Source: a virus. Taken from it: a stretch of 64,000 nt of DNA. How positions within the stretch are numbered: position 1 is the first letter of the stretch; each line of letters opens with the position of its first letter. Location of the stretch: IMG/VR virus record IMGVR_UViG_3300041409_000157, positions 8,117-72,116 of that record, one strand, 5' to 3'. The position numbers and the translations under genes are program-made. The notes under the pieces are model-generated. The model did no database searches, was not told the origin of the DNA, and saw only the letters and a program-made list of their open reading frames with translations. Positions 1 to 64,000 of the stretch are shown here, piece after piece.

Positions 1-378
1 GCCGCTGGCCTGGCCGCCGGACACGTTCCAATATTTGTTGTTGATCGGCCACTTGCGGCGGGCGAGGACGAAGGGCCGGATGTGGATGAGGCCGTCAGCA
101 CCATCCCAGCGGATCCTCTTGTTCCAGTTGACCCGATTCGACATCAGGAAGTCGAACATGCCGATCTGGGCGGCACCGCACGCCTTGACTTCCATCTGGA
201 AGCCACCGAGGGAGTCCATCACCCGGAAATTTCCGTTGCCGTCCGTAAACACCGACTCGATGTTGTCGGCGGTGATGACCTCCGTGTTACAGACGGTGAC
301 GCTGCCGCACGCCCGGATGTTGGTGCCAATGGCGGGGGCGCACTTGGTGAAGATGTTGGGAGAGATGTTGTCGGGCAT
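1..378 (-). CDS. Probable major capsid protein, N-terminal part (truncated by window edge)
   Basis: Open minus-strand frame from ATG 378 (MPDNISPNIFTKCAPAIGTNIRACG...) running off the window; absent from the ORF track; lies directly downstream of scaffold-like and portal-like genes. Function inferred from synteny only. Confidence 0.55.
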   Translation of the reverse strand, partial: MPDNISPNIFTKCAPAIGTNIRACGSVTVCNTEVITADNIESVFTDGNGNFRVMDSLGGFQMEVKACGAAQIGMFDFLMSNRVNWNKRIRWDGADGLIHIRPFVLARRKWPINNKYWNVSGGQASG

Positions 379-419
379 GTTGGTGGTGCTCAACCGGATT
401 CATTCCGGTGATGCAACCA

Positions 420-1790
420 CTATTTGCCCATCCAGCTCGCCGCCCAAGCGTTTTGCAGTTTTCCCGCGTTGCTCTGGTCGGCAGGTTTCGCACCCGCCAC
501 TTTTGGATCATTCGAGGCCGACGGAGAACGCGGCTTATCGACGTGCTCATGGCCATTCTGTGACGGTTTGATGGGAGCCGTCGCGTCCGGTTTTCCGACC
601 GCAGCTTTTGTGAAACCGCGCTTGGCAGCGAGTGAATCGATGCGATTTTCCTCATCCGTGATGATTTTTTTGCTGTCCTTGACGAGTTCCTGCTCGATGG
701 CTTCGATCATGTCGACATCGTCGAAGGTCCACTTCCCGCGCCGTTGAGACGGTGTCAGGCTGTAAAATTCCACGTTCGGAATCCAGTCTTCCCGGCGACG
801 GCCGCGAGCGTCCTTAGAGTTCCACTCACTTGGTCGAACCCCTTGCATGATTGAGTCCTTTTCAACTCCGAACTTGGCAAGTTGAAAATGGAGCGGATTG
901 CTCTCAATGTCCATCCGGGTGGCTCCGTGGGCGATCTTCTTCACCTCGGAGGTGAGCTGGGCGGCCTGCGCCATGGTAGCGGCCACAATGGGTGCCCGCA
1001 GGGGGTCCGCAGCGGTGAGTTCCGCAAGCTGTGCCTGATTCACGGTGCCGTCCTCGTTGAGGAGATTCGTGAGGGGCTTCCCAATCAGCTCGTTGGCGAC
1101 GTTCCGGGCACGCACCTGCCCCTCCCGCTGGGCAGCGGGGATGACGGAGGTGCGGGTTTCGACCTCCTTGAGCCGCTGCTCCATGCGATTGCGCTCCACC
1201 GCGACGCGTTGCTCGATGCGAGCCTCTTCCAGATGCTCCTGCTCGATGGCGGCGGAGGGATCACTCTCGAAGAACTCGTTGTGCTCCTCATCCTCCGGGT
1301 TAAAGGTCTTGCCGGGGTGTTCCGCCTTCCAGTTCTGCTCGTATTGCACCTGCTGCTCGACGAACTTCTCCCACTCCTTCGATTTCCCGGCATACTTGTC
1401 CGGGAAGAGCCGTTCCAGCGTCTCGAACTGCTGCTGGCGGCGCAGGGCCTCGGGCGGAAGCTTGAAGGACGCTTGTGTTTGGGGCCTCTCCTCGCTGGCT
1501 CGAGACTTCACTGCCTCACTGACGACCCGTCCGACATCCCGGACAGCGTTCCCCAGCGTGGTAGCTAGGTCGGAAGGCTGTTCCGTGGGCTTCGACTCTT
1601 CGATCCCGGCTTCCGGCTCCTTCTTCTCCTCGACTTTCGGTTCAGGAGCCTTCTCCTCTGGGGGTTTCTCCTCTTTGGGAGCCTCCGGCTCGGCCTTAGC
1701 AGGCTTCTGGAGCCAGTCGGCGGCATACTTCGCCATCAGGCTCTTGGTTTCTTCGGCGGGTGTAGCGGGGGGTTCGAGTGTGGCTGGCAT
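420..1790 (-). CDS. Putative capsid scaffolding/assembly protein
   Basis: Start re-assigned to MPATLEP at 1790, just after the upstream stop; P/E/K-rich disordered N-terminus and helical charged core; sits between portal and capsid. Confidence 0.55.
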   Translation of the reverse strand: MPATLEPPATPAEETKSLMAKYAADWLQKPAKAEPEAPKEEKPPEEKAPEPKVEEKKEPEAGIEESKPTEQPSDLATTLGNAVRDVGRVVSEAVKSRASEERPQTQASFKLPPEALRRQQQFETLERLFPDKYAGKSKEWEKFVEQQVQYEQNWKAEHPGKTFNPEDEEHNEFFESDPSAAIEQEHLEEARIEQRVAVERNRMEQRLKEVETRTSVIPAAQREGQVRARNVANELIGKPLTNLLNEDGTVNQAQLAELTAADPLRAPIVAATMAQAAQLTSEVKKIAHGATRMDIESNPLHFQLAKFGVEKDSIMQGVRPSEWNSKDARGRRREDWIPNVEFYSLTPSQRRGKWTFDDVDMIEAIEQELVKDSKKIITDEENRIDSLAAKRGFTKAAVGKPDATAPIKPSQNGHEHVDKPRSPSASNDPKVAGAKPADQSNAGKLQNAWAASWMGK

Positions 1791-1791
1791 A

Positions 1792-2091
1792 TCAGTTGAT
1801 GACGCGCACAACGTCGAGGTTTTCGACGTCACTTTCAAGCTCTTTCAGCACATCCAGCACGTTGAGGTAGCGGGATGCCACTTGGAATTCCCCCGCTGCG
1901 GCCTGCTGCTTGGCTGCCATTGGCTGAACGGCCTTGTGAGCACCGTTCGCCACAGCCTCGATGCCCCGGCCCCGCACGACGGACTCAAACAGGAGGCGCT
2001 CCGGCTGGGAGAGCCACTTGAGGAGGGATGTTCGCTGGGATTCCGTCAGGGGGGATTTCTCCAGACGGAGGAGTTGGGAGAGTTCGCTCAT
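1792..2091 (-). CDS. Small head-module protein
   Basis: 99 aa helical ORF between portal and scaffold; stop abuts the next start; overlaps the portal 3' end by 107 nt. Confidence 0.6.
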   Translation of the reverse strand: MSELSQLLRLEKSPLTESQRTSLLKWLSQPERLLFESVVRGRGIEAVANGAHKAVQPMAAKQQAAAGEFQVASRYLNVLDVLKELESDVENLDVVRVIN

Positions 2092-4522
2092 CGTAGGTCA
2101 TTGGGGACGGCGCAGGAGGGGCCTGCGTGGCTGCCTGAAGGATTTGCGCAAGCTGCATCACGGCTTGCTTCGTCTCAGCGGTGACCTGCGCCACCTGCTG
2201 GACCTGATGCTCAAGCTGCGTGATCTCGGCCTGCTGCTTGGCGATCTGCTCGGCCGCAGGCTTGACCACCTGCTCCGCCATCAGGTCGCTGGCCTGCTTC
2301 ACGGCTTCCTGCACCGTGGCTTCCTGCATCTGCTTAGCCTGCTGCGCTTCATCTGCGCCGGTAACCCCAGTGCCAGTAGGCTCGATCTTAAAATCGCTGC
2401 CAGCGCCGCCAAGGATGGCTGCCTGCTCGATGCCTTTGACGATGGTGCGGGCACCCACCTGCTGCGCCAGCTCTGGATTGGAGGCAATCGCCTGCCACGT
2501 CTTCATCTGGACGGTGGCTGCCTGAGAGTCGGTGCCCCGGTCGGGACCGTCCCGGGTGGAAGCGAGGCCCTCCAGCAGCATCGGCATGATGCTCTGCTTC
2601 TTCACCTTCACACGGGTCTTCACGTTGCCACCGCCACGGGTGACCACCTCGAATCCAAGCTTCTTGGCGTGCTCTTCAAGGTTCGGGATGTCGGGGGAAA
2701 TCAAGGCGATGAAACCGGTGTCCATGTAGGCCACGGAAGCATCCGCGATCTGCTTCTTCCAAGCATCGATAGCGTCGTCGATGAAGGTGCCCGTGTAGGC
2801 CACGCGCACGCCCACGTTGCCACTGATGGTCTTGATCTCCTGCGCAGACTGCTGGTGGCTGGCCGCAGAGCCAATCTCCTGCGCGGACAGCACTAGCATC
2901 CGCTCGGCAATCCCGATGACGGTGTTCAGCGTGTTGGTGAGTTCCGCCACGCTCTGCTTCGGGAAGCTCACCTGATCGAAGGCACGGCGCGTATCCAGCC
3001 CGGCGATGGCGTTCTTCTCATTGTCCATCTCCATCCATGTGATGGCCCGGGCCAGCATCTCGCTGGGGTTCTTGAGCTTCTGCAACTGCGTGGCGTCGAC
3101 CTGCCACTTGTCGTAGAACACCACGTTAATGAGGTTCTGCTTCGCCGTCAGGAGAATCTGACTGAGGATGTTACCGAGCTGGTCCTGAAACGGAATCAGC
3201 TCCAAGGCCATGCTCGGATTGCGCACCCGGCCGCCGTCAGCATCGTAGCCGAAGTAGGTGTTCGGGGTGTAGGACAGCGGCTCCGCAAAGATCACCGTGT
3301 CGTTAGATGCCACCACGAACCGGAACCAGACCGGGTATTCGTATTCGCCCAAGTCCCACTCCTTCGGAACCAGCTTGAAAAAGCACTCCGTTAGGAAGAT
3401 GGCCTTGTCTTCATCGGCCAGACAGTAGAACGCAGCTCGGTCCTCCCGATTGCTCTCACTGACAGGTCGGCACGACGGGAACTGCATCGTGCAGGGGTAG
3501 AAGTCGCTGAAGTAGGTGCCGGACAGCGTGTTCTCGAACCAGTTCGTGCCAAACGGGATGACCTCTTTGTTGAAGTAATCCGAGTTGTGATACACCGAGC
3601 CGTAACGCACCACGCGCCAGTGCCCGCTGAACTCGCAGCCTGAGTCCGAATTGAAGGAGCTGGTTGGCCACATCAAGTCGTAGAAGAACCGCGTGGGATG
3701 CGGTTGCAGGAAGCGTAGACCTTCCCGGATGGTGGTCTTCTTGAATCCGTCCCCGTCAGGCACCATCTGCTCTTCATGATACCACGCCTCCGCTGGGAAC
3801 ATCATGCAGATGCCGTAGAGCAGGTCGTGGAGGATGGCATCCTTCAGTTGAGCGCGATACCCAAACTGGGTGACCATGGCTTCTGCCACGGAGGTAAGGA
3901 TTTCACACAGGACGCGGTTTTCCTCGGTGGCGACAATCGGCTCATACTTGAAGAGCGGAATCTGGTCCCGGTCTGTGTAAAGTTTCGCGGCTCGGACAGT
4001 GACGTAGGCTTTGACGAGCGGGATGAGCGTGCGGACGAGGCTGGGCGCGTGGACGTCATAGAGGCAGTTTCCCTTGGTATCCCGCAGTTGCTTGCCATTC
4101 GCATCGCACCGCAGCGAGAAGATGTCCTCCCAGTTGAGGCCCCAACCCCTAATTACCTCCAGCGACTCTTCGTAGGTCATCTTCTTCTCGATGACGTGCT
4201 GGACGAGCGTTGGGGTGGTCTGCTGGTAGGCCGCATCGTAGGCATAGTCGATGGCGGCAAAGTAGCGGAAGTCGCGCAGGTTGAGGGTGCGCCCCTCCTG
4301 AATCCGACTGTAGATCAACCGACGCAGACGGCGCACGCCAGCTTTCTCGCCAGTGGCGGGATCATCAGGCAGCGGCATTGGACCGCCGCCAGTCTGCGTG
4401 GGGATTTCCGTCGGGGGAGGCGTCTTGCGAATCTTCTCGGAGACTTCCTTGGGAAGCTCGAAAAGCTTGCGGAGTGACTCCGTGTCACAGCCGTATTTAG
4501 AGAAGACCCGGGGAGATACCAT
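1985..4522 (-). CDS. Portal (head-tail connector) protein, putative
   Basis: 845 aa with strong coding bias and a C-terminal Q/A-rich coiled coil as in P22-like portals; upstream of scaffold and capsid. Confidence 0.7.
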   Translation of the reverse strand: MVSPRVFSKYGCDTESLRKLFELPKEVSEKIRKTPPPTEIPTQTGGGPMPLPDDPATGEKAGVRRLRRLIYSRIQEGRTLNLRDFRYFAAIDYAYDAAYQQTTPTLVQHVIEKKMTYEESLEVIRGWGLNWEDIFSLRCDANGKQLRDTKGNCLYDVHAPSLVRTLIPLVKAYVTVRAAKLYTDRDQIPLFKYEPIVATEENRVLCEILTSVAEAMVTQFGYRAQLKDAILHDLLYGICMMFPAEAWYHEEQMVPDGDGFKKTTIREGLRFLQPHPTRFFYDLMWPTSSFNSDSGCEFSGHWRVVRYGSVYHNSDYFNKEVIPFGTNWFENTLSGTYFSDFYPCTMQFPSCRPVSESNREDRAAFYCLADEDKAIFLTECFFKLVPKEWDLGEYEYPVWFRFVVASNDTVIFAEPLSYTPNTYFGYDADGGRVRNPSMALELIPFQDQLGNILSQILLTAKQNLINVVFYDKWQVDATQLQKLKNPSEMLARAITWMEMDNEKNAIAGLDTRRAFDQVSFPKQSVAELTNTLNTVIGIAERMLVLSAQEIGSAASHQQSAQEIKTISGNVGVRVAYTGTFIDDAIDAWKKQIADASVAYMDTGFIALISPDIPNLEEHAKKLGFEVVTRGGGNVKTRVKVKKQSIMPMLLEGLASTRDGPDRGTDSQAATVQMKTWQAIASNPELAQQVGARTIVKGIEQAAILGGAGSDFKIEPTGTGVTGADEAQQAKQMQEATVQEAVKQASDLMAEQVVKPAAEQIAKQQAEITQLEHQVQQVAQVTAETKQAVMQLAQILQAATQAPPAPSPMTYDERTLPTPPSGEIPPDGIPANIPPQVALPAGAPPV

Positions 4523-4525
4523 GGG

Positions 4526-4693
4526 TTACTTTCCGGTCATCGACAATCGCTGGAAACGCTTTTTGCCGTATTTGGCGCGACCAGCCGCGGCGGCGATGGA
4601 TTCGGCAGCCTTCGCGCTCTTGCCCCGCGACATGATCTCGCGCTTCAACTTCTTGAAGCGGCCGCCGCCGCCGAGTTTCATTGAATCACCCAT
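4526..4693 (-). CDS. Small basic protein (55 aa)
   Basis: MGDSMKLGGGGRFKKLKREIMSRGKSAKAAESIAAAAGRAKYGKKRFQRLSMTGK; below the ORF-track cutoff; fills the gap before the portal start; resembles small K/G-rich proteins near phage head genes. Confidence 0.7.
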   Translation of the reverse strand: MGDSMKLGGGGRFKKLKREIMSRGKSAKAAESIAAAAGRAKYGKKRFQRLSMTGK

Positions 4694-5114
4694 AAATCGA
4701 ACTGTATTCGCAGAGCACGTTTCCGTTTTTATCCTTCACTCTGCAAAATGAAAGACCGTCAATCTTCGGAGCGCATTTCGAGATGTCGAAGTCCGGGCTT
4801 TGGCGGTGGGTAATAACAATCTGAATAGGCTTTGGAATGAGATTTTTCCTTGAAAGAAGCGATGCTGTCTTCCAGAAAGCTTTTCGACTTAGTCCGTTCA
4901 TCGTATTCGGCAGATGCGGATAGCGAAGCGCGTCCATCGGTTCAATCAGCCATAGAAGGAGCCGTGGCCAAACCGGAAACCCGTCTCTTTTGTAGGTGAC
5001 CCGGTGAGCATCCGAGAAAATCCCACGAACCCACGTCCTAAACAGCATGATTCGATACGATGTTTGGAGCGAGAGTATCGCTTTATCCCAAAGGATATGG
5101 AGTGATTCCTTCAC
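4686..5114 (-). CDS. Hypothetical protein
   Basis: 142 aa, coupled to both neighbours, lower GC than flanks. Confidence 0.5.
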   Translation of the reverse strand: MKESLHILWDKAILSLQTSYRIMLFRTWVRGIFSDAHRVTYKRDGFPVWPRLLLWLIEPMDALRYPHLPNTMNGLSRKAFWKTASLLSRKNLIPKPIQIVITHRQSPDFDISKCAPKIDGLSFCRVKDKNGNVLCEYSSIYG

Positions 5115-5392
5115 TTCATCCCCTTCCCGCCGCCAATCACGAGCATCATGGCGGGGTTCTTCTTGCTCTTCATCGGCATCTCCTCTTCCCCCATGCCGCC
5201 CTCCTCCTTCGTCTCCGCCTCACCTTCACCCTCCGGTTCCGCGTATTCCACCGAGGCAACGTCGAGGACGAACTTGCCGTCGGTCTGCCGCACGGTGCCC
5301 TTCACCTTGAAGGATTCCTCGTCGCCGACCGCGCAGCCGGAGACTTCGCTCATCACGCTCTTGTCGTTCGGGTCCAAGATCAACTGGTTCAT
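5111..5392 (-). CDS. Small acidic hypothetical protein
   Basis: MNQLILDPNDK...; E-rich with a basic C-terminal tail; good codon bias. Confidence 0.65.
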   Translation of the reverse strand: MNQLILDPNDKSVMSEVSGCAVGDEESFKVKGTVRQTDGKFVLDVASVEYAEPEGEGEAETKEEGGMGEEEMPMKSKKNPAMMLVIGGGKGMK

Positions 5393-5439
5393 TGTGGTTG
5401 AATGCTGCTCCAGCTTTGTGCATTGTTCAAGGAGCAAAT

Positions 5440-5709
5440 ATGAAACCTACATTGATGACGCCGCCGCTCAGATTACAAGCAATCCGTAACCGATTGAGCG
5501 CGTTGCTCCAGCGCCGGGTCACACCAATGGCTCCAGCATCCGTTAATGAAAAGGAAGGATGGTTCATCAACAGTCTTCAGAATCAGTTCTTCCGCCAGCA
5601 AAAGCCAGTCACAGTCCTCCTTAAAGATGGCTCTGAGAAAATCCTGAAGTGCCCCTCTTGCAGCAGGATGATGAACCAATTCGTAACCCACTGGAAACAC
5701 CATGTCTGA
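5440..5709 (+). CDS. Hypothetical protein upstream of terminase (CxxC...H..HH motif)
   Basis: GGAG upstream of ATG 5440; overlaps the terminase start. Confidence 0.45.
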   Translation: MKPTLMTPPLRLQAIRNRLSALLQRRVTPMAPASVNEKEGWFINSLQNQFFRQQKPVTVLLKDGSEKILKCPSCSRMMNQFVTHWKHHV

Positions 5710-7276
5710 GGCGCTTGACTGGGCACCATCCACCTCCCCCAAGCAGGATCTCCTGCGCTGGCTCGTCCACCCAGACAATCCCGACCGGAAACCCTACACC
5801 TGCGTCAGCGGTCCCCGCATGTCGAGCAAGACCATCGGGTGCCTCCACGCCGTGGTCGAGAACGCATGGCTCGTGAACCGTGCCAGATGGTCCATGCTCT
5901 CCCCCACCGTCACCAACGCCACGGACGGCGGCTTCTGGAACGACCTCACCGAGGTGGTCATCCCGAAGTGGATCGAAGCTGACATCGGCATGAAGTGGCA
6001 CAAGGAGCCTTACGTGGAAGCCGTCTCCAAGCGGCACAAGTGCTCGATCATCAACTCGCACGGCACCGTGAGTGTCTTCCAGCTGGAGTCCTTCCGGGAG
6101 GGGGCCAACATTGACGACCTGAAGACGCGCTTCAAGGGCAAGCGGTTCAACGGCATCTACTGGTCGGAGGCGGGCACCTGGGTCAAGACGCGCGAGGCGT
6201 TCGACATCCTCATGGGCTGCTTTCGCAGTGACGCTGACATGACATGGAAGAAGGACGACTACACCATGCTCATCGACACGAATCCTGAGCCCCCCGGTGA
6301 GGCGCACTGGATTTACGAGATGTTCTACAAGTTCCGCACCCTGGATTCCTCGGTGCTCATGGACTTGGTGAACGGCAAGGATGTCTCCATTGAGGACATG
6401 CTTCGCAAGCAGAACCAGCTCGGTCTCATTGAGTTCTTCGTCAAGGATAACCCGTTCCTAACGCCCGACCAGCTCGCAGAGCTGAAGACCCGCTACGCTC
6501 ACTCTCCTGAGCTGTGGGACCGCTACTACCTCGGGAAGTGGACCTCCGCCGCTTCCGACGGCCTGTTCTTCGACGTGTTCCGGCCAGTCATCCACACGGC
6601 GGGTGAGAGCGAGACACCCATCAACAAGGAGCCGCTCCTGCTCCTGCCATCCGATGACTGCCACGAGTTATTTTGCGGAGTGGACCCCGGCATCAGCAAC
6701 TACGCGGCGGTGATTGCAGAGGAGTTCCTCTGGCCCGACAAGCACGGCAAAGAGCAGGTGAACTTCAACGTGGTCGACGAGCTGGTGTGGTTGGCTGAGG
6801 ACGCCAGTATTGGAGAATTCACTGGAGAACTCATGGCCAAGATGGACTTCTGGGAGAACCTGCTCAACCGGAAAGTACGCTGGCATCACTTCTCCGACCG
6901 CTCCGCCTTCGACATGCGCGAGAGCATCAGCAACCGACGTCAGCATGTGGAGGTGGCGCTGGTGTCCAACAAACGGATCATGCTCACAGCGGTGATGAAG
7001 GGTGACGGATCAGTGCGCCAGCGCATCGACATCCTGCGGAAGCTCCTGCATCAGGACCGCATCACGTTCTCCAAGGCGCGCTGCCCGCACACGATTCGCG
7101 CAGTGGAGTCGCTGAGGAAGGGCAAGAACTACCCGCTGGACAAGCAGAGCGAGCACAAGCACGCCTTCGACGCGCTCACCTACATGCTCTCTACGCGGTG
7201 CTATCAGGAGCTGTTCCGCCAGAGCAAGACGCGGGTGGAGCGGGTTGCTCCGGTGATGACGCAGATTGTGCTGTAG
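5702..7276 (+). CDS. terL: Terminase large subunit
   Basis: Walker A-like SGPRMSSKT, Walker B-like IYWSEA, coupling motif DTNP, nuclease motifs GVDPG and HAFDAL. Confidence 0.9.
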   Translation: MSEALDWAPSTSPKQDLLRWLVHPDNPDRKPYTCVSGPRMSSKTIGCLHAVVENAWLVNRARWSMLSPTVTNATDGGFWNDLTEVVIPKWIEADIGMKWHKEPYVEAVSKRHKCSIINSHGTVSVFQLESFREGANIDDLKTRFKGKRFNGIYWSEAGTWVKTREAFDILMGCFRSDADMTWKKDDYTMLIDTNPEPPGEAHWIYEMFYKFRTLDSSVLMDLVNGKDVSIEDMLRKQNQLGLIEFFVKDNPFLTPDQLAELKTRYAHSPELWDRYYLGKWTSAASDGLFFDVFRPVIHTAGESETPINKEPLLLLPSDDCHELFCGVDPGISNYAAVIAEEFLWPDKHGKEQVNFNVVDELVWLAEDASIGEFTGELMAKMDFWENLLNRKVRWHHFSDRSAFDMRESISNRRQHVEVALVSNKRIMLTAVMKGDGSVRQRIDILRKLLHQDRITFSKARCPHTIRAVESLRKGKNYPLDKQSEHKHAFDALTYMLSTRCYQELFRQSKTRVERVAPVMTQIVL

Positions 7277-7532
7277 GCCAGTGCTTCGCCAGCTCCTGCT
7301 CCGCCGCATCCAGCGCCGCCTTGAGTTTTCCAGTCGCCGGGGAATCTCCGAGGTGGTTCAGCGTGGCGCAGAAGAGGTTGTCGAGGATGGTGGCGCGATG
7401 GTCTAGCTGCGCATAGCAACTGGAGAGTTCCGCTTGCAGGGCCGCGACGCGGGCCTCTGCAAGCGAAGCGCGCTCACTCCACGCATCTCTCTCGTAAGCC
7501 AGTTCAGCACACCGCTGCAATGGTCCCCTCAT
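7191..7532 (-). CDS. Hypothetical coiled-coil protein
   Basis: ATGA-coupled to the HD gene; converges on and overlaps the terminase end. Confidence 0.45.
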   Translation of the reverse strand: MRGPLQRCAELAYERDAWSERASLAEARVAALQAELSSCYAQLDHRATILDNLFCATLNHLGDSPATGKLKAALDAAEQELAKHWPTAQSASSPEQPAPPASCSGGTAPDSTA

Positions 7533-8032
7533 GGCCTCCATGGGTTTTTCAGAAGGTTGAACTGTCGGAGAAACTCGAACGCGGAGGCGTGTTTCTTGGG
7601 TGGGGCAAAGTATGCGGTTCCGCACTGAAGAGGCTTGAACAGCTCCGTCCGCTCCATGTCAAGTGCGCGACGATCTGCGGCGAGGACCGCAGATGAAAGC
7701 TCCACCGGAACACCGAACTTCCTCGCAATCACACCCCACAGCATGTCCTCAATCCGCTGAAACTCCGGCATGAGATTCTTCAGCGGTGTTACGACGTCTC
7801 CACAAAATGCTTCCGGCGCGTCGTGCAGAAGCGCCTGCAACTTGTGCTTCGGCTCCACCAGCTCCATCACAAGCAGCGAGTGGGAGGCCACCGAGTAGTG
7901 CCTGCGGGTGTGACCCCCAAAGCGGCAGATGTTGGCGAGCGCGTGGGCGATGTCCTCGATGAGGATGGTGTCCGGGTCCGGCGCGATGAGGTTCACGCGC
8001 TGTCCGCTGTGGGTGGTCATGATGCCGGTCAT
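7529..8032 (-). CDS. HD-domain phosphohydrolase (YfbR/YfdR-like)
   Basis: IAHALANICRFGGH, YSVASHS and ALLHDAPEA..GD motifs; start re-assigned to 8032. Confidence 0.85.
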   Translation of the reverse strand: MTGIMTTHSGQRVNLIAPDPDTILIEDIAHALANICRFGGHTRRHYSVASHSLLVMELVEPKHKLQALLHDAPEAFCGDVVTPLKNLMPEFQRIEDMLWGVIARKFGVPVELSSAVLAADRRALDMERTELFKPLQCGTAYFAPPKKHASAFEFLRQFNLLKNPWRP

Positions 8033-8037
8033 GGGGA

Positions 8038-8286
8038 TCAGGATTCGAGGACTCCGCAGGGGAGCCATGTGCGGTAGGCGTCGTTCAGTCCGGCTGGGTC
8101 GGTGGAGTGGAGGGCACCTGATTTTGGCAGGTTTGAAAGTCCGTGCCACCGGCTACCACACAGGACGAGTCCGTCAGTATCGGAGGCCGAAATGACCGAC
8201 CGGTAACCATCTGTGAACTTGATGACGGCACCAACCGGAACCTCGTCCTGTTTCCACGCCCGAATCTTCACGCGCTTCTTTTTCAT
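8038..8286 (-). CDS. Hypothetical protein
   Basis: 82 aa ORF preceded by a leaderless-type promoter. Confidence 0.6.
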   Translation of the reverse strand: MKKKRVKIRAWKQDEVPVGAVIKFTDGYRSVISASDTDGLVLCGSRWHGLSNLPKSGALHSTDPAGLNDAYRTWLPCGVLES

Positions 8287-8292
8287 GCCCTC

Positions 8293-8321
8293 AATCTGCC
8301 GTCACTTTGAGAAACTGTCAA
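8293..8321 (-). promoter_or_regulatory. Sigma70-like promoter, leaderless type
   Basis: TTGACA-17nt-CAGATT-6nt-ATG; spacer contains CAAAGTGACG. Confidence 0.55.
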
Positions 8322-8728
8322 CGACCAAAATTCTGCACGCTGCCATCTTTCCCGCACCACTTCGCGGAGTGGCCGCCAAAGAGCCGCAGCAGACGCCATG
8401 CGTTATGCGCCAGCACCCAGAGCTTGCAGGCGGTGCCGGTCTGCGGCCGGATGCTCGAAGGCTCCTTCAGCAGGCGGGTGGCCACGAGGGTTGAATCCGT
8501 GAGGATCTCCAGCCGGATGGCCGCGAGGGCGCGTTTCCTGGCCGTGCATTCGGCGATGATTCTGGCCAGACCGGAGATGCAGGCCAGCCACTCCGCCTCA
8601 TTCGCTGTGCCGTGGCCAAGCTCGATGTGATTCTCCCGGGAGATTTCCTTCTCGCCGTGCAGGATGATGAATGAGCCGAAGCGTTCGCCAGTGCAGCCAC
8701 CGGAGAATTTGAGGGTGAGGGTGGTCAC
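8318..8728 (-). CDS. RNase HI-like protein (first catalytic Asp replaced)
   Basis: LKFSGG, TANEAEW and ILTDS correspond to RNase HI motifs DG, TNNxAE and xDS. Confidence 0.7.
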   Translation of the reverse strand: MTTLTLKFSGGCTGERFGSFIILHGEKEISRENHIELGHGTANEAEWLACISGLARIIAECTARKRALAAIRLEILTDSTLVATRLLKEPSSIRPQTGTACKLWVLAHNAWRLLRLFGGHSAKWCGKDGSVQNFGR

Positions 8729-8922
8729 TTGGAAACATCCATGACAGCCGCCTCAAGAACTCTGGATCGAAGGGCGGCGCGCCTTCGGTTAGCCATGTCC
8801 AGCTCATCACCGAGCCACTTGATGCACTCCAGCAAATCCTTCCGCCTCCACCTGCTAAGGTTCATTCCCTCAGCAAGGTCGTTGCAGGGCTGCTCCATTT
8901 CCTCACGGCGTTTGATGGTCAC
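8725..8922 (-). CDS. Hypothetical protein
   Basis: 4-nt overlaps with both neighbours. Confidence 0.55.
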   Translation of the reverse strand: MTIKRREEMEQPCNDLAEGMNLSRWRRKDLLECIKWLGDELDMANRRRAALRSRVLEAAVMDVSK

Positions 8923-9194
8923 AGTTCCACCTCAATCTTCGGCTTGCGCTTACCACCCATAACAAATTCCATGAGCAGTGACTTTGAAGGACGCCGTGCA
9001 GGGTTGGTGACCCGCGTATCCCAGTCGATCAGGTCATCCTCCACCTGATGCTCCAGGCACCGCTCTCCCGCCGCCAGTTCATCCGCCTGCTCGCGGGTGG
9101 CCTCGCCATCGAACTCGTGGATGGCGGCCCGCTCAAGCTGGATGTCGAGACAGTGGGGGCATTCGGATGGGGTCACTTGTTCGCCTCCTGCCAT
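8919..9194 (-). CDS. Hypothetical protein (ERAAIxEFDG motif)
   Basis: CPHC plus ERAAIHEFDG motif typical of small phage proteins. Confidence 0.6.
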   Translation of the reverse strand: MAGGEQVTPSECPHCLDIQLERAAIHEFDGEATREQADELAAGERCLEHQVEDDLIDWDTRVTNPARRPSKSLLMEFVMGGKRKPKIEVEL

Positions 9195-9847
9195 GCGGTG
9201 AGGGCAAGCTGCATCTTTGGAAGACTGGCATACTTACCGGTTCCACAGCATGTGTTACAGCACACCCATTCTCCCGTTCTGTCGTAAGTGGTGTCCATGA
9301 ACCCCTTCTTTCCTTTGCATGTTGGACACACCTCGAAAACATTGGCCATCCCCTCCGCCGCCTTGACCTTGAGGCGGAGCTTTTCGATGATCTCTCCCTG
9401 CACCTTCAACAAATCGCCGTGAATGGATAGATTTGTCTCAACGCCACGCAACCGCTCCACCTCCGCACGGAGCGAGGCGAGTTTGGCTGACTGCGCGTGA
9501 GATTCGTTGATGGACTGTTGCGCATTGCTCAACAGATTTTCTGAAGTGCGCTCGTCAGCCAGTGCAACTGCAAGCTCGCTCCGCAACCGCTCCACTTCCG
9601 CCAGCATCTCGCGCCCGGCGTTTGTGGCGAGGGCGGATCTGCCGGTGTTAAAGGCGGCTGCCATAACAGAATGCTCTTTCGTTGGGAACGCAGACGCCAA
9701 GACAATTTCCAATCCCGTCCGCAACTTCGCCGCCCCGGATTCCGATTTACGGAGTTCGCGTTCGAGTTCTCTTGCCATTTCGATTGGAACATGATGCCAT
9801 CCATGGCAGTTCTTCAACACACGATCAGTTCTTGGTGTATCACTCAT
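9173..9847 (-). CDS. Coiled-coil protein with DnaJ-type Zn finger
   Basis: CPTCKGKKG and CNTCCGTG repeats; duplicated AEVERLR. Confidence 0.65.
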   Translation of the reverse strand: MSDTPRTDRVLKNCHGWHHVPIEMARELERELRKSESGAAKLRTGLEIVLASAFPTKEHSVMAAAFNTGRSALATNAGREMLAEVERLRSELAVALADERTSENLLSNAQQSINESHAQSAKLASLRAEVERLRGVETNLSIHGDLLKVQGEIIEKLRLKVKAAEGMANVFEVCPTCKGKKGFMDTTYDRTGEWVCCNTCCGTGKYASLPKMQLALTAWQEANK

Positions 9848-9853
9848 GCCGCG

Positions 9854-9883
9854 AAGTTGACGTCACTTTGGGGATTCTGTCAA
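9854..9883 (-). promoter_or_regulatory. Sigma70-like promoter, leaderless type
   Basis: TTGACA-18nt-CAACTT-6nt-ATG; same CAAAGTGACG box as at 8300. Confidence 0.5.
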
Positions 9884-10186
9884 GGCGATTTCAACTGCCG
9901 TCGCCACCCGCTCCACCAGCGGAGGATCCACTGGCGCAAAGCGGTCGGCCGAGAACCCCATCTCCGCCCCATGCTTGTTCCGGGGGTCCGGCGGGTTGAG
10001 CAGCTCCTCCAGCAGGATGCTCGGGACCACCTTGCTGGTGTCACTGATGGGATGCAGGTAGGCGCGCCCAGGCTGCACCGCCCGGATCGTGTAGGTGTGG
10101 CCCCGCACGGGGAGTTCGCAGAGGACGCGCTTCAAGGGCGCGGGGAAGTCGTCCCGGATGCAGATGACGCGGAGGCCTTTCTTCAT
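9863..10186 (-). CDS. Hypothetical protein
   Basis: MKKGLRVICIRDD...G.TYTIR...FSADRF.P; SH3-like phage pattern. Confidence 0.65.
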   Translation of the reverse strand: MKKGLRVICIRDDFPAPLKRVLCELPVRGHTYTIRAVQPGRAYLHPISDTSKVVPSILLEELLNPPDPRNKHGAEMGFSADRFAPVDPPLVERVATAVEIALTESPK

Positions 10187-10206
10187 AGGAGTGAAAGCTG
10201 AAGATT

Positions 10207-10479
10207 TTACCAACCTCCGGGAACCGGCTTGCCAGCATCCGGATGGGCGCAAAGTGGTGCGCGCTCCTTGCGGGGCAAGCCATCCTTCCGGGGTTTGAAC
10301 ACCGATTTCCCATCCAAAGCTCGCTTCCAATCATCGTCGGAGATCTCGCGCCCGGCAACCCGACGCGGCCAGCCTGAGTGTAGATCGGACCATCGCATTC
10401 CGAAGGCTTCGATGGTGGCGCGAGTCCACCCTCCGTTGGCAGTGCGGCACTCGAAGATGCGGTCAATGGTAAGCTTCAC
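10207..10479 (-). CDS. Hypothetical phage protein
   Basis: GTGA-coupled to the replication gene; T.NGGWT...GW motif. Confidence 0.6.
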   Translation of the reverse strand: MKLTIDRIFECRTANGGWTRATIEAFGMRWSDLHSGWPRRVAGREISDDDWKRALDGKSVFKPRKDGLPRKERAPLCAHPDAGKPVPGGW

Positions 10480-11225
10480 GACTGGGCATCCTCCATTTTC
10501 GCCGCCAAAGAGGAAACGTAGCTTCGCCAGTTGCGGATGCGCTCCCATCGGTTGCGAAGACTGCTCCAGTGACACCACTTGTTCCGCAGCAGCTCATCGT
10601 AAAGCTCGATCCGGTGCGCCGCAACAAGGGGAGCTTCGGAGTCCAAGAAGTCATCGAATTCAGTCTGACTTGGAACCTCGGACGACTTCGGCAATTTGAT
10701 GCCCCAAAGCCTTCGCTGCTTTTCCTCCTCCGATGGCTTCGCCACCGGCTTGAAAGAACCACCTGTAGATCGAGAAATATCCACACCAACCCGAGTTGGT
10801 GTCTCTTTAGTCTCTTCAGTCACTGTGAAGTCTTCATTCTTATGGGAAGTCTTAGTGTCTGGCTTTTCCGTGGCGGGTTTTTTCCGCTGCGGTGAACTGT
10901 GGTTTTCGCGCACCGTCTTGCATGGATTCTGGAATACCGTGTAGACGGTGTGCGAGAACTTCCCATCCTCCCCCTTTTGCACAGCGGAGATCCACCCAGC
11001 CAGCTTCAGCTCGGTGAGGTATTTGTAGAAGGTGTCTCGGCTGATGCTCAGGCACTTGGAGATGTAAACCGCGCTCGGGAAAGCTGTTTCCCCGTTGGGG
11101 GAGCAGTGGGAGCGGATGGCTAGATACACCATCTTGGCACCCATGGACAGATCGGGGTCGAGGATGAAGCTCTTGCGGACTGAGAAGTCCCAGTCACCCT
11201 TGAATGCTACACGGTCTTGTTTCAT
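10476..11225 (-). CDS. Winged-HTH replication initiator-like protein
   Basis: DPDLSMGAKMVY...AFPS...ISRDT...LTELKLAGWI pattern of phage HTH replication proteins; start re-assigned to 11225. Confidence 0.75.
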   Translation of the reverse strand: MKQDRVAFKGDWDFSVRKSFILDPDLSMGAKMVYLAIRSHCSPNGETAFPSAVYISKCLSISRDTFYKYLTELKLAGWISAVQKGEDGKFSHTVYTVFQNPCKTVRENHSSPQRKKPATEKPDTKTSHKNEDFTVTEETKETPTRVGVDISRSTGGSFKPVAKPSEEEKQRRLWGIKLPKSSEVPSQTEFDDFLDSEAPLVAAHRIELYDELLRNKWCHWSSLRNRWERIRNWRSYVSSLAAKMEDAQS

Positions 11226-11373
11226 GGCAGTTTTGGAGTTCTGCCAGGACGGATCGAAATGCCCCCGACCGAAGTCGTCCCAGCAGGCGTGACTCAGCGT
11301 AGGAAACACCGGGGCGGGGGGCGTCGCTTGTCCGGCGGGTCAAATTGATTGTTCCACACTGAGTCACGGAGTC

Positions 11374-11401
11374 AGCGTAGAGGATTATTTCAGGCTGTCA
11401 A
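11374..11401 (-). promoter_or_regulatory. Sigma70-like promoter for the HTH replication gene
   Basis: TTGACA-16nt-TACGCT; predicted start ~11367 coincides with the beginning of a structured leader. Confidence 0.65.
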
Positions 11402-11434
11402 CTGGCTAAATTCGTCGCGCTTTTCTACTCTCTT

Positions 11435-11503
11435 ACGGCCAGTGCTAGCAGTTACACCACTAGAGCGCGCCAACTAGGCGGGATTCCAACCCGCACCTGC
11501 CGT
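11435..11503 (-). ncRNA. Circularly permuted tRNA-like module (T-arm, closed acceptor stem, D-arm)
   Basis: ACGGC-AGGT-GCGGG TTGGAAT CCCGC-CTAG(10 nt)CTAG-TG-GTGT AACTGCTA GCAC-TG-GCCGT; U8-A14, A15-U48 and swapped C19-G56 retained. Confidence 0.7.
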
Positions 11504-11900
11504 CTAAATCTTCTCTCCCCACCAGGACCCCGGGAACCGCTCCAGCAGACAAGCTGGATACATTTGTACGACCAGCAGTCCCCGAGGCCGGGGTGGGGAG
11601 AGTTCGCTGAAGTGAGCAGCGGAAGTCCGGGCGATTTCACCACGGGCCTAGGATGGTGGATCTTTTCGTAGACCGGGCGGAACCGCTGCTCAACTCAACG
11701 AACTCTCAAAGAGCGCCTCGCTGCACGCAGGCAGGGAGGCTTTAGCGGCACGCCGTCTTACGGAGCGACCTGCGAACGTGCCTGAAAGATTGCCCAGACC
11801 ACCGTCACCCGTCAGCTTAGGGTGTGAAGCGGAGCCGACAGAAGCACTGGCCAGTGGGCATCTGGTGTTCCAGTGGGACAAGTTGTTCGTCCGCTTCACA
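11435..11900 (-). ncRNA. Candidate large structured non-coding RNA (or ncRNA cluster)
   Basis: No credible ORF; series of long stems whose mismatches are mostly G-U only on the minus strand; promoter directly upstream. Confidence 0.65.
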
Positions 11901-11906
11901 GGGGTG

Positions 11907-11934
11907 AGACTACACCTCCCCGCACCACCGTCAA
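11907..11934 (-). promoter_or_regulatory. Sigma70-like promoter for the structured RNA
   Basis: TTGACG-16nt-TAGTCT; predicted start ~11900 is the first base of the first stem. Confidence 0.65.
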
Positions 11935-11943
11935 GGATGTTTC

Positions 11944-12336
11944 TCAAGAATTCTTCAAGCTCTCCACCCTCAGCCTGAATTTCCTCCGCTTCAGCTCCAG
12001 CACCACCCGCTCCACGAGCTTCCCTGTATCCCCCGCCACCCACTCCTCAAAGTCGTCCGACCCGGCAATCGCCCCAAGGATCTTCGCCCGCCATACGGCC
12101 GCGTGCGCGCACTCATGGGCAATGCTGTCCAGCGTCAGCCGGTCCCCCGGCAGGTGCAGCTCCGCAAACAAGCCCCTCTCCGCCACCCGATGACACTGCC
12201 AGCAGCACGCCAGACAGGACCGCGCTCCCGGAGTGACCTTCCTGCGCCACCTCTGCAACGCCTTCAGGCTACCATGCACCCAGACTTCGATGTGATGAGT
12301 GCTTCGAGAATGTAGGTAGATGGGGAAGTGGGTCAT
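11944..12336 (-). CDS. HExxH-motif (zincin-like) protein
   Basis: IAHECAHA followed by a downstream EE; start re-assigned to MTHF at 12336. Confidence 0.65.
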   Translation of the reverse strand: MTHFPIYLHSRSTHHIEVWVHGSLKALQRWRRKVTPGARSCLACCWQCHRVAERGLFAELHLPGDRLTLDSIAHECAHAAVWRAKILGAIAGSDDFEEWVAGDTGKLVERVVLELKRRKFRLRVESLKNS

Positions 12337-13013
12337 ATCAGATCGTTGAACTGGACGCCTCACGCTGCGCTGCCTTCAAGGCTTCCCTGCGCCGCTTCAT
12401 GTAGAGCAACCTCCGACTGCGGTTCCTGCGGTGATACCGCTCTGCCTGGGCCTTTCGATTACCCTTACCCCCACGCGCCCCACGGCGAGGCTTGGAAGAC
12501 GCCCCTTGCGCGTCTTCAGGCGCATCTGGTTGAGCGTATTCATCCACAGCCCAAGACGAACAGGGTGGGTGTAAGAGCACAAGCCTGAAAGTGGCCGAAA
12601 GACGGGTTTCTGACAGGATGGCCAAGAACAGGGTGGGTGGAAGCGGTGCCGCAGCAGGATCAGCCTGAGCGGATACTCCAAAGGTGGCGTGAGGATTTTT
12701 TTGAAGGAGTGAGCCTGTAGAGGGGTGTAGAAGGAGGTGGGTGGGGAAGATTACGGCCAAGGGAATCCCCACCCGGCACTGGCTGAGGAATACCGCTAAG
12801 GATGGGTCCACGGGAATTCCCGCAGAGGGAGTGCTGCAAGCGAAAGCGTAAAGGGGTGATGCTTTGACGGGGTGTATAGGGAGTGGTGTCGCAAAGGAGG
12901 GATATCGATTTAATAGAACCCCATGCCAGTATCTCTCGACCAGATACTCTTAGGAAACGAGGCCGGGGGAGGCCCCCAAAAGGGCGGTGCCAGGGCCTGC
13001 CCGCCCAGCCGCG

Positions 13014-13562
13014 TCACCCGACCAACATCGGCACGCCGCTCCCCGGCAGGAGGTAGCCCTTCCATGGCCTACCCTTCATGCGACGCTTCTTAGCGGCCAT
13101 GCTAGCAGACGCAAACCTATAAGCGTCAATGGGTTGCGTCTTCTCTGGCGCACAATAGTGGTTATGTTTAATGGCTGGGCCTGTGCGCCTATGTAAAGTC
13201 TTGAGCATCAACTCTTTACGGTCCTGCTCCGAAGGCTCTTCGACGAATCGCCCCCAAGTTGCAATGTGAAACAGGCTCGAAAGGTTGCTGGGCCGAAAGG
13301 TCATGCTCCATAGCTGCCAGATCAGGCGGGCTGTGCAGGCGCGCACCGTTGGTGTCTGCTCGCCTCTACGTTGCGTCCAGACGGGAATGCCCAACGAAGC
13401 TAGCAAGTCTGCCCGATAATGCGCCTGAAGGGCAGCCAGCCAGCGGGAAACCTCTGCCGGAGAAGGATCGCAGGAGCGGGAAAGGGCGAGCAGTTCGCTT
13501 TGCAGCACAGGCAGCACTTTAGAGCAAAGCACTTTGTCCCGCAATGCGCGATTGAGAGACAC
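13014..13562 (-). CDS. Hypothetical protein with basic C-terminus
   Basis: 182 aa ORF at the strand-switch region; function unknown. Confidence 0.45.
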   Translation of the reverse strand: MSLNRALRDKVLCSKVLPVLQSELLALSRSCDPSPAEVSRWLAALQAHYRADLLASLGIPVWTQRRGEQTPTVRACTARLIWQLWSMTFRPSNLSSLFHIATWGRFVEEPSEQDRKELMLKTLHRRTGPAIKHNHYCAPEKTQPIDAYRFASASMAAKKRRMKGRPWKGYLLPGSGVPMLVG

Positions 13563-13707
13563 GCTTCACTTGCCCCATTGGTTGGAGGCTTGCCGGGCGT
13601 GCGGGCGGGCGTGATTTCCGCCCCCTCTCCCCTGCATTCCCCAAAAAATAAACCTGCATAAAACCCCCGTAAACATTGCCTCGCCACACCTTTCGCAAAA
13701 TAATAGT

Positions 13708-13735
13708 TGCCGTCAGTTTACTTTTCGATATTCTG
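13708..13735 (+). promoter_or_regulatory. Putative promoter of the plus-strand early-type cluster
   Basis: TTGCCG-16nt-TATTCT in an AT-rich gap, followed by a hairpin and GAAAGG before the first gene. Confidence 0.45.
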
Positions 13736-13796
13736 AGCAGCGTAACGGTTTTAGCGGCTCCCCCCAGTAAGGGGAGCCAAAGCGAAAGGTTCAACG

Positions 13797-14381
13797 GTGA
13801 AAAAGCAAAATCCTCAAATAGCAATCTGTCACGGTATTAATCAGCTTCACCCTCGCGAATCATCCTTCACGAGTGGCCGCGATGAAATCCGGGTGACGAT
13901 TGGGCGCCTTGACGACACGGATGGAAAGCCCCGCAATTTCAGCTTGTCCAGCATTTCCCCGGGCTCACCGGAATCGCGGATTTCAACGGGCGGCTGCTTT
14001 GCCCGCATTTGGAGCGCCCAGCCTGCGAGCTATCATGTTCCGGGCTCGACTGAGTGCAATTACTTTGTGGCGCACGGCATGGAGATTTCACATGGCGACT
14101 TGCCTGAATACGAGCACGCCATCCGCGCCTTGAAGCTGATTGCCAAGCGGCAGGCTGGGCAATACGAAACGCGAGGCAATGCTACCGATGCAGCGGACGC
14201 CATGGGGCGCTGGCTTGAAGCGTGCGGCGTCACGCAGGTTTACTTGCGGCCGGAGAGTGGACGCAACCGGCAATGGCTGACGGATGGCGAGTGGCAATGC
14301 CTGACGCTGGGGGTGTTCGTCGTGCAGGTGCGGAAGGCTCTGGCGGTTGTGCCGGGTGTTCCCATTGAAGCTTCCCTCTAA
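13797..14381 (+). CDS. Hypothetical early protein
   Basis: 194 aa; GAAAGG RBS-like motif upstream. Confidence 0.65.
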   Translation: MKKQNPQIAICHGINQLHPRESSFTSGRDEIRVTIGRLDDTDGKPRNFSLSSISPGSPESRISTGGCFARIWSAQPASYHVPGSTECNYFVAHGMEISHGDLPEYEHAIRALKLIAKRQAGQYETRGNATDAADAMGRWLEACGVTQVYLRPESGRNRQWLTDGEWQCLTLGVFVVQVRKALAVVPGVPIEASL

Positions 14382-14393
14382 CCATCCCCCTCC

Positions 14394-14630
14394 ATGCAAA
14401 TCATCCGCCATTCCCTCACCGGCCATCTTATCGCGTGCGACGACGAATCCGCCACGGCCGCCACTCTCAGTGCTGCCCGCTGGGCGGGATCCGACTGTGA
14501 GGACGTTTCTGAACATCCTGTTTTCACCCGGCAGCTTGCCACTCTGCGCCGTAACGACGGCAATGGATTTTGCGATCTGACGGACAAGCCGTTCACTCCC
14601 GCGCAGCTCGCTAAAGCTTCCAACTCCTAA
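14394..14630 (+). CDS. Hypothetical early protein
   Basis: 78 aa, tandem arrangement in the cluster. Confidence 0.6.
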   Translation: MQIIRHSLTGHLIACDDESATAATLSAARWAGSDCEDVSEHPVFTRQLATLRRNDGNGFCDLTDKPFTPAQLAKASNS

Positions 14631-14635
14631 ACCCC

Positions 14636-15070
14636 ATGCAAATCCCCATTACAGACGAGCAAACCCTTGTGGGCGCCGCTGGCCGCTTTGGCCGTGCCAT
14701 CCGCGTCTATGATGATGGTTGCGGTCCCCTCTGGATACACCGCGATTCGATGGGCATTACCGGCATTGTCCGGGCCCGCACTTGGGAGGACGCTTACGCG
14801 ATCTGTGAGGATGAATTATTTCCCGCTGGTGACGACGACGCGGCAGAGGAGATGCAGCGGATCAAAGCCCTGCCGGAAGGCGAGGAGCGGAATCATGCGC
14901 AGGCGTGCTTTGATGAAGCTTTCGGTTATCGGGGAAGCACCCGCCGGGAAGCGGACGGGAGCGGGAGCAGCATTTACGCCAAGGACTTGAACGGGGATCA
15001 CTTGGAACCGCTGACGGAGGAACTCGTTAAGGATCTGGAAATTACCCTCACGATTGAAACGCAGGCTTAA
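14636..15070 (+). CDS. Acidic hypothetical early protein
   Basis: 144 aa, D/E-rich. Confidence 0.7.
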   Translation: MQIPITDEQTLVGAAGRFGRAIRVYDDGCGPLWIHRDSMGITGIVRARTWEDAYAICEDELFPAGDDDAAEEMQRIKALPEGEERNHAQACFDEAFGYRGSTRREADGSGSSIYAKDLNGDHLEPLTEELVKDLEITLTIETQA

Positions 15071-15173
15071 CCTCCGCATTCCAGCCTTCCCCCTTCCCGG
15101 GCGGGAGGCTGGCAGCGGGTGCTAAATCCGGCCCCTCGCAATTAAGCGACGGGGCGAAACGAAAGGCAATGCA

Positions 15174-15683
15174 GTGAAAACTCTTGGCGAATTCTTTAAG
15201 CGTGACTCGGCATACTGGGGAGAAAGCTCCGAATGGCTTGTGGCGCGAGCGACCACCCGCGACGCATCCACATTGGACCGGTCCAACTGGAAATGCTTTT
15301 TGCAGCTTCTTGGCGGGACGGGGGCGGAGGGCGCAAATGGCAGTCAAGGGGTGGTTGATGGTGTCCGCATTGAAGAAGCCTCCCACTGGGCGTGCGGCTG
15401 GATTCAATACCTGATTATTGACCCATCCCGGAAAGACTTGGTTGCCATTGCCGAATCCACGATTGAAAAGCTTGAAGGTTACCCCGTCCTAAATGAAGAG
15501 GATTGGAGCGCGCTTGAAGATGAGGAGGCGCAACAGGTTTGGCGCGACTGCTACCGGCCAAAGGAGCGGGTGAACTATGTCCGGGAGCATCGTAATCAAT
15601 TCGAGTTTCAGAGCTTGGCCGATATGATCGGTTGCATTCGCGGGAAATACTTCTGCGGATACGCTTCTGAACTGGTTTCCTAG
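15174..15683 (+). CDS. Hypothetical early protein
   Basis: RD...L.RSN, HWACGW and LE.YPVL.EED motifs seen in phage early proteins; GAAAGG upstream. Confidence 0.75.
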   Translation: MKTLGEFFKRDSAYWGESSEWLVARATTRDASTLDRSNWKCFLQLLGGTGAEGANGSQGVVDGVRIEEASHWACGWIQYLIIDPSRKDLVAIAESTIEKLEGYPVLNEEDWSALEDEEAQQVWRDCYRPKERVNYVREHRNQFEFQSLADMIGCIRGKYFCGYASELVS

Positions 15684-15782
15684 CGCTCCCGCCCTGCGCC
15701 TTCCCTCAGGAGGGCGCAGCATCGGGCGCACTACGCGCCAGCCGACGCCGGACGGGATTCCGGCAAAGAGAAAGGTCAAATT

Positions 15783-16067
15783 GTGAACGCAAAACTAATC
15801 AGTGTGACGGTTGCGGCGGAAGTCTTCGGCCAATTGTGGATGGGAGGTGAAGCTTCCAAGGATGTTTCCCGGATCATCCCCGTCCAAGCTTGGGACGGTA
15901 GCCTCCGCCGTGCCTTTATCGGGCTTAAGCAGGTGAATGACGGGGGCGATTTTCAGCGCGGGAGCGTGCGCCTTGAATGTCCCCGCGTGCGGCTCTGTTA
16001 CCGGCGCGGGAAGGTGCAACACGCCGTTTGGGTTTCCGCTCCCGATTCCGTCACCTTCAACGCCTGA
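15783..16067 (+). CDS. Hypothetical early protein
   Basis: GAAAGG upstream; G.LWM and GDFQ motifs. Confidence 0.65.
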   Translation: MNAKLISVTVAAEVFGQLWMGGEASKDVSRIIPVQAWDGSLRRAFIGLKQVNDGGDFQRGSVRLECPRVRLCYRRGKVQHAVWVSAPDSVTFNA

Positions 16068-16082
16068 TACGGCCTAGCCTCC

Positions 16083-16122
16083 CGCCCCTCTCCCTCCGTC
16101 ATGCCAGCGGAGGGAGTCGGCG
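16083..16122 (+). repeat. Intergenic hairpin repeat, copy A
   Basis: CTCCCTCCG...CGGAGGGAGTCGGCG; near-identical to 17083-17123. Confidence 0.7.
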
Positions 16123-16179
16123 GCAGACAACTGCCCGCCGCTCGCCAATCAAGGCGGGCGCAGAGAGAAAGAGAAACCT

Positions 16180-16377
16180 ATGGAAGCGTTTACGCTCAGT
16201 ATTAAAACGGTCAACGCAGCGTTTCACGACGGGAGCGACGATAGTGAGCAGGCAGCCCGGCAGGAGGTTGCGCGCATCCTGCGCGACGTGGCAAAGCATG
16301 TTGAGAATGGAAGCGACGGGCGCAGGCTTTGCGACTCGAACGGAAACAGCGTCGGAGAATTCAACTTCCAAGACTAA
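16180..16377 (+). CDS. Small conserved phage protein
   Basis: NAAF...EVARILR...D.NGN.VG pattern. Confidence 0.75.
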   Translation: MEAFTLSIKTVNAAFHDGSDDSEQAARQEVARILRDVAKHVENGSDGRRLCDSNGNSVGEFNFQD

Positions 16378-16382
16378 CCCCC

Positions 16383-16877
16383 ATGAGTAACCACTTTTAC
16401 GACATCGAAGACCGCGCCGACGCCCAGGACGGCAACCTCGCGCTGCTCCCCGTGGCATTCTCCCCCGCGAAACGTGAGACGGTGGCGATCCGCCGTCAGA
16501 GCAAGCGGGAGGTTAACCGCCTCAAGGCATTGCTGCCGGGAGGGGTGCCGCGCTGGGTCCGGTGCTATCAGGGCGAACCTACTTACATTGTCTGCTTTAC
16601 GGGCAAGGCAGGCACGGCCCGCGCTCCCGGACACCGCCCAGAATACAGCTACATTGAAATATCAAAATACCCGTTTTCCTGTCAGGATATTGGTGTTTCG
16701 GCCAGCAGCATCGGCAAACCATTGGACGTTGACCGCTGGGGCTTCCCTCCCGCGATGGGGCGGAAGAACCACCTTGGCCGGAGAATCCCCTTCACGGCGC
16801 TCCCGGAGGATTGCCGCAAGCTTGTCTTGCGGGATTATTGCGAGCTGTGGGGGTTGAAGGCTGGGGGTGTAGTGTGA
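16383..16877 (+). CDS. Hypothetical early protein
   Basis: C-terminal HLGRRIPF..LP.DC motif; start re-assigned to 16383. Confidence 0.7.
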   Translation: MSNHFYDIEDRADAQDGNLALLPVAFSPAKRETVAIRRQSKREVNRLKALLPGGVPRWVRCYQGEPTYIVCFTGKAGTARAPGHRPEYSYIEISKYPFSCQDIGVSASSIGKPLDVDRWGFPPAMGRKNHLGRRIPFTALPEDCRKLVLRDYCELWGLKAGGVV

Positions 16878-17080
16878 ACCGCTACATGGTAAGCTGGACT
16901 CCGAAGCGTAAAAAGTGGACGGAAGCGCAACAGGCTGGTCCGTTTACCTCATTTGACCGTGCCTTTGACTTTGCCCGAAGTGATCCAGGGCCGGTCAATG
17001 CAAAGTCGTGCACCATCCTGAAAGAGGATGATCACGCAATCAACGCGGGGAAGTTCTTTCTCTGTAATATTGTGAAGTGA
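16874..17080 (+). CDS. Hypothetical protein
   Basis: GTGA-coupled to the previous gene. Confidence 0.5.
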   Translation: MNRYMVSWTPKRKKWTEAQQAGPFTSFDRAFDFARSDPGPVNAKSCTILKEDDHAINAGKFFLCNIVK

Positions 17081-17082
17081 TT

Positions 17083-17123
17083 CCGCCTCTCTCCCTCCGG
17101 CGCACTGCCGGAGGGAGTCGGCG
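17083..17123 (+). repeat. Intergenic hairpin repeat, copy B
   Basis: CTCCCTCCGGC...GCCGGAGGGAGTCGGCG; 11-bp stem. Confidence 0.7.
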
Positions 17124-17163
17124 CAACCAAGCGCACACAAACCACCAAACGAAAGGCAATCCT

Positions 17164-17604
17164 ATGACCGCAACCGCATTGAACACCCTTGCAGGCTTCT
17201 GCAACGCGTCACACCTGAACGGCCGCCTTGTGCGCGCCACTGTCCGCCAGTTCGGCGGCTGGGAATCCTTCAAGGAGCTTGCCGCTGACGTATGCCGGGG
17301 AGGCATTGATGGAGGCTTCCACGGCTTCATTTACAACGCTGACACGGAGGCTTTCGCCAAGCGCAATCGCTCCCTTATTTCTGAGATGGCGAGCCAGCAG
17401 GCGGAAGACTTGGGGACTTCCGTAGTGAAGATGATTCAAGGCTTCGGGTGCTTCCGCTATGGCACCAAGCCCACCGATGAGGAGATCGGGATGGCGCTCT
17501 ATGCTGGGAAGGACAAGGACGGAGGGCTTAGCGTCCTGAATGCGCTGGCGTGGTATGCCGGAGAAGAGGTTTGCCGGTCCTACTGCGATATTTTGGAGCG
17601 GTAA
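17164..17604 (+). CDS. Conserved phage early protein (GGxxGFIY..DT / NALAW..EE family)
   Basis: Motif pattern widespread in phage early regions; GAAAGG upstream; function unknown, possibly anti-defence. Confidence 0.7.
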   Translation: MTATALNTLAGFCNASHLNGRLVRATVRQFGGWESFKELAADVCRGGIDGGFHGFIYNADTEAFAKRNRSLISEMASQQAEDLGTSVVKMIQGFGCFRYGTKPTDEEIGMALYAGKDKDGGLSVLNALAWYAGEEVCRSYCDILER

Positions 17605-17684
17605 TCCCTCCCGCCGAGCCGGGCGCAGGTTGCGCTGCGGTTCTGCGGGCTGGATAAACTGGCCTGGAATAACCATCAAAAACT

Positions 17685-18416
17685 ATGACCACGCAGATAT
17701 TCGCAAGCCTCGCTGAATTCATGAAGCGCGAGGACAAAACCATCAACGGCATAACGCGGGAATTCGCAGACGAAAATCCCGGATGGGATTCAGAGCGCGA
17801 AAATGAGGGGTGCTGGAACTGCTACGACTGCTCCGGCTGCTCCCGCTGCTCCGACTGCTCCCGCTGCTCCGGCTGCTCCGGCTGCTCCCGCTGCTCCGAC
17901 TGCTCCCGCTGCTCCGGCTGCTCCGGCTGCTCCCGCTGCTCCGGCTGCTCCGGCTGCTACGGCTGCTACCGCTGCTACCGCTGCTCCGACTGCTCCGGCT
18001 GCTCCGGCTGCTACGGCTGCTCCGGCTGCTCCGGCTGCTCCGGCTGCTCCGGCTGCTACGGCTGCTACGGCTGCTACCGCTGCTCCGGTGAGAACAAGAG
18101 CCCGCTGCCAAAGGTTCCGGTTCTGGAAAACATCCACCAAGCTATCCTTCAAGCGTCCTCCAAGCCTGACGCGCTCAACATGAGCAATTGGCACACGTGC
18201 GAGACGACCCACTGCCGGGCTGGGTGGGTGGTGCATCTTGCCGGAGAGCCGGGGAAGGCGCTGGAGCGGGAAACCTCCACGCTGTTCGCCGCAATGATGA
18301 TTTACGGCGCGTCTTCCAAGATAGGCGTTTCACCGGTGCGACTCTACGAAAATAACGAGAAAGCCATGGCCGACATGCAACGCTGCGCGGAACTTGAAGC
18401 GAAAGGAGCCGCGTGA
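17685..18416 (+). CDS. Cys-rich (Cxx)n repeat protein with C-terminal WHTC..THC.AGW domain
   Basis: About 30 tandem Cxx units followed by a domain also seen after pentapeptide repeats in phages. Confidence 0.75.
   Translation: MTTQIFASLAEFMKREDKTINGITREFADENPGWDSERENEGCWNCYDCSGCSRCSDCSRCSGCSGCSRCSDCSRCSGCSGCSRCSGCSGCYGCYRCYRCSDCSGCSGCYGCSGCSGCSGCSGCYGCYGCYRCSGENKSPLPKVPVLENIHQAILQASSKPDALNMSNWHTCETTHCRAGWVVHLAGEPGKALERETSTLFAAMMIYGASSKIGVSPVRLYENNEKAMADMQRCAELEAKGAA
17811..18089 (+). repeat. 9-bp tandem repeat (TGC-TMC-SRC)
   Basis: Directly visible; encodes CSG/CSR/CSD/CYG/CYR. Confidence 0.95.
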
Positions 18417-18751
18417 AACACAATCCCCACACCGCAAGCCTCGCCGTCCGCGCCCTCCTTGAACGCACCTCCCGCATAGCCAAGACGTTGGCGGATGGCC
18501 GGGAGCGGGACGCCCACCTGCACAGCCTCAAGCCTGCCCAGCGCCCTTGGGACTCCACCTGGGCGAATGCATGGCAGGCTTACCGGCTGACGGCCGAGCA
18601 GGTCCACGGGCCGACGCATATCCTGACGGGGGCGGAAGCGCAGGCCATCCATGAGGCGGTGCAAGTGGCCATGCCGGAGCTGTTCGCGGATTATTGGGAG
18701 GAGCTTTACCACAAGGCTCTGACGGGTAAATTGGATGAGGTTGCCAAGTGA
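18413..18751 (+). CDS. Hypothetical protein
   Basis: GTGA-coupled; GAAAGGAG upstream. Confidence 0.6.
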   Translation: MKHNPHTASLAVRALLERTSRIAKTLADGRERDAHLHSLKPAQRPWDSTWANAWQAYRLTAEQVHGPTHILTGAEAQAIHEAVQVAMPELFADYWEELYHKALTGKLDEVAK

Positions 18752-18948
18752 AACCCAACGTGGACACAATCGTAATAACCCACACTGGAGCACCCCTCGT
18801 GATCTTCCCTGAAGTGGCTGAAAAGCTGGGGCTTAAGCATGGCCAGAATTTGTCGGAAGAACAGTTCTGGACTACGCTAGCAGCCAACTCTTTGCGCGGG
18901 ATCGAGAAATGCCATCAAGAAATTCAGGAACAAAGCTTTCCCGCATGA
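18748..18948 (+). CDS. Hypothetical protein
   Basis: GTGA-coupled. Confidence 0.55.
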   Translation: MKPNVDTIVITHTGAPLVIFPEVAEKLGLKHGQNLSEEQFWTTLAANSLRGIEKCHQEIQEQSFPA

Positions 18949-19103
18949 CCACCACCCAGGAACTCGCCGCCCTGAAAGCCAAGTCTGACGCATGGCTTCA
19001 GGGATTCCTCCACAGTGCCAACCCCTTCTGGAGCGAGTTGCCCGAGGTGGATCTCGCCACGCAGAAGCCCGAGACGGAGCCGGAGGCTAAATCGCCACTG
19101 TAA
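18945..19103 (+). CDS. Hypothetical protein
   Basis: ATGA-coupled, 52 aa. Confidence 0.45.
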   Translation: MTTTQELAALKAKSDAWLQGFLHSANPFWSELPEVDLATQKPETEPEAKSPL

Positions 19104-19321
19104 TATCCTCGTGCCGCTCCGCCTGACGGCGATCCCGGCGGCCGATGCGCTCGCCCAGCTCCGCCCGCAGCGCACGCCCCCGGGCCGAGCAGTCATCCGT
19201 CAATGCCATCAGCGCCTCCCCCGTGAGCAGGGGCAGGTCGAATTCGTGACGGATACCGTGCCGGATGCGCAGCGTCTTCATAACTTCACCAATGGCACAC
19301 TATTAGAGGAACTGCAACAGC

Positions 19322-19531
19322 TTAATCCGAGACGGTCAGGCAGTAGGTTCGCTGGCCGTTCACTTTCCGCACCTCGACGTCCATGGCGAACACCTTCCGG
19401 CCCTCTCGCTTGAGGCGTGCGACGGTGGCGGAAAACTGTGCGCCTGAAATCCTGAGACGGAGGTCCACCGGCTTGGGCTTGGGGGGAGCTTTGGGCGCGT
19501 CAATGTGTGGGATGGGGGCGCTTCGGCTCAT
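19322..19531 (-). CDS. Hypothetical protein
   Basis: ATGA-coupled to the MTase stop; MSRSAPIPH... Confidence 0.5.
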   Translation of the reverse strand: MSRSAPIPHIDAPKAPPKPKPVDLRLRISGAQFSATVARLKREGRKVFAMDVEVRKVNGQRTYCLTVSD

Positions 19532-20277
19532 TGGCAGTCTAGGTAGGCTCCGATGAATTCCGCGGCGAGGGGTGGGACAATGGCGTTGCCGTAGCCCCGC
19601 AGGAGCCCCACTCTTCCGGGAACCCCATAAGACGGCGATAAAACGTCGGCGACACTGAGAGTTGACAAACTTCCTCGATTGCCAGGCCACGATTCAGTGC
19701 AAATATACGTGCTTGGTCTTCCAGGTTTTTGGCATTTCCAATCCTCCACCGAGATCCCCCTGAGTCCCCTCTCCTCCTCGGTGTCTGCCACCCAGAACAA
19801 TCTTTGCCGGATGTGCGGAGCACCGATGCCAGCAGCGCACAGATCGGCTGCTGCCCGGCGATAGGCCACTCTTTCCAGGTCAGCGAATACTCCGGCGAGC
19901 CATGCCCGGCCAGCCGCGCTTGCAACCTGCTCGCCAAAGCACACTGGAGGGCGGCACTGCTTGATAAGCTCGAAGAAGACAGGCCAGAGGTGTCTTGGGT
20001 CGCTGGTTCCTCCACCCGCGCCAGCAACGGAGAAGGGCTGGCATGGACAGCTTCCGGTCCACACGGGGCGGTCTTCGGGCCATCCGGCGAGGCGCAAGGC
20101 GAGCGGCCAGCCTCCAATTCCTGCAAAGCAATGCACTTGAACAAACCCGGAAAGGTCGGATAGTCGAATTTTTTGGATGTCCTGCTCATCTACGATTCCG
20201 TTCGGTATCAGCTTTCGACGAATCAATTCACGCAGCCACGCAGCCGCGTTCGGGTCATGCTCGTTGTAGTAGTTCAC
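19528..20277 (-). CDS. C5-cytosine DNA methyltransferase, alpha-type polypeptide
   Basis: FAGIGG (I), GSCPCQPFS (IV), EQV (VI), R.RLFWV (VIII), GYGNAIVP (X); motif IX not seen in this frame; GTGA-coupled start at 20277. Confidence 0.85.
   Translation of the reverse strand: MNYYNEHDPNAAAWLRELIRRKLIPNGIVDEQDIQKIRLSDLSGFVQVHCFAGIGGWPLALRLAGWPEDRPVWTGSCPCQPFSVAGAGGGTSDPRHLWPVFFELIKQCRPPVCFGEQVASAAGRAWLAGVFADLERVAYRRAAADLCAAGIGAPHIRQRLFWVADTEEERGLRGISVEDWKCQKPGRPSTYICTESWPGNRGSLSTLSVADVLSPSYGVPGRVGLLRGYGNAIVPPLAAEFIGAYLDCQ
19539..20189 (-). CDS. Nested alternative-frame ORF, probable beta polypeptide of the C5 MTase
   Basis: Fully inside the MTase gene; ends SPTFYRRLMGFPEEW, matching C5-MTase motif IX; start uncertain. 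Confidence 0.65.
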   Translation of the reverse strand: MSRTSKKFDYPTFPGLFKCIALQELEAGRSPCASPDGPKTAPCGPEAVHASPSPLLARVEEPATQDTSGLSSSSLSSSAALQCALASRLQARLAGHGSPEYSLTWKEWPIAGQQPICALLASVLRTSGKDCSGWQTPRRRGDSGGSRWRIGNAKNLEDQARIFALNRGLAIEEVCQLSVSPTFYRRLMGFPEEWGSCGATATPLSHPSPRNSSEPT

Positions 20278-20681
20278 CTTCCAAACCTGCTCCCCTCCGC
20301 GCCACCCGCCGCCGCCATCCTCCGCTGGAACACCTCCACGGGCACCGTCAGTGGAAGATGCCGCACTTCCCATGTCCTCGGAGCCTCCCCCATGGCAGTC
20401 TTGTAGCGGTCAGACACTGCGGCAAGTCGATTGGGGAGCCTCTTCAGGTCATGGCCAAAGGCACCCACTGAGCAGAGCCAGTCATCGAGCTGCTGGCCCA
20501 GGGTTTTCGCCTGCGGCCGGGTGAGATGGTCCAGGCAGTCGGGGATGCCGTAGCCAGTGCCGTCACGAGTAATCACGTCGAGGTGTGCTGCTTCGGCGGT
20601 CTGGTAGCTGACCACGCCCCGGAACATGCCGACGCGGAGCGCGAAGGCGGTGCCGGAAGGGATGATGTGGACGTGGGTCAC
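20274..20681 (-). CDS. Hypothetical protein
   Basis: Coupled on both sides. Confidence 0.6.
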   Translation of the reverse strand: MTHVHIIPSGTAFALRVGMFRGVVSYQTAEAAHLDVITRDGTGYGIPDCLDHLTRPQAKTLGQQLDDWLCSVGAFGHDLKRLPNRLAAVSDRYKTAMGEAPRTWEVRHLPLTVPVEVFQRRMAAAGGAEGSRFGR

Positions 20682-20935
20682 GTGCGCATTCCCGTCATCT
20701 TTTTACACCACTCAAGGTCACTCTTAGCAAGCTGCTGCTCACGAAACGAGGTTGCTTCCTTGATGATAATTTTTAGCAGTCTCACCTGCCGGTCCTTGTT
20801 GCGGTATTGCTCGCACCGCTCATCGCTTGGGGGAACTTCCCTGTCGCAATGCGGGCAGATGGTCTTCGGAGCGGCCTTCACCGCCTCTACATCCTTCAGC
20901 CATTGCTCAATCTCTTTAATTTCAAGTGCTGTCAT
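20678..20935 (-). CDS. Hypothetical protein (CPHC)
   Basis: Coupled on both sides. Confidence 0.55.
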   Translation of the reverse strand: MTALEIKEIEQWLKDVEAVKAAPKTICPHCDREVPPSDERCEQYRNKDRQVRLLKIIIKEATSFREQQLAKSDLEWCKKMTGMRT

Positions 20936-21567
20936 GGGGTGTTTCGTTTGAGGTTTTTTGCGATTCCGATAAGCAGTTCACGGAATGCTGCCGGGGTGTG
21001 AATGCGTGGAGTGCTGTCTGTGCCTCCACCGCGTGCGCCGACCTCCCCAAGACGCTTTGCACGTTTCAGTCCCATTCGAGCTACCACAACCGGGTCGTAT
21101 TGAGCTTCGGTGTGCCCCCAAGTCAGTTCCTGCAGTTCCACTCCGCAAACATAAAGCATGGTCGGCTTTCTAGCGTAATGCCCATAGCGACCCTGTTCCA
21201 CACAACATGTCCACCCGCCGAGCGTATCAGCGGAAATCCATCCACCAGAACGCGGTGGAACCTTCAGCCAAAAGTGCGGCCATGCGTGGCTCTGCCATGG
21301 GTGCTCCAGCACGCCGCCCCATTGACGCACGGCCTCCAGCGCAGCCTTGAAGCATCCCCCGTCATCACCCTTCACCTTTCGCACGCCGGTCAGCTTCACG
21401 GCGAGCGGTTGTCCGAACCACATTTTCCCCCAGCGTTGGCATGGTGGATGAGCAACCACTGGATGCGGCCCAGCGTATAGCCTGGCGTCACGACTTTCCG
21501 GCCATGCGTCCACGTCGGGAAGTCCGACGTAGCAACCACCTTCTTGGACGAATAAGGCAGCGATCAT
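20932..21567 (-). CDS. C5-methyltransferase-like protein
   Basis: VVAHPPC (motif IV-like), VLEHP (VI-like), K.T.LY and TP..F; lacks a clear FxGxG. Confidence 0.6.
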   Translation of the reverse strand: MIAALFVQEGGCYVGLPDVDAWPESRDARLYAGPHPVVAHPPCQRWGKMWFGQPLAVKLTGVRKVKGDDGGCFKAALEAVRQWGGVLEHPWQSHAWPHFWLKVPPRSGGWISADTLGGWTCCVEQGRYGHYARKPTMLYVCGVELQELTWGHTEAQYDPVVVARMGLKRAKRLGEVGARGGGTDSTPRIHTPAAFRELLIGIAKNLKRNTP

Positions 21568-21929
21568 ATCGCCATCTCCATCTGCCCGCGCATGGGCGTC
21601 AGGTCATGCGCCTTTAGGAACGCCCGCGCCAGCGCAGCACTGCCAAGGGTCCATGCGAAAACGATGCGGCCCTTCTGCGCAGCGACCTTGGAGTTGCGCC
21701 AGATGGTCGTCTTCCTGATGACGCCCGCTCGGGCGAGCACCTTAAAAGAATTTCCAACCGCGTTTCTCGCGTCTGCTGGAACCTTGGAGAAGTCCGTCTC
21801 GTCGGGCCACAGGAGCGGCTTCCGCTCGTCCAATGCGGCGCGGGCGATGGCTTCCATGGCGGAGCGAAGGTCGGCTGGCTTGAAGCAGAGCATTAGGGCA
21901 ATGGCGTCATCCTGGGTGGGTGTGCTCAT
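21564..21929 (-). CDS. Hypothetical (winged-helix-like) protein
   Basis: NAVGN.F..LARAG.I pattern. Confidence 0.6.
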   Translation of the reverse strand: MSTPTQDDAIALMLCFKPADLRSAMEAIARAALDERKPLLWPDETDFSKVPADARNAVGNSFKVLARAGVIRKTTIWRNSKVAAQKGRIVFAWTLGSAALARAFLKAHDLTPMRGQMEMAI

Positions 21930-21931
21930 GG

Positions 21932-22288
21932 TCAGAACTGTTTCCCGCCAGCGATCAATCTGGCCTCATGCTTGTGGTCCTCGCGCTGGGCATTGAATGC
22001 CATCTTGGCGTCGAACACCTCCTGCACGTTGATGTTCGGGTGGATGCCTGCCAAGTAATCCAGCTCCCGGATGATGGCGTCCACGATTTCCACCGCAGCC
22101 ATGGGATACTGCGGCAGCTTGTCGTCCATCAGGTTCTTGCGCTCCCCCTCCAACGCTTCTGACACCTCAGAGTGAATCAGGGCCAGCAGTTCGCCACGAT
22201 TGCGCTTGATGGGTTGGCCGGTGGACGGGTCTTGCCACCACTTGATGTTGGCAGCGTGGACGGTCTTGGATAGTTCGTTAAGGTTCAT
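21932..22288 (-). CDS. MazG-like NTP pyrophosphohydrolase
   Basis: LALIHSEVSEALE...EIVDAIIR...K...N..R. Confidence 0.85.
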   Translation of the reverse strand: MNLNELSKTVHAANIKWWQDPSTGQPIKRNRGELLALIHSEVSEALEGERKNLMDDKLPQYPMAAVEIVDAIIRELDYLAGIHPNINVQEVFDAKMAFNAQREDHKHEARLIAGGKQF

Positions 22289-22767
22289 GGTTTGATGATG
22301 CTGTTGAAAAACTCCACCGCCTCCTCCTTGGAAAATACCACGGCGGTCCTCGCTCCAGCCTTGCGCATCCAGGCTAGCTCGCCTAGCTGGTCGGTGGTCG
22401 GTTTCTCGCCACTACGCTTTACCTCAAGGCCAAACGGCACTCCGTAGGTGCGCTTGCTAATCATATCGCTGACCATAATGCAGCCGACAAAATCCGGCAC
22501 GCCCTTGCGAGAGGTTGTAGCCATGTCCATCCTCTTACGATCCCACCAAGCAATGTGGCAGATAGATCGAAGATAGCTCTCGATCTCCTCCTGAATTACG
22601 CTCTCAAGTTTCCGGTTGGCCTTCACCAGTGTAGAGGCCTTCTTCTGCGTCACCCTCTCCCGAGATTCCGCCAGCAGACTTGCGGCGGTATCGATCTTGG
22701 GGAGCTTGCCGAGGGCGACGCGCCGGTTGTGCGCCTCGACGTCGGCCATGGTGCGGGGGATGCTCAC
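22285..22767 (-). CDS. VRR-NUC (PD-D/ExK) nuclease
   Basis: LES..Q, GVPD, LEVKR..EKP..DQ. Confidence 0.8.
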   Translation of the reverse strand: MSIPRTMADVEAHNRRVALGKLPKIDTAASLLAESRERVTQKKASTLVKANRKLESVIQEEIESYLRSICHIAWWDRKRMDMATTSRKGVPDFVGCIMVSDMISKRTYGVPFGLEVKRSGEKPTTDQLGELAWMRKAGARTAVVFSKEEAVEFFNSIIKP

Positions 22768-23054
22768 AAGCCCTCCTTCCGGGTCCACTTGTATTCGTCC
22801 TTCGCCTCGTCGTATTCCGAGGTCCAGGTCATTTTTCCGACCACGTTTCGATGCTCTCCAAATCCGATCTTCCGCTCACGCACTTCCATCACGCGAAAAT
22901 CATCCAGCGAGCCGCCGCCGCGAATGCTGTCCGGGTCATCCACGGTGATAGCCTGCATGGCGGACTCCCGAGTGAGGAACATGCCCAGCGGCCAGTATAT
23001 TTCCGGGTCGGTGGCATCCACAACCTCATAGACAGCTTCAATGAATTGGCTCAT
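22764..23054 (-). CDS. Hypothetical protein
   Basis: Coupled on both sides. Confidence 0.6.
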   Translation of the reverse strand: MSQFIEAVYEVVDATDPEIYWPLGMFLTRESAMQAITVDDPDSIRGGGSLDDFRVMEVRERKIGFGEHRNVVGKMTWTSEYDEAKDEYKWTRKEGL

Positions 23055-23212
23055 ACACTTTTCACTTTCGTCACCAGCTTCACCCTCACAATTTCATCCG
23101 TGGAGAACCGCTCCCTGCACTTCAGGCACTGGCGGCGGCGCAGGATGTATTCGCCCTTGTCCTGCTTGTCGATCACCCGGCTGCGGGGGTGCTGGCAGTG
23201 CGGACACCACAT
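23051..23212 (-). CDS. NrdR-like N-terminal Zn-ribbon protein
   Basis: MWCPHC...SRVID...RRRQCLKC.ERFST.E; no ATP cone. Confidence 0.75.
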   Translation of the reverse strand: MWCPHCQHPRSRVIDKQDKGEYILRRRQCLKCRERFSTDEIVRVKLVTKVKSV

Positions 23213-23387
23213 GGAGTTGAAGCCGGTGGGTTTCATCGAAACCCCTTTCCACCACAGCGCGAGCACTTGGAAAGCTCATATCCTCCAACCCAATCTTTTT
23301 GAGGATTCCAGAGCATGACCGTGCCTGTGCCTTTGCATTTCGGGCAGCGCGGACGCTTTCCAGGATTAGGTGGTAGCCATGGAGTTT

Positions 23388-23801
23388 TCATACCATCGCA
23401 ATAACCACATGCTTCCCATCACTCGAAAATTTGAACCGCGACACCAGCCTTGGGCGTTTCGCCACAGCGGCCACTGTGGAGGCGGTCCACGGCTTCTTCT
23501 GCTCGGGATTCCCGTTGATAATGGCCGCAAGGTCACCAGTCTTGAGCGGCCCATGAGCAGTCACGGCATCGAACAGCTTGCGTTCGGCTGGGGAGAATCC
23601 GTCAGGATCATTCCACTCAGGCACCGGCTCAAAGAGCTGCTCCGGGGAGCACCAGAAGCGGCGGCCGCAGGGCTGCTCCACGCGCACGAACTTGTGCGGT
23701 TGCTCAGAGTGCAGCTCCACGATCTTGACGTTCAGGATGCGTGCGTGCGGGGTTTCCTTGAGGGTGCACGGCTTGCCGGTGGTTAGGAGGGTGTGGTTCA
23801 T
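23388..23801 (-). CDS. Hypothetical protein with C-terminal winged helix
   Basis: FSPAERKL...HGPLKT.DLA pattern. Confidence 0.6.
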   Translation of the reverse strand: MNHTLLTTGKPCTLKETPHARILNVKIVELHSEQPHKFVRVEQPCGRRFWCSPEQLFEPVPEWNDPDGFSPAERKLFDAVTAHGPLKTGDLAAIINGNPEQKKPWTASTVAAVAKRPRLVSRFKFSSDGKHVVIAMV

Positions 23802-24067
23802 GACTCAACCCACTTTCCAAAGGTGCGCAGGAATGCCTCGGCGCGTTGCGATGCGGTAGCGCACTTGCTAATCCTCTGAGCGTAGCAATCAAGCGCACTA
23901 GTCCCGCATCCGTCGTGATTATTGTCTCTCCTCAGCACCGTCTCCGCCTCGTGCATGGCGTCGAGTGAGGTGGTGTAGTCTGGAATCCACTGAGGATGTT
24001 TATTCAAGGATGATTCAGTCCACCCACACACCTCCGCAATCGCAATTCTCTGAGCTTCCGGTGTCAT
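23798..24067 (-). CDS. Hypothetical protein (IAE..GW / PDY..L.A family)
   Basis: Paralogue of 53955-54365. Confidence 0.7.
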   Translation of the reverse strand: MTPEAQRIAIAEVCGWTESSLNKHPQWIPDYTTSLDAMHEAETVLRRDNNHDGCGTSALDCYAQRISKCATASQRAEAFLRTFGKWVES

Positions 24068-24486
24068 AGCAATCCCGCTTCCTTGGCAATCATCGGGTGG
24101 TCATGCGCGAAACGGTGGGCATTCCGGCAGACACCTGTCCACCCAGCTTCATCCAGCAAACGCTTCCCACTGCGGCCAAAGCGGTGGTGAATATCCACCG
24201 CCCGGTGATTCGCCCCATGCTTCACCGCGTCGGCAAATGCCATCGCGTTGTGGATCTGGAAGTCGGCCAGGCCGCTGGCCTTCAGGTCCAGCTTGAGGAT
24301 GGCTCCGCGAATAGCCTTGCAGGCATAACAGTAAGGCCGCTTCGCAAGGAACTTCTCCTTCTGCTCCCGGTAGGTGGCCATCTTGGCGGTCATGCTGGCG
24401 GAACGCTGGCGGAGGGTGCGCTTGGGCTTAGGCGCAAGCTGGCGCGGCTTGAGGCCGCCGGGCATTGATACCCACGGGGCTTTCAT
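24064..24486 (-). CDS. HNH-like Zn-binding protein
   Basis: CYAC...DIHH..GR...VCR.AH...H. Confidence 0.65.
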   Translation of the reverse strand: MKAPWVSMPGGLKPRQLAPKPKRTLRQRSASMTAKMATYREQKEKFLAKRPYCYACKAIRGAILKLDLKASGLADFQIHNAMAFADAVKHGANHRAVDIHHRFGRSGKRLLDEAGWTGVCRNAHRFAHDHPMIAKEAGLL

Positions 24487-24752
24487 TGAACTTTCAGGTT
24501 ACGCAGCTTCTCCAACTTCTTCTCCATCGCGGCGATCTTTTGCAGGCGCATCTTCTCCACCCTAACCAGGGCCTCCTCCCTGGTTTGATGCCAGTCGTCG
24601 CCGTGGTAGTAACGATGAGAGAACTGGCCAACACATTCAACCACGCTTCTCCCCATCCTTCCAAGCTCGTCCACGGATTTTTCTCTGACCACTTCACCTG
24701 TCATTTCGAGAATGCCTTTGGTGAGGGCGTATTTGGTGATGAAGAATTTCAT
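24483..24752 (-). CDS. Hypothetical protein
   Basis: MKFFITKYALTKGI... conserved phage pattern; start re-assigned. Confidence 0.65.
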   Translation of the reverse strand: MKFFITKYALTKGILEMTGEVVREKSVDELGRMGRSVVECVGQFSHRYYHGDDWHQTREEALVRVEKMRLQKIAAMEKKLEKLRNLKVQ

Positions 24753-25084
24753 AATTCCTGCGGGGCTTCCCCGCGCTTGATGGCTTGCTGGCAACCGAAC
24801 AGATAGAACGCCGAAAACTGGTGCTTACAGGGCTTCGGCGTGAAGTCCTTCACCTCATAGAATGGCTGCACGCGGCACCGGTAATCGGGGCACGAACAGC
24901 GGCCTCTTCCCCAAAATTCCACCACATCCACCAGATAGGTAGCCGCCGGAGCCACCACCATGCAGCGTTTGCACACGCCGGTAGCCGTGCGGCGAAACTC
25001 CCGGTGGCAGGTGCCGCAGCGGAGCGTGTTCACGGACTCGACCGTGAAGCGCGTCTCCTCGTGTGGTAGTGGGGTGATGTTCAC
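24749..25084 (-). CDS. SWIM zinc-finger protein
   Basis: CSCPDY...PCKH plus an N-terminal CxxC pair. Confidence 0.75.
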   Translation of the reverse strand: MNITPLPHEETRFTVESVNTLRCGTCHREFRRTATGVCKRCMVVAPAATYLVDVVEFWGRGRCSCPDYRCRVQPFYEVKDFTPKPCKHQFSAFYLFGCQQAIKRGEAPQEL

Positions 25085-25602
25085 GCCAAGTCCTCCACGT
25101 TGAAGATGGACTCGACGATTTCAAAGTTACCTTCATCCACGCCAGTCTCCCAGTCCACACTCCTGTGCCACTCGACCTTGTAAAGCACGCTGGCGTATGC
25201 CTCCACAATTGGTGACTTGGATGACATCTCCTTGGCGGCTTCCACAAGAAGGTCCCCGTCATCATCCAGTAATTCCCACTGTTCACTCAGCCATGAGTAG
25301 TCAATAATCTGCCGCTCTTCTGTCCGGCGTGAGACTCCGACCACCAGATAACTGCGCGACTCGGTGCAGGCGAATGGGCAATCTCCGGGGCCGTCCACAA
25401 GCTCACCAAACTCCTCCTCGCCAACAACTTTCCAGGTCCCGTCCAGAAAGACCGCGATGTGAACTGAATCCCAGACTGGGTGTCCCTTACCGGTGAACTC
25501 ATCCCCAATCTGAATCTCGCCGGGAGCTGGGTAATTCCTGTGGTCGCGCACCTCCGACAAGGATGGGAACAGTCGGTATTCCGAAGTGAGGAAAATGTTC
25601 AT
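25081..25602 (-). CDS. Acidic hypothetical protein
   Basis: ATGA-coupled. Confidence 0.6.
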   Translation of the reverse strand: MNIFLTSEYRLFPSLSEVRDHRNYPAPGEIQIGDEFTGKGHPVWDSVHIAVFLDGTWKVVGEEEFGELVDGPGDCPFACTESRSYLVVGVSRRTEERQIIDYSWLSEQWELLDDDGDLLVEAAKEMSSKSPIVEAYASVLYKVEWHRSVDWETGVDEGNFEIVESIFNVEDLA

Positions 25603-26432
25603 ACCGGTGGAAGCTTGAGAATCTTCCGCAGGCCCATGCACCCCTCCTCCGGCCCCACGACACCATCCGACTCCAGCTCCTCAATGATGGCGAATGCCTG
25701 TGCGTAGGACAGGCGCAGGCGGCGCTGGATGAGGCTGGGTGTGGCCTTTTGCTCGGAGCGGATGACTTCGATGGCTTGCTGTTTAAGTGAATCCCCCGCC
25801 GCAACAGGCTGAGTGCTTGTTTGGCACCGACTCAGCGCCGCTTGGTTTGACGCGGCTATGCCCTGTTGCGCTACCGGCACCGCCTGACCAGCATCAGGAT
25901 GGGCGATCACTTTGTCGCGCTCGGTTACGGCTTGGGCCAGCACAGGCACGGGGGAAGTATCAGGTCGCGGCCTCAACGCCAAGCTACCGCAGTCTTTGGT
26001 CACGTTAACCCCGGACTGTTTCGCCGTGGGAATTATACCCACCGACCCTAAATCTGGTGCCGCAAACAACGGCAGCGGCAATTCGTAATCCTTCTTCGTC
26101 ATCGGCACCTCGGCCAGAAGATGATGCTTCAGCGCATCATCCGCCGCGAAATACCGCTTGGTTCCCGCCGTAGGGTTGAACTCCACAATGACCTCCACGG
26201 GCCGCAGCTCGGAACCCTTCACCAGCAGCTTCCGCGTGGCCTCCACGATGGACCGCTGCGCGCCAACCTTCTGCTGGAAGCCCTTGGCGATCTCCGCCAG
26301 CTCCGCATCCAGCCTGCCGATCTCCGTCAGGGCGGCGTTCTGCATGGAGGACAGGCCGTTACGCTCCTCTAAGGTGAACGTGTGTGGGAGGTCCACCACG
26401 GCGATGCCGTCAGGCTGGGGTTGGCGATTCAT
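25599..26432 (-). CDS. Protein with C-terminal FtsK-gamma domain
   Basis: QAIEVI..QKATPSLIQRRLRLSY..A..IIEELE..GVVGP. Confidence 0.8.
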   Translation of the reverse strand: MNRQPQPDGIAVVDLPHTFTLEERNGLSSMQNAALTEIGRLDAELAEIAKGFQQKVGAQRSIVEATRKLLVKGSELRPVEVIVEFNPTAGTKRYFAADDALKHHLLAEVPMTKKDYELPLPLFAAPDLGSVGIIPTAKQSGVNVTKDCGSLALRPRPDTSPVPVLAQAVTERDKVIAHPDAGQAVPVAQQGIAASNQAALSRCQTSTQPVAAGDSLKQQAIEVIRSEQKATPSLIQRRLRLSYAQAFAIIEELESDGVVGPEEGCMGLRKILKLPPV

Positions 26433-26752
26433 TGCATGAAGAAGAGATCAACGCGGATGCCGTCAGCGTTGGTGCAGACGGCCACGTTGCGGCCATAATT
26501 CTTGTCGGCGTAGTTCTCAAAGTTCTCCTTGGACTGGCCATCCATGGAAAGGTCCAGAGCCTTGATTAGCGCACGCTTGTCGAACGGTTGTGCCGGATCA
26601 TGCGGATAGGCGATGACATCAAAGTCTTTCCTGGATTCACCCTTGAAAAGGACTGATCCAGTGAGCCCGAGGTGGAAGTTCATGCCCGCAGCGATTGGCT
26701 CCTTGCTGCGAATCCATGCCACCGCAATTTTGGGAGTGATTGTGCCGTTCAT
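26429..26752 (-). CDS. Nucleotidyltransferase-like protein
   Basis: GLTGS...KDFDV..YP and VDLFF resemble the GS/DxD/D motifs of minimal Pol-beta-family NTases. Confidence 0.55.
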   Translation of the reverse strand: MNGTITPKIAVAWIRSKEPIAAGMNFHLGLTGSVLFKGESRKDFDVIAYPHDPAQPFDKRALIKALDLSMDGQSKENFENYADKNYGRNVAVCTNADGIRVDLFFMQ

Positions 26753-27088
26753 TGGTGCTGACTATTGCTGGTTTCCAAAGTGACGTCAATATGAAATCGT
26801 GTTTCAGGCGAATTATTTGTCGCTGAACCCATCCGGCTTCTCCCCGCGCAAGGATGCGTAGGCGATGGCGATGGAGAGGTAGACGGTCAGCAGGATGCCG
26901 ATGGCGAGGAGGTAGTTCATTTGGAGTCTTGGATGCCAGCTTTGATGAGTGCTTTGACGTATGACTTGCTGAGTGTTCCGTCTGCGTATACATCGCGGCC
27001 AAGCAGTCAGTGATCTCCATCAGTGGAATCCCAGCCTTGCGACACGCCTTCCGCATCTTTTCGAGTTTTCGTTTTGATTCGGTTCTGC

Positions 27089-27393
27089 TCATGGTTTGTC
27101 TTTCTTGAAAATAATCCACAGCGCGAACACGCAGCAGATAAGGCCGCAGGTGATGGCGATGGAGGGATACTGGCCGGGTGGGAGGAAGATGGCGGTCATC
27201 GCTTGTTCCTTCCGGTTATCAAGCCGTAGCAGACCAGTGGAACACACAGCCACCCGAGCCAGATCGAAACCAGCAGCGACCCCATCCAGTTGTGGAACCC
27301 TTCGCGCCCGTATTGGGCTGGGATGTAAGTGGCCAAGAAGTAGGTGGACACTGGAATGGACACCAGATAGTAGATTTCAAGGAAGTCTCTCAT
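27089..27393 (-). other. Two small coupled membrane-protein ORFs (27196-27393 and 27089-27199)
   Basis: Hydrophobic stretches and ATGA couplings. Confidence 0.45.
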
Positions 27394-28103
27394 GGGGTTT
27401 TCGCTTTAGGCTCCGGCTTCACGACATCACAGTAGTCCCGGATGCGCCGGAGGAATGCCTTGGCGCGATCCGTGGAGAGCCGCTCGATGAGGGTCGTCGA
27501 GGAGTCGTTGAACGAGAAGATCACCGGCTTGCGCCGGGAACCGCGCTCATCCAGCGCCACGAAGATCATCTCCTCGACGGTCGGCGTGAGCCTGGATTTG
27601 AACGGGTCGTCCATGTAGAGGATGTCCACCGAGGCGATCCGGCGCATCATCAGGTCGGCGCGCTGCGATTCGTTCATCACCAGCGCGGGCCACCGGGCCA
27701 GATCGTAGGCCGAGAGCGTCAAGAGGGTGCGCCCAGCGCAGAACTCCCGCCGCAGGAGATGCCAGCAGGCGCGGGTCTTGGCCATGCCCGTCTCGCCAGC
27801 CACCACAAGGCCCCGCTGCTGGAACTGCCAGTCCTGCACCTTGTCGAAGAACGCCTTGTCGGGGAGCAATCGGCGGTCCACTGAGAGGAATTCCGATGGG
27901 CAGATAGCCAGCCATGCTGCCTCGCGCTGCCGCCGCTCAAGGTCCAATCGTTCCGCCTTGCGCTGCTCCTCCACGATAGAGTGGCAGGTGGGGCAGAAGG
28001 CTCGCCACGCCACGAACCGGTCGAAGAGCATGGCTCCGGGGGCTTGGAACTCATTGCCGCACTCAGCGCAAGCCTTGGAGTGGTAGATGGGGTCTTCGGT
28101 CAT
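27390..28103 (-). CDS. DnaC/IstB-like helicase loader ATPase
   Basis: N-terminal CxxC..CxxC, Walker A GETGMAKT, ILYMDD, ER..RKPVI. Confidence 0.8.
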   Translation of the reverse strand: MTEDPIYHSKACAECGNEFQAPGAMLFDRFVAWRAFCPTCHSIVEEQRKAERLDLERRQREAAWLAICPSEFLSVDRRLLPDKAFFDKVQDWQFQQRGLVVAGETGMAKTRACWHLLRREFCAGRTLLTLSAYDLARWPALVMNESQRADLMMRRIASVDILYMDDPFKSRLTPTVEEMIFVALDERGSRRKPVIFSFNDSSTTLIERLSTDRAKAFLRRIRDYCDVVKPEPKAKTP

Positions 28104-28672
28104 AGTCCGCTCCCTTCCCAAAAGTCTTTGGAGTGATCGGCTTCAGGTGCCTTCCGGGAAGTGCTGCCAACCTTCCACGTCTCGGGGTCATCGTTGTAAC
28201 GCTGCTGGTTGAACCACGTTGCCGGGTGAGGGGTGAAGGCTGGGTCCTCCTTCGCTCGGGATGCTGCGTAGAGCTTCACCTTTCGCAACAGGCCATCGAA
28301 CTCAATGGTGAGGAGAGCGCGCTTGATGGCCTTCAAGGCTGCCGGTCTACCGACCTTTTTGGGATACTCCGCATAGATCAGCGCGGCGTATTCCGATGCG
28401 CTATCAGTCTTCTTGTTCTGCCGTTTCAGATGCGCCGCCCATGCTCTTGCCGCCCATGGGCGTAATTGCTCCTCGGTTATCGTTTCACCTTCCGCGTTGT
28501 CGAGCAGCCAGCAAGCGAGCCACTCGATGCCGTTGTAGAGGTCGCCGCCCACGGCAGACCCGGCAGACCCAGATGGTGCAGTTAATGAGGACATCGTGAT
28601 CTCGCGGCATCTTCCACCGCAGTAGCCGTCATCTACGACCGACGTTTCATGGCATTTTTCACAATTTCTCAT
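28100..28672 (-). CDS. Replication initiator-like protein (YPKK / HPATW domain) with foreign N-terminal module
   Basis: YPKKVG..AA.KA and HPATWFNQ.R..D motifs; directly upstream of the DnaC-like gene. Confidence 0.7.
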   Translation of the reverse strand: MRNCEKCHETSVVDDGYCGGRCREITMSSLTAPSGSAGSAVGGDLYNGIEWLACWLLDNAEGETITEEQLRPWAARAWAAHLKRQNKKTDSASEYAALIYAEYPKKVGRPAALKAIKRALLTIEFDGLLRKVKLYAASRAKEDPAFTPHPATWFNQQRYNDDPETWKVGSTSRKAPEADHSKDFWEGSGL

Positions 28673-28675
28673 AGC

Positions 28676-28882
28676 TTACAGTCCCTCCACTGCCTGTTGA
28701 ATTGAAAAACACGGAAGCTCTCCATCGCCGCATTGCGGACACTGAAAGTTGTCCCAACACCCCGTCCACCGGACGTGGCACTTGTCGCAATACATGGAGC
28801 GAGAGTATGCCGGATCAACGGCTGAAAAATTGCCAAGATACTTGTAAGATTGATAAGTGGATATGTCATGTGATTCACTCAT
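28676..28882 (-). CDS. Small Zn-finger protein
   Basis: CDKC...W.GC...CPQC; ATGA-coupled. Confidence 0.55.
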   Translation of the reverse strand: MSESHDISTYQSYKYLGNFSAVDPAYSRSMYCDKCHVRWTGCWDNFQCPQCGDGELPCFSIQQAVEGL

Positions 28883-29058
28883 GGCGTCTCCTTCTTCCCG
28901 CCCCACTGCCGCTTCGTCTTCTCCGAAATACTCGCGCACGTTGCCTCATCCAGCCCTTCCCGGCCCATCGGGAGCTTCCCGCACAGGTTGCACCGGCCGG
29001 GGCGTTTCTTGAGGGCCTTGCACTGGGGGCACTTGAAGCGGGTGGAGCGGGGGATCAT
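28879..29058 (-). CDS. Small Zn-finger protein (59 aa)
   Basis: MIPRSTRFKCPQC...CNLCG; not in the ORF track. Confidence 0.45.
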   Translation of the reverse strand: MIPRSTRFKCPQCKALKKRPGRCNLCGKLPMGREGLDEATCASISEKTKRQWGGKKETP

Positions 29059-29063
29059 TTGGG

Positions 29064-29726
29064 TTAGGTTTTGAACTTTCTGACCGGCGTTGATACGGCG
29101 CGCTCATCAGACCAACCGCTTTGAAGTCTTGCGTGAATGACAGCGTAACTGATACCGACGTGATCGGACCACTGAGACGCGGTTTTAGTAATCCCGGAAA
29201 CGGTTACCATGCGATTATTCCGGCGATTGTTTTGCTGTGTCTTGCAGGTGGCCCATCTACAGTTTGAAGGCTCATAGTTGCCGTCCGAATTTACTCGATC
29301 TAGACTCATTCCGTCTGGACGTAGCCCCATGTCATCCCAAAAGTTCTGGAAATCTAACCACCTCTCACAAACTTTTATACCTCGACCTCCATAAACATGG
29401 AATCGATTGTTCTTTTTTCTACGGCACCTTTCCAACATGTTTCTCCATGAGGTTAGCGATCCTCGCATCGCTTGAGACCCGTAGGCTCCGTGAGTCCTGT
29501 GGGACTCGGACTTTCGCTGTCTCTGGTAGCATCCGCATGACCCGCTCAAACCCCTAACCAAGCTTGATGAGTAAATGGATGCAGTTCCGCCGCAATCACA
29601 AACACAATTCCAGTGAACTCTTTCCCCATTTTTCCTGTTAAGATCACGACCAACGACTGTCAGTCGGTGAAATCTTTTCCCAGTTAAATCCAGGAAACTT
29701 GGTTGAGAGCTAAGTTTTTTGTTCAT
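29064..29726 (-). CDS. HNH homing endonuclease-like protein
   Basis: DLTG.RF.RL.V, C.CDCG, SCGC, YGGRGI.VC.RW, SLDR.N..GNYEP.NCRWAT; lower GC; start re-assigned. Confidence 0.9.
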   Translation of the reverse strand: MNKKLSSQPSFLDLTGKRFHRLTVVGRDLNRKNGERVHWNCVCDCGGTASIYSSSLVRGLSGSCGCYQRQRKSESHRTHGAYGSQAMRGSLTSWRNMLERCRRKKNNRFHVYGGRGIKVCERWLDFQNFWDDMGLRPDGMSLDRVNSDGNYEPSNCRWATCKTQQNNRRNNRMVTVSGITKTASQWSDHVGISYAVIHARLQSGWSDERAVSTPVRKFKT

Positions 29727-29729
29727 AAA

Positions 29730-29847
29730 CGAAAAGCCGCCCCGCCCCTCGAAAGTGAACCCGGCGCACGTTGGAGCCGCAGTCGAAGGACAGGACGGTG
29801 AATTCGTTTTCATCGTGCTTTTTGAGGCTGGTTCAGAGCCGGGTTCA
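29730..29847 (-). promoter_or_regulatory. Structured leader / terminator-like stem upstream of HNH
   Basis: 16-bp stem (29737-29752 with 29783-29798) followed by CTTTT; loop complementary to 29838-29847. Confidence 0.55.
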
Positions 29848-30789
29848 ATTTACCGCTGTGGGACGACTTTGCAAGCCCGCTCTCTCAATGAACCGGCTTG
29901 GATGGTGAGACTCAATGGAATGGCTGTAATCGTTGGGCCGCTCTCCGCAGTGAGAAATGAAGAGCCGATTGCGGGCGCGAGTGAACGCCACAAAGCAGAT
30001 GCGGGTTTCTTCTTCCTCGCATCGTTTGGCTGGAAAAATCTCGTCCTCGAAGGCTGGGAGATACACGTCATTGGCTTCCAAACCCTTAAAAGAATGAATG
30101 GTGGACACCCTTACGCCACCACCCACCTGATCCTCCGGCTCCTCCTGAAGCATCGCGCAGGCGAGATCCGCAAGGTCGCTGCCTTCGGGCACGGTTGTGT
30201 GGAGCTTCTCCACGGCTTCGATGGTGGACTGGCTCATGGAAGCGCACGCCATGGCGTGTAAAGCCGCCTCCAGCGTGTTTCCCGGCAGCTTGACCACCTC
30301 GGATACGCTCCCCATCTGCGCTGCCGCTGCTGCCTTGGCCTTGCGTGCTGCCTCCGGTCCTGCCGCCATGGCCACGAAGGCCAGCGCCAGCCGGTCATTC
30401 TCAGGATTCGCGCACAGGCTCACCACGATCTGCGCCTTCTGCCATTCCTCCGGCTTGGCCTTCGCCTTGGGCTCCCGCACAGGAATCCCCGCAGCGCGCA
30501 ACCCCTCCACCCACACGTCCACCAGCTTGTTGGTGCGGAGCAGGACGGCGGCTTCTTCGTATGGGCACGAGCCACCATCTGCGTAGTGCGCTATACATAA
30601 CGCTACAAGGGCAATCTCCTGCTGTTGGCTGAAGCATGTTCCCACCCTGACATCCCCTTCATGGCCCGTGAGGCTAACTGCCTGCATGTCCACCCGGTCG
30701 GGGGTGTGGCGGATGACTGCGTTGGCGGCATCCAGGATGCGCTGGCCGCAGCGGTAGCAGCCGGAGAGTTTGTAGAGGGTGGGTTTCAT
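29845..30789 (-). CDS. UvrD/Rep-family helicase, C-terminal part
   Basis: CYRC (IV), AVLLRTN, TIHSFKGLE (V), EE.R..FVAFTRAR (VI). Confidence 0.85.
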   Translation of the reverse strand: MKPTLYKLSGCYRCGQRILDAANAVIRHTPDRVDMQAVSLTGHEGDVRVGTCFSQQQEIALVALCIAHYADGGSCPYEEAAVLLRTNKLVDVWVEGLRAAGIPVREPKAKAKPEEWQKAQIVVSLCANPENDRLALAFVAMAAGPEAARKAKAAAAAQMGSVSEVVKLPGNTLEAALHAMACASMSQSTIEAVEKLHTTVPEGSDLADLACAMLQEEPEDQVGGGVRVSTIHSFKGLEANDVYLPAFEDEIFPAKRCEEEETRICFVAFTRARNRLFISHCGERPNDYSHSIESHHPSRFIERAGLQSRPTAVN

Positions 30790-31595
30790 ATAGCCTCCAA
30801 GCACATCTTTCCAAACCTCTCCGACGCACCCCTGAAGGACATGATGCGCTGGTCGGCATCCCCACAAAAGTAACGGTTCACCACCGGCATCTCCTCGTAA
30901 ATGCAGAAGTCCATGTCCGAGCTGTCCTGCGCTTCATCTACGACCAGATGCTCAAATTGGAACGGCCACTTCCCGGCACGAATCATCATCAGTCCACAGC
31001 GGAGAATCCCGTCGTAGTCGATCACCCCGGCATCCACCATCTTCTGCTGGTAATAGGCCGCGATGATGTCCACCTTGTCAGCAGGCTCCAGCGCATCCAT
31101 CACCCGCGCCGCCCTCTCCCGCACCTCCTTCAGCGAACCCTTGTAGCGAATCTCCGCCATCGACTCCTTGAGCAGCTCCTCCGCCCCAGCTTCGTTGAGC
31201 ACGCTGGGAGGCGAGGAGTAGCCACAGACGGAGGGGGTCTTGCGGATGGCCTTCAGGAGAAGTTGGTGGAGCGTTCCAGCGTGCGCCAGCTTGAGTGGGC
31301 ATCCTCGGCAGTTGGGACATTGGAACGAATACGCCTCGGGAGATACTCCTGGATCAACGCCCGTAACGACACCGCTTCCACCGCAGGTCTTGCACTGCAA
31401 CCGCTCCTGAATCTCCTTCGCCGCAGCATGGGTGAAAGTCACCACACAGATGCGCTCTGGAGATACGCCGGACTGAATCAGGTGGTGGATGCGCTCGACG
31501 ATGACGCGGGTCTTGCCGCTGCCGGGGCAACTTGACACCACCACGCATGGCTCGGTGGCGGTTACGGCGGCGAGCTGTTCGGGGGAGAGGGTCAT
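30786..31595 (-). CDS. UvrD/Rep-family helicase, N-terminal part
   Basis: LSPEQ, PGSGKT, VTFT..AA.E, VDEAQD, GD.DQ.I..FRGA; contains a CxxCxGxG insertion. Confidence 0.85.
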   Translation of the reverse strand: MTLSPEQLAAVTATEPCVVVSSCPGSGKTRVIVERIHHLIQSGVSPERICVVTFTHAAAKEIQERLQCKTCGGSGVVTGVDPGVSPEAYSFQCPNCRGCPLKLAHAGTLHQLLLKAIRKTPSVCGYSSPPSVLNEAGAEELLKESMAEIRYKGSLKEVRERAARVMDALEPADKVDIIAAYYQQKMVDAGVIDYDGILRCGLMMIRAGKWPFQFEHLVVDEAQDSSDMDFCIYEEMPVVNRYFCGDADQRIMSFRGASERFGKMCLEAI

Positions 31596-31598
31596 TTG

Positions 31599-32375
31599 TT
31601 ATGCCGCATCATCACGCCCTCGCAGTTTCGAGAGCCTTTGAGCAGCGATTGTGCAGTATTCATGGTTGATTTCGATGCCGATGGATTTGCGTCCTTCCAG
31701 ACGAGCGGCCACCAGTGTTGAGCCGACGTCGCAGAACGGGTCGAGCACGGTTTCCCCGATCACGGATGATGATTCGATGAGTTGTCGGAGCAGCATCACT
31801 GGCTTCTCGGTTGGATGCTTTGTCACCGCGCCGCCCTGAGTTCGCTGCACCCTTAACACGCTGCCCTTCCGCATTCTGGCGGACAGGTTTCCATAGCCTT
31901 TGGCGCGGTTCGCGGCACTGAGTTCATACACACCGAAGGTTATCGGCTCGTGCTCCGTTCCCCACGGCGATTGCAGGTCCCCCATGCCGATGATTCCTTT
32001 GTCCCAGATGAGTTCGGTTACTCCGCACAGTGGCAGGTTTCCAATTTCCAGCTTCCCGAAGATGTAGGCGTGTCGGCCTCTGCGGAGTTGGCGGATGGCC
32101 GTTTCCAGCACAGCGAGCACACCGCCCGCATCTACTGCCTTGTCGTTTGCGATGGCATCGAAGCGTTGTTTGCGATTGTTGCTCCGGTATTCCACGCCGT
32201 AGGGCGGGTCAGTCACCAGCACGTCAGCGGTCACGTTTGGCAGCACATCGGCAGCGTCGGCGCAGTAGAGCGTTGTCCATTCGTCCTCGTAGAATGCGGC
32301 ATAACCCGACGCTGGAGCGAATGACTGCCCCGCCACGTTGTCCGCGAGTTCGAGAGTCTGTTGAGGAGTAGTCAT
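31599..32375 (-). CDS. N4/N6 DNA methyltransferase (beta class)
   Basis: TDPPY, HPTEKP, LDPFCDVGST, GIEI. Confidence 0.9.
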   Translation of the reverse strand: MTTPQQTLELADNVAGQSFAPASGYAAFYEDEWTTLYCADAADVLPNVTADVLVTDPPYGVEYRSNNRKQRFDAIANDKAVDAGGVLAVLETAIRQLRRGRHAYIFGKLEIGNLPLCGVTELIWDKGIIGMGDLQSPWGTEHEPITFGVYELSAANRAKGYGNLSARMRKGSVLRVQRTQGGAVTKHPTEKPVMLLRQLIESSSVIGETVLDPFCDVGSTLVAARLEGRKSIGIEINHEYCTIAAQRLSKLRGRDDAA

Positions 32376-34258
32376 ACAGTCCTCACATCCACCAGTTCCA
32401 CGCCCTCCACCCCCTCAAGTTCCTTACCCCGCACAATGCACCCAAGGCATTGCGTGATGACACCCGACTCAATCGCCTTGCGGATGTCCTGGAAGAGCGG
32501 CCCAAGGCGCTTGGCCTCCACGTTGTCCAGATTATCCAGCAGGAGCACCCGCAGCGGAGAACCGCTCGCACCAGCCAGCGCCGCGCACACCGCCGCTGAA
32601 GCAATCATGCGGTCGCTCTCGTTAAAGCTACGCAGGGCGATGAACTTGCGGCCCTTCCACCGGCCGATGCGCTGCTCGTGATACGCCAGCGGGGTTTCGA
32701 GCACGGTCCCGGCGATGGCGTTTGCGCTGGCGAGGATTGGCCCGATGGCTTTGTCCACGGCTTCCGCCTGAAGCTCATCCACCAGCTTCTTCACCTCGCG
32801 CCACGCCTCGGACTCTTTCGCCACGCGGTCAGCCTCCTCCGCTGCCTTGAGCTTGGCGGCAATTTCACCCTTTGCGGCATTGGCTTGGCGGACTTCCAGG
32901 GTGAGGGGCTGGATGCGCTGCTGGAGAGCGACAATCTCGTTCTCGCATTCGTTCAGCCCGCTGTCTGGAGCCAGCTCAACGACGTCAGCCAAAGATTCCA
33001 GCTCCCCGCGCAGGCGTTCAGCCACCCGTTCATCGGCATCCAGTTGCTTCAGATGGTCCTGCAAGACCCGCAGGTCAGCCTTCAGAGCCTCAAACGTGCT
33101 GGCCGCACCGCGCCCAGAGGACTCAAGGTCCTTCACCAGTCGCACTCGTGAAGCATGAGCCTCAACGGAAACCTTCCGCTCCTGCTCCAGCTTCAGAAGC
33201 ACGGCGTCGCTCCACCCCTCGGTGGCGGTGCCGCAGAGCGGGCAGGAAATCTTGTTGTCCAGATGGCTCTGCTTCTTCTCGTTGTCCAGCAGGGCCGCAG
33301 CCAGAGCGGCAATCGTTGCGCGCTCAGTGTGGATGGACAACTTGATCTCGGACACCCTATCTCCTGCGCTGCACACGCACTGCTCAAGTAACGCGATCCT
33401 GACCAGCAGTTCCTCCCGGCGTTCAGTGACTGCCGCACTCCCCGCCAGATGCGTCTCCAGCTCCACCTTCCGGGCATACCGGGTCCACGCCTGCTGGAGG
33501 GCCGATTCCACCGCCTGCTTCCGTGCGGCCAGCTCGGAGAGCTTCCGGTTCAACTCCGCCAGTTGCTTCTCCGCAGCGCTGTTCACGAGCTGCTTGGCTT
33601 GGGCGCGAAGCTGGGTGAGTCCTTCCAGGGTTGCCGTCATGCGCTTGGCCGCAGCCTGCGTCTCGCTGCACCGCTTCTTGGCCACCTCCGCGAAGGTATC
33701 CAGCCATTCAGGTGCCGTGACGCTGCCGCTGAGGGTCTTCCAGTGGTTGAGGATTTCATCCGTCACCTTGATGACGGCTTCCTGCGCGGCAGTGTCGTGC
33801 TCCTTCAACTCCAGCGTGCGCGCCTTGGCAGCCAGCACCGGCCCGAACTTCTCCTCGCAACCGCTCAGGCGGAAGGCCAGCTTCACGCGCTCCCGGTCGG
33901 AGAGCTTGAAGTATTCGCTGGCGTCAATACAGAGGGGGATGACCTTGCCGGGGAGCTTGCCCTGCTCGATGCACTTCACCGTCTTGTCATCGCCACTCCA
34001 AGTGCGGGACATGGAGGTGCCATCGCTGAACACTGCGCTGACCCCCATCGTGGAGCCGCTCCCGTAGGCTTCCAGCAGGTCGCAGTTCATGCGCTTCACC
34101 TCAGCGTTGGGGTGATAGCCGAACAGCGCGAGCGGGACCGCGTCGAGTCGTGCCGACTTGCCGTGCCCGTTGGGGGCGTGGAACACGGTGATTGGCGACA
34201 GTTCGTGTGTGAAGGAAAGACCCTTCAGGCCGGTCGCGGAGATGTGGGTGATGTTCAT
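32372..34258 (-). CDS. SbcC/Rad50-like ATPase
   Basis: Walker A PNGHGKS, coiled coil, Zn-hook CPLCG, Walker B LLLD; true start MNITHI at 34258. Confidence 0.8.
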   Translation of the reverse strand: MNITHISATGLKGLSFTHELSPITVFHAPNGHGKSARLDAVPLALFGYHPNAEVKRMNCDLLEAYGSGSTMGVSAVFSDGTSMSRTWSGDDKTVKCIEQGKLPGKVIPLCIDASEYFKLSDRERVKLAFRLSGCEEKFGPVLAAKARTLELKEHDTAAQEAVIKVTDEILNHWKTLSGSVTAPEWLDTFAEVAKKRCSETQAAAKRMTATLEGLTQLRAQAKQLVNSAAEKQLAELNRKLSELAARKQAVESALQQAWTRYARKVELETHLAGSAAVTERREELLVRIALLEQCVCSAGDRVSEIKLSIHTERATIAALAAALLDNEKKQSHLDNKISCPLCGTATEGWSDAVLLKLEQERKVSVEAHASRVRLVKDLESSGRGAASTFEALKADLRVLQDHLKQLDADERVAERLRGELESLADVVELAPDSGLNECENEIVALQQRIQPLTLEVRQANAAKGEIAAKLKAAEEADRVAKESEAWREVKKLVDELQAEAVDKAIGPILASANAIAGTVLETPLAYHEQRIGRWKGRKFIALRSFNESDRMIASAAVCAALAGASGSPLRVLLLDNLDNVEAKRLGPLFQDIRKAIESGVITQCLGCIVRGKELEGVEGVELVDVRTV

Positions 34259-34260
34259 AA

Positions 34261-34481
<221 letters not shown>

Positions 34482-34485
<4 letters not shown>

Positions 34486-34835
34486 TTCTGACTCCTTGGC
34501 ATTGAGAATGCGACTTGGTGGGCATCCAGCACAGCGCCTCGCCCGATGATTACGCGTGCGGAATTCGGGTATGGCTCCACCTCGGAGAACTCGCCCTTTT
34601 CGATGGCTTGAGCGAAACGCCCATCGTCAGCGATCCACGCGGCGTCAGTGAGCACCAGCTCATGCTCATGCACTTCGACGAGCGTGCCGGTGTAGTGATG
34701 AGTCACGGTGCGGATGAAGTAATTCTTCCCGACAACGTATGGAGACGTGTCGGGTGTAACTGCCTGCTTAGAGATTGGGCCGAACAGGGCCTGCACCTCC
34801 ATGACTTGACCGATGGTGAGTTCAGAGATTTTCAT
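34482..34835 (-). CDS. Sm-like-fold phage protein (DUF6948-like)
   Basis: GK..FIRTVT.H..G.L......L..A.W pattern, commonly followed by low-complexity repeat ORFs in phages. Confidence 0.65.
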
Positions 34836-34865
34836 AAGGTTTCTGTATTACGCAAATCGTTCAGA

Positions 34866-35681
34866 TCAAAACGGAACTTCAGAATCGGCTTCCCCGTTGT
34901 TCGCCTCAGCATCCGCCGCGGCGTGATCCGCGGGCGGCTCATCCTGCTCGGGCTCCGGCTGCGGCGTGCTGGCCGGAGCGGCACCCGTCACAGCCTGCTC
35001 CGTCTTGGTGCGCGCGAAGTATTGCTTGAGGTAGTTCTGGAGGGTGACGTCGAGGGCTTTGGCCTGAGCTTCGGCTTCCTCAGAGGCTGGCGTGAGGGAG
35101 AACACCGGGGTGCGATACTTCACCGCCCCGGTCTTGCCCTCAGCGAAGGCCGTGATGCGGATGGCCTGAAGGTAATACTCCTTGATGTCCGCTTCACCCA
35201 CCCGCCGGGTGGCGCACTTGTAGCGGAACTCCGACCACGCATGGAGCGCGGCACCCTTGAAGCGGATGCTCCCAAGCTGGAGCGGCCCTTTCGGGTCTGG
35301 CCGGTAGGCGATGTAGAGGTTCGCGTTGAAGCGGCCATCCGCAGCGTTCACCACGTCCTTGATCTGGGAGTAGAGGCCGGAGGCGATGACGCCACCCTTG
35401 AAGGACTTCACGACCATCACATCGGCGCGCACGTCACGCACCTCGTTGGAGGTGATGCCACACTTGTGCTTGCCGTCGTAGCCGTCGATGCAGGAAAGCT
35501 CGTCGATGAGCAGGAAGGTGACCGGCAGCGGGACGCGGCGGCGTGCGCCGGGCTTGGCGTCGCCACTGTTCTGGACGGACTTGTCCCAGAAGGAAAGCAT
35601 TCCGCCATCGGCCCCGCCTTCCCACTCGAACCAGCGGGTGCAGGGGTGAATTACTTGTGACTGTGGAGCTGAACGACTCAT
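34866..35681 (-). CDS. Putative single-stranded DNA-binding protein
   Basis: Acidic disordered C-terminal tail ending DSEVPF; in the replication/recombination operon. Confidence 0.65.
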   Translation of the reverse strand: MSRSAPQSQVIHPCTRWFEWEGGADGGMLSFWDKSVQNSGDAKPGARRRVPLPVTFLLIDELSCIDGYDGKHKCGITSNEVRDVRADVMVVKSFKGGVIASGLYSQIKDVVNAADGRFNANLYIAYRPDPKGPLQLGSIRFKGAALHAWSEFRYKCATRRVGEADIKEYYLQAIRITAFAEGKTGAVKYRTPVFSLTPASEEAEAQAKALDVTLQNYLKQYFARTKTEQAVTGAAPASTPQPEPEQDEPPADHAAADAEANNGEADSEVPF

Positions 35682-35709
35682 GTGTTTTGTTTTTTAGGGT
35701 TGCTGAAAA

Positions 35710-36240
35710 CTAGGCCGCGACTTCGATGAGCTTCTTGCCGTTCATGTGGTCGAGCACAAGCTGGAGTGCGGTGCGGGAGGACTTGTCCGAAAGGAGTGCG
35801 TTGACCCGCTGCATAGAGTCGCCGCGCTGCTCCAGCTTTTCGCGGATTTCCTTCACGAGGTCGGCCCGCTCGTAGCGGACCATCTGCTTCTCCAACTTCA
35901 GGCGCTCAATCAGCGCGGCCTTCACATCGCCCGGCAACAGGTTGAAGATTTCGTCGAATTTGACACTCACGTAGCTGACGCCGGAGGTTGAGTGCTGATA
36001 GCCGAGATTGTAAACGATGCTGGCTTCCGGCACAGCGCCACGCTTGAGAACAAACTTCAGCAACGCCTTCTTGATGGAAACGGAGAGCTTTTCGATCTTC
36101 ACCTTCAGGTCAGCGTTTTTTTTGTTGATCTCCTGAATGCGAAGCTGAACAAGCGCCTCGACAATTTCAGACTTGGTGGGCTTGGGTTGGACCGCCTGCT
36201 GGACAGCGGGCGGAATGAATGGTGTGATTGCGGTAGTCAT
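35710..36240 (-). CDS. Hypothetical protein
   Basis: 176 aa, ATGA-coupled. Confidence 0.65.
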   Translation of the reverse strand: MTTAITPFIPPAVQQAVQPKPTKSEIVEALVQLRIQEINKKNADLKVKIEKLSVSIKKALLKFVLKRGAVPEASIVYNLGYQHSTSGVSYVSVKFDEIFNLLPGDVKAALIERLKLEKQMVRYERADLVKEIREKLEQRGDSMQRVNALLSDKSSRTALQLVLDHMNGKKLIEVAA

Positions 36241-36431
36241 TTGGGGGTTTGTTTCTGCGGTTTACGAACGAGAGCTTTCCTGACCTCTGGGATGCCGATA
36301 AGCAGGGCCATGTTGGCGATCATGGAGGCGCTCAGCTTGCGACCGGTAGCGCGCTCCACATCGGAAATGATGGCCTTGACCTTCTCTGCCCCCTGCGGGT
36401 CGATCCTGATTTGGATGCTCTCTGCGTTCAT
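36237..36431 (-). CDS. Small ribbon-helix-helix-like regulator
   Basis: SIQIRID strand followed by two helices; first gene of the long minus-strand operon. Confidence 0.55.
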   Translation of the reverse strand: MNAESIQIRIDPQGAEKVKAIISDVERATGRKLSASMIANMALLIGIPEVRKALVRKPQKQTPK

Positions 36432-36439
36432 CTGGGTGC

Positions 36440-36468
36440 AGAGTGGGGCAGAATGATTCTGCCGTCAA
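36440..36468 (-). promoter_or_regulatory. Promoter with palindromic operator in the spacer
   Basis: TTGACG-17nt-CACTCT; perfect inverted repeat GGCAGAAT-N-ATTCTGCC at 36447-36463. Confidence 0.65.
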
Positions 36469-36499
36469 CATCCTTTTTACGAATTCTTGAAAAAGAATC

Positions 36500-36982
36500 C
36501 TACCGGCGTGCGCGGGCCGTCCAGTAGGAGTCCAATGCGCGGCGGATTTCACGGGCCAGAGCGTCCCCGGTAAGTTCGGATTTATTGATGAATCCCGAGG
36601 CTCCCAGCGCACGCATCTCCTTCTCCACATCGTAGTAGCCGGAGACGCAGAGAAATGGCAGCTCGTAGGAATGCTCCCGCCACATCCTCACTAAATCCGC
36701 TGCCGTGCCGCCATCCAGCCTGTAGTCCAGCACGGCCAGATCGTAACACCTGGTGGCAATCATCGCCATGGCCTGCCCCACCGACTCCGCCATCTCCACT
36801 TGGCAGGAGCGCAGCGCCGGAAGCCGGAATAAATGCGTGAAGCACAGGCGCATGTCGTATTCGTCCTCCACCACGAGCACGCTGGCAGGCTCCACCTTTT
36901 CCGACGTGTCCCCAAACACTCTCCGCTCGCACTCATGGGCGGCGCGGGACAGGAAATGCGAATGCGACAGCGCGGTGGTCAC
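36500..36982 (-). CDS. Single-domain response regulator (CheY-like receiver)
   Basis: VLVVED, DLAVLDYRL (phospho-Asp), CVSG, GASGFINK; GTGA-coupled start. Confidence 0.85.
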   Translation of the reverse strand: MTTALSHSHFLSRAAHECERRVFGDTSEKVEPASVLVVEDEYDMRLCFTHLFRLPALRSCQVEMAESVGQAMAMIATRCYDLAVLDYRLDGGTAADLVRMWREHSYELPFLCVSGYYDVEKEMRALGASGFINKSELTGDALAREIRRALDSYWTARARR

Positions 36983-37278
36983 TTCCAAAAGTGGTTGAAG
37001 ATGAAGCTTACCGCAACCCCTCCACCGGAACCAATCAGGCAGCACATCCAGTAGGCCCCCTTGGCCTGCTGCTTGGCTTCCTCGTGCTTGGCCACCACCG
37101 TCATCAGGCTGTTCACATTCTCCGTCAGGGCGTGAAGCTTAGTCGTCAGGACGCGCACGGATTCCTGCAAGCCCACCCGACCGCCATCAGCGGAGGATTC
37201 TAGGGCGTTGAGAATCTTGAGCAGCGTCTCCTGATGCTGGTGCTCCAAGGCGGTGATGCGGCGCTCTAAGTCGTTCAT
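36979..37278 (-). CDS. Coiled-coil protein with C-terminal TM helix (lysis-module type)
   Basis: RITALE coiled coil plus hydrophobic C-terminus. Confidence 0.6.
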   Translation of the reverse strand: MNDLERRITALEHQHQETLLKILNALESSADGGRVGLQESVRVLTTKLHALTENVNSLMTVVAKHEEAKQQAKGAYWMCCLIGSGGGVAVSFIFNHFWK

Positions 37279-37329
37279 CGTGCAACCGGGGTGCGCGGCA
37301 GCAGGATGTCGCCGTCGGGTTGGGTGGTC

Positions 37330-37854
37330 TTACAGCCACTGATCGCGCACGCGGATACCGCGAGCCACAGCATCAGCCAGCTTCGTGCGCTGACGGTTTT
37401 GAGATTCATAGGCATGGAGGGTTACATCGTCGATGGTGAGCTTGGAAGGGTCCGCCACACGCTTGTGCGTGCCGACGGTGAGCAGTTGATGGCCGCCCGG
37501 TCCCGGAACGTCATTCAGCACGTAGCCGCCGGGAATAGTGATCTTCGTGTAGAGCGCCCCGGCCCGGCAGTCCACGTCGCCCACCAGCTTGCGCATGGCG
37601 GTGGCGAACTGAATGCCGCAGTGCTCGGAGATTTCATCGCAGGTGCCCCGCACGGCGGAGTTCTCCAAAGGCTGATTGCGTTCCTCACGATAGCGCACAA
37701 CGTAATCCCACCAGAATGGGTTGAAGGTGTCGTCCAGCCACTCCTCCTCGAAGATGAACACCTGACCAGACGCCTTCATCTCCGGCCATGGGTCATCCAG
37801 ATCACCGCAGGCGGTGGCCATGAGCATCTGCCACTCGAATGTGTTGATGAACAT
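37330..37854 (-). CDS. Hypothetical protein, possible papain-like Cys-His-Glu fold
   Basis: TCDEIS...GGHQ...YESQ spacing; located in the lysis-like block. Confidence 0.5.
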   Translation of the reverse strand: MFINTFEWQMLMATACGDLDDPWPEMKASGQVFIFEEEWLDDTFNPFWWDYVVRYREERNQPLENSAVRGTCDEISEHCGIQFATAMRKLVGDVDCRAGALYTKITIPGGYVLNDVPGPGGHQLLTVGTHKRVADPSKLTIDDVTLHAYESQNRQRTKLADAVARGIRVRDQWL

Positions 37855-37857
37855 GTG

Positions 37858-38244
37858 TCAGAGGGATTTGGCCACGCGCTGGTTGAAGGACACGTTGCCG
37901 GGTGACGCTGCCGTGGTCTTCGCCCCGGTGAGACTGTCCTTAAAGCTGGCCAGCACCTTGGGTTGCAGCTCAGGTGGCACGATCTCAGCAACCCCCTTCT
38001 TCAGCGCGACTCCAGAAGCCTCTGCCGAGAGCGGCTTCGTGAAGGTCACCTCGATGAGGTTCTGGAGCTTGGATTGGTAGGGCTGAATCTCCTTCACGGA
38101 CTGGCCCAGCTCCTGCACCCCGAAGGAGAGCGCGAGCTTGGCACCTGCTTTGAGCACATCCTGCGTGCCCGGCGAGAGGCTGTTCCACGTTTCGCAGCCG
38201 TTAAGGAGCAGGAGGAGCGGGAGGGCCAGGAGGAAGCGTTTCAT
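37858..38244 (-). CDS. Lipoprotein
   Basis: Signal MKRFLLALPLLLLLNG|C with lipobox; start re-assigned to 38244. Confidence 0.75.
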   Translation of the reverse strand: MKRFLLALPLLLLLNGCETWNSLSPGTQDVLKAGAKLALSFGVQELGQSVKEIQPYQSKLQNLIEVTFTKPLSAEASGVALKKGVAEIVPPELQPKVLASFKDSLTGAKTTAASPGNVSFNQRVAKSL

Positions 38245-38563
38245 TGCGTGCGATGTAGGAGGTTTTACCGTCGGGATTAGTGGGGCGGTCAAGCCACTGG
38301 CGGATCTGCTGGTCGAGGCCGGTCGAGGAGTAGCCAATGACGGCTCCGATAATGGCGTTGAACACGACCGGGTTCTTCACGCTGTAGCTCACACTGGCTG
38401 TCTCAGCGATGAACGGGTAGAGGATGGCCCCGAAGATGGGGAGAGCGAAAGGGATGAGCCAGTTCTGCCATTGGGATTTCTTGATGGCTTTGCCCGTGAA
38501 CCATAGCAGCACGGCGAGTGCTACTGGAGGGGAGAGCTGGGTGAGGTTGTCGAGGAAGTCCAT
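38201..38563 (-). CDS. Holin-like protein
   Basis: Three hydrophobic segments; NWLIP and STGLDQ motifs typical of phage holins. Confidence 0.7.
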   Translation of the reverse strand: MDFLDNLTQLSPPVALAVLLWFTGKAIKKSQWQNWLIPFALPIFGAILYPFIAETASVSYSVKNPVVFNAIIGAVIGYSSTGLDQQIRQWLDRPTNPDGKTSYIARNETLPPGPPAPPAP

Positions 38564-38602
38564 TGTCGTTATTTAGGACTGTGTCGCTGTTGCCGTTGGA
38601 CA

Positions 38603-39541
38603 TCAGGGGAAAATCACTTCTTCAAGTGATATATTGTAAATGTTCACATTTGTGCAATTTGCAGTTGTGGACAACCCCATATAGAAATTCCAAGGGACTG
38701 ACGTATCAACCTTATTGTTTGGGACGTAATTATATCGTGCCGCGTCAGCCGCCGATAGTTGCACTTGATTTGTCCAATCCCCGTAGTTTTTCAAGATTAC
38801 GTTCCCGGATAAAATTGACGGCCCAAAATTACCCGCCTGCATTGCACTTGTGGTGAATCCAAGATAGTTTGTATTAGAACCACCATATAGCCACATAGTC
38901 GCAACCGTCAAATTCAAGTTTGTCGGTTGTGCGTGATAGAAAATCAACACGATGGAGTTGGAACTTTTAAGTGCGGGAATGGTTGCTTTGAAGGCTTGCG
39001 TAATAGTAGCATAGTCGCCGGAGTTGGTCCGGTCAGCGGCGGCATTGGTAGCAACGGAACTGAAAAACAACGCATTGGTGCCCCAAAGAAATCGTCGTGT
39101 AATTTGATTGTTTATTAATGAAAGATTCGTCAGCCCCGCGCCGTTGCCGGAAATGACGTTGGCCATGTTTGTTAGGTTCTGCGCGGCCTGAAACGTCTTG
39201 GTTCCGGTAATGGTCTGCGCCCCATTCGTCGTCACCACCGCCACCGTCGGCACCCCGCTGCCAAGAATCTTGTTCGCGTCATACACCGCAATGGTGCTGG
39301 CCGTGGCGGCACTGTTGGTGGTGTTGCCATTGAGGGTGGTGCCATACATCTGCCAGTTGGTGACGCTCTGGCCGTAATTCGTAAGGCCCGCGACGATGCC
39401 GAGGTAGGTGCGCGCCTGCGCCGCATTGTTCATGGTCGAAACCCACGTCTGGCTCCATGGGGTGGGGCGATAAACGAATGACTGCGCCTGCACCGAGAAC
39501 AGCGACAGGCACAACAGGAGAATGGTGGGGATGATTTTCAT
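38603..39541 (-). CDS. Fibre/adhesin-like T/N-rich protein with Sec-type signal peptide
   Basis: MKIIPTILLLCLSLFSVQA|Q; QTITGTKTF and GNGAGLTNL fibre-type motifs; low-GC C-terminal module. Confidence 0.6.
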   Translation of the reverse strand: MKIIPTILLLCLSLFSVQAQSFVYRPTPWSQTWVSTMNNAAQARTYLGIVAGLTNYGQSVTNWQMYGTTLNGNTTNSAATASTIAVYDANKILGSGVPTVAVVTTNGAQTITGTKTFQAAQNLTNMANVISGNGAGLTNLSLINNQITRRFLWGTNALFFSSVATNAAADRTNSGDYATITQAFKATIPALKSSNSIVLIFYHAQPTNLNLTVATMWLYGGSNTNYLGFTTSAMQAGNFGPSILSGNVILKNYGDWTNQVQLSAADAARYNYVPNNKVDTSVPWNFYMGLSTTANCTNVNIYNISLEEVIFP

Positions 39542-39548
39542 AAAGGGT

Positions 39549-39965
39549 TCAGGCGGTGGGAGCGGGTAAAAACTGAATCGTAAGCTTCTGCCCAGCGGCA
39601 GCCGACTTCCAGAACCACTTATTGAGGTCAAACGCCACGCCATCCGGCGCGGGAATCTCGAAGCCGCCCTGCCCGGCACCAATCGTGTCGGCATTGGCGG
39701 ATGAGTTCGGCCCGATGGTGATGTCGGCGGTGTTCGTGGAGGGCGCACTGAGCACAGCACGCAGCACAAGCGTCGTCGTGGACACGAACGGCGTGGCGGC
39801 ACCGCTACCGTTGGTTGCGTCGATCTGCTGGTATTGCAGCACCTCAAGGTCATCCGGCCCCGGCGGCGACAGCGCGCCACACACCTTCTGCGGCGTGGTA
39901 ACCGGGCAGGCCGCAGCCGCCGTGTTGGAGGGGTATCCGGGATTGGGGGTGTATCCGTAGGCCAT
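39549..39965 (-). CDS. Putative structural protein
   Basis: Beta-rich; A..TNTA.I.IG motif. Confidence 0.6.
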   Translation of the reverse strand: MAYGYTPNPGYPSNTAAAACPVTTPQKVCGALSPPGPDDLEVLQYQQIDATNGSGAATPFVSTTTLVLRAVLSAPSTNTADITIGPNSSANADTIGAGQGGFEIPAPDGVAFDLNKWFWKSAAAGQKLTIQFLPAPTA

Positions 39966-39968
39966 AAA

Positions 39969-40442
39969 TCAGGAGGTTGGTGCAGTCACTACTTTGGGAG
40001 AGCGCAGCTTGCGGGGAGCCTTGGCGTTGAGCAGGGCAGGTTTCGCGTCACCGGCTGCCACGAGAGCGAGCCGCAGGAGCCGCTCCTCCACCATGAGCGC
40101 CCCGGTGAGAATCTTCGCGCCGACGCTGCCCATCTCCACGTCAATGACGCCTGCTCCACCCTCCATCTCGCCGGAGGCGTATTGCATCATCGTCTTGGCG
40201 TGCTTCTTGATGAGGTCCACCTCTTCAAGGCAGGTGACCGTCCGCGTCAGGGCCACTTCTGGGAAGCGGATCTTGTGGGACATGAACGACCCGACCACCT
40301 GCATGGCCTTGATGCTCTCGATGGTCGTTACCGCACCGATCTCAACGAGTGCCTTGCGGGCTTCCGCTTCAGAGGGTGTCCCCTGGATGACATCGAATTC
40401 GGTCAACGGTTGGACAATCTCAGTGGTGGGTTCAGGATTCAT
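39969..40442 (-). CDS. Hypothetical protein
   Basis: Helical, basic C-terminus. Confidence 0.6.
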   Translation of the reverse strand: MNPEPTTEIVQPLTEFDVIQGTPSEAEARKALVEIGAVTTIESIKAMQVVGSFMSHKIRFPEVALTRTVTCLEEVDLIKKHAKTMMQYASGEMEGGAGVIDVEMGSVGAKILTGALMVEERLLRLALVAAGDAKPALLNAKAPRKLRSPKVVTAPTS

Positions 40443-40815
40443 ACGCCTCCTTGGGCCAACCCATTGCGCCCGGCTCGATGCCTTCACCCTTGAGCCAGCA
40501 TTCCGAATCCTTGATGCGGGCTTTCACCGGCATGTAGCAGAAGCACCCCAGTGGCTTATCGTCATCCAGTCGAACATCCCCACAAGTGCGCAGCTCCGGG
40601 CAGTAAATCTCGCAGGACTCGCAGGCGTTGAGCCTCCGCTGAACCATCTCCTTGGATGGTTTCTTGGCGCGAATCCATCCCCAGATCGCCTTAAGAAAAC
40701 CCCACGCATGAAACCCCGCTACGCGCCATCCGCTGCGCCGGACATCGTAGCGGGCGGCGAGCCACAAGGCCCTTGCAAACCCGCTGTAGAATCGAACCCG
40801 GCGCATCTGTGCCAT
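40432..40815 (-). CDS. Cys-rich protein (R...CxxC...C.C.M..K...C..W)
   Basis: Cys pattern common in phage late regions; start uncertain. Confidence 0.6.
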   Translation of the reverse strand: MAQMRRVRFYSGFARALWLAARYDVRRSGWRVAGFHAWGFLKAIWGWIRAKKPSKEMVQRRLNACESCEIYCPELRTCGDVRLDDDKPLGCFCYMPVKARIKDSECWLKGEGIEPGAMGWPKEAYES

Positions 40816-40870
40816 ACGGTAGGCACAAACGACCTGTTGACAAGCAGTAAAATCGGTCCCTAATTCAGCC

Positions 40871-41080
40871 ATGGCAGTCGAACAGGACACTCTCGCGCGC
40901 ATGGCTTCTGGCCCTCAATGGGCTGCCCGCGAGTTGGTCCCCGTGATGCCGAGCTTCAGAATCATCTGCCCACGCCTCGCAAAGATTGCGCCGGATGAGG
41001 CCGTCGCCTACGATGCGGCCAATGAAAAATGGCGTCAGGAATTGATGGTGCGACTCACTGGCGGCTCCGCTCCTGCATAA
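40871..41080 (+). CDS. Hypothetical protein
   Basis: First gene of the plus-strand block; TTGACA upstream at 40837. Confidence 0.55.
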   Translation: MAVEQDTLARMASGPQWAARELVPVMPSFRIICPRLAKIAPDEAVAYDAANEKWRQELMVRLTGGSAPA

Positions 41081-41083
41081 TTT

Positions 41084-42451
41084 ATGGCCCTCCTCAACTA
41101 CACTTCCCCCGGCGTCATCGCCCCCGACTTCGCCGCCAAGAATGCCCTTGCGCTGCGCGGCCCGGCGGCAGCCTCCGCCAACACCGCCCCGGCGCGCACC
41201 GCTTGGTGGTATGATTCCTCGGGGCAGAAGCGGTCCATGCCGCTCACGGGGGAACTCGCCAATGCCACCTCCGTCACAAGCCGTAATGGCAGTCTCGTGG
41301 TGAATGGTCCCTTTGGGGAGAAGGTCTTTGGCGGTGGTGGTGCGGTGAACACCACCACAGCATCCGGCACCGAGGCTCCCCCCAAGTTCGATGTCCTGCG
41401 CAATGTCAAAGACCCGGAGATTGATGCGGCGGCTACCAGTGCGCTGCGTGGGGCACAGTCCACGGGTGCCCAGACGCAGAACCTTTTCCAGAACTACCTT
41501 GACCAGTTCAATGCCAAGTCCGGGGAGCAGGCGGCGCGGCTCGACAGGGAGACAGCCACCTACGACACCGCTGCGGCGGACCTCGACAAGTCGCTCCAGA
41601 AGAATCTCGAAACGCAGAAGGCCAATCTGGAACGCTCCAAGCAGGTGGACCTGAACACCCTGCTCGGGAACGATGAGCGGTATTCCCTCACACGGGGACC
41701 GCTCGGGACTGGCCGGAGCGGGGAGCAGGAGCGCACCTTTGCGGATTCCTACTACCGGGCCTCCCTGCCGTATCAAGAGCGGCTCGGCCTGCTGGACCGC
41801 CAGAACATCGGCGACGTGTATGCCTCCCGGCTGAACACTGCGCCGCTCGCCCGTCGCGCCACCAATGAGGCCCTCTCCGCGCTGCTCACCCCGGCGCAGG
41901 CTGCCTCGTCCATCCGCAGCGATGAACTGCGCAACCTCGGTGCCGCAGCGAATCTCGTGTCGAGCAATCGCTTCTACACGCCCTACTCCAGCGACCCCCG
42001 CCTGATCCCCGACCTGCCGACGCCAAATGCCGGGTATCGCCTGCCGTCCATCCCGAACTATGGTGGGGTGGGTTCGCCGACGCGCTCCCCTGGGTATGCG
42101 TTCCCCGGCGGGTTGCCCAGCGCGAATGCGCCGCAGGCCACGACCCGCAGTTCCGCTGAGGAAGCCTACTTCCGACAGACCGGTCGTTACCCTCAGAACG
42201 ACCCCTACTTCAACGAGGATGTTTACACGTCCCTCGGAGGTCGCGTGCAGCAACCGCAGAACGGTTTCGCGGTGGCTCCAACGAATGTGGCCTACGCTGC
42301 TGGTCAAGATTCGGCGCAACGCTTGCAGACTGCCCGCGCCTACGCTGACTCCATGTATCAGCAGCAGACCGGCATGGACCCGAACATGGACCGCAACTAC
42401 AACGAGGAAGTCTGGCGCGCATTCTACAACGAAGCCCTCAACGGCCAATAA
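41084..42451 (+). CDS. Putative internal virion/ejection protein
   Basis: 455 aa, A/Q/N-rich, no Cys; tandem with larger genes. Confidence 0.55.
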   Translation: MALLNYTSPGVIAPDFAAKNALALRGPAAASANTAPARTAWWYDSSGQKRSMPLTGELANATSVTSRNGSLVVNGPFGEKVFGGGGAVNTTTASGTEAPPKFDVLRNVKDPEIDAAATSALRGAQSTGAQTQNLFQNYLDQFNAKSGEQAARLDRETATYDTAAADLDKSLQKNLETQKANLERSKQVDLNTLLGNDERYSLTRGPLGTGRSGEQERTFADSYYRASLPYQERLGLLDRQNIGDVYASRLNTAPLARRATNEALSALLTPAQAASSIRSDELRNLGAAANLVSSNRFYTPYSSDPRLIPDLPTPNAGYRLPSIPNYGGVGSPTRSPGYAFPGGLPSANAPQATTRSSAEEAYFRQTGRYPQNDPYFNEDVYTSLGGRVQQPQNGFAVAPTNVAYAAGQDSAQRLQTARAYADSMYQQQTGMDPNMDRNYNEEVWRAFYNEALNGQ

Positions 42452-42454
42452 CCT

Positions 42455-43741
42455 ATGCCATTCGTCTTTGGAGAAACCCCCGCTCAGGCAGCCCGCATGG
42501 GCTACGGCATGGCTTCCGCAAACCGTGCCGCACAGCAACGCACCAACGAGTTGCAGGCAGGCTACGACTTCCGCACGAACTCCGAGGAAAACGCCAATGC
42601 GCTGCGCTACGCGGCCATGCTCAACCAGCGACAGCAGGAGGAGAATGCCTTGGGCCGGGAATCCGAGAGCCTTGGGATGCAGCGATATCAGCTTGGACAG
42701 CAGGCCGAGGCGGCAAAGCGTGCGGAGGACTGGCAGAAATATACGTTTGGCCAGCAGCTTGGACAGGCCAACAAGGAGTTTGACTTCCGCAAGGCTCAGG
42801 TAGATGAGCAGAAGGGTCTGCGTGAGGACGAATTGTCAAATGCTGGTAACGCTCTGGCCGGGGCGCTGGCTGACCTGAAGCCACAGCGTGACGCCGCGCT
42901 CTATCAGAAGCAGCAGGCGGAGGAAAAACTGGCCGCGCTCCACGCCAACGCGCAGAAGGAGGGATTGCTCCTTGATCCTCGTGGCCGGAAATACACCGGA
43001 ACCAGTCCGCTCACCCAGAACTTCAACCAACGTCTCGAAGACTACAACTTCGACCGGGATGCCGCGAACAATGCACTGAAGCCAATCCTTTCGGAGGCTA
43101 ACGCGCTGGAACGGCAGGCGCGTGGCAGCGGCTTCGTGGTTGAGCAGGCGGGTGTCCGCCATCAGAAGCGCGGGACGTTCTTCCCGTATGCGCAGCCAGC
43201 GGCTCAGGCTCAAGAGCAAGCCGCGCCGTCCGCCCCGCAGATTCCCGGCGTGCCTCCTGTCGTGGCCACCTATAACCCTGCATCTGGAGATTACTCTCGC
43301 GGGGCAGCCCCGACCCGGATTGTTGCCAATACGAATTGGGGCGGTGCTGGCGGTGCTGGTGGTGCGCCTGCTGCTTCGGAAGATGTCACGGATGAGCGCG
43401 GCCCGTCACTCAGTCCTCCAGCCCTTCCGCCTCCTGCGCGTCCACGAACGCTTCCACCGGTTACGCTTGCGCCTCCTCCGCAACCAACCGGATTCGCTCC
43501 TTGGACTCAAAATGTCGGACGTGGTGCGCTGCGCCTCGTGAAAAACGTCGGTGTTGGAGCGGTGCGCAACATTCCTTCGTGGTCGGAAATTGTGCAGACC
43601 TACCACAACATCGACAACCAAGCCGCCGACTGGTGGAAGAAATATCCTCCCGGCACTCCCGAAGCCTTGGCGGAAGAAGAATATCGCACAGAGCAAGAGC
43701 GAAACGTGCGTCCCTACCGCTTCAATCCGAGCTACTACTGA
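42455..43741 (+). CDS. Putative internal virion/ejection protein
   Basis: 428 aa, Q/A-rich coiled coil, no Cys. Confidence 0.55.
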   Translation: MPFVFGETPAQAARMGYGMASANRAAQQRTNELQAGYDFRTNSEENANALRYAAMLNQRQQEENALGRESESLGMQRYQLGQQAEAAKRAEDWQKYTFGQQLGQANKEFDFRKAQVDEQKGLREDELSNAGNALAGALADLKPQRDAALYQKQQAEEKLAALHANAQKEGLLLDPRGRKYTGTSPLTQNFNQRLEDYNFDRDAANNALKPILSEANALERQARGSGFVVEQAGVRHQKRGTFFPYAQPAAQAQEQAAPSAPQIPGVPPVVATYNPASGDYSRGAAPTRIVANTNWGGAGGAGGAPAASEDVTDERGPSLSPPALPPPARPRTLPPVTLAPPPQPTGFAPWTQNVGRGALRLVKNVGVGAVRNIPSWSEIVQTYHNIDNQAADWWKKYPPGTPEALAEEEYRTEQERNVRPYRFNPSYY

Positions 43742-43753
43742 GCCGGTAAATAG

Positions 43754-43782
43754 TTGACGGCAGTTTGGTTCCGGTTCAACCT
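43754..43782 (+). promoter_or_regulatory. Putative promoter for the giant gene
   Basis: TTGACG-17nt-CAACCT, 9 nt before ATG 43792. Confidence 0.4.
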
Positions 43783-43791
43783 TCAATCACC

Positions 43792-46700
43792 ATGCCGCAA
43801 ATCGTAGCAGTTACCGGGGTCGGGAACGTGGAGTTTCCTGACGACTATTCCCACGATCAGATCAAGGAAATCCTCGACCGCGATTACGGCCTGCCGTATC
43901 AGCGCAAGGAGCGCATCGCCATTGGCCGCGAGGCCGCAGCGCAGCCGGAGATCAGCCCCACCCTCGAAGCCCTCAAGCAGACGCCCTACAGCGACACCGC
44001 ACGCGACCTCACCAAGGGCTTGATCGGAGTGCCGGAAATGGCCGTCGGTCTGGCGGACCTCGTAAGCGGGGGTTACGCCGGGAAAGCCGCTGAAGCTGCG
44101 GGATTCACGCCGCGCAAGTGGAAGATGGACTTGGATGCGTCGCAGTCGCCAGAGCGTCAGGCAGCGCAGCAGAAGGTCTTTGAGGCGAAGGGCTTCGTGC
44201 CAACCGTTCAGGCGATGGTTGAGAACCCATCCACCATTCTGGGTTCCGCTGTGGAGTCTGCCCCCTCGATGGTCGCTGGCGGTCTGGTCGGCAAGCTTGG
44301 CCTTGCGGCCGTCTCCAAGCTCGGCCACAAGGCAGCAGCTTGGGCGGCGGGCGTTCCAGCAGCAGCAGTGGCCGGTGGCGTTGGTGAAGGTGTCGTGACT
44401 GCCGGGCAGCAGGCCGAGCAGATTCGTCAGGAGACTGAGGACAAGCTCCTCAACTGGCAGCAAGTTGCGCTAGCGCTTGGCAGTGGTGTCGCCACTGGCA
44501 CCATTGGGGCCTTGAGCGGAAAGCTCGCTGCACGGCTCGGTATCCCCAAGTTCGAGACAGCTATTGCTCACGGCGGATGGACCAATCCCGGCGTTAAGAA
44601 ATCCCTCACCGAGCGCATCGCAAAGGGCATCGGTGGAATGGTCACGGAAGGCTTGCTTGAGGAGCTTCCGCAGTCCACGCAGGAGGCCATCGCTCAAAAC
44701 ATCGCCCTCGGGAAACCTTGGGATGAAGGTGTCGCTGAACAGGCCGCGCAAGGATTCGTCACTGGTGCTGCCATGGGTGGTGTCGCTGGCGGGTTCGGCG
44801 GTGGCCATGGCAGCGCCCCCGCCACGAACATCCAGCCCGCCCCCTCTCCACAGCCGACGCCCACCCCGGCACCGGCTCCCGCTGCTGCGCCGCAACCGGC
44901 ACCTCCGGCTCTGCGGCCAGCAGCACCCGTTCCGGCACCACCGCTCCCGGCTCTCTCGGGACAGGTGCTCAACACGCCCATCCAGAACTGGCAGGCGTCT
45001 CCCGGTGCGCCGCACACGCTGGCGCAGTCCCCGGATGCGTTCGGCGTTGGCAATCAGGTGGTGAAGCTCTCGCAGGCCGGTGGCGGGTTCGGCTCCATTG
45101 GCACCGTTACGGCAGTCACGGGACCGCAGGTGGACGGCAATCCCAACCCGACCGTCACGGTAAAGTTCCCTGACGGCTCCACTCGGGTGAGTGGCTTCAA
45201 GGAATACGGCTTCGCGGAAAACTTCAACGAGGCGCAGCAGCAGGTTGCCGCCGCACAGGGCAAGCCTTTCGAGCCGGGCTGGCAGGCACCCGCTCCACGC
45301 ATCACTCCTACGCCACTCCCTGAGAAGACTGGCTCCAAGCGGGTCGCCCCGCTGACCACCAGCGAGCAGCTTGTGGAGCGCATTTCCGCTGCGCGTGCGG
45401 CCGGTGACACCGAGACGGCCCGCAGGCTGGCGGCTGAACTGGACTTCCTTGGTAATCCTCCACGAAGCGTTAAGGACATAGAATCCGACTTGAATAAAGC
45501 CGCCAAGCCGTCAGCAGCCATCACGAAAGCTAGGAATGTGTTTCTTGATCCGTCCTCGACTCCAGATCAGAAGGCTGCCGCAAGAGCAACGATGGAGAGC
45601 GAGAAGCTGGTTCAGGATCGAAAGATAGACGCTCTTAAAGAGGAGCTTAAGGCGCATTCGGATGAGGCTCTCTTTAACAGTCTGGATAGGTTTTTGCAGC
45701 TTGAACTATCTCCGAAATACAGAGAGGACGATGATAAGTGGTTTGCGGCTAATTATTCATCCAGGGATGATCGGGGCAATCGCAATGCTGCCGCTGAAAT
45801 CCTGGTTGAAAGGGGTTTTGTGGAGAGGGGTGTGGCGGAAGCTAATGCGCGCATTAAAGCTGAGACTGTCCGCCCTGAAGCCGCCATGGAAGCGCGCCCG
45901 CAGGCTCCGCTGGGCATCCAGCGTGAGGCGGTTGTATCGCCGGAGGTGGCGGCGGCAGCGCGTGCGGCGGTGGGCTACAACCCGAAGGTGCCGGTGGTGC
46001 AGCGCACGGAGGGGGCGAGGGAGGCGTTGAGCGGGGCGCGGAAAACAGATGTCTCGAACCCTGCACTGATGACTCCTGACGAATACAAGTATCACTTGAT
46101 TCGGACGGAGGGACACCAATCCTTCCCTAAAGACTTGCGTGAGCAGAAAGCGCAAGGTGAGTTCCACAAGTATTATCTCGTGGAGGCATTCAAACAACAT
46201 GCCCCCGTTTCAGCGCGTGCTGCTGACAGGTATTTCTGGAAGGGCACCTTCTCTGAAGGTGGACCACAACTCCCTCCCGGCTACATTCGCAGTGGAGAAA
46301 CCTACGTTTATGCCCCTCAAAATGTCCCCCTCGAAAGCCGCCTTCCAGTTCAACCTGAAGGAAATGATGCGCTCGGGAAAACGCAGCCGGTCCCAAGCAT
46401 TGGCAGCGGCCTACAGAATCCAGCGGGCGGAGCAGCGGAAGGTGCGCAGGGTGAAGCGGCTAAGGGTGACGTAATCCTCGCCCGCACAGCTCCAAAGGAA
46501 CGTGCGGACATCAATAACGGCACCCGCGTCACCGAGTTCAGGGTCCGTAAGGTGACTCCGCAGGAGCAGAATGCTAACTGGGAACTCTACGGGCAGAAGC
46601 CTTGGGTGGTTGAGCGTCGCACTGTCAGTGCTGACCTTGATACCGGCACCGTGGAGAATGGTGAGTGGTCGCCATTCGCTCAAGGGGAATCCCGAACGCA

Positions 46701-49700
46701 AGCCATTGATGATGGCATTGCTGACACGCAGTATCGCGGCGCGATTTCCGAGGACGCCACCTTCAAGAAGGTTGTCGAGAAGGCGAATGCCCGGCGCGAC
46801 TGGCAGGCGGAACACGACAAGCGCCTCAAGGAGGCTGGTCAGGCGGTGCGCAATGCGGAGGAGAATCTCCTGAACGTCAAGGAGCAGGGCAATAAGAAAT
46901 ACGTCACGGCCCTAAAGCGAGCCAATCTCTACGAGGCGTCGAAACTGAATGCCGCCGACCCAGCCAAGCTGAAGCTGGTCCAGGAGAAGCTCAAGAAGGA
47001 GTGGCTTCCGAAGCGCGATGCTGCTCAAGTTGAGCTGGACAAGGCGAACGCCGATTACAAGGCGGTCGAGGCTGAGGTGATGCCGAAGACTCCTGCTCAG
47101 AGCGCGCCTGCCGTAACGCCTTCTGAACAGGGGCCGTCCCCCTCCAGTCCACTCTCCCTAGGCCAACCCGTCCATGCCGACACCCGCCCCGGCCTATCCC
47201 TGAAGCAGGCCACAGCGGCAATGAACCAGCTTGGCTTTGGCGGGCTGCCGCAGGGCGTGGAGCTAATCCATCGGGCGGACCTTGTGCGCAATGGCAACGA
47301 GGTGCGCGGTTGGTATAACCCGGCCACGCAGAAAATCTGGCTCAACGTCGCCTTCCTGCGCTCCCCGGAGGACATCCGCAGCGTGTTCACCGAGGAGGCG
47401 TGGCACGCTGTCCAGAATGACCCCAAGGTCGAAGCCATCGTGAAACGCCTGCTGGCGAGCCTCACGGAGGAGCAACTTGCCGTGGCGCGGGAGACGTATG
47501 GCCAGAGCGAATCCGATGAGACGGTGCGCTACGAAGCCCTTGCGGACATTCTGGAGCAGGAAACCTTCAGCGCGGAGCAGCGCGGCCTGTGGGCGCAGTT
47601 GTGGACCGCCATCAAGGATGCCGTGGCGAAGGTCTTCGGACTGGTGAACCCAAGCTGGATTCCCGTGGAGACGGATGCGCGGTCGGCGATTGCCCATGCC
47701 TTAAGGATGGCGGAGAGGGGGGTACGGACGAATGTGGGTGCTGGGCCAATCGCCTACTCGGTGGGTGCCCCCGCTGAATCCCTCGCCGTTGGTGCCGCTG
47801 GACAGAGCGTCGCCGCTCAAGGCGAGCAGCTTTACTCTGAACTGGAGCGCGGCACCGCCCCGCTCGCGGAAGCTGCCTACCAGCGGAAGCTGTTTCGGGA
47901 TGCGCAGGCTGAACTCTCCCGACTGGCCCAGCTTGGGGACGGTCGTCTGCGCCAGATGCAAAACGCTCCTGCCTCCGCTCAACCGGTGCCGCTGGAAGGC
48001 GTCGGGGTGGTCGGCTCTCAGGTAGTGGCGGACAGCACGTTCTCCGACAAGCTCACCGCACTACAGGTCCAGCACAACCCGGACAATGTGAAGGCCATGC
48101 AGGAGGCGCTGTTCTTTGAGCGTCACGCCAAGCAGGTCGCCACGGCGCGGGAGCAGCTTGCGCATCAGCGTCAGCAGATCGACCACTACAAGGCCATCAG
48201 CGCACCGGCCAACGACATTGCACGCCTTGAAGCGACCGCCGCCGAGAACGCCCGCAAGCTGGCCGCAGCGGAATCGGTGACCGATGAATCTGGCCAGACG
48301 TCCGGCTCCCGGGCTGACGCCATCCAAGCCGCTGAGGCTGTCCGCACGGACGCGCTGGCCAAGCGTGATGCGCTCCAGCTTGACCCGGTGCAGGAGTTCT
48401 TTGGCACCGGCATCGCCAAACTGCGTGACTTGATGGCTCAGGCACAGGCCGCCGCCAAGCTTATCGACGCCCTGCGCACCAACGAGACTGACCCGGAGAA
48501 GCTGGCTGAACTCACCCGCCAGTTTGAGCGTTACGAGCAGCTTCCGGTCACCGTCCAGAATGCGCTCAAGGCTGGAGTGCTCACCGAGGAACAGCGCGGC
48601 AATGTCATCACCGCCCTTCAGCACTCGTTCCTGCAATTCGATCAGGCGCGGGAGCAGATGAACAATCTCCGGGACAACGAGACGCCGGGTATCCTGAGGG
48701 AGATTGAAGCTGCGCAGCAGAAGTTCGATGCCGCCAAGAACGAACGCCTTGAGGCGGAGTCCGTGGTGGATGCTGCGCTGCGGGCCGTGAAGGGTGATCC
48801 CGCACTGGCCTCCTCCGTCACGACCGCTGCTGATGTGGACTCCCTGCTCGCCAGCACCGCAGCGATTGCAGGCATGGCCCAACGCCTGGGCGAGAACCTG
48901 GAGCAGAACCGCTGGCTCTACGACTACCTGAATGGGTGGAGAACCACGCCGGGACCGCTGGTGTTCTCCAACATGAACGCCTCCGCGCTGGGAATCAGCG
49001 AGGATGTCCTGCGGGAGGTGGCCCGTGTGGCTGGGCAGTCGCCGCAGTTCGGTTCAGCCATTGTGGCGCTGGCGGATTATGCCGCAGCGAAACGGGCGCA
49101 GAGCCTACCGATTCAACTTCAAAAAATCGCGGCCACAGCGCAGACGAATCCCCAGCAGGCCGCTGCCATGGCGCGCTCACTGTCGAATCAGGTGACGCAG
49201 CGTGTGGCAGGGGCCACCGGGACGCAGGGCCAGCAGTCGGCCAAGATCAATTCCCTGCTCCAACGCCTGCTGGCACTCAACTACGGGGCGAACCTGTTCA
49301 ACCAGACGGCCACCAATCCCCAGCTTGTCGCTCTCCAGCAGCAGCTCGCGCAGGCGAATGCCGGGGTGCGCGAGCAGATGTGGCTCCAGAGCGCCAACAG
49401 TCAGACGTATGTTGGCTTCGGAGAAGCTGGCAAGACGCCAACTCATGCGCAGGTGACGGTGGATACCGCTGCGGACCCGGCCATGAAGGTGCAGACCCAG
49501 CAGAAGATCCAGCGATGGGTCAATGCCGGGCACGACTACATCCAGCAGTATCAGAAGCTCGCTGCCCTCCACACACTGGACCCGGCGAACAACCCGACGC
49601 CGGAATCGCTTGGATTCGACGGGAAGATTGCCCGTGGACTTGCCGTCGATCTTGGCCGCATTGAGGCTTCCGCGCTGGACCCGGCTCCCGAAGCCAGTCG

Positions 49701-52700
49701 GAACAAGACGCCTTGGGCAGTCCGCAAGGCGCTCATGTGGTCGTGGTTCCGGCAGCACGACATGGTGGCGCGCATGATCGGCGGAGCCTCTGGCACCGAC
49801 CTGCGGGTGAAGTTGGGCGGATGGGTGAAGGGCTACCTGAACGCACGGCGCATCGCCGCCCGCTTTGAGGACATCACGGAACTGACTGCTGCGGCGGTGA
49901 AGTCGCACTCCGCTCAAGGCATCGGCATGAGCCTCCCCAATTACCGGGAGCAGGTGTGGAACCCGATGGCTCATGCAGGCCGCGAATACGGATCACTCGT
50001 GAAGACCGGCTACACGCTGCCCATCTCTGGCCAGACGATCACGGCGGAGGACATCGCGCTGCTCAAGCGCAGCAATGCTTTCGAGGAGGCGCTGCGCCGG
50101 GAAGTCACCGAGGCGAATCAGGAGGGCGGCGTGCGGTTCGCGCTGGGTGGTCGAAACTTTGTGCGCCCCGGCGGATACGTCGGGGACTTCTCCACCCCCC
50201 GCCACCTCAACAACCAGTCGAAGCAGTTCATCTCCGCCATCGGCACCGCCTACGAAGGTGGCCAGAAGTTCGACGCCTCGACCGACCTTTCGACTGCCAG
50301 CTCCAATCCGGTAGTCCAGTTCTGGAACAACCGGCCAGACATGCTGGTGCAGCACGTCTTGGACAGTGGCCGCACTGACCGGGTGATGAAGCTCGACCCA
50401 CTGATGCAGCAGGCGGAAAAGGCGCTGGCTTCAATGTGGAACTCCGGGACTCCAGTGGCGGTAAACAGCTTGGAGGATCTCGTCGCCCAGCTTGCGCCGC
50501 ACCTTCCTGCCAACACTGGTGTCTCGCCCTATACCTACGCGGCGAATCATCTGAATGGCGAGCTTGCTCAGTATGCCAAGAACGCGGCAGTCCTGAGCGA
50601 TGAGCAGAAGCAGGACCGCACTAGCGGACTGACCATCGCCCTCTCGGCGGACAACGATTTCACCAAACCTGCGGCGGAACTGAAGCTTCCGACTGCGCTC
50701 TACGATTACGGGGCGCTCACCACCGGGGAGCGCATCTCCGCTCAATCCCGCGCCAACCATGAGCGACTGGTCGAGTATGCGAACTCCCTGCGCCGGGCCA
50801 TCGCTGACCTGAACAACCGGCTGAGCTCGTTCAACCGCCAGAAGATCACCGCTGCGGAGGCCGCTTCGGAATACGGTGGGGACATCTCAGAGCTGAAGGA
50901 CGCCATCCAAATCCTGACGTCCGTGCTGAAGGACTTTGAAGCTGGCTACTCAATGGGTGACCCCGCGCTCTCTCCTTCCCGCATCGCCAGTGAAGTCGCT
51001 AAGTGGCCCGTGGCGGGAGTGCTCGCCCTTCCGACCGTCTCGCTGCGTAACCTCACGCAAGGTCAGCTCGTGGTGTATCTCATGGAACGGGCCATGGGCT
51101 ACTCCGGGGCCAAGATGGCCATGTGGAATGCCTTGAGGAACATGCCTAAGGCGCTCGCCCGGACGGCCTATACGGTCGCCAACGGCATCGCTAAGCGCGT
51201 GGACTCAGACATCCTCCGCGCCCCCTCCAAGCCGCTGGAGAAGGTTGTGGACATCATGTCCGCGCTGGTGCTGTCTCCGCTTCAAGGAAGCGTGTTCAAC
51301 CCGTCAGCGGTGCGGGCTGAACTGGCGGCCGTCAGCAACCTCGGCTACGACACCCGCTCGGGCTTCCGTGATGCCCTGCGCCAGATTATCGCCGACACGT
51401 CCGTCTATAGCACCCGTGAAGAGGCCGAGTTCGCCCAGTCCAATCCCAAGCTGGCGGCACTGCGTCGGGCGGCTCTCGTTGGAGCGAAGACCGTCAACGC
51501 GCTGCTCGGCAAGATCGGCGTCGAGAACTCCGATCAGGTGCTCAACTCCCTGAACCTCTCCGCTGCGGCAGCCATGGAGGCGCGGCTTGGACAGGTGGCA
51601 CAGAAGTTCGGTGCCCGGCTGGCAGCGGCAGGAATCACCTCGATTGACCCCTCCAATCCAGCCACGGCTCTGACCCCATCTGAATGGGGAGCCTTCAAGA
51701 ACGCCCAAGCTGCGGCCGATTCTCTCGGCCAGATTCGACTGTTCCTTGAGGGGGCCGCAGGAACGGAAGGTTTCCAGTTGGAGCGCGCCCTCCTGAAATA
51801 CTATCAGGACACACAGGCCGGGCGTCCGGCGCGGGTGTTCACGCCTGACCAGTTCACCGCCGTGCAGCGCAGCTTGCTGGCACAGATGAACACGTCACTT
51901 CCGACCAACCGCTCCAGCGGTGCGCCGGGAAGCCGGGTGCTACGGCACATCCTCTCGCTCCAAGGCTACCCCTCAGACGCCTTCCTGAAGCTCCTGAGTG
52001 TTTCGCTGGGGGGAACTCGTGATCGCAAGCTGGCGGCCACGCTGGGGGCCAAGCTTCCGCTCATGGTGGGCATTGCCGTCATGGCGGTGCTGGCAGGAGC
52101 GGCGGCGGATGGAGCTTCCGAGCTGTGGAAGCGCAAGGCTCAAGGCGTCCAGTCCGCTCAGTCAGGTGTGCTGGACAGCGACTTCTGGACGAACTCGGAC
52201 AAGCTGGTCGGTGGGGCGGGAAGGTTCCTTGCGAGCAACCTGTTCTACCTCGGGGATGCCATCCTCGGGATGCAGAACCAGATCCAAGGCAACCGGGGAT
52301 TCGATCCAGCTGGGCGTGTGTTCTGGATTTCACTGGTGCAAGCCTTCTCGAATGCGCTCAACACATCATGGCAGACGTCCAAGATCGGAACGCCATCCGA
52401 CGTTGCGCAACCCTTCATCGACTTCGCCTCACGCATCACCCCGGGAGCGACCGAGCTTCGTCGCGTGTTCGGTGATGACCGACAGTTGACCGTCACGAAG
52501 CAGATCACCGCTGCCGAAGCCCGTGCCGCTGGCATTGAGGTTCCTCGCCATGGTGGCGTTCCGTCCTCTGGCCCAACCACCATTGTGCGCCGCAACCTCG
52601 CCTCCGCTGTTGGCGCAATGGCCGCTGCGCAGAAGTCTGGCGACACTGAGGCGTATGCAAAGGCTGAAGCGGATGCGCGGGCGCAGATCGCTAAGCTAGA

Positions 52701-53232
52701 GGGCTACTACACCAAGCAGCGCATGGATCTGGGTGACGATGAGGCCACCGCCAAGAAGAAGGCCCAGCAGGCCGTCTGGCGCGACTACCAGGAGATCAAT
52801 CCCGTCGTGGCGGCATTCGGCGGTCGCCGCCCCACCGCCGCCGAAGTGCAGCAGGTCACTACCAGCGCCACCGGCCAGCGCCTTGAAGCGCAGCAGGAAG
52901 GCATCGCCGCTTGGAAAGCAGGCGCGCAGGCTCTCTTCGGTCAGGTTGGAAGCATTTCCAAAGAAGACGTCGCCGCGAACCGCAGCGGAGGCGGTGGCCC
53001 CGCCGTCTCCAGCGGAGGCGCCCGCCTTGCGGCAACCGGCGGGGGAGGTGTCGGGCGCGTCTCCTCCGGCCGGAGCCTTGGCCGCATCTCCATGACAGGT
53101 GGGCGCGGGATTGCCCGGGCGAAAGGCCCGCGCCTGAGCCTCACCGGCACGCGCCTCCCGAAGTTCAGCTCTGGACTGCGTGCGCCAAGGGTGAAGACCG
53201 TGCGGCTAAAACGCATTGCGATTACGGCTTGA
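43792..53232 (+). CDS. Giant putative ejection / polyvalent protein (~3146 aa)
   Basis: N-terminal VEFPD motif, Ala/Gly-rich hydrophobic region, zincin-like RGWY...IWLN...EEAWH segment, basic C-terminal tail, no Cys. Confidence 0.7.
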   Translation: MPQIVAVTGVGNVEFPDDYSHDQIKEILDRDYGLPYQRKERIAIGREAAAQPEISPTLEALKQTPYSDTARDLTKGLIGVPEMAVGLADLVSGGYAGKAAEAAGFTPRKWKMDLDASQSPERQAAQQKVFEAKGFVPTVQAMVENPSTILGSAVESAPSMVAGGLVGKLGLAAVSKLGHKAAAWAAGVPAAAVAGGVGEGVVTAGQQAEQIRQETEDKLLNWQQVALALGSGVATGTIGALSGKLAARLGIPKFETAIAHGGWTNPGVKKSLTERIAKGIGGMVTEGLLEELPQSTQEAIAQNIALGKPWDEGVAEQAAQGFVTGAAMGGVAGGFGGGHGSAPATNIQPAPSPQPTPTPAPAPAAAPQPAPPALRPAAPVPAPPLPALSGQVLNTPIQNWQASPGAPHTLAQSPDAFGVGNQVVKLSQAGGGFGSIGTVTAVTGPQVDGNPNPTVTVKFPDGSTRVSGFKEYGFAENFNEAQQQVAAAQGKPFEPGWQAPAPRITPTPLPEKTGSKRVAPLTTSEQLVERISAARAAGDTETARRLAAELDFLGNPPRSVKDIESDLNKAAKPSAAITKARNVFLDPSSTPDQKAAARATMESEKLVQDRKIDALKEELKAHSDEALFNSLDRFLQLELSPKYREDDDKWFAANYSSRDDRGNRNAAAEILVERGFVERGVAEANARIKAETVRPEAAMEARPQAPLGIQREAVVSPEVAAAARAAVGYNPKVPVVQRTEGAREALSGARKTDVSNPALMTPDEYKYHLIRTEGHQSFPKDLREQKAQGEFHKYYLVEAFKQHAPVSARAADRYFWKGTFSEGGPQLPPGYIRSGETYVYAPQNVPLESRLPVQPEGNDALGKTQPVPSIGSGLQNPAGGAAEGAQGEAAKGDVILARTAPKERADINNGTRVTEFRVRKVTPQEQNANWELYGQKPWVVERRTVSADLDTGTVENGEWSPFAQGESRTQAIDDGIADTQYRGAISEDATFKKVVEKANARRDWQAEHDKRLKEAGQAVRNAEENLLNVKEQGNKKYVTALKRANLYEASKLNAADPAKLKLVQEKLKKEWLPKRDAAQVELDKANADYKAVEAEVMPKTPAQSAPAVTPSEQGPSPSSPLSLGQPVHADTRPGLSLKQATAAMNQLGFGGLPQGVELIHRADLVRNGNEVRGWYNPATQKIWLNVAFLRSPEDIRSVFTEEAWHAVQNDPKVEAIVKRLLASLTEEQLAVARETYGQSESDETVRYEALADILEQETFSAEQRGLWAQLWTAIKDAVAKVFGLVNPSWIPVETDARSAIAHALRMAERGVRTNVGAGPIAYSVGAPAESLAVGAAGQSVAAQGEQLYSELERGTAPLAEAAYQRKLFRDAQAELSRLAQLGDGRLRQMQNAPASAQPVPLEGVGVVGSQVVADSTFSDKLTALQVQHNPDNVKAMQEALFFERHAKQVATAREQLAHQRQQIDHYKAISAPANDIARLEATAAENARKLAAAESVTDESGQTSGSRADAIQAAEAVRTDALAKRDALQLDPVQEFFGTGIAKLRDLMAQAQAAAKLIDALRTNETDPEKLAELTRQFERYEQLPVTVQNALKAGVLTEEQRGNVITALQHSFLQFDQAREQMNNLRDNETPGILREIEAAQQKFDAAKNERLEAESVVDAALRAVKGDPALASSVTTAADVDSLLASTAAIAGMAQRLGENLEQNRWLYDYLNGWRTTPGPLVFSNMNASALGISEDVLREVARVAGQSPQFGSAIVALADYAAAKRAQSLPIQLQKIAATAQTNPQQAAAMARSLSNQVTQRVAGATGTQGQQSAKINSLLQRLLALNYGANLFNQTATNPQLVALQQQLAQANAGVREQMWLQSANSQTYVGFGEAGKTPTHAQVTVDTAADPAMKVQTQQKIQRWVNAGHDYIQQYQKLAALHTLDPANNPTPESLGFDGKIARGLAVDLGRIEASALDPAPEASRNKTPWAVRKALMWSWFRQHDMVARMIGGASGTDLRVKLGGWVKGYLNARRIAARFEDITELTAAAVKSHSAQGIGMSLPNYREQVWNPMAHAGREYGSLVKTGYTLPISGQTITAEDIALLKRSNAFEEALRREVTEANQEGGVRFALGGRNFVRPGGYVGDFSTPRHLNNQSKQFISAIGTAYEGGQKFDASTDLSTASSNPVVQFWNNRPDMLVQHVLDSGRTDRVMKLDPLMQQAEKALASMWNSGTPVAVNSLEDLVAQLAPHLPANTGVSPYTYAANHLNGELAQYAKNAAVLSDEQKQDRTSGLTIALSADNDFTKPAAELKLPTALYDYGALTTGERISAQSRANHERLVEYANSLRRAIADLNNRLSSFNRQKITAAEAASEYGGDISELKDAIQILTSVLKDFEAGYSMGDPALSPSRIASEVAKWPVAGVLALPTVSLRNLTQGQLVVYLMERAMGYSGAKMAMWNALRNMPKALARTAYTVANGIAKRVDSDILRAPSKPLEKVVDIMSALVLSPLQGSVFNPSAVRAELAAVSNLGYDTRSGFRDALRQIIADTSVYSTREEAEFAQSNPKLAALRRAALVGAKTVNALLGKIGVENSDQVLNSLNLSAAAAMEARLGQVAQKFGARLAAAGITSIDPSNPATALTPSEWGAFKNAQAAADSLGQIRLFLEGAAGTEGFQLERALLKYYQDTQAGRPARVFTPDQFTAVQRSLLAQMNTSLPTNRSSGAPGSRVLRHILSLQGYPSDAFLKLLSVSLGGTRDRKLAATLGAKLPLMVGIAVMAVLAGAAADGASELWKRKAQGVQSAQSGVLDSDFWTNSDKLVGGAGRFLASNLFYLGDAILGMQNQIQGNRGFDPAGRVFWISLVQAFSNALNTSWQTSKIGTPSDVAQPFIDFASRITPGATELRRVFGDDRQLTVTKQITAAEARAAGIEVPRHGGVPSSGPTTIVRRNLASAVGAMAAAQKSGDTEAYAKAEADARAQIAKLEGYYTKQRMDLGDDEATAKKKAQQAVWRDYQEINPVVAAFGGRRPTAAEVQQVTTSATGQRLEAQQEGIAAWKAGAQALFGQVGSISKEDVAANRSGGGGPAVSSGGARLAATGGGGVGRVSSGRSLGRISMTGGRGIARAKGPRLSLTGTRLPKFSSGLRAPRVKTVRLKRIAITA

Positions 53233-53263
53233 CTGTTCGCCAGATGTGGCGGATAGATAGCGC

Positions 53264-53587
53264 ATGAAATTTTCAGATACGCCACCAACTAAGCCGGGTG
53301 CTTACTGGTGGAAATCTTCAGTTCGATCACTGCATCAGCTTGTCGAGTTGAATTCCAACGGTTGGTTTATGATGACTTTTGGAATGGTTAGCCCGTCTGA
53401 AATCAAATCGAGATGTGGGGGATTTTGGTCCAATCGTCTCATTCCTGCTGAAGAAGTGGAAAATGCTTATCGAGAGGGCGAACATATGGGGTGGGTGAAG
53501 TATTCTGAATCCAGCGATGGCCGGGAGCGTTCAAAAGATTATAGCGAAAGCCGAGCCATGCGAGTTATGGAAGGAACGGAATCATGA
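53264..53587 (+). CDS. Hypothetical protein
   Basis: PTKPGAYW motif; low GC. Confidence 0.6.
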   Translation: MKFSDTPPTKPGAYWWKSSVRSLHQLVELNSNGWFMMTFGMVSPSEIKSRCGGFWSNRLIPAEEVENAYREGEHMGWVKYSESSDGRERSKDYSESRAMRVMEGTES

Positions 53588-53958
53588 GCAGCTTCTTCGA
53601 CCCAAACAACAAGAACGGCGAGAACCAGCTTCGCCGCATGGCGGAGTCCCTCCCGAGCATGGTGAAGGAGCAGGCCCGTGGCCGCTCCCATCGGAATGGC
53701 CATGAGAAACCCTTCACCCGCTTCTGCCCCATCTGCTCACTGGCCTATGCCCGCAGCAAGGTGTTCTCCACGGCAGAGGCCAAGGCGGGCGTCTGCGAGG
53801 GTTGCCGGAAGCGGTTGCTCGACGGCGAGACTGCGCTCGTGACCATCTCCAAGCGGTATGCCTTTGTGAAAGGCGGCGGGGCTCCGGCAGGAAAAATCAT
53901 CAACATCACCGAGGAGGAAATGGATGCGGTGAAGAAACGCTTTGAGGGGGAGGCGTGA
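53584..53958 (+). CDS. Zn-finger hypothetical protein
   Basis: CPIC...CEGC; coupled. Confidence 0.65.
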   Translation: MSSFFDPNNKNGENQLRRMAESLPSMVKEQARGRSHRNGHEKPFTRFCPICSLAYARSKVFSTAEAKAGVCEGCRKRLLDGETALVTISKRYAFVKGGGAPAGKIINITEEEMDAVKKRFEGEA

Positions 53959-54365
53959 CACCGGAAGCTCAGAGGATTTCTTTAGCTGAAGCGTGCGGGT
54001 GGCAGCATCGCATGGCCACGCATGACGAGCCTGTGGAGCAAGGAGGATTCAGGCTTCCGAATTGGCAATCAAGGCCAATAGAAGCTTGGTGGATGGTGGG
54101 GCATCCGACATTTACGGGGGTTTACATCAGCCCTCCAGATTACCTGCGTGACCTCAATGCCGTGCATGAAGCCGAGAAGGTTCTAACTCCAAAGCAGGAG
54201 GGGCTTTACGTGCGTCTTCTCTCTGAGAAAATCATGGAAGAGGCTTACGAAGACGAGGAGCGCTATCAGAAAAGCCACTTATCATCCGCCGATCAAATCT
54301 ACAGGTGCTCATCAAAGCAGCGTCTTGAATCGTTGGTGCGCGCGCTTGGAAAGTGGACCAAATGA
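53955..54365 (+). CDS. Hypothetical protein, paralogue of 23798-24067
   Basis: MTPEAQRI..AE.CGW and PDY...L.A.HEAE shared. Confidence 0.7.
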   Translation: MTPEAQRISLAEACGWQHRMATHDEPVEQGGFRLPNWQSRPIEAWWMVGHPTFTGVYISPPDYLRDLNAVHEAEKVLTPKQEGLYVRLLSEKIMEEAYEDEERYQKSHLSSADQIYRCSSKQRLESLVRALGKWTK

Positions 54366-54799
54366 GCGAATCCCCATTCAATAAAATGGGCAGCGTTACG
54401 GACTGCAAACCATGCCTGATGACGCCTGAAGAGATTGAGCGGTGGGCATTTAAGTGTCCCCTCTTCAGCCATACCGAGAAGATTCCCCCCTTCATGTGCA
54501 TGGCCATTGCGTATCGCCACAGCGACCGGCCGCAGATCCAGCAGCGGAGCGGCCTCTCCAAGCGCACCGTGGAACGGCTCTGCAACCGCATCTCCTGGGC
54601 GGGTGTCAGCATGGACACCGCCAGCGCCTTTGCCAGCGGATGCTGCGTGGACCTCCTGAATCAGGAGGCTGCGCTGAGATACGTCAAGCGGACCATGCAG
54701 GCGAAGAATCCTTTTCCAGGCCTCAAGGGGAAGCGCCGCTGGTCGTTCAACCGGAACTTGAAGCGGTTTCTGGAGGGTAAGTCACATGGAACAGTCTGA
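54362..54799 (+). CDS. HTH-containing protein
   Basis: PQIQQRSGLSKRTVERL. Confidence 0.55.
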   Translation: MSESPFNKMGSVTDCKPCLMTPEEIERWAFKCPLFSHTEKIPPFMCMAIAYRHSDRPQIQQRSGLSKRTVERLCNRISWAGVSMDTASAFASGCCVDLLNQEAALRYVKRTMQAKNPFPGLKGKRRWSFNRNLKRFLEGKSHGTV

Positions 54800-55583
54800 A
54801 ATTACAAAACGCAGGAAGCCAGTTGCACGAGAAATAATTATGGCTCGTGCGGCGAAATCATCTGCCACAAAGCTGGCTAAAAGAATCACAAAAACCTGCC
54901 TTAAATGCGGTAAGGATTGGAAGGAGAAGCCGAGTCACTCGCAACGGAAATACTGCTCCTCAGAATGCGCTGGAAATAAGATTAAAAACCCATGCTCTGA
55001 AAGATCGTGCGTGCAGTGTGGATCAATGTTCATATCTACATGGAAAACTCGAAAGAAGATCACATGCTCGCCGAATTGTGCGCGCTTAAGGCAGGCGGAA
55101 ACGATGAAGGAATTGGGTCATACACCAATAAAATGCAGAGATAAAGTGAAATGGCTAGCTGCTATTCAATCTGAGTCCCATCGCATGGCGATGAGCAAAA
55201 TCAATACCGGAAAGGTCAGAACCACTCCCAAGACTAAACGACATAGTCCGCAACATTTTCGCGCTGTTGAATGCTTCCTAAGAGATTCTTTCAATGTGGT
55301 TCACCACGTTCGTAACATCAATAGATTCGTCCATAATAACCCGCACTTATTCCCATCTGAAACCCTTAATTGGCATCCGACAAAACGGAGCAATTCTACG
55401 TTATGTTGCAATGCAGCAATGGGGCTGGCATCTGTTGCGAGCGGTCGAAGAATGACTTGGCGTGGATGGCAGGTGGTAAGTAACCGTGAAGGTCGAGAGC
55501 GTTTTGACCTGATAGGCCGAAACCGAATTGAATTAGCTACGCCTGCAACACCCGCGCCGCCAGCTCAATCCGGCCCATCGTAA
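54786..55583 (+). CDS. Zn-finger basic protein, homing-endonuclease-associated type
   Basis: Two CxxCG...CSxxC repeats and a NUMOD-like segment; low GC; no clear HNH core. Confidence 0.55.
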   Translation: MEQSEITKRRKPVAREIIMARAAKSSATKLAKRITKTCLKCGKDWKEKPSHSQRKYCSSECAGNKIKNPCSERSCVQCGSMFISTWKTRKKITCSPNCARLRQAETMKELGHTPIKCRDKVKWLAAIQSESHRMAMSKINTGKVRTTPKTKRHSPQHFRAVECFLRDSFNVVHHVRNINRFVHNNPHLFPSETLNWHPTKRSNSTLCCNAAMGLASVASGRRMTWRGWQVVSNREGRERFDLIGRNRIELATPATPAPPAQSGPS

Positions 55584-57480
55584 AGGCTGCCCCCACTGGC
55601 GGCACCGCCTGACCTGAATCGTTCCGGCCCACCACGGCAACCTCCCAGTAGAGGAACCTTCCACGTTGCAGGTAGAACCAGCGCGGAGCCACCGTCGGGC
55701 GGAGATTACGCGCCAGGTATTGCAAGGTTGTCATGTCGTCTGGGCACCGGATCTCCTTCTCCGTCATGGCCTTCCAGAGCACCTCGCACCGGCCTCCATT
55801 CGTGGCGAATTCCGCCTCCCACTCCGGCGCGATGGGGTCGATGTCGTAGAAGAACGCCAGCGGGTTCCCGTCAGGGTTGCAGTCCCGCGCCTGATAGGAG
55901 GTGCCGATACGGACGCGCCAGTAGGCGGAATCCCCGAGCAGCGACTCGACGATGGGGTCGATCAGGATTTCCTTTGCCGACTTCTCCTTGTCCATGAACC
56001 CGAGCGGCATCATCGCCCGCATCATGCTGAAATAGCCGTCATGGACATATTCGCCGGGGAACGCCAGATAGTTGCCCTCGTTATCGAACCCGCCCTCACC
56101 CGTCTCCGTGTTGGTGCATCGCTCCCGACTGTAGGTGTCGCCAAGCTGCTTCAAGCACCAGTCATCCGAGGATGCGCCCACGAAAAGCTGCTGCTGATTG
56201 CACTCCCGGCAAAGGTCATCCACGGAAACGGCCCCGATCTCGTTGCACAGCGAGATAAAATCGCTGGTGCAATGCGCGTCCAGCCATTCCTCGATGGACT
56301 CCCGCTGGTCACTCCGGTAGTTGCAGAAGGCGGTGAACCCGTGGTCCAGCACCGAGGTGGTCTTCACCTTGGCGTTGGCCTTGATGGTGCGGAATGGCAG
56401 GCAGTCGCTCTCAGCCTTGGGCCATGACCAGTAGATCGTCTCAAGGATGGGCCGGTATTCACCTACGGGACCATCGCAGCAGGACTGGTCCAGCGTGTCC
56501 GCCACGAGATTCCAGCAACTCCACAACCAGTCGGGAGTGGATGGTTCCGAGGAGTAGATGTTCCAGGTGTAGAAGTTGTCCCGGCCCATCCAGTAAAGGC
56601 TGTTTCCGTCTGACACCAGCGTACGCGGATACACGAGGCACTTGTTTCGGTTACGCGGCTCGGTATAGACCTGCGTGAAGCCAAAGGATTCACCCTGCAC
56701 GAAGCACCGGTAGATGCTCTTGTCGGTGAAGATGACGAGGTTGCCCTGCAAAGGGACGGCCGCGAGCACCGTCTCCCCGTAGGGCAGGTCTTGGAAGTTC
56801 GCCACGGTGTTCACCCCGGGCACCCATGTCAGGGGCTTGTTCACCCCGCTCCAGCGCACACGGCTGCTGTATCGCGTTCCCTCCTGCGTGACATCCATCA
56901 GGAAGATTGCCCCGAAGAATGACGCCACGACCCCAGCGGCGGTGACCTGCAAGGTGTTCAGGTCGGGGATCTCGTTGAAGGCGCTCCCGCCGCAGACTGT
57001 CGGCGTGGACCCCACGATGTAGGACCGCGGCTTGTCCACCCCGTTGGTGAACACCATCATGTTACCCGACTGCCCGGCTTGCCACCGCACGGCATTGCTC
57101 GTGGTGTCCCCGCCGAAGTCGCGCGCCACGATGGTCCATTCCCCCGTGGATTCGCTCAAGATGGCCACCTTGCTGCGGCTCCCGCGCATGAGCTTGCGGA
57201 TACCCAGCGTGTTGGTGGCCTCGTAGAGGAACGTCTGCGGCTCACGGAGGGGCACCACCTCAAGGCAGTCGCCTTGATCGTGCGCGTCTTGGTTCACGTA
57301 GTCCTCTTTTGAGAGGAGCTTCTCCCAGCCGTTATCTCGGGCCAGTCGGTCATTGGCATCCACCTGCATGTTGAGCTTCATGCGGAAGCTCAGAGGAGGA
57401 ACGTCCTCCGGGGTGGAGCGGCAGTCCAGCGGGCCAGTCAAGGGCCGCAGCGTGACCGTCTTGTAGGGAGGTTGGACCAT
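55537..57480 (-). CDS. Tail nozzle / packaged-DNA stabilisation protein (P22 gp10 / T7 gp12-like)
   Basis: 647 aa, beta-propeller-like; FTNGVD.P and RVRWS.....W motifs. Confidence 0.7.
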   Translation of the reverse strand: MVQPPYKTVTLRPLTGPLDCRSTPEDVPPLSFRMKLNMQVDANDRLARDNGWEKLLSKEDYVNQDAHDQGDCLEVVPLREPQTFLYEATNTLGIRKLMRGSRSKVAILSESTGEWTIVARDFGGDTTSNAVRWQAGQSGNMMVFTNGVDKPRSYIVGSTPTVCGGSAFNEIPDLNTLQVTAAGVVASFFGAIFLMDVTQEGTRYSSRVRWSGVNKPLTWVPGVNTVANFQDLPYGETVLAAVPLQGNLVIFTDKSIYRCFVQGESFGFTQVYTEPRNRNKCLVYPRTLVSDGNSLYWMGRDNFYTWNIYSSEPSTPDWLWSCWNLVADTLDQSCCDGPVGEYRPILETIYWSWPKAESDCLPFRTIKANAKVKTTSVLDHGFTAFCNYRSDQRESIEEWLDAHCTSDFISLCNEIGAVSVDDLCRECNQQQLFVGASSDDWCLKQLGDTYSRERCTNTETGEGGFDNEGNYLAFPGEYVHDGYFSMMRAMMPLGFMDKEKSAKEILIDPIVESLLGDSAYWRVRIGTSYQARDCNPDGNPLAFFYDIDPIAPEWEAEFATNGGRCEVLWKAMTEKEIRCPDDMTTLQYLARNLRPTVAPRWFYLQRGRFLYWEVAVVGRNDSGQAVPPVGAAFTMGRIELAARVLQA

Positions 57481-57484
57481 GGAG

Positions 57485-58531
57485 TTACGAGGGGAGTCCC
57501 GCTACAGCGGTCACATGGGCCATGCTCGCCGGGGCCAGCATCTTGAGCACGGTCGGGACCATGCACCCGCCGCCGTCCACATACTGGTAGATGTCACCCG
57601 TCTGCTGGAACCACTCGTAGCGGAAGCCGTTCTTGTTGAGCGGTCCCGTGAAGGTGTTTGTGCCGACATGCGGCGGCGTCGCGGAGCCGCCAAGGCTGCA
57701 CTCCAGCGTGGCCGTGAGCGCGTAACTGTAGGCGGGGTCCGGCGTCGTGTTGATGACGATGGACCGATACTGCGCGCCACCATCCCAGCAGATACAGCGG
57801 AGGTTCCCACCCGTGTCATAGGCGGAGCTGATGGGGTTCACCACCGTGGCTGTGTCCAGCAGGAACACTTGGAAGCCCAGCGCGGTGGCATCCGCCGTGG
57901 TGGTGTTGACCGTGTAGAACTGGCTCTGTAGGGCCGCGAACTCGTTCACCCACTGCGACATCATCAAGGTGCCACCCGGCTGGAACACAAGGCCCATTCC
58001 GGTCATCCCGTTGGGCGTCTGCGGCACGCCACTCACGGTCAGTGGTGCAATGGGAGTGATCGTCCCGGTGGTCGTCGAGATGGTCCCGAGGCGGAGGGGT
58101 GCCGGGGCCGGATCATTCGTCTCGTCCCGGTAGAGCACGAACACGACACCGTCGGAGGGGCGAATTGCCATCCCGAGGATGACCGCATCCATGTCGCCGT
58201 TGATGGTCGTGTAGGTGAAGTCCGCGAAGTTGACGAAGAAGAATCTCCCCCGGTTCTTCCCGGCGCTGACGAAATACGAGGCGACGAATGAGGCGGTGTC
58301 GCTGGATGGGTCAGGCGTGGAGGTGTTCGTATCGCCGCCTCCACCAGCGCAGCCGGTGGCGCAGAGGAGCACCTTGAAGGTAGTCGTGAAGTCGCCCTGC
58401 TCGGTGAAGATGAACGCCTGCTGATCCGCTGTGAGGTTCACCATCTTGAACGTCTTGGCGAAGGCTTCGCAGACTGAATCTCCCGGGTTCACGACCTGCG
58501 CGGCAAAGACTGAAGGAGGTTGAAAAGCCAC
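57485..58531 (-). CDS. Putative tail/receptor-binding protein with beta-propeller-like domain
   Basis: GTG start after the upstream stop; repeats LGTISTTTG and YTVNTTTA; N-terminus similar to the upstream small gene. Confidence 0.55.
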   Translation of the reverse strand: MAFQPPSVFAAQVVNPGDSVCEAFAKTFKMVNLTADQQAFIFTEQGDFTTTFKVLLCATGCAGGGGDTNTSTPDPSSDTASFVASYFVSAGKNRGRFFFVNFADFTYTTINGDMDAVILGMAIRPSDGVVFVLYRDETNDPAPAPLRLGTISTTTGTITPIAPLTVSGVPQTPNGMTGMGLVFQPGGTLMMSQWVNEFAALQSQFYTVNTTTADATALGFQVFLLDTATVVNPISSAYDTGGNLRCICWDGGAQYRSIVINTTPDPAYSYALTATLECSLGGSATPPHVGTNTFTGPLNKNGFRYEWFQQTGDIYQYVDGGGCMVPTVLKMLAPASMAHVTAVAGLPS

Positions 58532-58535
58532 TGTG

Positions 58536-58760
58536 TTAGGCGGTTGAGGTGTTGGTATCTGTCCCGCCACAGGCCGTGTGGCAAATCTCGTAAGCAAATG
58601 ACACGTTCAGTGATCCATCTTCGTTGAACATGCAGGCTTGGTTCTGTGCCATGAGGGAGGTCCACTGCATGAGGATGGCCTTGATCTCGTCGCAAGACGG
58701 GTTGGCAATGTCCGTTGGGACGAGCGCAGCTAGCTGGCTAGGGAGCGGACAGGACGTCAT
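58536..58760 (-). CDS. Small structural protein
   Basis: Shares F.E.G.....F...C.T.C.G.DTNTST with the N-terminus of the next gene. Confidence 0.6.
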   Translation of the reverse strand: MTSCPLPSQLAALVPTDIANPSCDEIKAILMQWTSLMAQNQACMFNEDGSLNVSFAYEICHTACGGTDTNTSTA

Positions 58761-58803
58761 TGCTTCCTGACTTTGCCACCAGCGGGGAGCCTTTCAAGCT
58801 GAA

Positions 58804-59745
58804 TCAGCCTTCCCAGAACCGTGGCAGGTTGAACTTCTGGAGGAACCAGTCGAGGTCGCGCTCAAAAACCACGTCGTTGAAGGCCCGCTCAACCTCAATC
58901 TGGGGCTGCTGCTCCCTGACTACGTTGAGGGCGATCTTGAAGTCCGTCTCCGGCCGCACCTGCTCCCGCAGCTTCTCGACGATGAACTTCGCCGCATCCT
59001 CCGGGAACATCGTCATGGCCAGCATGATCTTGTTGTGCAGGATGTTGGCCGTCTTGCTCCGATAGCTGGTTGCCTTGCGAAATTGGTGGCCGCAAACGAT
59101 GTCCCGGGCGAGCCTGCATTCACCACCCGCCAGCCAGACCTTCAGGCTGAGGTAGATGTCGGACACTCCCCAATCGCGCAGCATCCTCATCCCACCCACC
59201 CGGAAGAACAGCGAGCGCGGCATCAGGTAGGCGGCTCCAAGCACGCACTGGATCTCGCCACCGTCTGGGGGATGCTGCGGAGCGGAAAGCCAGTTCGGCT
59301 CCAGCACCTGCATCTCCTGCGGCTTCTTCTTGTGCGGCCCGAAGAAGTTGATGCTGGCCCCATGCTGGATGCTGGTGGCCTTGGAGAGGTCCATCTGGTT
59401 CTCGTTGAGCACAGCGCAGGAGCATGACCAGAGGGTATCGGGATTGGATTCCAGCTTGGCGATGGCTTTCTCATACCACCCTTGCGGGAGGCGCATGTGA
59501 CTATCGAGGAAGAAGAGATGATACTGACTAGCCATGGTGGCGCAGATGTGGCGGGCAGGACCAACGCCTGCACGGCCATTGATGCGTCTGAAAACTACAT
59601 CCGGGTCATCAATCTTGAGCGGGATGTCGGACCCATCATCCAGGATAATCAGCTCAACCTGGCCCCCGGCAGTCTCCCGCACGGAGCGGATCGTGGCATT
59701 CGCTTCGACCGGATCGTTACGAACGGGGATGCAGACGGAGATCAT
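58804..59745 (-). CDS. Glycosyltransferase family 2
   Basis: ISVCIP, IILDDGS, FLDSH, GG...WG. Confidence 0.9.
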   Translation of the reverse strand: MISVCIPVRNDPVEANATIRSVRETAGGQVELIILDDGSDIPLKIDDPDVVFRRINGRAGVGPARHICATMASQYHLFFLDSHMRLPQGWYEKAIAKLESNPDTLWSCSCAVLNENQMDLSKATSIQHGASINFFGPHKKKPQEMQVLEPNWLSAPQHPPDGGEIQCVLGAAYLMPRSLFFRVGGMRMLRDWGVSDIYLSLKVWLAGGECRLARDIVCGHQFRKATSYRSKTANILHNKIMLAMTMFPEDAAKFIVEKLREQVRPETDFKIALNVVREQQPQIEVERAFNDVVFERDLDWFLQKFNLPRFWEG

Positions 59746-60257
59746 TTCACGAGCTTGCTGATAGCGATTGCCAGAAGCCGCGCTGAAAGTCGGGCATCAC
59801 TCTGCGGATTGTGTGCTGGAAGTTCCGGCTTGAGTCGTGGGTATGTGGCCATCGCATCCATCCCCGCAGCGGTCATGTAGGTGGCGATTTCGTGGAGCGG
59901 ATACGGGCCTTGAAACTCGCGCCTCGGATCATCGCCAATGCACTGCGACATCAGATTCGCCTCAACAGGCCACCCGCATTCCACCATCGCAATGGCTCCT
60001 TGAGCTTTCGCAGCCTCCCACAGCTTCCAGAAGCTGTCGCGCATTTCCTTCGGGGTGTTGTGCGTCCAGTCCATCGCTGGAACATTCTCAGCCACCCATT
60101 TCCGGCCAGCTTCATTGCCCTTGCAGGCGTCCTGTGGGCAGGCCATTGTGAACTCCCACTGCGCGGTCCCGTCCTCCAGATAAACCCCTCCACCAATGGC
60201 ACAGGCTTCACCAGATAGGCCGATTGACTCGGCATCAAACACGAAGAATTTTGTCAT
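59742..60257 (-). CDS. DEDDh 3'-5' exonuclease-like protein
   Basis: VFDAES and HNP.SDAR motifs. Confidence 0.75.
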   Translation of the reverse strand: MTKFFVFDAESIGLSGEACAIGGGVYLEDGTAQWEFTMACPQDACKGNEAGRKWVAENVPAMDWTHNTPKEMRDSFWKLWEAAKAQGAIAMVECGWPVEANLMSQCIGDDPRREFQGPYPLHEIATYMTAAGMDAMATYPRLKPELPAHNPQSDARLSARLLAIAISKLVK

Positions 60258-60304
60258 GCATTATTTCCTGTTACAGGCAGCGACACAGAGATCATCTATT
60301 CTTG

Positions 60305-60589
60305 TTATGCCCACCGAGACAATGTTTCGATGACACGCTGAGCACATTGTTTCGCGGCCCCGATTGCCGTCTGACAGTCGTAGTCTGACCGCACCTCGAA
60401 AGTTGTCGCCGCATTGCTGACGTGCATTTCGCACACGCACAACCATGTTGCGTCCCTCATCCTTGAAATACGCGGCTTTCCAGCCAAACAGAGGTTGTTA
60501 AGCAGGTCTTCGAGTGACTGATTGGCAAAACCCGCCAGTGGAGCCAACGCTGCTGGTGCTGGCCGCTCGGATGTCACGATTGAATTCAT
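60305..60589 (-). CDS. Hypothetical protein with cassette-like boundaries
   Basis: ATGA-coupled; ends GGCATAAC. Confidence 0.6.
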   Translation of the reverse strand: MNSIVTSERPAPAALAPLAGFANQSLEDLLNNLCLAGKPRISRMRDATWLCVCEMHVSNAATTFEVRSDYDCQTAIGAAKQCAQRVIETLSRWA

Positions 60590-61308
60590 AAATTGCGATT
60601 CTCATCAATCCACTTCCTTGTCAGCCCCCAATAATCAGCCCTCCACCGAGGATGCAGCACCACGCGACCCCTCCTCGGACGATTCTTCACAAGCAACCGG
60701 TCCACCTCCTCCAAGCACGTCCTTCCCGAGCGACCCCCGCAGGCGGACACGTTGTAGGCTCCCCGGCCAAAGCCATAGATGAAGCCCACCTCGGGAGCAT
60801 CGCACTGCGCCTTCACCCCTTGGCCTTGAGCCATGACTTTTCCCATGAACACCTTGTCCTCGCCAGTATCCTTGTGGGGGTAGCCGCCCACCTTCTCCCA
60901 AAGGGAGCGCCGGAACATAGTGCTGTTCACGGCCTGCTCGGCGAGGCCCGTGATGCGGCTGCGCTTCATGCACCACCGCTGCGACTGCCTGATCCAGTCC
61001 ATGTCCTTCACCCGGCTAGCCAGCCACGAGATGTATTGCGGGAGGTAGATGTCGTCATCGTCAAAGTTGAGGATGAACTCTCCACGGCATTCCTCAATGC
61101 ACCGGTTGCGCGTCTCACCGAGGGTCTTTGGCCGGTGGAATGTGTTGATGACCCTCACGTTGGGATGCTCGAACTGGAGGGTTTGGCGGCTCAACGTGTT
61201 GAACACTACCAGCTCGTGCCCGCTGAAGTCCTGCCGGAGCCATGACTCGATGGCTTCTTCGAGGAGCTCGGGACGGCCATACGTGATACATGCTGCCGAA
61301 ACTTTCAC
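60586..61308 (-). CDS. Glycosyltransferase family 2
   Basis: ITYGRP..L.EAIES.LRQ, G.TRN, FDDDD, GGY...GED. Confidence 0.9.
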   Translation of the reverse strand: MKVSAACITYGRPELLEEAIESWLRQDFSGHELVVFNTLSRQTLQFEHPNVRVINTFHRPKTLGETRNRCIEECRGEFILNFDDDDIYLPQYISWLASRVKDMDWIRQSQRWCMKRSRITGLAEQAVNSTMFRRSLWEKVGGYPHKDTGEDKVFMGKVMAQGQGVKAQCDAPEVGFIYGFGRGAYNVSACGGRSGRTCLEEVDRLLVKNRPRRGRVVLHPRWRADYWGLTRKWIDENRNL

Positions 61309-61622
61309 GCCTTAATTAATCACCAACCAGTTCCAGTTTTCGGGATAGTAGTCTCCATCATATCTCGGGCGATAGCACTTGACCCCAGTCACTGCAATCT
61401 TGCCAGCATTCCGAGGATCGGAAGCATCGAAGCATTCCTCTGGGTCCAGCTTGTAAAGCTCGACCAACTGACGATACCCAATAAAGTGAATATCGCCGTC
61501 GTTCCGACTTGTGACAATACCCGGAAAAATCGCGCAAGTTTTAGGTTTCTGGCTCATGCCTGTGGTTCCACTACCTTGTCATCACCGGTGTCCTTGTGGG
61601 GCTGCCGAAACTTTCACGCCTT
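61292..61622. repeat. 22-bp direct repeat GCTGCCGAAACTTTCACGCCTT (61292-61313, 61601-61622)
   Basis: Exact match read from the sequence. Confidence 0.9.
61312..61557 (-). CDS. Hypothetical phage protein
   Basis: PG.V.S.NDGD.H.I motif; flanked by 22-bp direct repeats. Confidence 0.65.
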   Translation of the reverse strand: MSQKPKTCAIFPGIVTSRNDGDIHFIGYRQLVELYKLDPEECFDASDPRNAGKIAVTGVKCYRPRYDGDYYPENWNWLVIN

Positions 61623-61823
61623 GCTCTGGAGGGTGAGAGCGTAGCAGCCAGCCCGAACCGCATCGGCAGCTTTGGCTTTCTCAATGATGTTGGCAGCGTA
61701 GCAGAACTGCCTGTCGAGTATGGCGGTTGATGCTGCCTTGCACAATTCAGTCACCGCCTTGTCAGCCTCCTCGGCAGCCAGCTTGCAGTTCTCGTTGATT
61801 TGGTTTTGTTTTTCAGCATTCAT
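61614..61823 (-). CDS. Hypothetical protein
   Basis: 69 aa, helical. Confidence 0.5.
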   Translation of the reverse strand: MNAEKQNQINENCKLAAEEADKAVTELCKAASTAILDRQFCYAANIIEKAKAADAVRAGCYALTLQSKA

Positions 61824-62523
61824 AATTCGGATCATGCTTGTGGTTCCACTCCGCCCAGTTCTCATTGAGCATGAACCCTTGCGCGGGATTCTCCTGGACG
61901 ATCACCCCGATGTCACCCGTCCGAAGAGCCTGATGAACAAAGCCGTCAGTGGGCCTTGTCGGCATCCATGGCAGTCGCTTCATCAAGGCCCGTGCCGCCG
62001 CGGGCTTCACGCAGTAGGCAGCCGTGCAGGAGAGGTCCGCCGTGCGCCACAGTCGGGCCAATCCTCCACCGAGCACCTTGACCTCGCTCGCAGCATACCG
62101 CTTGAGCGTGTCCTTCACGGAGGGGTTCTGGCCAAGCAGAAACAGGATGTCGTCTGGGTCGGACATGCTGGTGAACACCGCCAGCGCAGAGACGACGGAA
62201 TTGTCCTTCGAAAGGATGGCGTCATCCTCCAGAATCAACACCGGCTGATTCGTCTCATCAGCCAACCTCCAAAGCTCGTAGTTGGAGAGCAGATTCCCGA
62301 TGCACCCGCTGCCAAGCTTCAGCCGCATCCCTCGCCAGCCAATCGCCCCATCCGCCACGGTCACCGATCCGCCGATGATGGCCGGGAAGATTTCTGGCTG
62401 GAGGCCGATGGCTTTGAGACTCGGAACGAGCGTGTTCTTCACATGCTCAAGCCTGCGCTTGAACTTGGAGTGGATGCCGGGAGCGGGTGCCGTGACGGCG
62501 ATGATGCGAGTTAGTAGGGCCAT
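61813..62523 (-). CDS. Glycosyltransferase family 25-like
   Basis: FPAI.G, IG..LS...LW, LILEDDA, TAAY.V...AA..L. Confidence 0.8.
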   Translation of the reverse strand: MALLTRIIAVTAPAPGIHSKFKRRLEHVKNTLVPSLKAIGLQPEIFPAIIGGSVTVADGAIGWRGMRLKLGSGCIGNLLSNYELWRLADETNQPVLILEDDAILSKDNSVVSALAVFTSMSDPDDILFLLGQNPSVKDTLKRYAASEVKVLGGGLARLWRTADLSCTAAYCVKPAAARALMKRLPWMPTRPTDGFVHQALRTGDIGVIVQENPAQGFMLNENWAEWNHKHDPNYEC

Positions 62524-63104
62524 ATCTTTGCGTCGCATCCTGCGGCCTTGAGCTGTGCCATGAGGCTCTCCTCCAGCAACCGCTCCTGATGGCATTCCTG
62601 CGCAACGTAGTGCCACTCAATTAGCATCTCCTTAACGCGGCTCATGGCTTCGGGATGATTGAGCAAGTCCTGCACAATGCCGTATTCCGAGCCTTCCGCG
62701 TCCAGCTTGATGACGATGCGGTCGCCGGGGTGGGTGTGCTGCAAGATGAAGTCGGACAGCTTCACCTTCGCCACCATCACCCGGTAGCCTGACTCGCTGG
62801 GATAGTTCCAAAGCTCGTTGTGCAGCGATCCGTGCTGCAAGGTGTCACAGAGCGAGTCTGCGCTTTCGTTGAACAGTGCTGTTCCGATGGACCCGTCAAT
62901 GGCAAATGGAAGCACCGTCACCTGATAGCGATGCGCCATCTCCTCGGCCTTCTCCAAAAGCTTTGCGAGGCTTCTCGGGGACGGCTCAAACAGATACACT
63001 TCCCAACCGTCGTAAACAGGCGTCTTGCAGAGATGCCAGTCGAATGCCTGCCCCTGATTGGCTCCGATGTCGAAGAAGAAGTTCACAGGACTGGTGGCCC
63101 CCAC
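62511..63104 (-). CDS. FkbM-family methyltransferase
   Basis: FDIGAN.G, FEP, IKLDAEGSE, IEWH. Confidence 0.9.
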   Translation of the reverse strand: MGATSPVNFFFDIGANQGQAFDWHLCKTPVYDGWEVYLFEPSPRSLAKLLEKAEEMAHRYQVTVLPFAIDGSIGTALFNESADSLCDTLQHGSLHNELWNYPSESGYRVMVAKVKLSDFILQHTHPGDRIVIKLDAEGSEYGIVQDLLNHPEAMSRVKEMLIEWHYVAQECHQERLLEESLMAQLKAAGCDAKIWPY

Positions 63105-63940
63105 TGCTGGTTAATCGCCCCCTTGTGATGCGCGTCATTGCCATCCTTGCACAGCTCCCCATGGCCATGTCCTGCGCGATGCGAACAGTGCTGGTTGTGC
63201 CGGTAGCAGAAGCCATCCTCCACACGCACCCGGAATCCAAGCGCGGGACACAGGAAGCGCGCAATGGCCCCCTGCACCAGCGCATCGTCCCACCCCATGG
63301 TGATGCCGCCATTCACCGCCTCGATGCTGTCCGTGAACGACTTCACGATGGGATGCTTCCAGAGACGCAGGCTGCTCGTGTGGTAGTTGGTGTAGGGGAC
63401 TGCGTGGAGGTTCGGCACCTGCGCCGGGACCGGGAGGTGATTCTCCAGCATGAACTGGAAGACATGCGGCCAGAAGCCTTCACTGCGGTCCTCGAAGGTG
63501 GTCCGGTAGGTGTAGTCGTGGTCGAGTATCTTCGGGATCACCTGCGCCATGTCGCTAAGGATGTAGCTGTCATCGTCGAGCCGCATGTAGTGAGTGAATC
63601 CATCCAGCGCGGGATGCGCCTGCATGACCCCGCTGAAGAACCGGCACATCATACCATAGCCGTAGGTGCCAACCCGCTCACTCCGGTAGCCGGGCCGGTA
63701 GAGGTTCTCATGGGTGGAGAAGTCCACCTTGACAAGCTGAATTGGAGCCATCGCGCCAACGTATGCTTTGTAGAGTCTCAATTCATCCTCACATGTGTAA
63801 TCCTCATGAAAAATCACCACCGGATAGCCCGGCATGAAGCGCGCCACCAGCTTCAGGGAAGCCTTAAGGCAGTCGAGCCGGGACCACTTGAGCCATCCCC
63901 ATGCGCGGGGTGAGGCGAGATAGACGATGGCGAGGTTCAT
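63083..63940 (-). CDS. GT15 (Kre2/Mnt1-like mannosyltransferase) homologue
   Basis: YP.VIFHED, GY..MCRFFSG, HP.L..F..YMR.DDD and GWDDA parallel Kre2 motifs Y.HMCRF.SG and RWGDA. Confidence 0.75.
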   Translation of the reverse strand: MNLAIVYLASPRAWGWLKWSRLDCLKASLKLVARFMPGYPVVIFHEDYTCEDELRLYKAYVGAMAPIQLVKVDFSTHENLYRPGYRSERVGTYGYGMMCRFFSGVMQAHPALDGFTHYMRLDDDSYILSDMAQVIPKILDHDYTYRTTFEDRSEGFWPHVFQFMLENHLPVPAQVPNLHAVPYTNYHTSSLRLWKHPIVKSFTDSIEAVNGGITMGWDDALVQGAIARFLCPALGFRVRVEDGFCYRHNQHCSHRAGHGHGELCKDGNDAHHKGAINQQWGPPVL

Positions 63941-64000
63941 TCAGATTCGGAAATAAGCCGCACCAGTGTCGCACGCAATAACCGGCTCCAGCTTGAGGCC
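63941..64000 (-). CDS. C-terminus of an upstream gene (truncated by window edge)
   Basis: ...GLKLEPVIACDTGAAYFRI*; stop abuts the GT15-like start. Confidence 0.5.
   Translation of the reverse strand, partial: GLKLEPVIACDTGAAYFRI

What the first reader, a model, noticed from the sequence alone, without database searches (positions are those of the whole stretch)
11435..11934. Promoter-driven ~470-nt multi-hairpin non-coding RNA candidate
Seen: TTGACG-16-TAGTCT places a start at ~11900, the first base of a perfect 11-bp stem (11890-11900 with 11823-11833). Short hairpins follow (CACCC/GGGTG, GGCACG/CGTGCC enclosing CCGT/ACGG, GCCTC/GAGGC). Next come a ~110-nt rod (11598-11707, 14-bp and 10-bp helices), a ~90-nt branched rod (11513-11602, with a 16-bp helix containing 4 G-U pairs) and the tRNA-like module. 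Many mismatches become G-U only on the minus strand, as expected for RNA-level selection. The next promoter begins at 11401, bounding the unit. I do not recognise it as tmRNA, 6S, SRP or RNase P. Inference: an undescribed phage large ncRNA or a processed ncRNA array.
Basis: partly seen in the sequence, partly recalled or inferred. Interest (0 to 1): 0.85.

Follow-up and report, generated by a model that had tools for sequence, protein, structure and literature searches.

The report
Orphan phage RNA with tRNA mimic
Between two genes of an uncultivated soil phage lies a non-coding stretch that folds, on one strand, into two long RNA rods followed by a back-to-front tRNA look-alike; it is probably a phage regulatory or decoy RNA, but no relative or transcript could be found to prove it.

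Summary
The 718-nt gap between a small HExxH gene and the replication-initiator gene of a complete 72-kb soil phage is non-coding. On the minus strand it folds far better than shuffles (z -6.0), ranking second of 616 GC-adjusted genome windows. The excess comes mainly from two rods (11598-11707, z -7.5; 11513-11602, z -8.0) and, more weakly, from the 5' hairpin (z -3.7). The middle part (11708-11822) shows no excess. The 3' module (11435-11503) aligns without a broken pair to the tRNA-like domain of YrlA (Rfam RF02553), but at 16 bits against a 69-bit cut-off. It lacks the Ro-binding part, and the phage has no Ro60 gene. The only two TTGACR-N16/17-TANNNT sites in the 64 kb bracket the unit. 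No full Rfam family matches, ORF 11690-12043 has no coding signature and no homologue, and no homologue of the whole RNA turned up anywhere. One other permuted module with the same elbow swap sits in another phage's tRNA cluster. My best reading is a promoter-driven, Ro-independent structured RNA whose working head is a tRNA-elbow mimic. Whether it is one RNA, an array or a leader of the rep mRNA stays open. The scan has noted permuted tRNA mimics in other phages before; this one lacks their partner genes.

The parts
11907..11934 (-). P1: promoter-like site TTGACG-16-TAGTCT, placing a start near 11900. It begins 10 nt after the stop codon of the upstream gene.
   Evidence: one of only 2 matches in 64 kb. 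It falls below the generic sigma-70 scan's threshold. No transcript data.
11823..11900 (-). D1: 5' hairpin closed by a perfect 11-bp stem.
   Evidence: I8; z -3.66, 0 of 200 shuffles as good. It folds as well on the plus strand. The full-length MFE does not use this stem.
11708..11822 (-). D2: linker with short hairpins (CACCC/GGGUG, GGCACG/CGUGCC, GCCUC/GAGGC). It holds a second copy of TGACGGTGGT.
   Evidence: z +0.78, no excess. Only the GCCUC/GAGGC hairpin recurs in the folds. The repeat is D2.
11598..11707 (-). D3: rod of 14 bp (2 G-U), a 1x1 mismatch, 10 bp, then a ~60-nt branched tip.
   Evidence: z -7.48; I2. It is equally stable on the plus strand.
11513..11602 (-). D4: rod of 11 bp, a 2x2 loop, 16 bp with 4 G-U, then a three-way tip. 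It shares CUCUC with the end of D3.
   Evidence: z -7.96; the MFE holds 58% of the ensemble; I1; -64.1 on minus against -48.5 on plus; z -6.2 against -1.5.
11435..11503 (-). D5: circularly permuted tRNA mimic. In order: closing stem ACGGC/GCCGU, AGGU, T arm GCGGG-UUGGAAU-CCCGC, a loop-closed 4-bp acceptor-like stem, U8 G9, and D arm GUGU-AACUGCUA-GCAC.
   Evidence: YrlA model positions 22-89, 16.1 bits, no pair flagged; 18 of 18 standard pairs. The C19:G56 swap is read from the sequence.
11843..11852 (-). 5' arm of a perfect 10-bp long-range helix with 11437-11446. It competes with the D stem and closing stem of D5.
   Evidence: I11. The unconstrained MFE uses it. Enforcing the cloverleaf costs 7.8 kcal/mol.
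11374..11401 (-). P2: promoter-like site TTGACA-17-TACGCT for the rep gene, 33 nt after D5.
11226..11370 (-). Structured leader of the rep gene: a long hairpin CGUGACUCAGUGU.../...ACGCUGAGUCACG and a second hairpin just before the ATG at 11225.
   Evidence: z -3.78; I5, D6; z -4.0.
11944..12336 (-). Upstream gene: 130-aa protein with HECAH (an HExxH motif), of unknown function.
   Evidence: phrog_1365, E 2.5e-5. (no Pfam family). (nearest Atlas clusters are viral hypothetical proteins). (GC3 0.79).
10476..11225 (-). Downstream gene: replication initiator (HTH_36).
   Evidence: PF13730, E 7.6e-10. (phrog_270 and others annotated as replication initiation).

Best explanation
This is a non-coding transcription unit in the early/replication module of the phage. 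Transcription starts near 11900 from P1. The RNA folds into a 5' hairpin, a loosely structured linker, two long rods and a 3' module. That module is a tRNA turned inside out: the acceptor end is sealed by a loop, there is no anticodon loop, and the chain is opened at the anticodon stem. I take the tRNA-elbow mimic to be the working head. It would bind a host protein that recognises the tRNA elbow, such as a Ro60/Rsr-type particle, a tRNA-processing enzyme or a tRNA-directed defence enzyme. It cannot itself be charged or cut at an anticodon. The rods would give nuclease resistance and further protein-binding surface. The 3' end would come from processing after the module, or the transcript would run on into rep.

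Shown: non-coding status, strand-biased excess structure, the tRNA-like architecture, and the absence of a Ro60 gene in the phage.
Inferred: the promoter, that it is one RNA, the partner, and the effect.
For: - Non-coding.
- Structure excess.
- Minus-strand bias: 6 G-U against 0 A-C in the rod arms, and D4/D5 energies favour the minus strand.
- The only 2 TTGACR-N16/17-TANNNT sites of the window bracket the unit in the right orientation.
- D5 aligns to the YrlA tRNA-like domain with every pair standard.
- Read against tRNA numbering (my reading, guided by Chen 2014 passages and Wang 2018 section 6), D5 keeps U8, A14, A15:U48, G18, A21, G46, G53:C61, U54, U55, R57 and A58. The 19:56 elbow pair is swapped to C:G and so is kept as a pair.
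- The same UUGGAAU T loop with GC at positions 18-19 occurs in ordinary phage tRNAs.
- A second permuted module in another phage (L035 5876-5950) has different closing-stem and D-stem pairs that still pair.
- No TROVE or RtcB gene in the complete phage.
Against: - No homologue of the whole RNA, so no covariation for the rods.
- 21 phage fragments with related TerL lack it.
- The YrlA score is 16.1 bits against a 69-bit cut-off. A messy 17.8-bit chance-like hit occurs in two of those related records, so the score alone is weak.
- D5 has no thermodynamic excess (z -0.87), and the MFE prefers a competing 10-bp helix.
- D1 and D3 fold as well on the other strand, and D2 has no excess.
- No terminator after D5. 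P1 and P2 have weak -10 boxes and fail the generic promoter scan.
- All flanking genes are on the same strand, so read-through from an upstream promoter is likely.
- In L035 the module stands alone between tRNAs, without rods.
Confidence: 0.4

Rival explanations
1. It is not a separate RNA gene. It is a structured intercistronic region or long leader of the early leftward operon mRNA, and it controls rep expression. The 25-27-bp rods would serve as RNase III-type processing or stabiliser hairpins, and the tRNA-like fold as a processing or stability element. P2 and the leader hairpins would give a second level of control.
For: - All genes from 13562 down to 9173 lie on the minus strand, and promoter-like sites sit in the divergent gap at 13676-13728.
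- There is no terminator between D5 and rep.
- The rep leader itself is structured (z -3.78).
- The -10 box of P2 is repeated 78 nt downstream and forms a long hairpin (D6, I5).
- The rods are long enough for double-strand-specific RNases (established knowledge of RNase III sites in T7 and lambda; recalled).
Against: - A tRNA mimic with a preserved elbow is not a known part of such leaders.
- P1 sits exactly at the base of the first helix, and P2 gives rep its own start.
- The related phages that keep part of rep (3 of 21 loci) or p182 (5 of 21) have no such region.
Confidence: 0.25
2. Only the ~70-nt tRNA mimic is a functional RNA, cut out of a longer transcript. The rods are unrelated elements, namely terminators or 3' stabilisers of the upstream operon. 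The '470-nt RNA' would then be an accident of adjacency.
For: - In L035 the same kind of module stands alone between tRNA-Asp and tRNA-Glu.
- The excess structure sits in separate blocks with nothing between them.
- D2 has no excess.
- D3 is strand-symmetric.
Against: - The rods are not followed by U runs.
- D4 ends only 9 nt before the module.
- A perfect 10-bp helix links the 5' domain to the module (I11).
- P1 lies upstream of all of it.
Confidence: 0.2
3. It is a DNA-level element: palindromes and repeats that act as operators or as part of the replication origin next to the initiator gene.
For: - The location is beside rep.
- D3 and D1 are as stable on the plus strand.
- TGACGGTGGT occurs at the -35 box of P1 and again 126 nt downstream.
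Against: - 6 G-U against 0 A-C in the arms, and a 15.6 kcal/mol strand difference for D4.
- The tRNA-like module has no meaning as DNA.
- A better origin candidate lies inside rep: direct repeats at 10824-10853 and a palindrome at 10902-10959, with z -7.2 on plus and -5.0 on minus.
- No iterons in the gap.
Confidence: 0.08

Closest known systems
YrlA (Y RNA-like A; Rfam RF02553; Chen et al. 2014, PMC4201824; Wang et al. 2018, bioRxiv 10.1101/312249)
   Same: The order of parts matches: closing stem, short variable stretch, T arm, loop-closed 4-bp acceptor-like stem, U8-N9, D arm. The tRNA core nucleotides match, including an A15:U48 Levitt pair. There is no CCA end and no anticodon loop (passages).
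   Different: - 16.1 bits against a 69-bit cut-off.
- Only model positions 22-89 align. The 5'/3' helix and the GNCGAAN0-1G motif are absent.
- No Ro60/TROVE gene in the complete phage, whereas the described YrlAs lie within 4 kb of one.
- The elbow pair is C19:G56 instead of G19:C56.
- The module is the 3' end of ~400 nt of other structure rather than the middle of a ~100-nt RNA.
Stand-alone permuted tRNA-like module in another IMG/VR phage fragment (L035 5876-5950)
   Same: It has an identical 17-nt T arm with UUGGAAU, a variable stretch AGUU (here AGGU), U8 G9, and a D loop AAUCGCUA (here AACUGCUA) with G18 C19. It has a 5-bp closing stem and a 4-bp D stem with different but pairing letters. 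No TROVE gene is in its record.
   Different: It lies between tRNA-Asp and tRNA-Glu in a tRNA cluster, with no rods. Its acceptor-like hairpin is 6 bp with a 4-nt loop. The phage is unrelated by the proteins compared. It was found through the T-arm word, so the likeness of the T arm is by selection.
Permuted-tRNA RNAs beside DUF7873 or Ro60-like genes, noted earlier by this scan on other DNA (unpublished AI notes)
   Same: They are phage RNAs of 290-460 nt built around anticodon-less, back-to-front tRNA mimics, without canonical Ro60.
   Different: - No Pfam family of that kind in any of the 26 ORFs of this phage that I scanned. I could not confirm that the Pfam copy holds DUF7873.
- One mimic here, not two.
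- No CAGCAA 'handle'.
GOLLD and ROOL (large phage-associated structured RNAs in Rfam)
   Same: They are large, elaborately folded non-coding RNAs carried by phages, and are often near tRNA genes (recalled).
   Different: No match even at E <= 10 in 11100-12400. This phage has no tRNA genes in the window.

Membership tests
YrlA (RF02553) | Score at or above Rfam's gathering cut-off (69 bits) | tested here: not met
   16.1 bits. E is 0.4 for 131 bases against all families and 0.053 for the family over the 72-kb genome.
YrlA (RF02553) | Permuted tRNA-like domain: T arm, loop-closed acceptor-like stem and D arm inside a closing stem | tested here: met
   The alignment to model positions 22-89 has no flagged pair. 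18 of 18 pairs are standard.
YrlA (RF02553) | tRNA tertiary-contact nucleotides (elbow 18/19 with 55/56, Levitt 15:48, 8-14-21) | tested here: met
   Read from the sequence against Chen 2014 and Wang 2018. All are present, and 19:56 is swapped to C:G, which still pairs. No 3D test.
YrlA (RF02553) | GNCGAAN0-1G motif near the 5' end, and a 5'/3' helix for Ro60 | tested here: not met
   The full motif is absent from 11226-11960. GACGAA occurs twice (11891-11886, 11416-11411), which is the background rate of 1.4 per kb. Model positions 1-21 and 90-114 are unaligned.
YrlA (RF02553) | Encoded within about 4 kb of a Ro60/TROVE gene, on the same strand | tested here: not met
   PF05731: 0 matches at E <= 1 in the complete 72-kb record. 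The host is unknown, so a host Ro60 could not be tested.
tRNA (ARAGORN) | Standard-order cloverleaf with a 7-bp acceptor stem and an anticodon loop | tested here: not met
   0 tRNA genes in the window. 0 found in six rotations of the module.
Any Rfam 15 family (including GOLLD, ROOL, 6S, tmRNA, SRP, RNase P) | A match at the gathering score | tested here: not met
   0 matches in 64,000 bases. Of the 9 matches at E <= 10 in 11100-12400, 6 are hairpin-type matches to D4 (five miRNA-precursor models and one H/ACA snoRNA, Pab91), 2 are weak plus-strand lncRNA-region matches, and 1 is the YrlA match.
DUF7873-partnered tRNA-mimic RNAs (earlier notes of this scan) | Partner gene directly upstream of the RNA | tested here: inconclusive
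   None of the 26 scanned ORFs has such a Pfam hit, and the upstream gene is a 130-aa HExxH protein. I could not confirm that the family is in the Pfam copy, nor obtain a member to compare.

The most novel reading that the evidence does not exclude
This is a Ro60-independent phage 'anti-tRNA-surveillance' RNA. It would be a large early transcript whose uncleavable, unchargeable tRNA-elbow mimic titrates a host enzyme that recognises tRNA by its elbow, such as a tRNA-cutting defence nuclease or the tRNA-damage response. The perfect 10-bp helix between the 5' domain and the D arm would switch the mimic on and off.
Probability: 0.1. Interest if true: 0.8.

Novelty: new variant of a known kind. 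Interest (0 to 1): 0.45.

Why it matters
tRNA-shaped modules without an anticodon or CCA end are known mainly as the effector domain of bacterial Y RNAs, and even there their partner is unknown. A phage that carries such a module without any Ro60 gene, fused to large rods and placed in front of its replication initiator, would show that the tRNA elbow is used as a free-standing handle in phage-host conflicts. It would also offer a small, defined RNA with which to fish for the unknown partner. The compensated C19:G56 elbow pair, shared with some phage tRNAs and with one other permuted module, points to origin from a phage tRNA lineage.

Tried and rejected
Homologue searches that found nothing:
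- blastn of 11380-11960 against 50,697 phage records.
- The T-arm 21-mer in IMG/VR.
- A 20-mer of the 5' domain in JGI metagenomes and in IMG/VR.
- nhmmer and blastn against 21 related loci: 0 nhmmer hits in 412,568 bases, and blastn pieces of at most 26 nt with E >= 1.5.
- Look-alikes in this scan's own index.

Protein routes:
- The rep protein has only itself among 169 candidates.
- The HExxH protein has only itself among 12 candidates.
- The search for related loci with rep, HExxH or TerL alone found none.
- TerL has no match in cultured phages or in genome contigs.
- A TerL alignment gave 21 IMG/VR loci at 49-61% identity. They share p845 and TerL. p182 is present in 5 of 21, part of rep in 3 of 21, HExxH in 0 of 21, and none has the RNA.

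YrlA model on other records:
- 0 of 5 related records at E <= 5.
- 2 of 16 at E <= 1. Both are the same sequence, with the T loop deleted and several broken pairs; I judged it chance.
- 3 of 10 T-arm records at E <= 1. The best is the L035 module at 15 bits.

Loop-pattern scans:
- IMG/VR: 1 hit, L035 again.
- Metagenomes: 2 hits. L043 has a good D arm, a weak T stem and no closing stem, so it is doubtful. L044 looks coding.
- Species genomes: 2 hits, both AT-rich and coding-like, about the number expected by chance.

T-arm 17-mer in IMG/VR, 14 loci:
- 5 lie in ARAGORN-called tRNAs.
- By eye, 6 more have an ordinary-order cloverleaf.
- 2 are unclear.
- 1 (L035) is permuted.

Other tests:
- ARAGORN on the rotated module found nothing, as expected with a 4-bp acceptor stem.
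- MAFFT of the three modules misaligned the 3' stems, so I compared the pairs by hand and did not run the count of structure pairs.
- The generic promoter and terminator scans show no enrichment.
- TGACGGTGGT: 17 matches with up to 1 mismatch against 3.1 expected. The third exact copy is inside a gene, so I give the repeat little weight.

Sequencing runs:
- No RNA holder is listed.
- One freshwater run holds a single 151-nt contig equal to 11750-11900, with 3 differences, at depth 2. Contigs cannot show an RNA end, so I draw nothing from its end at 11900.

Rejected ideas:
- A repeated mobile element: there is no second copy in the genome.
- A retron, CRISPR or ToxI-type array: there are no repeats.

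Not seen: the supplementary tables of Chen et al. 2014 listing phage YrlAs were closed, so a similar Ro-less phage example there cannot be excluded. Only two literature searches were made, so I make no claim that this RNA is absent from print.

Full report
**Setting.** The window is bases 8117-72116 of a 72,116-bp virus record with direct terminal repeats, rated complete. The only full holder among public runs is a soil metagenome. The finding lies in a 718-nt gap (11226-11943). All neighbouring genes are on the minus strand.
- Upstream is a 130-aa protein with an HExxH motif (phrog_1365, function unknown).
- Downstream is a replication initiator (HTH_36, and PHROG families annotated as replication initiation).
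- The phage is isolated. Its terminase has no match in 50,697 phage records. The two flanking proteins have no relative other than themselves in the 5.8-billion-protein word search.

- The 466 nt fold at -220.2 kcal/mol on the minus strand (z -5.98) against -198.9 on the plus strand (z -3.72). In each case 0 of 100 shuffles did as well.
- As a control that keeps the phage's own composition, I folded 308 windows of 466 nt on both strands and regressed on G+C. Only 1 of the 616 strand-windows has a lower residual than the target.
- The excess is not spread evenly. With 200 shuffles each, D4 (11509-11606) has z -7.96, D3 (11598-11707) -7.48 and D1 (11823-11900) -3.66. D2 (11708-11822) has +0.78 and the tRNA-like D5 has -0.87.
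- A 120-nt sliding scan of 9400-13879 (110 windows) found 6 minus-strand windows below z -3. Four of them are in this gap.

**Strand.** In the paired arms of D3 and D4 the non-Watson-Crick positions are 6 G-U, 0 A-C and 3 pyrimidine-pyrimidine. This is what selection on a minus-strand RNA predicts; a chance 6:0 split has a probability of about 0.03. D4 loses 15.6 kcal/mol on the plus strand and D5 loses 7.3. D3 and D1 are as stable on the plus strand.

**Coding.** There are stops in all six frames of 11435-11900. ORF 11690-12043 has GC1/2/3 of 0.62/0.62/0.55 against 0.62/0.47/0.75 in 10,012 training codons, and a codon log-odds of -0.04, where 12 of the 14 training genes score 0.20 to 0.48 and two about zero. 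It has 0 hits at E <= 0.001 among 1.84 billion protein representatives.

**Promoters and ends.**
- TTGACR-N16/17-TANNNT matches twice in the whole 64 kb, both on the minus strand, at 11934-11907 and 11401-11374. Shuffles average 0.47, and 9 of 100 reach 2.
- The pattern was written from these two sites, and both -10 boxes match the consensus in only 3 of 6 positions. The generic scan therefore does not list them.
- There is no terminator-like site on the minus strand between D5 and rep.
- Promoter-like sites in the divergent gap at 13676-13728 could drive read-through of the whole leftward block.
- No RNA run is listed for this DNA, so starts and ends remain inferred.

**Known families.** Rfam 15 gives 0 matches at gathering scores in the window.
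- At E <= 10, the only meaningful match in 11100-12400 is YrlA (RF02553) at 11432-11503, minus strand, model positions 22-89 of 114, at 16.1 bits. The family-wise E over the genome is 0.053.
- The alignment covers exactly the tRNA-like domain and flags no non-standard pair: closing stem ACGGC/GCCGU, AGGU, T arm, a 4-bp stem closed by a 10-nt loop, UG, D arm. A cloverleaf of 18 pairs has 17 Watson-Crick pairs and one U-G at 13:22.
- Read in tRNA numbering, U8, A14, A15:U48, G18, A21, G46, G53:C61, U54, U55, G57 and A58 are all present. The elbow pair G19:C56 is replaced by C19:G56. These are the contacts that Chen et al. 2014 and Wang et al. 2018 describe for YrlA (passages read).
- The bit score alone is weak. 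Two related phage records gave a 17.8-bit hit whose alignment has the T loop deleted and several broken pairs.
- What lifts this match is its clean architecture, the compensated elbow pair, and its place and strand.

**Why it is not a YrlA member.**
- The score is far below the cut-off.
- The Ro-binding 5'/3' helix and the GNCGAAN0-1G motif are missing.
- The complete phage has no TROVE gene and no RtcB gene.
- It is also not a standard tRNA.

**Relatives of the module.**
- The 17-nt T arm occurs in 14 IMG/VR loci. 5 lie in ARAGORN-called tRNAs and, by eye, 6 more in ordinary-order cloverleaves. Several have GC at D-loop positions 18-19. The C19:G56 elbow is thus a natural variant among phage tRNAs.
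- One locus, L035 5876-5950, is permuted like D5. In order it has the T arm, a 6-bp hairpin, U G, the D arm GAGU-AAUCGCUA-ACUC, and a closing stem UCGGG/CCUGA. It lies between tRNA-Asp and tRNA-Glu and scores 15 bits with the YrlA model.
- Compared with D5, two closing-stem pairs and one D-stem pair differ on both sides and still pair (my hand comparison; MAFFT misaligned the stems).
- L035's record has no TROVE match, and its 10 neighbouring ORFs gave only a terminase.
- Loop-pattern scans of IMG/VR, JGI metagenomes and 185,579 species genomes added only one doubtful case, L043.

**Relatives of the whole RNA.** None was found by DNA search. None was found in 21 IMG/VR fragments whose terminase is 49-61% identical and which share the neighbouring structural genes. 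The early region differs in those phages. The rods therefore have no comparative support, which is the main weakness of the case.

**A competing fold.** The unconstrained MFE pairs 11852-11843 with 11446-11437. This is a perfect 10-bp helix (I11) that excludes the D stem and closing stem. Forcing the cloverleaf costs 7.8 kcal/mol, which is within what tRNA tertiary contacts could repay. It may be a switch or it may be chance; about 0.1-0.2 such perfect 10-mers are expected in 466 nt (my estimate).

**Reading.**
- Most likely (0.4), this is a non-coding unit driven by P1 whose working head is the tRNA-elbow mimic. The rods serve as stabilising and protein-binding parts, and it acts on a host factor that recognises tRNA by its elbow, without a phage Ro60.
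- The rivals are:
  - a processed leader or intercistronic region controlling rep (0.25);
  - a small tRNA mimic that merely lies next to unrelated hairpins (0.2);
  - DNA-level operators or an origin (0.08). A better origin candidate lies inside rep, at 10824-10959.
- This scan's earlier notes describe many phage RNAs with permuted tRNA mimics next to Ro60-like or DUF7873 genes. I found no such partner among the 26 ORFs scanned and no CAGCAA handle. I could not compare sequences with those cases.

**Verdict.** The finding is a real, strand-biased, non-coding structured region with a credible YrlA-type tRNA mimic. It is a new variant of a known kind. It is an orphan, and neither its unity nor its expression has been tested.

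Noticed in passing
window 10824-10959 (inside the rep gene): Direct repeats TGTGAAGTCTT and TGGGAAGTCTT lie 19 nt apart, beside a 17-nt inverted repeat (10902-10918 / 10943-10959). This is the strongest local structure in the 9.4-13.9 kb scan, seen on both strands (z -7.2 plus, -5.0 minus). It is a candidate replication origin inside the initiator gene, as in lambda O.
   Followed up: partly
window 13680-13799: A strong local structure on both strands (z -5.2 and -4.8) lies in the divergent gap between the leftward and rightward early genes. The gap also holds two back-to-back promoter-like sites (13676-13704 on plus, 13728-13700 on minus).
   Followed up: no
window 12338-12811: The 157-aa ORF upstream of the HExxH gene has a poor coding signature (GC1/2/3 0.63/0.55/0.60). 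A minor contig in the source-like run skips 12338-12662 (325 nt). Part of this ORF may therefore not be a gene, or it may vary between strains.
   Followed up: no
L035 5876-5950: A stand-alone circularly permuted tRNA-like module with a C19:G56 elbow lies between tRNA-Asp and tRNA-Glu in an unrelated IMG/VR phage fragment. No TROVE gene is in the record.
   Followed up: partly
L026/L032, L033, L036, L037, L028, L034, L038 (IMG/VR loci): These phage tRNA-like genes have the T loop UUGGAAU (G56) and GC at D-loop positions 18-19. Several are not called, or are called oddly, by ARAGORN. L033, L036 and L037 share the word GTGGTGTAA with the D arm of the window's module.
   Followed up: no
window 11750-11900: A freshwater metagenome run holds one 151-nt contig at depth 2 that equals this stretch with 3 differences. 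Nothing else of 9800-13200 is held there at high identity. The contig's end coincides with the predicted start at 11900, which contigs cannot interpret.
   Followed up: partly
window 11924-11933 and 11798-11807: The 10-mer TGACGGTGGT occurs at the -35 box of P1 and again 126 nt downstream inside the RNA. It could be an operator pair or chance.
   Followed up: partly
window 5702-7276: The terminase large subunit has no tblastn match in 50,697 deposited phage genomes. It has 57 metagenomic relatives besides its own record (58 proteins listed), the closest at 75% identity. This is an uncultivated phage lineage.
   Followed up: partly
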